NCBI RefSeq assembly: GCF_000354175.2
Contig: NC_022349.1
Coordinates: 1,140,001 to 1,172,000 of the forward strand
From: Vibrio alginolyticus NBRC 15630 = ATCC 17749
GTDB taxonomy: Bacteria > Pseudomonadota > Gammaproteobacteria > Enterobacterales > Vibrionaceae
Length of the DNA: 32,000 nucleotides
Direction: 5' to 3'
Below the pieces are notes generated by a model. The model saw only the letters and a list, made by a program, of their open reading frames with translations. It was not told where the DNA came from and did no database searches. How positions within the stretch are numbered: position 1 is the stretch's first letter; every line of letters starts with the position of its first letter. Below, piece by piece: positions 1 through 32,000 of the stretch. The translations under genes were made by a program, and so were the position numbers.

Positions 1-1
1 A

Positions 2-457
2 CAGCCTACGGTATACCATCAACCTATTGAAAAAGTACAAGCTTACCCAGGTTACACACATCGTGAGTTAATCGGTTTGGAAGTGCATATTCAACTGCCA
101 AGGCGTGCTGCAACGAATGGTATTACGTTGAGAACTAACAGCAAGGCAACAGAAGATGATTTGATGTCAGGCTCGTGGCATCAAAACGCAGATTTAGTCA
201 CGCTACAAACTCAAGATCAAGCGAGCAAAGAATCACTGGTGTACAAAGTAACCTTGCCAATTGAAGAAGCAGATCATTACCTTGCAATGCAAGTAGCTTA
301 CGATGTGGAAGATGATGCCCCTGCTAAGCGTGAGTATTGGTTCCAAAACGGCATAAAACAGAGTGCAACTTATGGCATTATTTCAGACAATATCAAACAA
401 GACATAATTAAAAAAACACTCACCCCCGCAGTTGGCACACTAGGTTTTCAGGAGTAA
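2..457 (+). CDS. hypothetical protein, 5'-truncated by the window edge
   Basis: Frame 2 is open from base 2 (QPTVYHQPIEKVQAYPGYTHRELIG...) straight into tracked ORF 77..457, so the start listed at 77 is probably internal. Stop TAA is at 455-457. No recognisable motif. Confidence 0.5.
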   Translation, partial: QPTVYHQPIEKVQAYPGYTHRELIGLEVHIQLPRRAATNGITLRTNSKATEDDLMSGSWHQNADLVTLQTQDQASKESLVYKVTLPIEEADHYLAMQVAYDVEDDAPAKREYWFQNGIKQSATYGIISDNIKQDIIKKTLTPAVGTLGFQE

Positions 458-460
458 CCC

Positions 461-1405
461 TTGGCATATTCACCGTTTTATATCACCCCAGAAGAATTGG
501 CGGTTTATCAAGAAGCACAAGAGCAAGAGATTCTCAAAGGGGACAATTTAACAACATGGCATAAGTATGATGTAGAAGAGCCATTTCGCTACCATTACAA
601 GTTAACGGCTTTGCCATTTATGAGCTTCTTATTTGTAATTGTATTTTTGACACACTCAAGTGATACGCTTGTCGTGACCTTTTTTGGCCTTATCTTGTCA
701 GTAATGATGGCCGGGATCTTTTATCTTACGATTGGCCTCGACTATCGCTATGACTATATCTTTTCTGACAAAGGCTTTGTGATGAAGAAGCGTCGCAACA
801 TGCCTAAGTGGGCGAATACCGCCACACAAGCCGTTGGCTGGATCGGTGCGGTAGTTTGCGTTTTGATGGTAGCGGTAGTTGGCCCGATGGCGTTAGCTGG
901 AGCGGGCGCTCTTATTTTATTCTCATTTGGTATGTTAAAACGCAAGCCCGATGAACCAACAGAAGTGAGAATTGGAGAGCGTGAAGATTGGTTGTTTGCC
1001 GACTACAACAAAAAGCGCAAAGTGATCCAGTTCTACTTTAAGCAGGATAAGTGTGAATATATCGATATGGAACACAACACTATTGTCCGTTCACATAGTA
1101 GATCTGATTGCTACGTATTTTTCAAAACTGAAACGGACTTAGAATCGATGGTAAATCAGTTAGCTACGGAATATAAGCTGGATTGTACAGAGGTAGATGA
1201 CCACAAAAAGCTGTTTGAATCGAAGCCAGAATCAAGGCTCTTTAGTATTCCGGTTTGTAGTAGAGAATATCAAACCGAAGAGGTATTTGATTTAAGGGCG
1301 TCAAATGCCCCACTTCCTGAGCGTGAATACCTTTACAACGGCAAGTGGCAAACGGAATCTGAGATTGAAAAATCAAAATCTGAACTAACGGCAGCCAAGG
1401 TATAA
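461..1405 (+). CDS. hypothetical membrane protein (N-terminal hydrophobic helices, soluble C-terminal half)
   Basis: 314-aa ORF with a TTG start at 461. AGGAG (450-454) lies 6 nt upstream and the upstream stop is 3 nt away, which suggests translational coupling. Hydrophobic stretches include FMSFLFVIVFL, LVVTFFGLILSVMMAGIFYL and GWIGAVVCVLMVAVVGPMALAGAGALILF. No family recognised. Confidence 0.55.
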   Translation: MAYSPFYITPEELAVYQEAQEQEILKGDNLTTWHKYDVEEPFRYHYKLTALPFMSFLFVIVFLTHSSDTLVVTFFGLILSVMMAGIFYLTIGLDYRYDYIFSDKGFVMKKRRNMPKWANTATQAVGWIGAVVCVLMVAVVGPMALAGAGALILFSFGMLKRKPDEPTEVRIGEREDWLFADYNKKRKVIQFYFKQDKCEYIDMEHNTIVRSHSRSDCYVFFKTETDLESMVNQLATEYKLDCTEVDDHKKLFESKPESRLFSIPVCSREYQTEEVFDLRASNAPLPEREYLYNGKWQTESEIEKSKSELTAAKV

Positions 1406-1428
1406 ACCTTGGCTTGTTTACCTTTTTA
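1394..1428 (+). terminator. possible rho-independent terminator of the 461..1405 gene
   Basis: GCCAAGG-tataaa-CCTTGGC hairpin (1394-1413) overlaps the stop codon and is followed by a T-rich tail (ttgtttaccttttt). Confidence 0.35.
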
Positions 1429-1533
1429 CATCCCCCAAAGCTTTAGGTTTACTCTGATGTACAAAAAGAAAAATTGGTTCAAATAACGAATTTTTAACTC
1501 GAGGATAGGAGAGTAAGCCCGAACCTTCTATCC

Positions 1534-1968
1534 TCAACTAAACACCCATTTTGCACTGAGTAAATAGTTACTCACCATGCCTGCCAATATGCCTAAGATC
1601 AAAGCCAAATAGACCATCACCCCTTGCGTTCCTAGCGCGAGCGTTACGCCTTTGAACACAATAAAGTTCGGCAAAGCACTGATACAGGCACTCGCCATAA
1701 ATTTTTGCCATTGAGCGAAAGGGTTGGTTTTTTCTGCTTGAGAGAAAGTCAGCCAGCGATTGCCAAGCCAAGTCGTGGTTGCTGCAAACAAAAATGCTAT
1801 CCCACGAGCCAGCATCAACTCCAGACCAAACCAATGGAACAACACAGAAAAGATAAGGGTGTCGACCATAAAGCCGACACCACCTACCAGAGCAAACCTT
1901 GTTAACGAAGCAAACCTTTCCAGCGAAGCAAATTTTGGTAATTTGCGCATTCCGTTATCCAACCACAC
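1534..1968 (-). CDS. GtrA-family membrane protein (polyprenyl-phosphate-sugar flippase-like)
   Basis: 144-aa ORF with about four hydrophobic helices and a GtrA-like N-terminus (RFALVGGVGFMVDTLIFSVLF). It is the last gene of the GT2-GT39-GtrA operon. The start could instead be M7 (1950), which removes the 14-nt overlap with the upstream gene. Confidence 0.7.
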   Translation of the reverse strand: MWLDNGMRKLPKFASLERFASLTRFALVGGVGFMVDTLIFSVLFHWFGLELMLARGIAFLFAATTTWLGNRWLTFSQAEKTNPFAQWQKFMASACISALPNFIVFKGVTLALGTQGVMVYLALILGILAGMVSNYLLSAKWVFS

Positions 1969-3361
1969 AGGTGTAGAGTGAGCGTTTCGATTTTGCTGTG
2001 AACTCGTTGGTACAACTCAACGCATTTTCATGAATCATGCTATCCACTCGCTGCGATTTACCAATCAGGTGGAATTTCTTCAGATTGTTTAAGTCATTCT
2101 TATGTTTAAGCTTTTTCGCCTGACCATGACTATAGAACTGGCCTGAAAACGGGCGCTTACCAATGTAGAAGACCGGAGCATTATCATTAATTTGCGCGAA
2201 GATGATGCGGTCGCTGCGGCTATCTGCTTTGCCCATATTCAAAACCAACATCGCAATCATAAGCAGGGCTGGCAACACCGCTGCCGTTCCGGTCAACCAT
2301 TTGAAATCGTGTTTATCCACCAGCATTGCAATCAAGATACCCAACGCAGGCACACCCGGTAGCACGTAAGCAGGCAAAATATTCCCAGCCATGGTGAACA
2401 AGATCATTGGAGAAATCAGCCAACACATCAGGAAGCTAAACAAACCTTGATGATCGGTTTCAATGGCTTTGAGTACCTTACGACGTTTCCACGCCAAGAT
2501 AGGCAATACAATTGACCAAGGCGCAGCCGACTGTAGCCAGAATACCCAGATCATCCCACGTGGTTGATCATGAGCAGAACCATACAGGTCCCCTTCCCAA
2601 CCGCTGACAACAAAACGCTTAAAGTGCTCGCCAACAATAAAGTAATCAATAAATCCAGGCGTCGCCATTTCAGCCATGATGTACCAAGGTAGAGCAATCG
2701 CAAGCATGAGCGCCAACCCCAACACAATTGGAAAACGCTGCCACAAGGCTTTGAAGGCACCGAAGAAACCATGCTGAATCACAAGCCAAGGAAACACTGC
2801 GATGCCCATGATCACGATCGCCACCGGACCTTTTGCTAACAGCCCGCAAGCCAAGCCAAAGAAACCGAGATAACCCCACAATCGGCTGTGGTTGTCTTTG
2901 CCAAGCCAGCAGTAGTAAAAGCCGACCATCGCCATGGTCATTGCCAATGTCAGTGCCATGTCTGTCATCACTGCACCCGCCGCAATTGAAAAGATGCCAC
3001 ACGTCGCCAATACCAACGCTGCGATGACTGCATTAAAGCCAGCGCGATGCGCCATGGCTGCAACAAAAATAATAGTCGCGACACCCGCCAACCAATGAGG
3101 CGCGCGCACTGCGAATTCATTCAATCCAAACAACTCAATGCCGTAAGCACTCATCCACGTGAACAGGGGTGGCTTCCCCCAAAAAGGCACGCCGTAATCA
3201 AACTGTGGGGTAAGCCAATTGCCGGTTTCCACCATTAAGCGCGCCATTTCGCCGTAGCGGGCTTCTGTGGTGTCCATCAAAGGGTAAGCGGCAAGTGAAA
3301 TAAGACGGAGTAAAAGAGCAAACGCCAACAACAACCACAAATGGGTTTTATTAATACTCAT
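1955..3361 (-). CDS. GT39/GT83-type (ArnT/PMT-like) polytopic glycosyltransferase
   Basis: 468-aa highly hydrophobic ORF. The N-terminal segment ARYGEMARLMVETGNWLTPQFDYGVPFWGKPPLFTWM is typical of ArnT-like lipid-carrier-dependent periplasmic-face transferases. Confidence 0.75.
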   Translation of the reverse strand: MSINKTHLWLLLAFALLLRLISLAAYPLMDTTEARYGEMARLMVETGNWLTPQFDYGVPFWGKPPLFTWMSAYGIELFGLNEFAVRAPHWLAGVATIIFVAAMAHRAGFNAVIAALVLATCGIFSIAAGAVMTDMALTLAMTMAMVGFYYCWLGKDNHSRLWGYLGFFGLACGLLAKGPVAIVIMGIAVFPWLVIQHGFFGAFKALWQRFPIVLGLALMLAIALPWYIMAEMATPGFIDYFIVGEHFKRFVVSGWEGDLYGSAHDQPRGMIWVFWLQSAAPWSIVLPILAWKRRKVLKAIETDHQGLFSFLMCWLISPMILFTMAGNILPAYVLPGVPALGILIAMLVDKHDFKWLTGTAAVLPALLMIAMLVLNMGKADSRSDRIIFAQINDNAPVFYIGKRPFSGQFYSHGQAKKLKHKNDLNNLKKFHLIGKSQRVDSMIHENALSCTNEFTAKSKRSLYTCVVG

Positions 3362-3363
3362 GA

Positions 3364-4404
3364 TTACGCGGTTTCTCCCAGTTTAAACTTCATGGTTTGG
3401 ATGGATTGATGTTTTGCAGGCTGCTCGTAAACAGACTGAACAAGATAAAGAGGACGTTGCTTGGTCTCGACAAAAATGCGGCCAATGTATTCACCCAAAA
3501 GGCCAATCGACAGCAGTTGCACACCGCCCAACGCAAGTTGGACGACCATCATGGATGGGTAGCCAGTGACAGGCTCACCAAACACAACGGTTTTCATCAC
3601 AATGAATGCGCCATAGATAAAGGCACTGAACGCCACTAACGCACCGGCAAGTGTCGCTAAGCGCAAAGGACGAATGGAAAACGAGGTAATGCCGTCCATT
3701 GCAAGGCCAATCAGCTTGAGGTAGTTCCATTTGGTTTCACCACAGAAACGAGCGTCACGCTCAAACTGAACCGTCACTTGCTTGAAACCCGGCCAAGAAA
3801 AGATGCCTTTCATGTATCGGTTACGCTCTGGCAACGCATTGATGTGTTTAACCACTTTTGCGCTCAGTAGACGGAAATCGCCCACGTTCTCCGGCACATC
3901 CAATTTCGCCATGCTATTAAGCACTTTGTAAAAGCAAGCGGCCGAGAAGCGTTTGAACCAGGTTTCACCGTGGCGTTCACTGCGCTGCATGTTCACCACG
4001 TCATAACCTTCACGCCATTTTGATACCATTTGCGGGATCAACTCCGGTGGGTCTTGCAAGTCGGCATCAATCACAATCACCGCTTCACCTTGGCAGTGTT
4101 CCAGACCCGCACTCATGGCGGACTCTTTGCCAAAGTTACGGCTTAATGCAATACAACGAACGTCGCTAGAAGATTGAGAAAAGTTTTGCGCGATCATTAG
4201 GCTGTCATCTTTGCTGCCGTCGTCGACATAGACGATTTCGCAATGTTCTGGCATTTCATCCAAAACGGCGGCTAAACGACGATGAAATTCAGTCAAGACT
4301 TCTTGCTCGTTAAAGAATGGCACCACAACAGACAAAACTGTTTTAGGCTCAGTGTGTTGGCTCACCTTTGAAAAGGTTGCAGCGTGAATGTTGAAGGTTG
4401 ACAT
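3364..4404 (-). CDS. family-2 glycosyltransferase, polyprenyl-phosphate sugar transferase (GtrB/ArnC/DPM1-like)
   Basis: 346 aa with VVVPFFNEQE, YVDDGSKD, RNFGKESA and IDADLQDPPE motifs (GT-A fold, DXD) plus two C-terminal TM helices. Its stop lies 2 nt before the GT39 start. Confidence 0.8.
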   Translation of the reverse strand: MSTFNIHAATFSKVSQHTEPKTVLSVVVPFFNEQEVLTEFHRRLAAVLDEMPEHCEIVYVDDGSKDDSLMIAQNFSQSSSDVRCIALSRNFGKESAMSAGLEHCQGEAVIVIDADLQDPPELIPQMVSKWREGYDVVNMQRSERHGETWFKRFSAACFYKVLNSMAKLDVPENVGDFRLLSAKVVKHINALPERNRYMKGIFSWPGFKQVTVQFERDARFCGETKWNYLKLIGLAMDGITSFSIRPLRLATLAGALVAFSAFIYGAFIVMKTVVFGEPVTGYPSMMVVQLALGGVQLLSIGLLGEYIGRIFVETKQRPLYLVQSVYEQPAKHQSIQTMKFKLGETA

Positions 4405-4452
4405 GCTACTCTTCCACTAAATCCGATGAATGAATCCAGTCTACAAACATCA

Positions 4453-4487
4453 ACGTGAAAGAGATGTTATTGACATCTTTTTCACGT
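4453..4487. promoter_or_regulatory. 15-bp inverted repeat (candidate operator) in the divergent GT2 / response-regulator promoter region
   Basis: ACGTGAAAGAGATGT-tattg-ACATCTTTTTCACGT has 14 of 15 complementary positions. It lies between divergent start codons at 4404 and 4557. Confidence 0.45.
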
Positions 4488-4556
4488 CCTTAGTGAATAA
4501 TGTTCGGTTAAGACGAAGTCTTATTTTCGAACACCTGCCCACTTGGAGAGAAATAC

Positions 4557-5234
4557 ATGAAACGCGTACTTTTAGTCGAAGATAATCGAGAAATTGCAGG
4601 CATGCTGTTCGATTATTTTGAGTGTGCAGGTATGGAACTCGATTATGCAGACAACGGCGAACTCGGCCTGAAACTAGCGATGGAAAACACCTTCGACATC
4701 ATCTTGCTCGATCTCATGCTGCCACGCATGGATGGCCTGACCATGTGTAATAAACTTCGCGACGCGGGCAACAACACACCGGTACTTATGCTGACGGCGC
4801 TCGATAGCCGTGACGATATGCTCAAAGGCTTCCAACACGGTGCGGATGACTATCTGACCAAACCTTTCGATCTGGATATTCTTGAAGCGCGCATGATGGC
4901 ACTGATCCGCCGTTACCGTGGCACTGTCGCATCGAGCAAGTTGGAATACGGTGAAGTGTCTATCGACCAAAAAACGCGTAAAGCTTATCGCCAAGATAAA
5001 CTGTTGGCGCTAAACCCTACCACTTACACCATTCTGGAAATGCTTGTGAAAAGCGCGCCAGACGTAGTGACACGCGAAGAAATTGCCTTCCAACTTTGGC
5101 AAGAGAACGAGCCGAACAACGACGTTCTGCGCAGCCACATTTACCAACTTCGCAACCAACTTGATAAGCCATTTGAACAACATGTGCTTATCACCGTGCC
5201 GAAAGTTGGCTTCCGCTTGGAGACAGGTGCATGA
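4557..5234 (+). CDS. OmpR/PhoB-family response regulator
   Basis: 225 aa. The receiver domain shows LLVEDN, DIILLDLMLPRMDG and TKPF; the C-terminal winged helix ends in VPKVGFRLE. Confidence 0.9.
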   Translation: MKRVLLVEDNREIAGMLFDYFECAGMELDYADNGELGLKLAMENTFDIILLDLMLPRMDGLTMCNKLRDAGNNTPVLMLTALDSRDDMLKGFQHGADDYLTKPFDLDILEARMMALIRRYRGTVASSKLEYGEVSIDQKTRKAYRQDKLLALNPTTYTILEMLVKSAPDVVTREEIAFQLWQENEPNNDVLRSHIYQLRNQLDKPFEQHVLITVPKVGFRLETGA

Positions 5235-6517
5235 TCAATCGCTTACTTGCTAGCACGCAAAGCACACAAAGTATGACAGGGCGACTCGCTCTGTTTTTCT
5301 CTTTTGTGTCGGTCGTGATTGGCATCTTCTGCTTTTTGTTGATTACCGGCTCCCTGCTTTGGTCTGAAGACCGCGTGGGCGAGCGTCGTATTATGGTCGA
5401 CAAAAAAGAAGCAATTGAACATTTCCAGTCCCACCCAGAGCAAGGCAGTATTCAGCTTGACCTGCTCACCACTGCATACAACGACATCTCATTGGTTGCC
5501 GAGCGCTATCAAAAATACCTGATTGGTCAAAAGCACTTTCTTGATGAAGTAGAAGACGGTGAATACTCGCGCATGGTTTACATGAGCACTTACACCTACA
5601 AAGGCGTTGAACATCCCGTTATTCTGGTTTCCTTGATTGATGAAATCGAGATCACCTCAGAGGAATTCATTCTCGTCGTCGCTATGGTGCTGTCCATTGT
5701 CGCCGTGCTGGTGTTCCTGTTTGGTAGCCTCCTGCTGCGCTTATCACAACGCTTGATTGAACCCGTCAATGCGCTTAAAACTCAACTCGACCATCATCAA
5801 GGCGATGCTACGCAAACTTTTAGCGTGCCAGAGGGCTCGGCCAAAGAGTTCCAAACCCTCGCGGATGAGTTGAATGAGTATCGCCACAAAATCAACCAAG
5901 TCATCAAGCGTGAGCAAGCCTTTGCACGATACGCAAGCCATGAACTGCGTACACCGTTAACCGTAATGAAAGGCTCAAGCAGTTTACTGGCAAGAAGTGC
6001 GAACACGGATTTCCAGACCCGCCAGGTGAACCGAATTCAAGATGCAACGCAGCAGATGTCGACTATGGTGGATGCCCTACTCGGCTTAGTGCGTTACGAG
6101 CGTAATGCAGATGATTCACCAGTGCGCAGCATCACCGAAGAAGAACTCATCCAAATCATCTTCCAAAGCCAAGCTCAGGCGGATGAGAAAGCACTCAGCT
6201 TTGATGTACAGATCGACGGAAACCCAAAAACGCGCGCTACCAATGCTGTGTTGACCATTATTCTTGGCAACCTGATTCGCAACGGCATCGCCGCGACACC
6301 ATCGGGATCAATTCATATCAGCATCGGGGAAAACACCATCTCGGTACGTGATGAAGGCGAAGGCTTTTCGACCATTCCACATTCTGATGGGCACGGATTG
6401 GGTTTGATGATTGTGGATGATTTATGCCAGCGTTATGGCTGGCAATTTAAGATTGGTACACATCCAGAAGGTGGTTGTGAGGCGGTGATTGACCTTACGT
6501 CAGAGCATCAGGAATAA
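5231..6517 (+). CDS. sensor histidine kinase, partner of the 4557..5234 regulator
   Basis: 428 aa with a 4-nt ATGA overlap with the regulator. Two TM segments, H-box ASHELRTPLT, N-box LIRNGIAAT, G-boxes VRDEGEGF and GHGLGLMIV. Confidence 0.9.
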   Translation: MINRLLASTQSTQSMTGRLALFFSFVSVVIGIFCFLLITGSLLWSEDRVGERRIMVDKKEAIEHFQSHPEQGSIQLDLLTTAYNDISLVAERYQKYLIGQKHFLDEVEDGEYSRMVYMSTYTYKGVEHPVILVSLIDEIEITSEEFILVVAMVLSIVAVLVFLFGSLLLRLSQRLIEPVNALKTQLDHHQGDATQTFSVPEGSAKEFQTLADELNEYRHKINQVIKREQAFARYASHELRTPLTVMKGSSSLLARSANTDFQTRQVNRIQDATQQMSTMVDALLGLVRYERNADDSPVRSITEEELIQIIFQSQAQADEKALSFDVQIDGNPKTRATNAVLTIILGNLIRNGIAATPSGSIHISIGENTISVRDEGEGFSTIPHSDGHGLGLMIVDDLCQRYGWQFKIGTHPEGGCEAVIDLTSEHQE

Positions 6518-6626
6518 CCGAAAAGGTTGTACTGAAACACAGACTTTTTATCTGGGTTTAATGGCGTTACACTACGCGCCCTTTTTAAATGGCAAAGGTG
6601 ACACGGTTTATTCCGTCAGCATCGAC

Positions 6627-7523
6627 ATGAAACTCTCAGAAAGTCCTATCACCCAACATAGCTTTAATGGGCACAAATTTTTCCTTAAACGTGACGACAT
6701 GCTCCACTCCCACTTTTCTGGGAACAAAGCACGTAAGTTTATGACGTTAATGGAAGAGCAAAATCCCGACATCACCACGTTAATAAGCTTTGGCTCCGCT
6801 CAATCTAATGCCATGTACTCGCTAGCGGCTCTCGCCCAGATTAAAGGTTGGGCATTTGAGTTTTATGTTCATCACATTCCATCTTGGCTAAAAAGCTCCC
6901 CCATCGGAAACTATCGCGGCGCTCTCGATTTGGGTATGAAAATCACCGCCATGCAAGACATCGGTAGCGAACTTCACCCTAGTGAATACATCCACCAGGT
7001 ACGAAGAGTAGATGAGTCGACATTGCTGATTCCAGAGGGTGGACGTTCCCACCTCGCTGAAGCTGGCATCAAACAGTTAGCACGAGAAATTCTTGATTGG
7101 ACGCGATTGAGAGGTAAAGAGCAGTTTACGGTCGCCCTGCCATCAGGTACTGGCACGACGGCTTTATATCTTCATAAACATTTAAGCCCACACGGCATAG
7201 AAGTGCTAACTTGCCCTTGCGTAGGCGATGCAGATTACTTAACTGAGCAGTTCAACCAGCTCGGTGAAAACAGCCACCCAACCATTTTAACCGTGCGCAA
7301 CAAACACCATTTTGGTCGCTTGTACGAAGAAGATTACATCACATGGAAAGCACTCTTTGAGCAAACCGACCTCGAATTTGACCTGTTATACGACCCGTAT
7401 ATGTGGCAATGCCTCACCCCTTGGTTGGAAGAGAACACAGATAAAACGGTGATTTATATTCACCAAGGCGGGTTACTTGGCAACGAGTCGATGTTGCCAA
7501 GATATCAACGAGAATTTGAATAG
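6627..7523 (+). CDS. PLP-dependent ACC deaminase / D-cysteine desulfhydrase-family enzyme
   Basis: The tracked ORF starts at 6489 but overlaps the kinase gene. The internal ATG at 6627 (MKLSESPITQH...) is the likelier start. The FLKRDDMLHSHFSGNKARKF motif contains the PLP lysine context typical of this family. Confidence 0.7.
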   Translation: MKLSESPITQHSFNGHKFFLKRDDMLHSHFSGNKARKFMTLMEEQNPDITTLISFGSAQSNAMYSLAALAQIKGWAFEFYVHHIPSWLKSSPIGNYRGALDLGMKITAMQDIGSELHPSEYIHQVRRVDESTLLIPEGGRSHLAEAGIKQLAREILDWTRLRGKEQFTVALPSGTGTTALYLHKHLSPHGIEVLTCPCVGDADYLTEQFNQLGENSHPTILTVRNKHHFGRLYEEDYITWKALFEQTDLEFDLLYDPYMWQCLTPWLEENTDKTVIYIHQGGLLGNESMLPRYQREFE

Positions 7524-7562
7524 CGTGTTCAAATAAAGTTGTTGCTGATTACAGTGATTCCA

Positions 7563-8111
7563 CTATTTGATGAGCGCCAGAATTTCTTTGAATTCAGGTG
7601 CTCGGCAATCTTCGACCATTTCATACAAACACATTTCTAACCCAGTGAGCACCACACCGTTAGCGGTTAACTTCGCAAGAGCGAGCGCTTTATTGGCAGC
7701 GGTTCGGGAAGAGACACAATCCGTGACTAATTCAACGCGATAACCGGACTGGCGCAGAGAAACCGCGGTTTGATAGACGCAAATGTGGGATTCAATACCG
7801 CAAACCAACCAGGTATCAACTTTCGCGTTCTCCACCGCGACCTTAAACGTCGCCTCTTTGCAACCATCAAACGTGTACTTGGTAATAGGTAAATGCGTGC
7901 TTTCAAGCACTTCACGAATCGGCTCCGCGGTTGGGCCCAACCTTTCTGGATTCTGTTCTAGCCACAGAATAGGCAAATCTAGTGCTTTGGCGCCCTTTAC
8001 CAGTTTCGTGATATTTTCAATCAGTGCGTCGCTTTCATGCATTAATGTAGCGAGTTTGCCCTGAACATCCACCACAATCAGGCCCGTGTTTCCTTTCGAT
8101 AACATTTCCAT
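7563..8111 (-). CDS. isochorismatase-family cysteine hydrolase
   Basis: 182 aa with LIVVDVQ (Asp) and WLVCGIESHICVYQTA (catalytic Cys context). Confidence 0.8.
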   Translation of the reverse strand: MEMLSKGNTGLIVVDVQGKLATLMHESDALIENITKLVKGAKALDLPILWLEQNPERLGPTAEPIREVLESTHLPITKYTFDGCKEATFKVAVENAKVDTWLVCGIESHICVYQTAVSLRQSGYRVELVTDCVSSRTAANKALALAKLTANGVVLTGLEMCLYEMVEDCRAPEFKEILALIK

Positions 8112-8255
8112 CTCCTATCTTGTGCGACCACAAACCATACTCAACAAGTTGAGCAAAAGTTAATGTATCAGAACCCTTTCATGTTAGAGCAATAAAACCT
8201 AGAAAGATGACCTTCGCTCACACATTTGCCCTTAGGTAAGAGTGGTTTGAACTGA

Positions 8256-9116
8256 CTATTTAAATTTCTCTCGAATTAGTTCAATCAAGGCTTTGACTTT
8301 ATTGGGCAGAAATAAGGCCGAGGGATAAATCAGAGTAAGATGCTGCTTCGGATGCGCGAATTGAGGCAGCACCTCGACCAACAAACCGTCTCTCAGTGCA
8401 GGCTTGGAATGAATTTGAGGAATAAACGCGATGCCGTTTCCTGCTATCGCCATCGAGCGCAGCAAGTTGAGGTCATCCGAACGCAACGCCACATGCAGAT
8501 CTGAATCGAGCAAATCGGCATTGTAACGATTAGTTAAAAGGCGATGCTGCTTAAGATCTTCCACCGTTTTTACTGGCGGATGCGATTCTAGATAGGCTTT
8601 TGACGCAACAAAGTGACTACGATAAGGCAAAAGACTGAACTGCACATAGCTGTCATCGGTGACTTTGACCACGCTCGGAAGAAGCTGTAAATCAAACGAT
8701 TGACGCTTGAGATCGACACTCTCTTGATGGTTTTCAATCTCGACCGAAATCTCCGGATACCGCGTTGTGTACTCGGTGATGATCGCGTTAAACGCGGCAG
8801 AGCTCATCAATGCGGAAGGAATGGCTAAACGCACCTTGCCCGTCAGCTCTTGTTGATATTCATGCATGGCATTTAAACCTTGCTGAATATGGTCAATAGG
8901 CTGCCCCACCAACTCAAACAAGCGTTTCCCGTGCTCCGTCAACTCAATGCTGCGTGTTGTGCGGATCAAAAGCTGTACCCCGAGCGATTTCTCTAATTCT
9001 TGCAGGCGACGACTCACTTTTGAGCGTTGTAGTTGATTCGCCTCTGCCGCTGCGCTTATACCGCCGTGAACCACCGTCTGAGTGAATAGGTAAATATCAT
9101 CAAAATTAACGTTCAT
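8256..9116 (-). CDS. LysR-family transcriptional regulator
   Basis: 286 aa with N-terminal HTH FTQTVVHGGISAAAEANQLQRSKVSRRLQELEKSLGVQLLIRTTR. It is divergent from the HlyD/DUF2955 pair. Confidence 0.9.
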   Translation of the reverse strand: MNVNFDDIYLFTQTVVHGGISAAAEANQLQRSKVSRRLQELEKSLGVQLLIRTTRSIELTEHGKRLFELVGQPIDHIQQGLNAMHEYQQELTGKVRLAIPSALMSSAAFNAIITEYTTRYPEISVEIENHQESVDLKRQSFDLQLLPSVVKVTDDSYVQFSLLPYRSHFVASKAYLESHPPVKTVEDLKQHRLLTNRYNADLLDSDLHVALRSDDLNLLRSMAIAGNGIAFIPQIHSKPALRDGLLVEVLPQFAHPKQHLTLIYPSALFLPNKVKALIELIREKFK

Positions 9117-9215
9117 TGTCCTATTTTTAGGTCATTTATGTTCGTATTATCATTCTACTGAATTGTGAGTAACTTCTCTATAATCCGCTATCCAATATGT
9201 TTAACGGAACTTGTA

Positions 9216-10280
9216 ATGACGGCTGACCAAAAATTCAAACACTGGATGCGAACTTTGATTGTCCTGTTCATCGTACTATTTTTGTACATTATCATTGCTG
9301 ACCGCCACGCCCCCTTAACGACCGAAGGACGAGTGCAAGGATACGTTGTCCAAGTCGCACCCGAGGTATCTGGTAAAGTGACCGACGTTCTCATCGAGAA
9401 TAACCAGTCCGTTCAAAAAGGCGATGTGTTGTTTACGATTGATGATCGTAAATACAAGATAGCACTTGAACAGGCGGAGCTGTCTCTGCAATCCGCTTAT
9501 GAAAAAGAAGCAACACTGTATTCTCAACGCGAAGCCGCTCTTGCCAATATTGCCCGCGCACGAGCGACATTTGATAATGCACACCGCGAGTACAACCGCT
9601 TACTGACACTATCGAAGCAGAAAGTCATCTCTCAATCGACACTCGATAATGCCTTTGCCCAAAATCAGGTATCACGTGCAGCGCTTAAAGCGGAACGACA
9701 AAACTTAAAAGTCATTGAGGCGCAATTAGGCGATCAAAAAGGTCAAAGCACCGCCGTTCGAATTGCCAAAAATGGCATCGAAAAGGCGCAACTTGATTTG
9801 GCAAATACCGCGGTACTCGCTCCCAGTGATGGTGTCGTGACCAACCTGCAACTAGAAGTTGGCACGATGGCAAACACCAACATGCCATTGCTGACATTTG
9901 TACCAACAGGATCACTCTGGGTAGCCGCTGATTTTCGTGAAAAATCCGTCGCGAACATAGACAAGACTTTCCACGCCTTGGTCACATTTGATGCCAACCC
10001 AGGTTCGGTGTACGACTTTGATTTAGCTAGCCGCGATTACGGTGTAGCAGCCGCACAACAAACGCCTAATGGCGCACTAACCAAAGTGGAAGTGAACAAC
10101 CGCTGGGTACGTGATGCGCAGCGTACACGAGTGAACCTAACCAGCAGCGAAGAGTTACCACCAGCACTGTTTGTCGGCTCTCGCGCTACCATTGTTTTGT
10201 ACCCAGACAACAGCATTTTCTGGCAGTTGATGGCGCAAGCACAGATTCACCTCGCAAGCTGGTTCCACTTCATTTACTAG
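9216..10280 (+). CDS. HlyD-family membrane fusion protein (AaeA-like)
   Basis: The tracked ORF starts at 9165; ATG 9216 (MTADQKFKHWMRTLIVLF...) gives the usual short cytoplasmic tail plus a single TM. Lipoyl-like motif VSGKVTDVLIENNQSVQKGDVLFTID and a coiled-coil region. Confidence 0.8.
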   Translation: MTADQKFKHWMRTLIVLFIVLFLYIIIADRHAPLTTEGRVQGYVVQVAPEVSGKVTDVLIENNQSVQKGDVLFTIDDRKYKIALEQAELSLQSAYEKEATLYSQREAALANIARARATFDNAHREYNRLLTLSKQKVISQSTLDNAFAQNQVSRAALKAERQNLKVIEAQLGDQKGQSTAVRIAKNGIEKAQLDLANTAVLAPSDGVVTNLQLEVGTMANTNMPLLTFVPTGSLWVAADFREKSVANIDKTFHALVTFDANPGSVYDFDLASRDYGVAAAQQTPNGALTKVEVNNRWVRDAQRTRVNLTSSEELPPALFVGSRATIVLYPDNSIFWQLMAQAQIHLASWFHFIY

Positions 10281-10289
10281 GCGGCGACA

Positions 10290-11309
10290 ATGAAAACCTT
10301 ACGAATTTGGTTCGGCTGCTCTTTAGGGCTCGCGCTAAGCATGATCTTCGGTTGGTCTTACGGATTTTTTGCCATCATGATGCCGCTGTTTATATTGGGC
10401 AGAATGGACAACTTTAATCTTTCGGCTTTATTGATCGTGTTTTTCTCTGCGGTGTGGACAACCATACAAGCCACATTTTTGCTGGAATACTTGCAGTTTC
10501 ATCCAACATTAATGACCGTAGCCGTCGGAATCATGATGCTGTTCAAGTGCATTGCAATGATGAACCAGAAAACCTATTTGTTTGGTTACATGGGGCTGTT
10601 GGTGGGTTCAATTGTGTTGAATTTTGCCAGCTATAACTTCATGGATATTGAAGAGTTCAACGTCAACATGTGGGTGATGGCGTTCAGCAATATTTTTGTT
10701 TGCACATTCGCGTATTGGTTGTTCCCGGAGCCAAAGTCCCCCACCGAGCACATTGAGATGTCGACCCCAGTGAAAAGCGATATTGACTACATCAGCCAAG
10801 TTGCCATGGGTTGGGTAGTGGCGATGGCGGCGTTTATCGTATTCCAAGTAGCGGACTTATATGACTCGTTATCCGCACAAGCTTCCATTTTGATCATCCT
10901 AACCCCAATGACTTTAGCAGGCTCGCTCGCCATGGCAAAAATTCGCATCATCGGCACCGCACTAGGCTGCATCGCAGGGATGGCTGTTCAGCTGATATTG
11001 GGCAGTTGGTATGGGCATGCGCTACTCTTTTGGCTCGCCTTTACCATTGCAATGGGGCCATTCTGCTTGTGGCTCACAAAGGGGCAAATTAAAGCGGCTA
11101 TCGCGTTTTCTGCCATGTCTGCCCTATCGGTTCCGCTGACGACTTCATTGGTGCCAGAACAAAAAGACGCGTTCTTTTCGATCTTGTACCGTTTCAGCTC
11201 GATTTTCGTTGCTGTTCTGCTCACCGCGATGGTGATGTGGGTGGTGCATCACTGGATTCGTGTGATATTGCTAAAGCATCCTGAGATGAAGAACGTGGAG
11301 TTGAATTAA
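10290..11309 (+). CDS. FUSC-like / DUF2955-type inner-membrane protein, efflux partner of the HlyD protein
   Basis: 339-aa polytopic membrane ORF 10 nt downstream of the HlyD gene. The family call rests on architecture and recollection that such half-size FUSC-like proteins pair with HlyD genes. Confidence 0.55.
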   Translation: MKTLRIWFGCSLGLALSMIFGWSYGFFAIMMPLFILGRMDNFNLSALLIVFFSAVWTTIQATFLLEYLQFHPTLMTVAVGIMMLFKCIAMMNQKTYLFGYMGLLVGSIVLNFASYNFMDIEEFNVNMWVMAFSNIFVCTFAYWLFPEPKSPTEHIEMSTPVKSDIDYISQVAMGWVVAMAAFIVFQVADLYDSLSAQASILIILTPMTLAGSLAMAKIRIIGTALGCIAGMAVQLILGSWYGHALLFWLAFTIAMGPFCLWLTKGQIKAAIAFSAMSALSVPLTTSLVPEQKDAFFSILYRFSSIFVAVLLTAMVMWVVHHWIRVILLKHPEMKNVELN

Positions 11310-11342
11310 ATCTGGCCGAGGCTGGAAACGGGAAATGTATGT

Positions 11343-11375
11343 CGCTCACTTTACTGTGAGCGGCATTTTTATTTA
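11343..11375 (+). terminator. rho-independent terminator after the DUF2955-type gene
   Basis: CGCTCAC-tttact-GTGAGCG hairpin followed by gcatttttattt. Confidence 0.6.
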
Positions 11376-11380
11376 AAACG

Positions 11381-12850
11381 GTCACCCTGAACATTGAGGA
11401 ACGAGCGTGGTTCAGGATCTACTCACCGAGTGCTGTAAAGTTCTAAGGTTATCGCCATTTTCCAGTGAGTTGTTAGTAGATTCCTAGTCTCGTCTAGACT
11501 CGCTGGAATGACCAAAATTTGAATACAAGCCAAATAGTTGGGTATGTGAGTAACGTATCTCTTAACATCCGTCATCCTGAACAGCGAGGGACGAGCGTGG
11601 TTCAGGATCTACTCACCGACTGCTTTGAAGTGCGAAAGTTATCGTCATTTCCTAGCGAGCAGTAACCCGATTCCTAGTCTCACTTAAACTCGCTGGAATG
11701 ACGTTATCTTGAAACTGCTCTAATAACTAGGGTTGTGGCGAGCAATATATCTTCCAACATCCGTCATCCTGAACAGCGAGGGACGAAGTGATTCAGAATC
11801 TACTAATCACGTGCTTTGAAGTGCGAAAGTTCTCGTCATTTACCAGCGAGCTGTTATCAGATTCCTAGTCTCGTTTAAACTCGCTGGAATGACGCTATCT
11901 TGAAACTGCTCTAATAACTAGGGTTGTGGCGAGCAATATATCTTCCAACATCCGTCATCCTGAACAGCGAGGGACGAGCGTGATTCAGGAGCTACCCACC
12001 GGGTGCTTTGAGGTTCGTAGACTATCGCTATTTCCCAGCGAGTTGTAATCAGATTCCTAGTCTCGTCTAGACTCGCTGCAATGACGCTATCTTGAAACTG
12101 CTCTAATACCTAGGGTTGTGGCGAGCAATGCATTTTCCAACATCCGTCATCCTGAACAGCGAGGGACGAGCGTGGTTCAGGATCTACCCACCGACTGCTT
12201 TGAAGTGCGAAAGTTATCGTCATTTCCTAGCGAGCAGTAACCCGATTCCTAGTCTCACTTAAACTCGCTGGAATGACGTTATCTTGAAACTGCTCTAATA
12301 ACTAGGGTTGTGGCAAGCAATATACTTCCAACATCCGTCATCCTGAACAACGAGGGACGAGGTGATTCAGGAGCTACCCACCGAGTGCTTTGAAGTGCGA
12401 AAGTTATCGTCATTTCCTAGCGAGCTGTAATCAGATTCCTAGTCTCGTCTAGACTCGCTGGAATGACCCTATCTTGGAGCTGCTCAAATATCGGTTTTGT
12501 GGCGAGCGATGTATCTTCCAACATCCATCATCCTGAACAGCGAGGGACGAACGTGATTCAGGATCTACCCACCGAGTGCTTTGAAGTGCGAAAGTTATCG
12601 TCATTTCCTAGCGAGCAGTAATCAGATTCCTAGTCTCGTCTAGACTCGCTGGAATGACCCTCTCTTGGAGCAGATCCAATACCTAGGGTTGTGGCGAGCA
12701 ATGTATCTTCCAACATCCGTCATCCTGAACAGCGAGGGACGAGCGTGATTCAGGATCTACCCACCGAGTGCTTTGAAGTGCGGAAGTTATCGCTATTTCC
12801 TAGCGAGCAGTAAACCGACTCCTAGTCTCATTTAAACTCGCTAGAATGAC
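11381..12850. repeat. tandem array of eight ~190-bp hairpin-rich repeat units, unassigned family
   Basis: Unit starts at 11381, 11571, 11763, 11954, 12146, 12337, 12527 and 12719 (period 190-192 bp). Each unit has ATCCTGAAC-N17-GTTCAGGAT and CGTCATTTCCTAGCGAG-~29 nt-CTCGCTGGAATGACG hairpins plus a conserved ~58-bp linker. No ORF of 60 aa or more in any frame across 11310..12889. Confidence 0.95.
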
Positions 12851-12889
12851 CCTAATTTTAGTTCATGGTGCGGAGCCTAAGTATTAACA

Positions 12890-13924
12890 TCAACCCACCA
12901 ACTCTTTACGAATGATCTCCGCACCCGCACTTAACGCATTGAGCTTAGCGGTCGATACTTCAAGAGACAAAGGCGCCATACCACAGTTGGTACATGGGTA
13001 AAGCTTGTCGGCATCAACGTATTTCAATGCCTCTCGCAGTGTATTCGCCACTTCTTCTGGCGTTTCAATTTCGTTGGTTGCAACGTCAATCGCACCAACC
13101 ATCACTTTCTTACCGCGAATCAACTCAAGTAACTCAATAGGCACTCGTGAGTTATGACATTCGAGCGAGATAATATCGATATTCGACTGCTGCAATTTAG
13201 GGAATACTTCTTCGTATTGTCGCCATTCAGTGCCTAGCGTTTGCTTCCAATCCGTGTTCGCTTTGATGCCGTAGCCATAGCAGATATGCACCGCCGTTTC
13301 ACATTTCAGCCCTTCAATCGCACGCTCTAAACATGCAATGCCCCACTCGTTCACATCATCGAAAAACACATTGAACGCAGGCTCATCAAACTGAATGATG
13401 TCGACACCTGCAGCTTCAAGCTCTTTCGCTTCTTGATTGAGGATCTTTGCAAATTCCCAAGCCAGCTTTTCACGGCTACCGTAATGATCATCATAAAGCG
13501 TGTCGATCATCGTCATAGGGCCTGGCAGCGCCCACTTGATAGGTTGCTTAGTTTGCTGACGCAAGAACTTGGCATCTTCAACAAACACGGGCTTTGTGCG
13601 GCTCACTGGGCCAACCACAGTCGGAACACTTGCTTCATAACGGTTGCGAATGGTCACCGTTTTACGGTTTTCAAAATCTACACCGCTTAAATGCTCAATA
13701 AAGGTCGTCACAAAATGTTGGCGAGTTTGCTCGCCATCACTGACGATATCAACGCCTGCCAGTTCTTGTTCTTGCAAAGCGACACGTAACGCATCGCGTT
13801 TGCCATCAATCAGTTCTTCACCTTGCAGTTTCCACGGTGACCAAAGTTTTTCTGGTTCCGCTAGCCAAGAAGGTTTCGGCAAGCTGCCAGCCGTTGAAGT
13901 CGGTAATAGTGTTTTCATCGTCAT
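12890..13924 (-). CDS. mesD: short (core) MetE-family, cobalamin- and probably folate-independent methionine synthase (MesD-like)
   Basis: 344 aa, equivalent to the catalytic C-terminal half of MetE only. Zinc-ligand contexts are visible (AVHICYGYG, SLECHNS, YPCTNCGMAP). It sits directly downstream of a DUF1852 gene. The SD (AAAGGA) position favours the second ATG (13918) as the true start. Confidence 0.8.
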   Translation of the reverse strand: MTMKTLLPTSTAGSLPKPSWLAEPEKLWSPWKLQGEELIDGKRDALRVALQEQELAGVDIVSDGEQTRQHFVTTFIEHLSGVDFENRKTVTIRNRYEASVPTVVGPVSRTKPVFVEDAKFLRQQTKQPIKWALPGPMTMIDTLYDDHYGSREKLAWEFAKILNQEAKELEAAGVDIIQFDEPAFNVFFDDVNEWGIACLERAIEGLKCETAVHICYGYGIKANTDWKQTLGTEWRQYEEVFPKLQQSNIDIISLECHNSRVPIELLELIRGKKVMVGAIDVATNEIETPEEVANTLREALKYVDADKLYPCTNCGMAPLSLEVSTAKLNALSAGAEIIRKELVG

Positions 13925-13948
13925 TCCTTTCTAGATTCTCGTTATCTT

Positions 13949-14923
13949 TTACGCGTAATTTGCAGACCATTGTTCAAGCACAGATTGATAAGGTTTGATG
14001 AAATGCTCCTCGGCAAATTTCCCTTGTTCAACTGCCAGTTGGCTGCGCTCTTCTCGGTCGTAAACGATTTGAGTTAGCGAGTGGTCTAGGTTTTTTAGGT
14101 TTGGCTGGTAGCAATTACCGGCAACCGCATTGGCATTATAAATTTCTGGTCGGTAAATCTTCTGGAATGTCTCCATCGTACTTATCGTGCTGATAAGCTC
14201 TAGGTTTGAATAGTCGTTCAACAAGTCACCGAAGAAGTAGAATGCCAACGGTGCAACACTGTTGGGTGGCATAAAGTAGCGCACCTGTAAGCCCATCTTT
14301 TTAAAGTACTGCTCAGTCAACGAAGATTCGTTCGGCTGATATTCAAAGCCCAAAACAGGATGTTGGTTTTCGGTGCGTCGGTATACCTTGTTGTCCGATA
14401 CACTCAGACAAATCACCGGCAGCTTTTTGAAATGCTGTTTGTAAGACTCAGAATTAACGAAAGCTTTGAACAGTTTGCCATGCAAATCACCGAAGTTCGC
14501 TGGGATGCTGAACTGTGGCTGGTTTTTGTTGTGGTCCAACAGCAAAACGCTAAAGTCGTAATCACGCACGTATGAAGAGAAGTTGTTGCCCACTATGCCT
14601 TCAATGCGCTCGTTAGTGTTGTGGTCAACAATGTTGGTTTTGAGCACTTCAATCGATGGGAATGCTTCTCCACTACCTTGGATATCCATATCAACAGAGA
14701 TGATTTCAAGTTCAACTGAGTAGCGGTCACCTTGCGCGTTATCCCAATATGCCAACGCATTAAAACGATTGTCGATCATTCGGAGTGCATTGCGCAGATT
14801 CTCTCGGCGGTAGTTTCCGCGAGCCAGATTAGCAAAATTGGTAGTGATTCGCGTGTTGTCTGATGGTTGGTAATTCTCATCAAAGCGAATGCTTTTGATA
14901 GCAAATGTGAAATCGTTATTCAT
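13949..14923 (-). CDS. mesX: DUF1852-family protein (MesX-like, putative oxygenase partner of MesD)
   Basis: 324-aa soluble ORF 24 nt upstream of the short MetE-like gene. The assignment rests on this conserved pairing and my recollection of DUF1852 size and composition. It was not verified by alignment. Confidence 0.6.
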   Translation of the reverse strand: MNNDFTFAIKSIRFDENYQPSDNTRITTNFANLARGNYRRENLRNALRMIDNRFNALAYWDNAQGDRYSVELEIISVDMDIQGSGEAFPSIEVLKTNIVDHNTNERIEGIVGNNFSSYVRDYDFSVLLLDHNKNQPQFSIPANFGDLHGKLFKAFVNSESYKQHFKKLPVICLSVSDNKVYRRTENQHPVLGFEYQPNESSLTEQYFKKMGLQVRYFMPPNSVAPLAFYFFGDLLNDYSNLELISTISTMETFQKIYRPEIYNANAVAGNCYQPNLKNLDHSLTQIVYDREERSQLAVEQGKFAEEHFIKPYQSVLEQWSANYA

Positions 14924-15142
14924 CGTGAGTTGGTATCCTATTTCCTTAGATAAAGCAGACTTTTCCTAACTCTGTGCATGGGGACATTTTTTGTTTTTGG
15001 TTTTCCCAATCGTTAGGTTGCACAGCGCTTACGACGAACGGTTAGTGCAAAAATGACCGTCGCAGTGCCTAACACCAGAGCAGTCCTTTTTTTATACTTG
15101 CTTCACGAGTTAAGTAATATTGGTATTGTTTCACATTGAACA

Positions 15143-15155
15143 TGAAGGAAATTCA
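15143..15155. promoter_or_regulatory. MetR-type box upstream of the mesX-mesD operon
   Basis: TGAAGGAAATTCA fits the MetR consensus TGAA-N2-(A/T)-N2-TTCA exactly. It lies ~220 bp upstream of the mesX start codon. Confidence 0.4.
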
Positions 15156-16021
15156 TAGTGGCAGTTCCAACCCTGAGAGAGCTATCGTAGATACTGTTTT
15201 TCATTGACACCAATACACGTAACTTGGCGAGCATATTGCCAATATGTGTAATTAAGAAACGGATAAGAGATTAGCAGTACGTAAACCAGTTTAAGCCGAG
15301 AAAACGCATTGTATGAACAAGGCACCAACTGGAATATAGGACGACGTAACTTAAATAGCACTTTTCACACTCCATCGTTTATTCAAGCATTCGTTTAATT
15401 AGAAGTACGTTACATTTTATATTCTCGAAACATGATTATTTAATTATCTTATTTATTTCTTTTTCTATCTTTACCATCTTAAACGTAAAGTTTAATCCCC
15501 TGCTGTAAAAGCACATATAACTTCATACACGAACATGACAACTTCATTGACGGACTTTATCACTAAACTATTACATTAAGCTCTAAAAAAACAACAACAA
15601 AAAAACATAAGCCGCTGTTTTAATTTGAATTAAAACCATAAACCCGAGATAACCACATAACGATACTTTACTTAGTTTGGTATAACAAAAACCCTAAAAA
15701 TAACATGGCTAACATTTATAAAATTCACTTTTATCAATAAAAAATCTAAATATAACATTAGAAAATTAAAATTAAGCAATAACTTAAAAAGACAAGACTT
15801 AATAACCAAATTCTTATTTATTATAGTTGAGAGGTGAATTTAAAAACTATGAGACATTAATCCCACGAATCTATCCTTTTTCTTTTTTTAATAAAACACA
15901 AGATGCACTATTTCACCGCTCATTTATTGAGCTTGAATTTATAACCTGTCCATAATTATAAAGTGCCCATCAAGATAGTTTAAAACAAAAGTCTTTATGG
16001 GCTGACTAATAGGAAACAATA

Positions 16022-16939
16022 ATGGAAAAACAGCATCTTTCCGCGAGTATTATCGCACTCGCTTTACTTGGTTCTTTAGCACCAGCACATGCTGAAGATA
16101 CATTAAAATCTTACACTTCGACGTTGCTTCAGCTTGATGATGGTGATGCACGCTCGAAAAAAATCCGCTTAATTTATTCTTTAGAAAATGTCTGGAACCA
16201 ATCTTTACTACCAAATGGCGCTAAAGAAGCTAAGTTGATCCTAAATGGCGGCTCTGGCTTCGACATGACTAATGTTCCAAACAAAGAACAAATCTATGGT
16301 TTTGCCACTGGGGGAGATTACCGTTACACCGTTCCAACGGCTTTTAAGCTGGCACTGAGCTATTTAAATGGCGCCCCTTTACGCCACATGAGCCATGCTC
16401 CAGAAAACACCATTGCAACGGCATCTGTCAGTGAGTCGCTAGATTTTAACCTTGGATTCAGTGCTTCTACTTCTCCAAATATTAGTGGGGGAATCTCCTG
16501 GAGCAACCGTGTAACGTACGACCAGCCAGAGTTTCAAACGGTTGCCGATTTTAACCAAGCTAACGAAAGCATTAATTGGTTAATTGAAAACAAGACTATC
16601 CGCCATAATACGCCAGCTAAAGACTGGTTATTGTATCGTTGGACCAGTTGTGACATGGGTAATTTGATTGATTACAATGAGTTACCTGTCGTTATGCGTT
16701 CAGATTTTAAACCACAAGTCGGCGTCGTATATAGAAAAAATGACATTCAAGATGGCCTAGATACATCAGAGGTCAAGCTGGTTGCTGGTTGGCGAAAAAC
16801 CAATTACTACTTTGGTCGCGACTGGTGTAGCTGGTATACCACACCAGAAAATACCTGGAAGAAAAATCGTGATAGCAGTCAATGGACAGAGACTAGCCGA
16901 GCCGTAACTATCTCTTGGAATGACGATCTCTACCACTAA
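16022..16939 (+). CDS. leukocidin / alpha-hemolysin-family beta-barrel pore-forming toxin, stand-alone form
   Basis: 305 aa with a Sec signal peptide (ALLGSLAPAHA|EDT). Segments align by eye to S. aureus Hla: SWSNRVTYDQPEFQT vs SIGHTLKYVQPDFKT, SDFKPQVGVVYRK vs SPDFATVITMDRK, and WTETSRAVTISWNDDLY vs WTDRSSERYKIDWEKEEM. There is a Gly/Ser-rich alternating stem segment, SESLDFNLGFSASTSPNISGGISW. Confidence 0.85.
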   Translation: MEKQHLSASIIALALLGSLAPAHAEDTLKSYTSTLLQLDDGDARSKKIRLIYSLENVWNQSLLPNGAKEAKLILNGGSGFDMTNVPNKEQIYGFATGGDYRYTVPTAFKLALSYLNGAPLRHMSHAPENTIATASVSESLDFNLGFSASTSPNISGGISWSNRVTYDQPEFQTVADFNQANESINWLIENKTIRHNTPAKDWLLYRWTSCDMGNLIDYNELPVVMRSDFKPQVGVVYRKNDIQDGLDTSEVKLVAGWRKTNYYFGRDWCSWYTTPENTWKKNRDSSQWTETSRAVTISWNDDLYH

Positions 16940-17014
16940 CTTATTAGCCTGCGGCCACGGAATAAATAAGTGGCCGCCGTATTTACTAATGAAATAAACG
17001 GTAAGACATGACAC

Positions 17015-17698
17015 ATGACAAGTAACAAAAAACTCTTGACTGGATCGGCGCTAGCACTTGGTGCAGTACTCGCCATATTTCTGATTAATTCAAATAACAA
17101 GAATGCCCAGACCGAACCTGTTGCAAGCCTTGACGAGCAAATCAAGACAGAAGACGCTGCGACAATAAGTGTAACGCCTCCTGAGAGCAATGCTGCTCAA
17201 AAGGTGGTTACCACTCCAACACCACAAAGTGGCAATGATGATACTTCCGACGTCATTCCAGCTACACCTTGGATATCTGCCCCATTAAATGAACTGAGCA
17301 ATGAACTGTACGATTTTATTGAAGCTGAACAGGTAAGTTACATCAGTACGACCGACTATCCATTCGACGAGCAAAAGCAAAAACAATTGCGAACATTAGC
17401 TAAGCAAGGGGTTCCTATCTTGTTTGACAATACGGAGTCATCCTATTTGGATAGCTACGGTGTCAGCGAAACCAAAGTCGTATCAGAGTATTTTGGTACG
17501 GCGTCTGAAGGTGATGTCATCATCGCTACCGGAGTACAGAATGCAGATGGCAGCATTCATTATCTAGTTTTGCCTTTGAAGAGCAACGATCTCAACGATA
17601 ACAGTAAATTGATTGAGGACACTAAGCTCGCAATCACTCTACTTAAAGAACAAAAGCATGACTTGATAAAAGAGAGACAAAACGAACATCGCGAATAA
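17015..17698 (+). CDS. hypothetical exported or membrane-anchored acidic protein
   Basis: 227 aa. N-terminal hydrophobic anchor or signal (LLTGSALALGAVLAIFLI), Thr/Pro-rich linker, acidic C-terminal domain. It starts 75 nt after the toxin gene on the same strand. No family recognised. Confidence 0.6.
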   Translation: MTSNKKLLTGSALALGAVLAIFLINSNNKNAQTEPVASLDEQIKTEDAATISVTPPESNAAQKVVTTPTPQSGNDDTSDVIPATPWISAPLNELSNELYDFIEAEQVSYISTTDYPFDEQKQKQLRTLAKQGVPILFDNTESSYLDSYGVSETKVVSEYFGTASEGDVIIATGVQNADGSIHYLVLPLKSNDLNDNSKLIEDTKLAITLLKEQKHDLIKERQNEHRE

Positions 17699-17703
17699 AA
17701 GTA

Positions 17704-17736
17704 AAGGGAGATAGCCTCTGTATCGCTATTTCCCTT
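17704..17736. terminator. hairpin between convergent genes (probable bidirectional terminator)
   Basis: AAGGGAGATAGC-ctctgtatc-GCTATTTCCCTT is a 12-bp stem with one G.U pair. It has an A-rich run 5' and, on the minus strand, a T-rich tail (tacttttatt). Confidence 0.55.
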
Positions 17737-17763
17737 AAAACTCAGTTCTCAATTAAGAAAAGC

Positions 17764-18468
17764 TCATTTCTCCCTACTTACCGGCACCCTATCCGAAATC
17801 ACCTTGCCGTCTTTGATGGTGATGATGCGTTTAGTGCGCTCTGCCAGAGCGTTATCGTGCGTCACGATGATCAGCGTTCTACCTTCGGCGTGGAGTTGGT
17901 TGAACAAGGCTTCAATCTCTGCGCCGGATTTTGAATCCAATGCACCCGTTGGTTCATCTGCTAAGATGATTTGCGGATCGTTGACCAAGGCTCTTGCAAT
18001 CGCGACCCTCTGTTTTTGACCACCAGAAAGCTGGTTTGGTTTATGGTCTAAACGATCCCCTAGCCCGACTTGCTCTAGCAATTTAGCTGCGCGCTGGCGA
18101 CGTTCTTTGGCTTTGATACCAGAGTAAACCAACGGCAGTGCCACGTTATCAAGCGCCGTCGCGTATTCCAATAAGTTAAAGCTTTGGAAGACAAATCCGA
18201 TCTTTTGGTTACGAATGCCAGCCAGCTCATTCGCACTTAAACTTGCGACGTTTTGGCCGCCAAGTTGGTACTTGCCATCGGTGGGCTTGTCTAAACAGCC
18301 GAGCATGTTCATCAACGTTGATTTGCCTGAACCGGACGGGCCAAGAATCGAAAGAAACTCGCCTTGATTAATGGTTAAGTCAACGCCGTCTAGCGCGCGA
18401 ACTTCCGCCTCCCCGCTTGAGTAGTATTTACAGATGTTGGTCAGCTCAACAAGCGGCTTGTTCGACAT
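17764..18468 (-). CDS. ABC transporter ATP-binding protein (MacB/LolD-type)
   Basis: Walker A GPSGSGKST, signature LSGGQKQR, Walker B ILADEPTGALD, H-loop IVTHD. Start trimmed to ATG 18468 (MSNKPLVELTNICKYY); the tracked 33-codon extension overlaps the upstream permease gene. Confidence 0.9.
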   Translation of the reverse strand: MSNKPLVELTNICKYYSSGEAEVRALDGVDLTINQGEFLSILGPSGSGKSTLMNMLGCLDKPTDGKYQLGGQNVASLSANELAGIRNQKIGFVFQSFNLLEYATALDNVALPLVYSGIKAKERRQRAAKLLEQVGLGDRLDHKPNQLSGGQKQRVAIARALVNDPQIILADEPTGALDSKSGAEIEALFNQLHAEGRTLIIVTHDNALAERTKRIITIKDGKVISDRVPVSREK

Positions 18469-18490
18469 GTTCTTTCCAGAGTTATTGTTG

Positions 18491-19774
18491 TTATTCACTT
18501 TGTAGCGCCTCCAACGGGCTGACTTTTGCGGCTCGGTTTGCAGGTAACCATGCAGATGCCACACCAATGATCACTAAGGTGAGGATGACAATCGCGACAA
18601 CGACCCACGACAACTCAGGGACAGGTTTACCCAGTTGTTCATAAAAGGCATTACCCTCTAAAGGAATGGAACTGATGGCAGACACCAGCGCGTACGTCAC
18701 GCCTAAGCCAAGCGCGCCCCCCATCATCATTGTCAATAAAGACTGCACTAAATAGTGCATGCGAATGGCCGTTGGAGTTGCACCGACTGCCATGCGCACG
18801 CCGATATCACGCGTAGATCGCTTTACGGTGGCATACATCACATTGGCGATGCCAACGCCAGCAACAGCTAACGTCACGAAGCCGATAATGCCAAGAAAAC
18901 TCTGCAAACCTATCAGGAACTGCTGCATACTCTTTTGCTTAAGGAACATATCATCGACTTGGACGATCTGCTCATCGCTGACACTTGCCCCGTGCTTACG
19001 GGCAATCACTTGCCTTATCGTCTTTGCTAAGGCTTCTCGGTCTACATTCGCTTGTGGCTGCACATTGATGCCACCAATTTCACCGTTGACATGAAATCGC
19101 TTCCACGTCGCTAACGGCACAAAGCTGGAATAGTTGATAAGATCCCCCAGCTCTATTTGAGCGCTGTTTTTCTCCAATACGCCCACAACGGTGAACTCCT
19201 CATTGCCGATTTTTACCTTTTTCCCCACAGGGTTGACTTGCAATGTGACTGTCGCAAACCAACTAAAGTCCTCATTCGGGTTGAATAAGTCGGCTGCCAG
19301 TTCATAACCCAGTACAACGACTTTGCGCGTCTCTTTTTGATCGAGTGGATTTAACCATCGCCCCCCCGCCATCGGCACCAAATTGGTCATGGATTGAAAC
19401 TCGCTCGTGACCGCTAACGGCTCTTGCCACGAGCTTCTGTCACCAACGGTGATGCGCTCTTTCCACTTCGCCGTTGGCGCAACGCTTTTTACATCAGGTA
19501 ACGCTCGAACGACCTCTGAATCGTCCATTTTTAGTGTCAGAAACTTACCTTGGTGAAAAGCACCGTGGTCGACGGTGGCCATCCCTCCGGTCAAATAAAT
19601 CAAGTTGCCGTTACCATTTTGTGCGGTTTTCAATACGCCCTGACGAATACCCTCACCTACCGCCAACATAGCAGCGATACAAAGGGTCGCCCACGCTACT
19701 GCTAGAATGGTCAAACCCAGTCTCAGCTTTTCTGCGGCCATTTCTTGGAAAATTTGTCTCATCGGTAACAACAT
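18491..19774 (-). CDS. ABC transporter permease, MacB-PCD + FtsX type (permease 2)
   Basis: Start trimmed to ATG 19774 (MLLPMRQIFQEMAAEKLRL...), 3 nt after the upstream stop. Architecture is an N-terminal TM, a large periplasmic domain, and a C-terminal FtsX-like 3-TM bundle ending ...RAAKVSPLEALQSE. Confidence 0.85.
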   Translation of the reverse strand: MLLPMRQIFQEMAAEKLRLGLTILAVAWATLCIAAMLAVGEGIRQGVLKTAQNGNGNLIYLTGGMATVDHGAFHQGKFLTLKMDDSEVVRALPDVKSVAPTAKWKERITVGDRSSWQEPLAVTSEFQSMTNLVPMAGGRWLNPLDQKETRKVVVLGYELAADLFNPNEDFSWFATVTLQVNPVGKKVKIGNEEFTVVGVLEKNSAQIELGDLINYSSFVPLATWKRFHVNGEIGGINVQPQANVDREALAKTIRQVIARKHGASVSDEQIVQVDDMFLKQKSMQQFLIGLQSFLGIIGFVTLAVAGVGIANVMYATVKRSTRDIGVRMAVGATPTAIRMHYLVQSLLTMMMGGALGLGVTYALVSAISSIPLEGNAFYEQLGKPVPELSWVVVAIVILTLVIIGVASAWLPANRAAKVSPLEALQSE

Positions 19775-19776
19775 GA

Positions 19777-20991
19777 CTAAGCCCTCGCACTCAAAGCAAT
19801 GACTGGCGTGAGACGCGATGCTCGCCTTGCTGGGAAATACGACGCCATCAATGCCAAGATAAGCGTCACAAGTAAAGACCAAGCAATAGAATCTGGCGTG
19901 ATCACAGGTAAACCAATCCATTCCGGTAATGCCATGCTGCTTAAGACAGATACCACGGCATACGAAAACATCAGACCTAATGCCGTGCCCACGGCTACCA
20001 ATATAAGCCCTTCAAGAATAAACTGACTGAGTATGGATTTTTGAGTCGCCCCGATCGCCAAACGCACACCGATTTCACGCGTGCGCTCCGTGACAGATAA
20101 AAACATGATGTTGGCAACGCCAAGCGCACCGACCGCCATGGTCATCGCGCCGCTCGCTCCAAGAAAAATCTGAATGCCACGCAAAATTCCACTGATGACC
20201 GCTGCACCTTCACTAAAATCGGGTAATTCGACCGCATCTTTATCACTTGGGTCAAAATGAAGCTGCTTGGCGAAAAAGTTCACGATATTTTGTCGAAACG
20301 ACGGTGCATCCATCCCGTCTCTCGGCTTCATCAATATCATCCAAGGTTTCGCATCCCACAAATCGCGGTACGTTGTTTGAGGAATGAAAACCGTGCGGCT
20401 ATCGCCGAATGAAATGCCAGTGTCCTCACCAACGGTTATCCCAATCACCAAAAACGGAATGCCGTTGACTTTGAGCCTATCCCCGATTTGGATTCCACCC
20501 ATTTGCGCAATTTGATCGCCTAACACCGCCACGCGAGTGTGGTTGTCCATATCACTTGGTGACAGGTTTCTCGAACCGGGTTGCAGCTTGCGTTGCATTA
20601 AAGGAAAGTAAGACGTATCAATACCGCTGACCGTACTCGATAAATTCTGTCCTTTGAGATTGGTGATATTCGCATCCCATTTGGCGTAAACGCTTGACGC
20701 CTGTTGCACGAAGCCCGACTGTTTGATCATGTCGACTTTTTCTTGTGGTATATCAATTTGGCGTCTTGAAGGTAACCCTTGCCACGGTTTACTGGTACTC
20801 GACGGAAACACCACTTGCACATTGTTGATCATAAATGAAAACGACTGGGTCTGATGGCGATAAAAGCCTTCGCCAAGTGCGATTAACACCACCACAGAGA
20901 TCACGCCCCAAGCAATCGCGATAATGGCTAGCACGCTCTTCATGCGGTGCGCCATCAACGTTTGCCAAGTTTGTTGCAATAGACTGCTCAT
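19777..20991 (-). CDS. ABC transporter permease, MacB-PCD + FtsX type (permease 1)
   Basis: 404 aa with the same architecture as permease 2 (...PARRASRLTPVIALSARA). It has a 4-nt overlap with the upstream outer-membrane gene. Confidence 0.85.
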   Translation of the reverse strand: MSSLLQQTWQTLMAHRMKSVLAIIAIAWGVISVVVLIALGEGFYRHQTQSFSFMINNVQVVFPSSTSKPWQGLPSRRQIDIPQEKVDMIKQSGFVQQASSVYAKWDANITNLKGQNLSSTVSGIDTSYFPLMQRKLQPGSRNLSPSDMDNHTRVAVLGDQIAQMGGIQIGDRLKVNGIPFLVIGITVGEDTGISFGDSRTVFIPQTTYRDLWDAKPWMILMKPRDGMDAPSFRQNIVNFFAKQLHFDPSDKDAVELPDFSEGAAVISGILRGIQIFLGASGAMTMAVGALGVANIMFLSVTERTREIGVRLAIGATQKSILSQFILEGLILVAVGTALGLMFSYAVVSVLSSMALPEWIGLPVITPDSIAWSLLVTLILALMASYFPARRASRLTPVIALSARA

Positions 20992-22259
20992 GAATGAAAA
21001 GCCCGAGAGATCAACGCCATGGTATCGTCATCGAGTTTCCCTGCGGTTTGCAGTAAGCCGATTCTCTTACGCCAGTAGCTGTACAAGTTGGTTTGCAGAC
21101 TGTTTTTCGCCTCAAACAAGCTGTTGTGTGCGCTGATAACTTCCGACACTTCAAGCAGACCAGCGTCGTAAAGTTTCTCTTTGCTTTGCAACACTCTGGC
21201 GCGCGACTCAACCAGCTCGTTCGCTATCAAAACTTGATTCCAGTTGATATCGACCTGCGTAAACTGCTGAATAACTCGTTTCTGAATATCAATTTCCACT
21301 CTACGCATATCTTGCTTGGCGCTTAAAATGTTCAACGATGCTTCGTCCACTTTAGCTCGCACTGCACCATTGAGGTCAATCGGCAAACTCAAACTAATCC
21401 CAGCGTTAAACTCGCCGTTTGAACGATTGTCACCATCGCTGTAGCCCACACTGCCTTTGACGGTTGGGTAGTATCCACCTTTAGCTGAATCTTTCGCGAA
21501 CTCGCTCGCTTTCACCATCTGCGCCGCGACCAACAGCTCTGGACTACTGTCTTTCGCCAGCTTTAGCCATTGCTCCTGAGAGTCCACCAGCATCGGCGGC
21601 TGAATTAGAGAATCCGTTCGAATTTGGTCGACACTCTCCGGCATTTGATTGATTAACGCCGCAAGCTCTGCTTTTTTCACTTCGAGATCGGCTTTTGCAT
21701 TGAGGATACTTGCTTGCTCAGAAACTTGATTCGCTCGCATCTCTTCAACATCAACCGACTTCACTTTGCCTGCTCGATAGCGTTTCTCGATGATGTTGAG
21801 AAGTTCTTTCCCCTCCTCCAGCTTGGACTGCGCCAATTTGAGGTCGCCCTGTGCGCTTGCTACATCTAGGTAAGCGGTGAGCAACTTCTGCGCAAGCTCG
21901 TTATGTGATTGAGATAGCTCTAACTGTGCTTTGAGATAATTGGCATTCGCTTGATCCAGTTCCGACCACAAACTGCTATCCCAAATAGTTTGAGATAAGG
22001 TAGCGCCGTAACTGTTCGAATGGCTTGAGGACTCATTCCAATCCGCTGACGCACTGGCACTTAAACCCGGCAATAACGCACTGCGGCTACTCTGTACGCC
22101 AACCTCGCCAAGCTGGACGCCGATTTTCGCTTTTTCGTAATTAGGATCGTTCTGCTTTGCTTGGTGCCAAGCTTGTTCAATAGAAATTGCGTAGGTCGGC
22201 AAACTGAGTGTGGCAGCCAACAATGCAAAGGCGATTTTTGATCGTTGCAGTTTAACCAT
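20988..22259 (-). CDS. TolC-family outer-membrane efflux protein
   Basis: 423 aa with a signal peptide (ATLSLPTYA|ISIEQAW) and two repeated coiled-coil/beta halves typical of the TolC/OEP family. Confidence 0.85.
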   Translation of the reverse strand: MVKLQRSKIAFALLAATLSLPTYAISIEQAWHQAKQNDPNYEKAKIGVQLGEVGVQSSRSALLPGLSASASADWNESSSHSNSYGATLSQTIWDSSLWSELDQANANYLKAQLELSQSHNELAQKLLTAYLDVASAQGDLKLAQSKLEEGKELLNIIEKRYRAGKVKSVDVEEMRANQVSEQASILNAKADLEVKKAELAALINQMPESVDQIRTDSLIQPPMLVDSQEQWLKLAKDSSPELLVAAQMVKASEFAKDSAKGGYYPTVKGSVGYSDGDNRSNGEFNAGISLSLPIDLNGAVRAKVDEASLNILSAKQDMRRVEIDIQKRVIQQFTQVDINWNQVLIANELVESRARVLQSKEKLYDAGLLEVSEVISAHNSLFEAKNSLQTNLYSYWRKRIGLLQTAGKLDDDTMALISRAFHS

Positions 22260-23385
22260 GCGCCGCTCCCATCATGCTGTTGTCGATAACCTCTTCATCA
22301 AGCTCCACGCCGTCAAGCACTTCGACATTGATGCCATCTGACAGACCGAGTTTCACCGGTTGTTTATGAAACCCTTGTTCTGAGCTATCGGGGATCAGAA
22401 CATTCGGTGCGTCACCATCAAATTGCAGAGCGCGCTCCGGTAGAGTGAGCACGTTTTCAGACTTCTTCAGAATGATTTGAGCCGTCGATGAAAAACCAGA
22501 ACGAAGCAACACATCTTGTGGGATCTTGAGTTCTCCCACTTCAACCTCAAAACCGTTATCAAAACTTTTTGCCGAAGCGTTGCCTTCTGGTGAGTTAAGG
22601 TTCTCAGATTGAATCGCCACTTTGGTTAGCACACCAGAAATCGCCACATCAGGATAAGGCGCAACCGTCAACATAACGGGCATTCCCGGAGACAACTGCG
22701 CAGCATCATGCTCACTGACGCTACCTTTAAAAATCAGACTGTTCATGTCGGCCAATGACATCATTTCAGTCGCGGCTTGGCTTGATTGAGTCGAGATGAT
22801 CGGCTCTCCGACCTCAACTTTCTGGTTGAGTACCGTGCCATCAATTGGCGCGTAGATCGTCGACGTTAAACGTGCATCGCCGATAGACGCCTCACCACTG
22901 CGGATGAGTTCGAGATTCTGGCGCTTTTGCAATACGTCCGCTTGCGCAGATTTGACTGCCGAGCGCGCACTTACGTATTCGTCGTAGTTACTTGGAATAA
23001 TGTCCTGCTTGACCAAGCTTTCTAAGTTGGACAGTTTTTGTTTGGCGGATTCCAGATCGGCTTCGCTACGCATGAGCTCTGCCGATGCATCCGTTAATGC
23101 TTGGGGTGTTGGGTTTGGACGCACTTTGATCAGCGGCTGGCCTTGCTTCACCTTTTCACCAACTTTCGCGTAAATTTCACCGACGATACCGTCGATTTGT
23201 GACTTGATAGACACGGAGTGTGCAGGGACAATTTTACCAACAGCCACCGCTTGTTTTTCAATCGTGCCTTTTTCCACAATCAATGTAGGCAGCAATTCTG
23301 GTTGAGCAGCAGATTGGAGATAGAAAGACGTACCACCGCCGAGCAGCGCGAAGCTCACAGCGGAGACAAACCAACGTTTCGTCAT
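22252..23385 (-). CDS. periplasmic adaptor (membrane fusion protein, MacA-like)
   Basis: 377 aa with an N-terminal anchor, a lipoyl motif (IDGIVGEIYAKVGEKVKQGQPLIKV) and a coiled-coil hairpin. It overlaps the TolC-like gene by 8 nt and is the first gene of the operon. Confidence 0.85.
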   Translation of the reverse strand: MTKRWFVSAVSFALLGGGTSFYLQSAAQPELLPTLIVEKGTIEKQAVAVGKIVPAHSVSIKSQIDGIVGEIYAKVGEKVKQGQPLIKVRPNPTPQALTDASAELMRSEADLESAKQKLSNLESLVKQDIIPSNYDEYVSARSAVKSAQADVLQKRQNLELIRSGEASIGDARLTSTIYAPIDGTVLNQKVEVGEPIISTQSSQAATEMMSLADMNSLIFKGSVSEHDAAQLSPGMPVMLTVAPYPDVAISGVLTKVAIQSENLNSPEGNASAKSFDNGFEVEVGELKIPQDVLLRSGFSSTAQIILKKSENVLTLPERALQFDGDAPNVLIPDSSEQGFHKQPVKLGLSDGINVEVLDGVELDEEVIDNSMMGAAHG

Positions 23386-23602
23386 TATTTATTCCAACAA
23401 TTATTGGGTAGTCTAATGACTACTCCTAAAACACAAAGTTGAAGGAATAATATCCTGCTTTAATAGCGGTTTGGTTGTCACAGTTGGTATGGTTTTGTCA
23501 GTCGGCTCTGACAATCAAAAACTAAAGAATCATTCAGCAAAGACGTTGTCTACGATGGCGACTAACAAGCTCTGTAACCGCTCGTTTCAACCGCCACCCT
23601 TT

Positions 23603-24037
23603 TCATTCTGAACAATGTGCAAAATGGCGCTGATCTGTATCCAAGTGAGCAGCTGTTTCTTGAGCGTTTAATATGTTCTCTTGATTAGCCCCAAACTCAG
23701 CCCCCGTTCCAGGCCAATAATATGTATCTTTATCACGACATAGTGTGAGAATGACAGGATCATTGTGTATATTGGGCTCATCTCCTAGCTCGCCATACAT
23801 ACTGAAAGTAATCTCAGACCCAACGTCTCCACGAAGTTTCTGAATCACTTCTGCTTGAACTTTAAAGAGAACATCTTCCTCGTGTTCAGCAAACTTTTCA
23901 AAACCTGTAATTTTCACCACTGCAGAATAGGGCGTTTGAAATATCGCATCTTTGAGTACCTCATTCTGAGAGTACACTCCCTGTGAAGCACAAGCTGATA
24001 AGCTCACACAGCCTAGCAAACTTATAAATTTCTTCAT
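23603..24037 (-). CDS. small periplasmic lipoprotein, putative immunity protein for the adjacent amidase
   Basis: 144 aa with a lipobox (LLGCVSLSAC|AS). It starts 2 nt after the amidase stop and has no C-terminal TM. The function is inferred from context only. Confidence 0.5.
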   Translation of the reverse strand: MKKFISLLGCVSLSACASQGVYSQNEVLKDAIFQTPYSAVVKITGFEKFAEHEEDVLFKVQAEVIQKLRGDVGSEITFSMYGELGDEPNIHNDPVILTLCRDKDTYYWPGTGAEFGANQENILNAQETAAHLDTDQRHFAHCSE

Positions 24038-24039
24038 AT

Positions 24040-24852
24040 TTAACTTTCCGTTCCTGCTAAGGCAGAGCCTTTTGTATATACAGGTAAAGTACCTTTTGTT
24101 TCATCGTAGTTACTCGGTACTACGAACTTGTCCCAGACATCAATAGAGTACTTTGCTATATTGACTTGGTTGCTTTGGTTTCCTCCTAACATGTACAAAT
24201 GCCTACCATCAGGGCTCTTTCCCACGACAAAAGCAACATGCCCACCACCTTTTCTCGATTTAATCCCTAGAGCTCCATGTATAGGTTCTGAGATGTTTTT
24301 ACCAAAACCCTTCCACTCCTTTGCTCGATAAGCTTCTTTTACTGGAGTGATTCCGTGTTGTTTAAAAACCCAAGCGGCAAACGAACCACACCAAGCATTT
24401 TGACCTCCAGAGTCATCAGTGCCCCAGAACTTAGATGCTGTAAAATACTCTAAAATCCTTGGATTGGCCTTAGTGCCTGAAACTTCTTTTTGTCCAATTT
24501 CTCCCAACGCTGTTTTCATCCAAGGTACTTTGGTTACTAGTTTTTGAGCATCATGAGGATCATTTTTCACTGAGCTATAGGATGGTAATCCATTGAGCTT
24601 ACGATGAGTTCTACCATTTACATCGATCCGACCATCTGGCTTTACCATATAAAGTAGCTTACGCTGACACACTTTTATTGCCTCTACTGTTTTCGACAAA
24701 TGAGGACTCCGCCCTAACGAGCCATCAACAACCAACAGTCGGGTAAAACCTATTCTCTTTTGGTTATCATTTAAAAATTGTTGAACTGCTTTAACATCAT
24801 TTTTCGAATTAGTGCCATTTATACCAACAGAGCCACGGATTTTTAATCCCAT
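24040..24852 (-). CDS. PG-binding domain + NlpC/P60-CHAP-type (TIGR02594-like) cell-wall amidase, no signal peptide; putative secreted antibacterial effector
   Basis: 270 aa. The N-terminal PG_binding_1-like pattern is DVKAVQQFLN...VVDGSLGRSPHLSKTVEAIKVCQRK. The C-terminal domain has the catalytic Cys context GGQNAWCGSFAAWV and His context GGGHVAFVVG. There is no Sec/Tat leader (MGLKIRGSVG...). Confidence 0.7.
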   Translation of the reverse strand: MGLKIRGSVGINGTNSKNDVKAVQQFLNDNQKRIGFTRLLVVDGSLGRSPHLSKTVEAIKVCQRKLLYMVKPDGRIDVNGRTHRKLNGLPSYSSVKNDPHDAQKLVTKVPWMKTALGEIGQKEVSGTKANPRILEYFTASKFWGTDDSGGQNAWCGSFAAWVFKQHGITPVKEAYRAKEWKGFGKNISEPIHGALGIKSRKGGGHVAFVVGKSPDGRHLYMLGGNQSNQVNIAKYSIDVWDKFVVPSNYDETKGTLPVYTKGSALAGTES

Positions 24853-25276
24853 TCTCGTTACCTTTATAACTAATCATATAATTAAGAAAGTACGCTTTAG
24901 CGTGACAACAATAAAGATAAAATGTTGTTTTATACGATTAGCCATACGAGGGAAATTAGGTGTTGAAAATATAGATTACAAATAAACTCAGCTCATATCA
25001 CTAAAAACACCTATTTATCATCTTTTGGTCACGCTTCAAAGCAGGACAGCCAGATGTTTTAAACTATGCGTATTAATAGACGAAAAAATGTTTATAAATG
25101 AACACTTAAATTAACATAGTAAAACTATCAATTACTATTTTAAATTTAAATAACACTTCCTTTTTAAGGTCAATCTATAATTAAATTTATCAAACTTTAA
25201 TTTTTATTAAATTGAGCTTTAATTTATTAATCTGACTATTTAACTAATTTCATTTCAGTTAATTGTACTTTTTGGC

Positions 25277-25498
25277 ATGTTAGCGGGTGATGGCGGCGCC
25301 AATAACACCGACCCATTTTCAGAAGGAATAACGGACGATAACCAATGGATTGTGGAAGAACCACACATGATGATTATTACCCTAGACCAAGTGTTGCTCG
25401 ACTCTCTACCAACCGGTTCAAGTTATGATCGCCCATACGTGATGTGGAATGGTATGCCATACGCACACATTATTATTCCCGTTAGAGCGAGAAAATAA
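25277..25498 (+). CDS. small hypothetical ORF, possibly the 3' remnant of a larger gene
   Basis: 73 aa. The frame is closed by TAA 36 nt upstream and there is no convincing SD. It is preceded by ~420 bp of AT-rich non-coding DNA and followed by a strong terminator. Confidence 0.3.
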   Translation: MLAGDGGANNTDPFSEGITDDNQWIVEEPHMMIITLDQVLLDSLPTGSSYDRPYVMWNGMPYAHIIIPVRARK

Positions 25499-25502
25499 AA
25501 AG

Positions 25503-25543
25503 AAAAAAATCCGATACTCAATATTTTGAATATCGGATTTTTA
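25503..25543. terminator. bidirectional rho-independent terminator
   Basis: The hairpin ATCCGATACTCAA-tatt-TTGAATATCGGAT has an A-run before it and a T-run after it. It lies between convergent genes. Confidence 0.8.
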
Positions 25544-25548
25544 TAGCG

Positions 25549-26064
25549 TTATCGAGCTAACCAAATTCTCGCTAGTATTCCTATCGGAGTGGTAACGCCA
25601 GTTGTGACAGAGGAAATTTCACCATTTCTTAAAACATAAATGGTTGGGGTCACGCTAATTTCCCATTCGCGCATAATATCGCTTGAAGGATCGTTTATGT
25701 TTTCGAAACGATATTCTTTTGCCCTCATAAACTGCGCCACACGCTCATTCGGTCCCGACGAGCCAGAAACGCCAACTACGGTGTAGTCATCACTCAGCCA
25801 GCTCACGCTTGGGCTTACAAATTTACAAGCGGGACACCAAGTCGCCCAAAAATAAACAACGACAGGTTGTTCATAACTTTGCGCGATTGCATCGAAGTGT
25901 TCACCATCGCTCAATACTGAGCTCAATGGTGGTGCCTCCTGTTTAGGAATATCTTTAGTGCGATACCAATCCATCGCGATGGAAATGACGGTGACAATGA
26001 GCACCATCTGTACGATTTGAACGAGCCAATATCGGAATGTTCTACGCCGCTTTGTCGAACTCAT
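25549..26064 (-). CDS. membrane-anchored TlpA/ScsD-like thioredoxin-fold disulfide oxidoreductase
   Basis: 171 aa with an N-terminal TM and the WATWCPACKF active site. It has a 4-nt overlap with the upstream DsbD-family gene. Confidence 0.8.
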   Translation of the reverse strand: MSSTKRRRTFRYWLVQIVQMVLIVTVISIAMDWYRTKDIPKQEAPPLSSVLSDGEHFDAIAQSYEQPVVVYFWATWCPACKFVSPSVSWLSDDYTVVGVSGSSGPNERVAQFMRAKEYRFENINDPSSDIMREWEISVTPTIYVLRNGEISSVTTGVTTPIGILARIWLAR

Positions 26065-28172
26065 TGAATAGCTCCCCCACTCGCTTGCTTCACCGCACTT
26101 AAAACAACATCATCAGTCAGGATCACAGGTAACGGGATACCTTGTGGCGCTGCCGGGCCATAGACGATGTTAAACGGCACACCGTAACGCCCATGAGCTC
26201 GTAAAAAGTCCGTTACCGAGCCGTCCGGATGTGTCCAATCCCCTTTTAACGTCGCTACATTAGGGCTTTGCAGCAATGAGTAGACAGGATCTTGCCAGAT
26301 CACACCGATCTTGTTCGCTTTACACGTGACACACCAATCCGCAGTGACATCCACAAACACCACTCGCCCATTATTGACGTGATCTTCAATCGCCGAGTTA
26401 GAAAGCTTCTGCCACGCTAAGTCCTCAGGAAGCGGTGTCGCCCATTGGTCGGCAGTGACACTACCAAGTAACAGGCCACCAGCTATCAACACTAATGACG
26501 CAGTTCCGGATACAGCAAGCGCTTTCTCACCATACACTTTCTTAACTCTTGCCATCATTACAACAAAAGCAACCACAGCGATAAGTGCAATCCATAACAT
26601 CGGTACATGATTTGCCATTAATGAAAGTAGCCAAATGCTAGTCGCCAGCATCATTATGCCAAACACGATTTTAACGACATTCATCCACGAGCCAGGCTTT
26701 GGTAGTTTCAGCGCGATATTTGGAAACACAGCGACTAAGAGCCAAGGCAGTGCCATACCCAATGCTAATGCTGTAAAGGTTGCAAATAACGTTAATACGT
26801 CGGCACCCAAGGCAAACGCCACGGCCGTTCCTAGAAAAGGCGCGGAGCAAGGCGTCGCAAGCAATGTAGCAAACATACCTTGAACATAGTGTCCAGCTAA
26901 CGAGTTGTCGCCTTTCGAGGCCAGCCATGTATTGGTACCCGATGATAGACGGACTTCAAACAGCCCCAGCATATTGGCCCCAAACAAAGTGGTGACCAAC
27001 ACCATCAAACCTAAGAACCAAGGGCTTTGAAATTGCACGCCCCAGCCAATGGCATTACCTGTTAGCTTAAGCACCAAAATAAAACCAGCGAGAATCCAGA
27101 ACGACGTTAATATACCAAGTGACGAGGCAACAAACTGAGCGCGAATTTGACGACGCTCGATACCTTGAGCGGCAACAATACTACTTAGCTTCATCCCCAA
27201 AACCGGAAGAACGCAAGGCATAATGTTAAGAATTAAACCGCCGAGCAACGCGAATAGAAAAACACTCGTTAGAGACGTGCTCGGCAACGGTTCAACTATT
27301 GCCTCAGCAGTTGCTTGAGTGGTTTCTTCTGCTAGTAAATTGGTGTCTTTGATGGTCACAAACAGCGACTGACCATCTAACTCCACATCGCCCAGCCAAG
27401 TATCAACGATATAGCTCGCGGTGACGATGTTTCCTTCTTGATGCATTCCTTCAAGCTTGAAGCTATAGTCTCGCGTTGCTTCATCGACACCATCCACCAG
27501 CACTTGTGGTTGTTGCCAACCCTGACTGTTCTGTAGCTTGATTTGTAGTTTCGATTGGTTCACATCCCAACTCGCCTGAGTAACATCAATAAACGGCGAT
27601 GGCTGCGGCACGTTACTCACTGCTTGAGCGTAACTGAACATCACGCCTTCATCGACTGTTAGATCAGAAGGCAAGAACGTCAATTGAATTTGATAGTCGG
27701 TCAGCACACAAATCGTCGTACAAGAAGAAAGTGTCAGTACCGCATCAATCGTGACAGGTTTGGACATGTCTTCGACGTGCAGCGTCATGGGGAACAAAGT
27801 ATCGCCTTTATACCCAAGAGTCTCGATACCTAATAGTTCGAATTTTTGTGGGTGCGGCCATTGCCAATCCACTTTGGATAAATTTTGTGAATTTTGCCAA
27901 TCAATAGATGGTGCTACGCCGCCCTCACCAGGTGAACGCCAGTAAGTTTTCCAGTCTCCGGTTAACTTGACATCCAAATAACCTGTAAGTGTTTTGGCTT
28001 GCGGATCTTGTTGACCAGTGAGCACAAAGCGCGTTTGCACTGGAGGATGTTGTGGGTTGGTTATCCAACCTGTATCAGTAGTTTGAGCTGAAATACTCAG
28101 AGAGAGCAAACTCAAAGCAAGCGTCATAAAAAACATGAACGCAAACTGAGTCAGTTTAGTAATTTGATTCAT
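26061..28172 (-). CDS. DsbD-family (ScsB-like) transmembrane protein-disulfide reductase
   Basis: 703 aa with a signal peptide, a large N-terminal periplasmic domain, a CcdA-like core with NIMPCVLPVLG and ATPCSAPFLG, and a C-terminal thioredoxin domain with DWCVTCKANK. Confidence 0.85.
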   Translation of the reverse strand: MNQITKLTQFAFMFFMTLALSLLSLSISAQTTDTGWITNPQHPPVQTRFVLTGQQDPQAKTLTGYLDVKLTGDWKTYWRSPGEGGVAPSIDWQNSQNLSKVDWQWPHPQKFELLGIETLGYKGDTLFPMTLHVEDMSKPVTIDAVLTLSSCTTICVLTDYQIQLTFLPSDLTVDEGVMFSYAQAVSNVPQPSPFIDVTQASWDVNQSKLQIKLQNSQGWQQPQVLVDGVDEATRDYSFKLEGMHQEGNIVTASYIVDTWLGDVELDGQSLFVTIKDTNLLAEETTQATAEAIVEPLPSTSLTSVFLFALLGGLILNIMPCVLPVLGMKLSSIVAAQGIERRQIRAQFVASSLGILTSFWILAGFILVLKLTGNAIGWGVQFQSPWFLGLMVLVTTLFGANMLGLFEVRLSSGTNTWLASKGDNSLAGHYVQGMFATLLATPCSAPFLGTAVAFALGADVLTLFATFTALALGMALPWLLVAVFPNIALKLPKPGSWMNVVKIVFGIMMLATSIWLLSLMANHVPMLWIALIAVVAFVVMMARVKKVYGEKALAVSGTASLVLIAGGLLLGSVTADQWATPLPEDLAWQKLSNSAIEDHVNNGRVVFVDVTADWCVTCKANKIGVIWQDPVYSLLQSPNVATLKGDWTHPDGSVTDFLRAHGRYGVPFNIVYGPAAPQGIPLPVILTDDVVLSAVKQASGGAIQ

Positions 28173-28236
28173 AGTGATTCCTAGTTAAAAGACAAAGGTG
28201 CTAAATAACTGACGCTAGTGGTCAGAAAGCACGCTT

Positions 28237-28635
28237 TTATTCTCGGAACACACAGAAAGTCAGATGGACTCGATACTTACGGCCTATCGGTTCCGTCCAA
28301 TGTTGCGCACCAATATAGGCACTGCACAACCAAATTGCCGAAGCAAAAAGACCGACAAACAGAACAACAATAAATACATCGAGTTGATGTTGAGAAAACT
28401 GAATTAACTTTTCAGACAATTCGCACTTGCTAGTTTCTTTAGTATCAATCGACTTGACGCTCGAACGCTCATCAGCAAGTGAAACCGCGGGCGATTCCGT
28501 CTCATATTTCATAGAGCATGACGATGCAAAGCCTGAATTTTGCATCAGACACACAACGACCACCCAGCCAATAATCGCCAGTAGCCATTTTGCCCGCTTA
28601 TGTGGCGTGTGATGTCGTTTAGTCAACAAACTCAT
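28237..28635 (-). CDS. hypothetical two-TM membrane protein
   Basis: 132-aa ORF with two hydrophobic helices (WLLAIIGWVVVVCLM and VFIVVLFVGLFASAIWLCSAYI). It lies upstream of and on the same strand as the DsbD-family gene. No family recognised. Confidence 0.45.
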   Translation of the reverse strand: MSLLTKRHHTPHKRAKWLLAIIGWVVVVCLMQNSGFASSCSMKYETESPAVSLADERSSVKSIDTKETSKCELSEKLIQFSQHQLDVFIVVLFVGLFASAIWLCSAYIGAQHWTEPIGRKYRVHLTFCVFRE

Positions 28636-28737
28636 AAGAATTCAGATAAAGTAAGAACGAAGAAGATAATACGCGAGTCGTCATAAAGCTCAAGTTGTAT
28701 CCTCTAAATAGCCTTAAGAGGCTTCACTCGCTAAGCT

Positions 28738-29340
28738 TTAATCTAACTTGCCATAAATATATGCCAACTCTGCGACGGTTTTTGCCGAGAACTTCTTCAA
28801 TAGATTGGCTCGGTGTACTTCAACCGTTCGCATTGCTATGCAAAGTTCGTCAGCAATACGAATGTTGCGTTTTCCTTCAATGATCAAACGCAAAATGTCT
28901 TTTTCTCTAGGTGTGAGCGATTCATAAGCCGATTTTGCTGCTGCCATATCGAGGTTTGTGGCAGACTGCGCCTGTCCCTGCAAAATGGCTCGTGCCAGTT
29001 CATCGCCTTTGACTGGTTTTTGGAAGAAATTGACCGCCCCAGCATGCAATGCATCGACCGCCATCGGAACATCACCATGCCCTGTCAGATAAATAACGGC
29101 TAACGGGCTGTTGGCTTTATTTAAAACTTGGTGCACTTGCTGACCACGAAGGTTGGGCATTCGGCTATCAAGGATCACACATCCGGCCTGATGAATGTTC
29201 ACTTTATCGAGAAAAGATTGCCCATCAGCAAAAGTCGTCACGTTGAAGTCATGCTCTTCCAGCATAAAAGCGAGCGAGTCACGCACCGATTCATCATCAT
29301 CGACTACAAAAACAGGTAGCTGCTTTTCACCGCTGCTCAT
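28738..29340 (-). CDS. ttrR: LuxR/FixJ-family response regulator TtrR
   Basis: 200 aa with a receiver domain (VFVVDDDESVRDSL, VILDSRMP, FFQKP) and a C-terminal LuxR HTH (LTPREKDILRLIIEGKRNIRIADELCIAMRTVEVHR). Its position downstream of ttrS and divergent from ttrB matches the canonical ttrRS-ttrBCA layout. Confidence 0.85.
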   Translation of the reverse strand: MSSGEKQLPVFVVDDDESVRDSLAFMLEEHDFNVTTFADGQSFLDKVNIHQAGCVILDSRMPNLRGQQVHQVLNKANSPLAVIYLTGHGDVPMAVDALHAGAVNFFQKPVKGDELARAILQGQAQSATNLDMAAAKSAYESLTPREKDILRLIIEGKRNIRIADELCIAMRTVEVHRANLLKKFSAKTVAELAYIYGKLD

Positions 29341-29365
29341 TGAATGCTCCTATGCCTAGTTCAGA

Positions 29366-31201
29366 TTAGTTTTGATATGGAAGCACAAGCTCAACCAAAC
29401 AACCATGTGGTGCTGTCGAGCTGATGACAAACTCGCCACCATGCATTTCCATCACATCGCGACAAATGGCTAACCCTAGCCCAAGCCCTTCTTCTTTGCT
29501 ACTCACAAACGCTTGAGTCGGATTCTCTTGCTGCAACCCTGTACCATTGTCTAACACTCGAATAGAGAGTTGACTGATTTGGTAATCGCAATGCAGGGCA
29601 ATTTTACCTTGATAACCTGATGAGTGATATTTCTCTTGGAACAAAGTACACGCATCAATCGCGTTGCTGATCACATTAACTAAAACCTGTTGTACGCCAA
29701 CTGCATCGACAAGTAACGGACGAATGTTCCCTTCTGTACTGGCCACAATAGAAATGTTTTGCTTCTGCATTCTAAAATGGAGCAACTCAATCGTGTCATC
29801 AATAAGTACTTGAAGATCACACGACGTTTTGTCGACACTGCGCTTACGAATCAACGTTCTTAATCGCTGAATAATTGCATCGGCTCTTTCAACTTGGCCC
29901 TGTATTTTCTCAAGCACAGGGACAATATCTTCATGTGGGCGTTTTTTGGCCAAGCGAAGTAAACCGCCTTCACTATAATTGCGAATGGCTGCCAATGGCT
30001 GATTGAGCTCATGGGCAAGACTGGTGCCGATTTCACCGACAATCGCGACTCTTTGTGAATGCTCTAACTGTTCACTTTTCTCTTTTAAACGTAACGATGT
30101 CTGCTCCAACGCTTGCTTGCTCTTGCTAAATCGATACTCAAGCCAAAAGTGGTAAGCGTTCAATACAATCACAAAAATGAACAGCGCCCACGCCCATTCC
30201 TGATGACTACGCAGCCAGCGCAATGCTTCTTGCCACCAAGGCTGCTGCAACGGATGGAGGTCTAGCGCCTGATAAAGTTTGTCGATGCTCAGCAAGCTGA
30301 CGGGTGACGTCCAACCTGATGCGCCTGCCGCAATAACCGCAGGGTGTTCAGGTGGCATCGCTAACAATACTTGCGCAATCTGTTTGGCGATCTGAGCAGA
30401 GCCGCGCTCTGTTTTGGCAAATGACCAGTTTGGATATAACGGCGTAGAAACAGCGCACGAAGAATGTTCATTTGGCTGTTGATTTAGGACTCGAAAATCC
30501 CCTTGCTGTAACAGACCTTCATTTTGCATCTGTTCCAATAAACAAGCAGGGACGACAGCGGCTTCCACATTGCCATCACGCAATTGATACAGGTTGGCAT
30601 CAATAGGAAAGCCGAGGTAACGGACATCAGCAAAGAAATCGTTAGGATTAAGACCCATTTCGACTATCTGGTAACGCAGCGTTAAGTAACCGCCAAAGGC
30701 TTTTTCTGATACAGCAGCAACGGGAAGCCCTGAGACATCTTGCAATGTTTGATAGCTTGAACTGGCTCGAACCACCAGCGCCGAACCAATTCCGTAGTTC
30801 GAATTTTGCGGCGCTCGGCTGGTTAGCGTTGCCATCCACGATAGCGCGTATTGCCTACCCAATCGCACTGCCTGACCTGGGTTAGTTAAGATGAAATCCA
30901 TCGTCTGAAACTTCACCGCTTCGCCCATTTCATCCAAGTTAAGGGGATGAAGAACAAAATGCACATCAGAAATTTGCTGATTGAGCCAATCAATGGTCGG
31001 TTGCCATCTCTGCTCAGCATAAAGGTGACCACGTATCGCTAACACGCCCACTTCGACTTTCTGCTTGGCCTCTGGCTGCACTGCCTTTTGCTCTTGCATT
31101 TCTTGCAGATATTCTTGTTCAGAAACTGCGCCCTGAGCCAAAGATGCAAAGGCAACTAAGCAAAGAACCCAAAACTGAAGCAACCGTGGCGTTTTGTTCA
31201 T
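29366..31201 (-). CDS. ttrS: tetrathionate sensor histidine kinase TtrS
   Basis: Start trimmed to ATG 31201 (MNKTPRLLQFWVLCLVAFASLAQG..., signal-like). It has a periplasmic PhnD/SBP-like domain, a TM segment, H-box SLAHELNQPLAAI, and DNGTGL and GLGLGLAICRDV motifs. It is adjacent to and divergent from ttrB. Confidence 0.85.
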   Translation of the reverse strand: MNKTPRLLQFWVLCLVAFASLAQGAVSEQEYLQEMQEQKAVQPEAKQKVEVGVLAIRGHLYAEQRWQPTIDWLNQQISDVHFVLHPLNLDEMGEAVKFQTMDFILTNPGQAVRLGRQYALSWMATLTSRAPQNSNYGIGSALVVRASSSYQTLQDVSGLPVAAVSEKAFGGYLTLRYQIVEMGLNPNDFFADVRYLGFPIDANLYQLRDGNVEAAVVPACLLEQMQNEGLLQQGDFRVLNQQPNEHSSCAVSTPLYPNWSFAKTERGSAQIAKQIAQVLLAMPPEHPAVIAAGASGWTSPVSLLSIDKLYQALDLHPLQQPWWQEALRWLRSHQEWAWALFIFVIVLNAYHFWLEYRFSKSKQALEQTSLRLKEKSEQLEHSQRVAIVGEIGTSLAHELNQPLAAIRNYSEGGLLRLAKKRPHEDIVPVLEKIQGQVERADAIIQRLRTLIRKRSVDKTSCDLQVLIDDTIELLHFRMQKQNISIVASTEGNIRPLLVDAVGVQQVLVNVISNAIDACTLFQEKYHSSGYQGKIALHCDYQISQLSIRVLDNGTGLQQENPTQAFVSSKEEGLGLGLAICRDVMEMHGGEFVISSTAPHGCLVELVLPYQN

Positions 31202-31267
31202 GATGAGTAGAATCGTTCCTTCGAAAGTAATGGAGCAAGAATAACAGCTACCCTTGGTAAACCACAT

Positions 31268-31290
31268 TTGTTTTAGATCAAGTTTGATCT
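31268..31290. promoter_or_regulatory. FNR-like box overlapping a perfect 16-bp palindrome in the ttrS-ttrB divergent promoter
   Basis: TTGTT-ttag-ATCAA (31268-31281) has one mismatch to TTGAT-N4-ATCAA. It overlaps AGATCAA-gt-TTGATCT (31275-31290) and lies ~100 bp upstream of the ttrB ATG. Confidence 0.45.
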
Positions 31291-31381
31291 GGGTATGTGG
31301 AAATCCACAATATAAGCCTCGCAGTGCATTTCTCACAATGGAATCAGTCAATTCAAATACAACAAAAAAAGCAGGTGAGTT

Positions 31382-32000
31382 ATGGATTCCACCAAACGTC
31401 GCTTTCTCAGCGCGGTCACAGCCGGAGCCGCGTTAATTCCAGTCGCTGGCATTGGCACGGCAACTGCGGGAAACATTATTCGAAATAACCAGTCCGCTGA
31501 CCGAAAAGGACAAGTCGGGAAGCGTTATGCCATGGTGATAGATTTGCGTAAATGTGTCGGATGCCAGGCTTGCACTGTGGGTTGCAGCATCGAGAACCAA
31601 GCGCCAATCGGTCAGTTCCGAACCACCGTAAAGCAATACGAAGTTACGTTAGATGATGGCTCTACAGCCACGCGAGAAGCAAAAGCCTTTATGCTACCGC
31701 GCCTGTGTAACCACTGCGACAACCCACCTTGCGTGGCAGTGTGTCCGGTTCAAGCAACCTTTCAGCGCAAAGATGGCATTGTCATGGTGGATAACAGCCG
31801 CTGCGTCGCCTGCGCGTACTGCGTACAAGCTTGCCCTTACGATGCTCGCTTTATCAATGAAGACACCCTCACCGCAGATAAATGTACCTTCTGTGCTCAC
31901 CGTCTAGAACAAGGTCTATTGCCTGCCTGCGTGGAAACCTGTGTTGGCGGTGCACGTGTAATTGGTGATTTGAATGATCCATCAAGCGAAGTCCGCCGCT
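31382..32000 (+). CDS. ttrB: tetrathionate reductase Fe-S subunit TtrB (3'-truncated by the window edge)
   Basis: Not in the ORF track because there is no stop in the window. My translation from ATG 31382 is MDSTKRRFLSAVTAGAALIPVAG...KRYAMVIDLRKCVGCQACTVGCSIENQ...CNHCDNPPCVAVCP...CVACAYCVQACPYDARF...CTFCAHRLEQG. It shows a Tat motif and four Cys clusters and resembles Salmonella TtrB from the first residues. Confidence 0.9.
   Translation, partial: MDSTKRRFLSAVTAGAALIPVAGIGTATAGNIIRNNQSADRKGQVGKRYAMVIDLRKCVGCQACTVGCSIENQAPIGQFRTTVKQYEVTLDDGSTATREAKAFMLPRLCNHCDNPPCVAVCPVQATFQRKDGIVMVDNSRCVACAYCVQACPYDARFINEDTLTADKCTFCAHRLEQGLLPACVETCVGGARVIGDLNDPSSEVRR

Follow-up and report, generated by a model that had tools for sequence, protein, structure and literature searches.

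Among the palindromic repeats of bacteria, the REPs classically number tens to hundreds per genome, and in the BIME-2 elements of E. coli they occur as pairs in alternating orientation, with conserved linkers and tandem iteration. The BIMEs combine E. coli REPs of types Y, Z1 and Z2 with linker motifs and bind IHF or gyrase. The ERIC/IRU elements and other MITE-like intergenic repeats of enterobacteria or Vibrionaceae are 127-bp imperfect palindromes, with ERIC copies dispersed as singletons, and the REPINs were reportedly described by Bertels and Rainey in 2011. Clusters of REPs derived from dimers reiterated together with their flanking DNA have been described (PMC3733652), as well as CGTC-type REPs without a known transposase, whose loops measure 4-5 nt (Di Nocera et al. 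2013, PMC3733652). ERIC has been reported in the Vibrionaceae (PMC10969869). Vibrio is absent from the genera included in the REP survey PMC3733652 and from the other REP, RAYT and BIME literature checked.

The repeat described here forms an array between two genes of the window, i.e. the whole 32-kb stretch of DNA that was analyzed. The array is probably (we would put it at roughly 0.6) made up of clustered copies of an intergenic palindromic repeat specific to Vibrio, built as a REP dimer in a BIME-like manner and expanded and contracted by recombination between its units. The same architecture can equivalently be described as a small MITE with imperfect terminal inverted repeats of about 40 bp. 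The repeat is a new family, uncatalogued in the literature searched, and is not a novel kind of genetic system. A preliminary description of the locus, made from its sequence, had assigned it to no recognized repeat or RNA family. A search of Rfam, the CsrB/C families included, gave 0 matches at the gathering score and no relevant ones when the threshold was relaxed to E<=10, and a literature search that extended to literal sequence strings found no described Vibrio family for this repeat, which is not proof that it is undescribed.

The array was confirmed as eight head-to-tail units of about 191 bp each. All eight unit starts given in the preliminary description were matched exactly by nhmmer (every unit match at E<=3e-45) and by regular expression, and Tandem Repeats Finder (TRF) agrees, reporting 11381-12854 with a period of 192, 7.7 copies, 86% matches and a score of 2013. 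The proposed division of each unit into a core of about 132 bp and a linker of about 58 bp proved correct. The longest ORF within the array encodes 52 aa and the frames differ between units; a protein-coding array was rejected on these grounds, in agreement with the region having been called ORF-free. It was also rightly called convergent, since the left gene lies on the plus strand and the right gene on the minus strand. The array directly follows an intrinsic terminator, as had been observed, whose hairpin comprises 11 pairs, 6 of them G-C. The distal boundary required correction: some 36-37 nt, and not 39 nt, separate the end of the last module from the mesD stop. Module remnants were found nowhere else in the window, for instance around the LysR-HlyD-DUF2955 block, and a tRNA/tmRNA scan found no tRNA-like gene. 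Similarity searches of plasmids, phages and IMG/VR viral contigs produced no match. The copy number at this locus could be an assembly estimate. The coordinates of all features are collected in the table below.

Table. Features of the array and its surroundings (window coordinates)
Feature	Coordinates	Strand	Details
Left flanking gene, DUF2955 / FUSC_2	10290..11309	+	last gene of the LysR-HlyD-DUF2955 block
Intrinsic terminator of the upstream DUF2955/FUSC gene	11339..11376	+	directly 5' of the array; hairpin 11339-11366 followed by a T-run
Whole tandem array	11381..12858	+	7 full units and a terminal core without linker; TRF, nhmmer
Unit 1	11381..11570	+	module A 11381-11420, module B 11478-11512, linker 11513-11570
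Unit 2	11571..11762	+	module A 11571-11610, module B 11668-11702, linker 11703-11762
Unit 3	11763..11953	+	module A 11763-11801 (loop 1 nt shorter by deletion), module B 11859-11893
Unit 4	11954..12145	+	module A 11954-11993, module B 12051-12085
Unit 5	12146..12336	+	module A 12146-12185, module B 12243-12277
Unit 6	12337..12526	+	module A 12337-12375 (loop 1 nt shorter, like that of unit 3, by deletion), module B 12433-12467
Unit 7	12527..12718	+	module A 12527-12566, module B 12624-12658
Unit 8, terminal core without linker	12719..12858	+	module A 12719-12758, diverged module B about 12811-12854
Right flanking gene 'mesD', MetE-like Meth_synt_2	12890..13924	-	conserved anchor in all orthologous loci
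MesX gene	13949-14923		adjoins mesD

The core is an inverted pair of related hairpin modules, A and B, enclosing a middle of about 55 nt whose sequence varies by subfamily. The modules follow the patterns GTCATYCTGAA...TTCAGRATCTAC (A) and AGATTCC...GGAATGAC (B). Written in full, module A is (C)GTC-ATYCTGAA-[loop]-TTCAGRAT-CTAY, with a conserved 19-nt loop reading CAGYGAGGNAYGARYGTGA, and module B is NNAG-ATTCY(T)AG-[loop]-CTRGAAT-GAC(G). Each module forms its own hairpin, with a stem of 8 bp in A and 7 bp in B. The first hairpin of the preliminary description is real; it comprises 8 bp in most units of the window and 9 bp in units 1, 2 and 5, and its pattern yields 5 matches (<=3 mismatches) versus 0 in 100 shuffles. 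When module A is compared to the reverse complement of module B, the score is exceeded by only 0-6 of 3000 shuffles, whereas in direct orientation it falls under the shuffle mean. The resulting imperfect terminal inverted repeats span 36-42 bp of a core that measures 97-135 bp across the family. The modules also carry short tags. In about 77% of the commonest flank types, module A is preceded by CGTC; its inner tag is split about evenly between CTAC and CTAT (on the opposite strand, GTAG and ATAG), and the tag beside module B is NYAG only. The preliminary description had considered the unit too long and too composite for a REP or BIME; this view was abandoned, as the unit is a dimer of two palindromic modules of 35-42 bp plus a linker, which is the BIME plan.

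Three other classes of arrays or elements were considered and rejected. A CRISPR array does not fit, since the whole 190-bp unit repeats and the linkers are copies of each other; unique spacers, as had already been remarked, are lacking. A type III toxin-antitoxin repeat array was discarded for the same lack of unique spacers and for its housekeeping flanking genes. In a comparison with integron attC sites (R''/R' RYYYAAC ... GTTRRRY) the core motifs fail, the stem ends being CCTGAAC ... (A/G)TTCAGG, with ATT instead of GTT in 64 of 80 unique copies.

Pairing was assessed on a set of 107 aligned cores. In the local stems, 96.5% of the cells are paired and changes on both sides occur in 99 cells, as compared to 33 +/- 5.5 after shuffling (0 of 500 shuffles reach 99), with four covarying pairs. 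Both local module stems are maintained through compensatory changes, although these stem from few independent events among related sequences, which counts against the REP/BIME-like reading. Long-range pairing of A with B displays no covariation, 474 of 500 shuffles equalling or surpassing it. A REPIN-like long A:B stem predicted by RNAalifold was rejected for this reason and because 34 copies interrupt it at column 6. The longer hairpin of the preliminary description, CGTCATTTCCTAGCGAG...CTCGCTGGAATGACG, is present at the orthologous mesD site, where it is 87% Watson-Crick in 33 copies, but it shows no compensatory changes and is not found in other subfamilies. The further proposal of mutually exclusive folds is too strong, since the motif on which it relied is limited to the mesD-site subfamily and has no covariation support.

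The repeat family is interspersed in Vibrio at at least 15 distinct chromosomal sites (42 other loci), mostly as tandem arrays. Together with the inverted, related end modules, this distribution favors the amplified non-autonomous mobile element that had been listed among the possible explanations. Scans with module A found 8 genome loci and 33 metagenome loci, which contain 141 further A modules beyond the window in 53 groups. Copies usually stand in arrays, 34 of the 53 groups holding two or more, but not in every group. Several loci share assemblies, and under the strict pattern an assembly shows 4-5 distinct sites with about 12-21 modules. Every copy is intergenic, and the 15 sites divide into 9 convergent, 5 co-directional and 1 divergent (binomial p = 0.004 for the convergent enrichment). 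The element has been seeded only moderately widely along the chromosome, for the most part where convergent genes have their 3' ends.

The period of the arrays ranges from 117 to 262 bp across sites. Every strain has a period of about 190 bp at the mesD site; three neighboring sites share one of about 167 bp, and values of about 180, 145, 117 and 262 bp occur elsewhere. The linkers are site-specific, i.e. constant inside one site and different between sites, which fits tandem duplication of the element with its flank and not repeated independent insertions. At each site, the element and a local piece of flank, the linker, have been reiterated head to tail. Arrays at the mesD site are also present in V. 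rotiferianus (L004), Vibrio sp. WZ-1 (L008) and loci L024, L028, L029 and L038, and their left flank differs between species. The array is a synteny breakpoint, at which the gene blocks vary between species, and the V. diabolicus contig L007 begins within the mesD-site array.

Comparison of unit numbers between strains and species gave 2 to 8 copies at the orthologous mesD site. L029 carries 4 units, whose orthologues are found among the 8 of the window with 97-100% identity, and L005 displays a single recombinant unit where L003 carries two. Within the window, unit 5 is a near copy of unit 2 (98% identity). Unit 1, at the edge, is indeed the most diverged (75-77% identity to the other units, versus 85-98% among these), as had been reported. 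Its divergence had been attributed to homogenization of the array; the first unit of L029, however, matches unit 1 at 100% identity, and the linker of unit 1 is of an older type common to other strains, so that this unit represents a conserved older type and not a by-product of homogenization. Copies have been gained and lost between strains and species.

Sequence constraint was evaluated by comparing the window with V. rotiferianus and Vibrio sp. WZ-1. Between species, module A is 98% identical, as opposed to 67-74% in the nearby non-coding DNA (69-74% in the linkers and 67-69% in the non-repeat spacer) and about 50% at synonymous sites (50-53% at the four-fold sites of mesD). Within module A, conservation of the 19-nt loop matches that of the stem (90% and 94% column identity, respectively), and the loop holds two CGAG-containing repeats that, as read from the sequence, are spaced by about one helical turn. 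Such near-invariance exceeds that of a decaying selfish element and points to a constraint exerted at the host level or by a partner protein; it hints at the protein-binding satellite evoked in the preliminary description. The modules, and module A with its invariant loop most of all, might be recognition sites under host-level selection for a dedicated partner, and the arrays functional multi-site platforms (insulators between convergent operons or titration arrays) and not decaying selfish DNA, a tentative proposal that we regard as rather unlikely as a whole. As such a partner, one may think of a protein that binds DNA or RNA, or of a domesticated HUH enzyme whose gene lies elsewhere in the genome.

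A rival explanation of the array, which we consider unlikely, is a multi-site platform maintained by the host. Modules A and B would serve as duplex, cruciform or RNA-hairpin sites for a dedicated sequence-specific protein. By titrating or positioning this protein, the arrays would form a boundary or insulator between convergent operons, a nucleoid or topology element, or a sponge. That several species retain arrays at the same orthologous sites favors such a role, and the absence of a wobble strand bias (see below) is compatible with a function at the DNA level. The platform is however poorly compatible with the free variation from 1 to 8 copies at one site and with the drift of the core middles and linkers at background rate. 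No candidate protein emerged, none being encoded beside the arrays, and gene conversion among copies could produce the same conservation of module A.

Structured non-coding RNAs are a doubtful alternative, whether as a precursor cut into units of about 190 nt or as a long repeat RNA acting as a CsrB-type protein sponge. The compensatory changes in the stems would suit this explanation, and the minus strand has no intrinsic terminator between mesD and the array, so that read-through transcription is likely. The loop of hairpin A contains GGA in 8 of the 8 units of the window, but this position is variable family-wide, where it reads GAGGNACGAG (N being any base). A CsrA sponge was rejected on account of this variability and of the lack of a CsrB/C match. 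The array of non-coding RNA genes envisaged in the preliminary description is not supported: besides the negative Rfam result, no promoter-like or terminator-like site was found per unit in the array, and an intrinsic terminator lies directly upstream on the plus strand. The folding z-scores are weak (-1.1 and -1.8), the wobble strand preference is not significant (19 G.T versus 31 A.C, p = 0.12) and the orientation of the arrays relative to co-directional neighbors is mixed (3 antisense, 2 sense).

An ordinary MITE, i.e. a deletion derivative of a DDE-transposase IS with the same terminal inverted repeats of about 40 bp, the arrays arising from repeated adjacent insertion, is similarly improbable. 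The imperfect terminal inverted repeats, the size of about 100-135 bp (below the MITE limit of 500 bp) and the intergenic location at many sites all agree with it. However, an A...B pair enclosing a transposase was observed at 0 of 42 loci, the linkers behave as expected from local duplication, as discussed above, and each end is a covarying hairpin, which ordinary DDE-type repeats do not need. Lastly, an assembly artefact is most improbable, since, although short-read assemblers can mis-build tandem repeats, same-site arrays are found in independent assemblies and isolate genomes and the units differ mutually by 2-25%, which anchors the assembly.

The reading of the array as a cluster of REP-dimer, BIME-like repeats is itself confronted with several difficulties. 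No transposase of any kind was found within about 5 kb of the 42 loci. In particular, no RAYT was detected in the window and these loci, where a tblastn query with the E. coli RayT gave a best E-value of 0.29. The roughly 4-5 sites seen per genome with the strict pattern contrast with the hundreds of classical REPs, the tags are only partly REP-like, and the near-invariance of module A calls for a constraint that this explanation has to assume.

Under this same reading, units would be gained and lost through homologous recombination or slippage between them, and the original dispersal may have been due to a hairpin-recognizing enzyme of the HUH/RAYT or IS200 type, or to another transposase, which would not be encoded near the arrays. 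The arrays would not be independent genes and would be transcribed through read-through only. Their hairpins may form 3'-end structures or keep convergent transcription units apart, and may also, or instead, bind proteins; either role would account for the near-invariant module A. Defining a Vibrio family whose module grammar is clear would close a gap in the surveys of REPs, RAYTs and BIMEs, explain contig breaks such as that of L007, and provide a marker of variable copy number at conserved sites. A near-invariant module A in diverged surroundings is also a good system in which to ask what keeps palindromic repeats without an evident RAYT.

Compared to known systems, the Vibrio element resembles the REPs of the GTAG/CGTC type in the length of its modules (35-42 bp) and stems (7-8 bp), in part in the unpaired CGTC outside the stem and the GTAG-like tetranucleotide inside, and in its basic unit, a dimer with mirror-oriented tags that builds clusters by reiteration with flanking DNA. 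Both are extragenic and prefer convergent or co-directional intervals, and the CGTC-type REPs likewise have no known transposase. It differs from them in that the GTAG tag reads GTAG in only about half of the copies, in its loops of 17-19 nt as opposed to 4-5 nt in the CGTC families, and in the lack of a RAYT near the arrays. It departs from the REPINs in that its long A:B hairpin has no covariation support. With ERIC/IRU it has in common the size class, an imperfect palindrome, the intergenic location and the proposed read-through transcription, but the sequence is another one and ERIC singletons are opposed to Vibrio tandem arrays. In plan the element matches BIME-2: two inverted, related palindromic modules with an inner spacer (about 55 nt here) and an outer linker are reiterated head to tail (here up to 8 times), and both elements are extragenic, lie mostly at gene 3' ends and vary in copy number. 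The Vibrio units exceed those of BIME-2 two- to threefold in length (117-262 bp), their hairpin loops are large and conserved in sequence, and far fewer sites per genome are seen. There is no sequence similarity between the two, and a blastn search of the element against 5,426 E. coli genomes found nothing; the element, being built like a BIME, is therefore best designated as BIME-like and placed outside the E. coli family.

The array in the window belongs to a non-coding, interspersed element that is built as a palindromic dimer, forms site-specific tandem arrays and lies mainly at the 3' ends of genes. Its hairpins are under selection and its copy number changes. Tandem Repeats Finder (TRF) reports a single strong array (period 192, 7.7 copies, 86% matches, score 2013), and a profile built from the units placed all eight unit starts exactly as in the preliminary description. 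The convergent intergenic setting was likewise recovered, the array filling the gap between a DUF2955/FUSC gene and a MetE-like gene, and the absence of ORFs holds: the longest open frame spans 52 codons and any frame is broken by inter-unit indels. No further copies were found elsewhere in the 32-kb window. Two other features of this region are listed in the table, a leukocidin/hemolysin-family gene (Pfam PF07968, E = 9e-14) adjoined by the mesX/MetE-like pair and an 18-bp sequence repeated in tandem 2.3 times (AGCAAACCTTGCCAACGA).

Coordinates of the array, its neighbours and related features (L handles designate other loci carrying the element)
Feature	Locus	Position	Strand	Remark
DUF2955/FUSC gene	window	10290-11309	+	left neighbour; ends in intrinsic terminator
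Intrinsic terminator of DUF2955/FUSC gene	window	11339-11366	+	clear
Tandem array (TRF)	window	11381-12854
Unit 2	window	11571-11762
Unit 5	window	12146-12336
MetE-like gene (mesD)	window	12890-13924	-	right neighbour; follows mesX
mesX to leukocidin/hemolysin-family gene	window	13949-16939
Leukocidin/hemolysin-family gene	window	16022-16939
18-bp tandem repeat	window	1891-1932
mesD-site array	L007 (V. diabolicus)	1-239		at contig start
mesD-site array	L004 (V. rotiferianus)	5399-5867		array only
mesD-site solo element and array	L008 (Vibrio sp. WZ-1)	1579-1720 and 3772-4291
Epimerase/coaD site	L003	6807-7046		two units
Epimerase/coaD site	L005	1212-1310		one unit
Trimer array	L023	3241-4065
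Trimer array	L032	7-552
Trimer array	L040	11688-12448
Pair of third-type modules	L040	5042-5181		no A module
Solo element, gcvH/gcvP	L006	2901-3015	sense
CTAG-rich repeat	L001	about 2040-2110	-
CTAG-rich repeat	L003	7060-7110
CTAG-rich repeat	L005	1320-1350

A degenerate pattern of the first hairpin retrieved 8 loci from reference genomes (V. rotiferianus, V. diabolicus, V. salilacus, three Vibrio sp. and one MAG), and a slightly wider one returned 33 loci from metagenome contigs and none from viral contigs. In a regex scan of all loci the first module turned up another 141 times; these copies fall into 53 groups, 34 of which are tandem arrays of 2-8 copies. Clustering of the flanking ORFs resolved at least 15 different chromosomal sites, including the mesD 3' end, glpX/HTH regulator, a DUF805-like gene, menA/hslU, edd, the UDP-sugar epimerase/coaD junction, hisIE, eda and gcvH/gcvP; assemblies contributing several loci display 4-5 distinct sites each. 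The flanking genes are ordinary housekeeping genes at every site, no transposase was found among them at any site, and tblastn with E. coli RayT gave no match (best E-value 0.29). The original dispersal would have been performed by a hairpin-recognising enzyme whose gene is not nearby.

Nine of the 15 sites are convergent, five co-directional and one divergent (binomial p = 0.004 against 25% convergent), and at the co-directional sites the element is antisense in three cases and sense in two. In the window and at loci L002 and L027, a terminator belonging to the co-oriented upstream gene immediately precedes the array; none was found between the convergent gene and the array at these three places. 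In the host, the modules could serve as RNA structures at 3' ends or as barriers that separate convergent genes; they could also, or instead, be sites for proteins. The solo element of L006 is located within the glycine-cleavage operon in sense orientation and must therefore belong to a polycistronic mRNA. A second, unrelated CTAG-rich palindromic repeat (e.g. GGAACTCGTCTCTAGGAACTAGTATCTAGAAACTAGGCACTC) stands beside the element at several sites and could represent a further family of Vibrio intergenic repeats.

The modular build of the element emerges from the comparison of subfamilies. Module A, (C)GTC-ATYCTGAA-C AGYGAGGNAYGARYGTG A-TTCAGRAT-CTAY, is near-invariant across all of them. The middle of about 55 nt (in the MAG and V. 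salilacus, about 20 nt) is conserved in length and divergent in sequence, and is followed by module B, NNAG-ATTCY(T)AG-loop-CTRGAAT-GAC(G). The linker is constant in length and sequence within a site and different between sites, with lengths of 12, 19, 34, 45, 58 and ~128 nt giving periods of 145, 117, 167, 180, 190 and 262 bp, respectively. Module A aligns to the reverse complement of B with scores of 25-36.5 (shuffle mean 14; 0-6 of 3000 shuffles as high), against 9-11 in direct orientation. The two modules are thus inverted relatives, and the core consists of two related palindromic modules of ~40 bp in opposite orientation, which is the plan of a REP dimer, a REPIN or a BIME, or of a MITE whose imperfect TIRs are long. 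The ~262-bp-period arrays harbor a third module in their linker (CGTCATTCCCTAGAGCGAAGAATGAGGGAGTAGGGAATCT), a variant that is oriented like A and has a stem resembling that of B (ATTCCCTA/TAGGGAAT), and their units are therefore trimers.

To see which structures are supported, 107 distinct cores were aligned. The local hairpins A and B are paired in 96.5% of cells, versus 23-44% when partners are slid by 1-3 columns, and display 99 double-change cells versus 33 +/- 5.5 in shuffles, none of 500 reaching 99; as the cores are related, these cells represent few events, all correctly placed. Covarying pairs are 6-36 in A (UA 72, CG 32) and 111-132 (CG 58, UA 43), 113-131 (AU 94, GC 12) and 114-130 (GC 87, AU 12) in B. 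Further B-stem variants outside the alignment point in the same direction (ATTCCGGA/TCCGGAAT, ATTCCGTA/TACGGAAT and ATTCCCTA/TAGGGAAT). A long A:B stem is predicted by RNAalifold (92.7% paired, with 34 copies interrupted at column 6). It was rejected as a selected structure, showing no covariation, with 474 of 500 shuffles reaching the observed value; the complementarity arises because B is an inverted A. The long second hairpin of the preliminary description does exist in the mesD-site subfamily (87% Watson-Crick), but only there and with one-sided changes only, the same columns being 36% Watson-Crick in other subfamilies. Mismatches in the local stems (19 G.T vs 31 A.C, p = 0.12) show no strand preference, so nothing marks the RNA of either strand as the selected form. 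Whole-unit folding energies are unremarkable (z-scores -1.1 to -1.8), hairpin A alone reaching about -2.

At the mesD site, 8 copies are present in the window, 5 in L028, 4 in L029 and L038, 3 in L024 and L008 and 2-3 in L004, numbers from short-read assemblies being possible underestimates. The V. diabolicus reference contig (94% identical to the window over 8 kb) starts within this array, a typical assembly break in a repeat; such repeats thus break short-read assemblies and render draft-genome copy numbers unreliable. The array had been regarded as homogenised, but it is not strongly so, most window units being closer to their L029 or L028 counterpart (97-100%) than to any neighbour within the array. 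Identity between units 2 and 5 reaches 98%, and an identical 1-nt loop deletion occurs in units 3 and 6, which indicates a recent multi-unit duplication within the array; TRF also detects a higher-order period of 383 bp. Unit 1 is of an older type, with a linker that recurs in other strains and species, the linker of units 2-7 being a lineage-specific variant. At the epimerase/coaD site, the single L005 unit is a chimera that takes its A from L003 unit 1 and its middle and B from L003 unit 2, the direct footprint of unit loss via inter-unit recombination. Arrays would expand and contract through inter-unit recombination or slippage. The left flank of the mesD site varies by lineage (LysR-HlyD-DUF2955 in the window, GNAT and lipoprotein in L004 and L008), placing the array at a synteny (gene-content) breakpoint. 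L008 additionally contains a MarR-EamA (transporter) block, absent from L004, between its solo element and its array, and the element may mediate this indel through recombination between copies.

Comparison of the window with V. rotiferianus and Vibrio sp. WZ-1 gave identities of 84-85% for all mesD nucleotides, 50-53% for its four-fold degenerate sites, 67-69% for the non-repeat spacer beside the array, 69-74% for the linker, 74-81% for the middle and 41/42 (98%) for module A of the positionally orthologous unit. Across the 107 cores, conservation of the A loop (90%) matches that of the A stem (94%), against 61% in the middle. This near-invariance of module A is the one surprising property of the array. 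Module A is preserved by something sequence-specific, the candidates being a partner protein and selection on the element itself combined with gene conversion, alone or together. That the array is a platform maintained by the host for an as yet hypothetical partner is considered rather unlikely.

The array is genuine and clean, and seems not to have been catalogued before. No similarity of the element to E. coli, plasmid or phage DNA was found, the REP/RAYT survey literature searched makes no mention of Vibrio, and the module sequences, searched as literal strings in 8 million papers, gave no relevant match. The closest systems are the E. coli BIME-2 clusters and the GTAG/CGTC-tagged REP dimers. 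Suggestive REP-like tags are present: about three quarters of the A modules have CGTC on the outside, and the inner tag is GTAG or ATAG. That no transposase is known for CGTC-type REPs (PMC3733652) is counted as a further suggestive match. In contrast to these systems, the element has far larger and conserved loops and longer units, occupies few sites among the loci scanned, and RAYT was not found. The element may plausibly belong to the REP superfamily, and the array is filed as probably working like a BIME/REP-dimer cluster. This kind of object is already known to workers on bacterial repeats, and the element is a new family within it.
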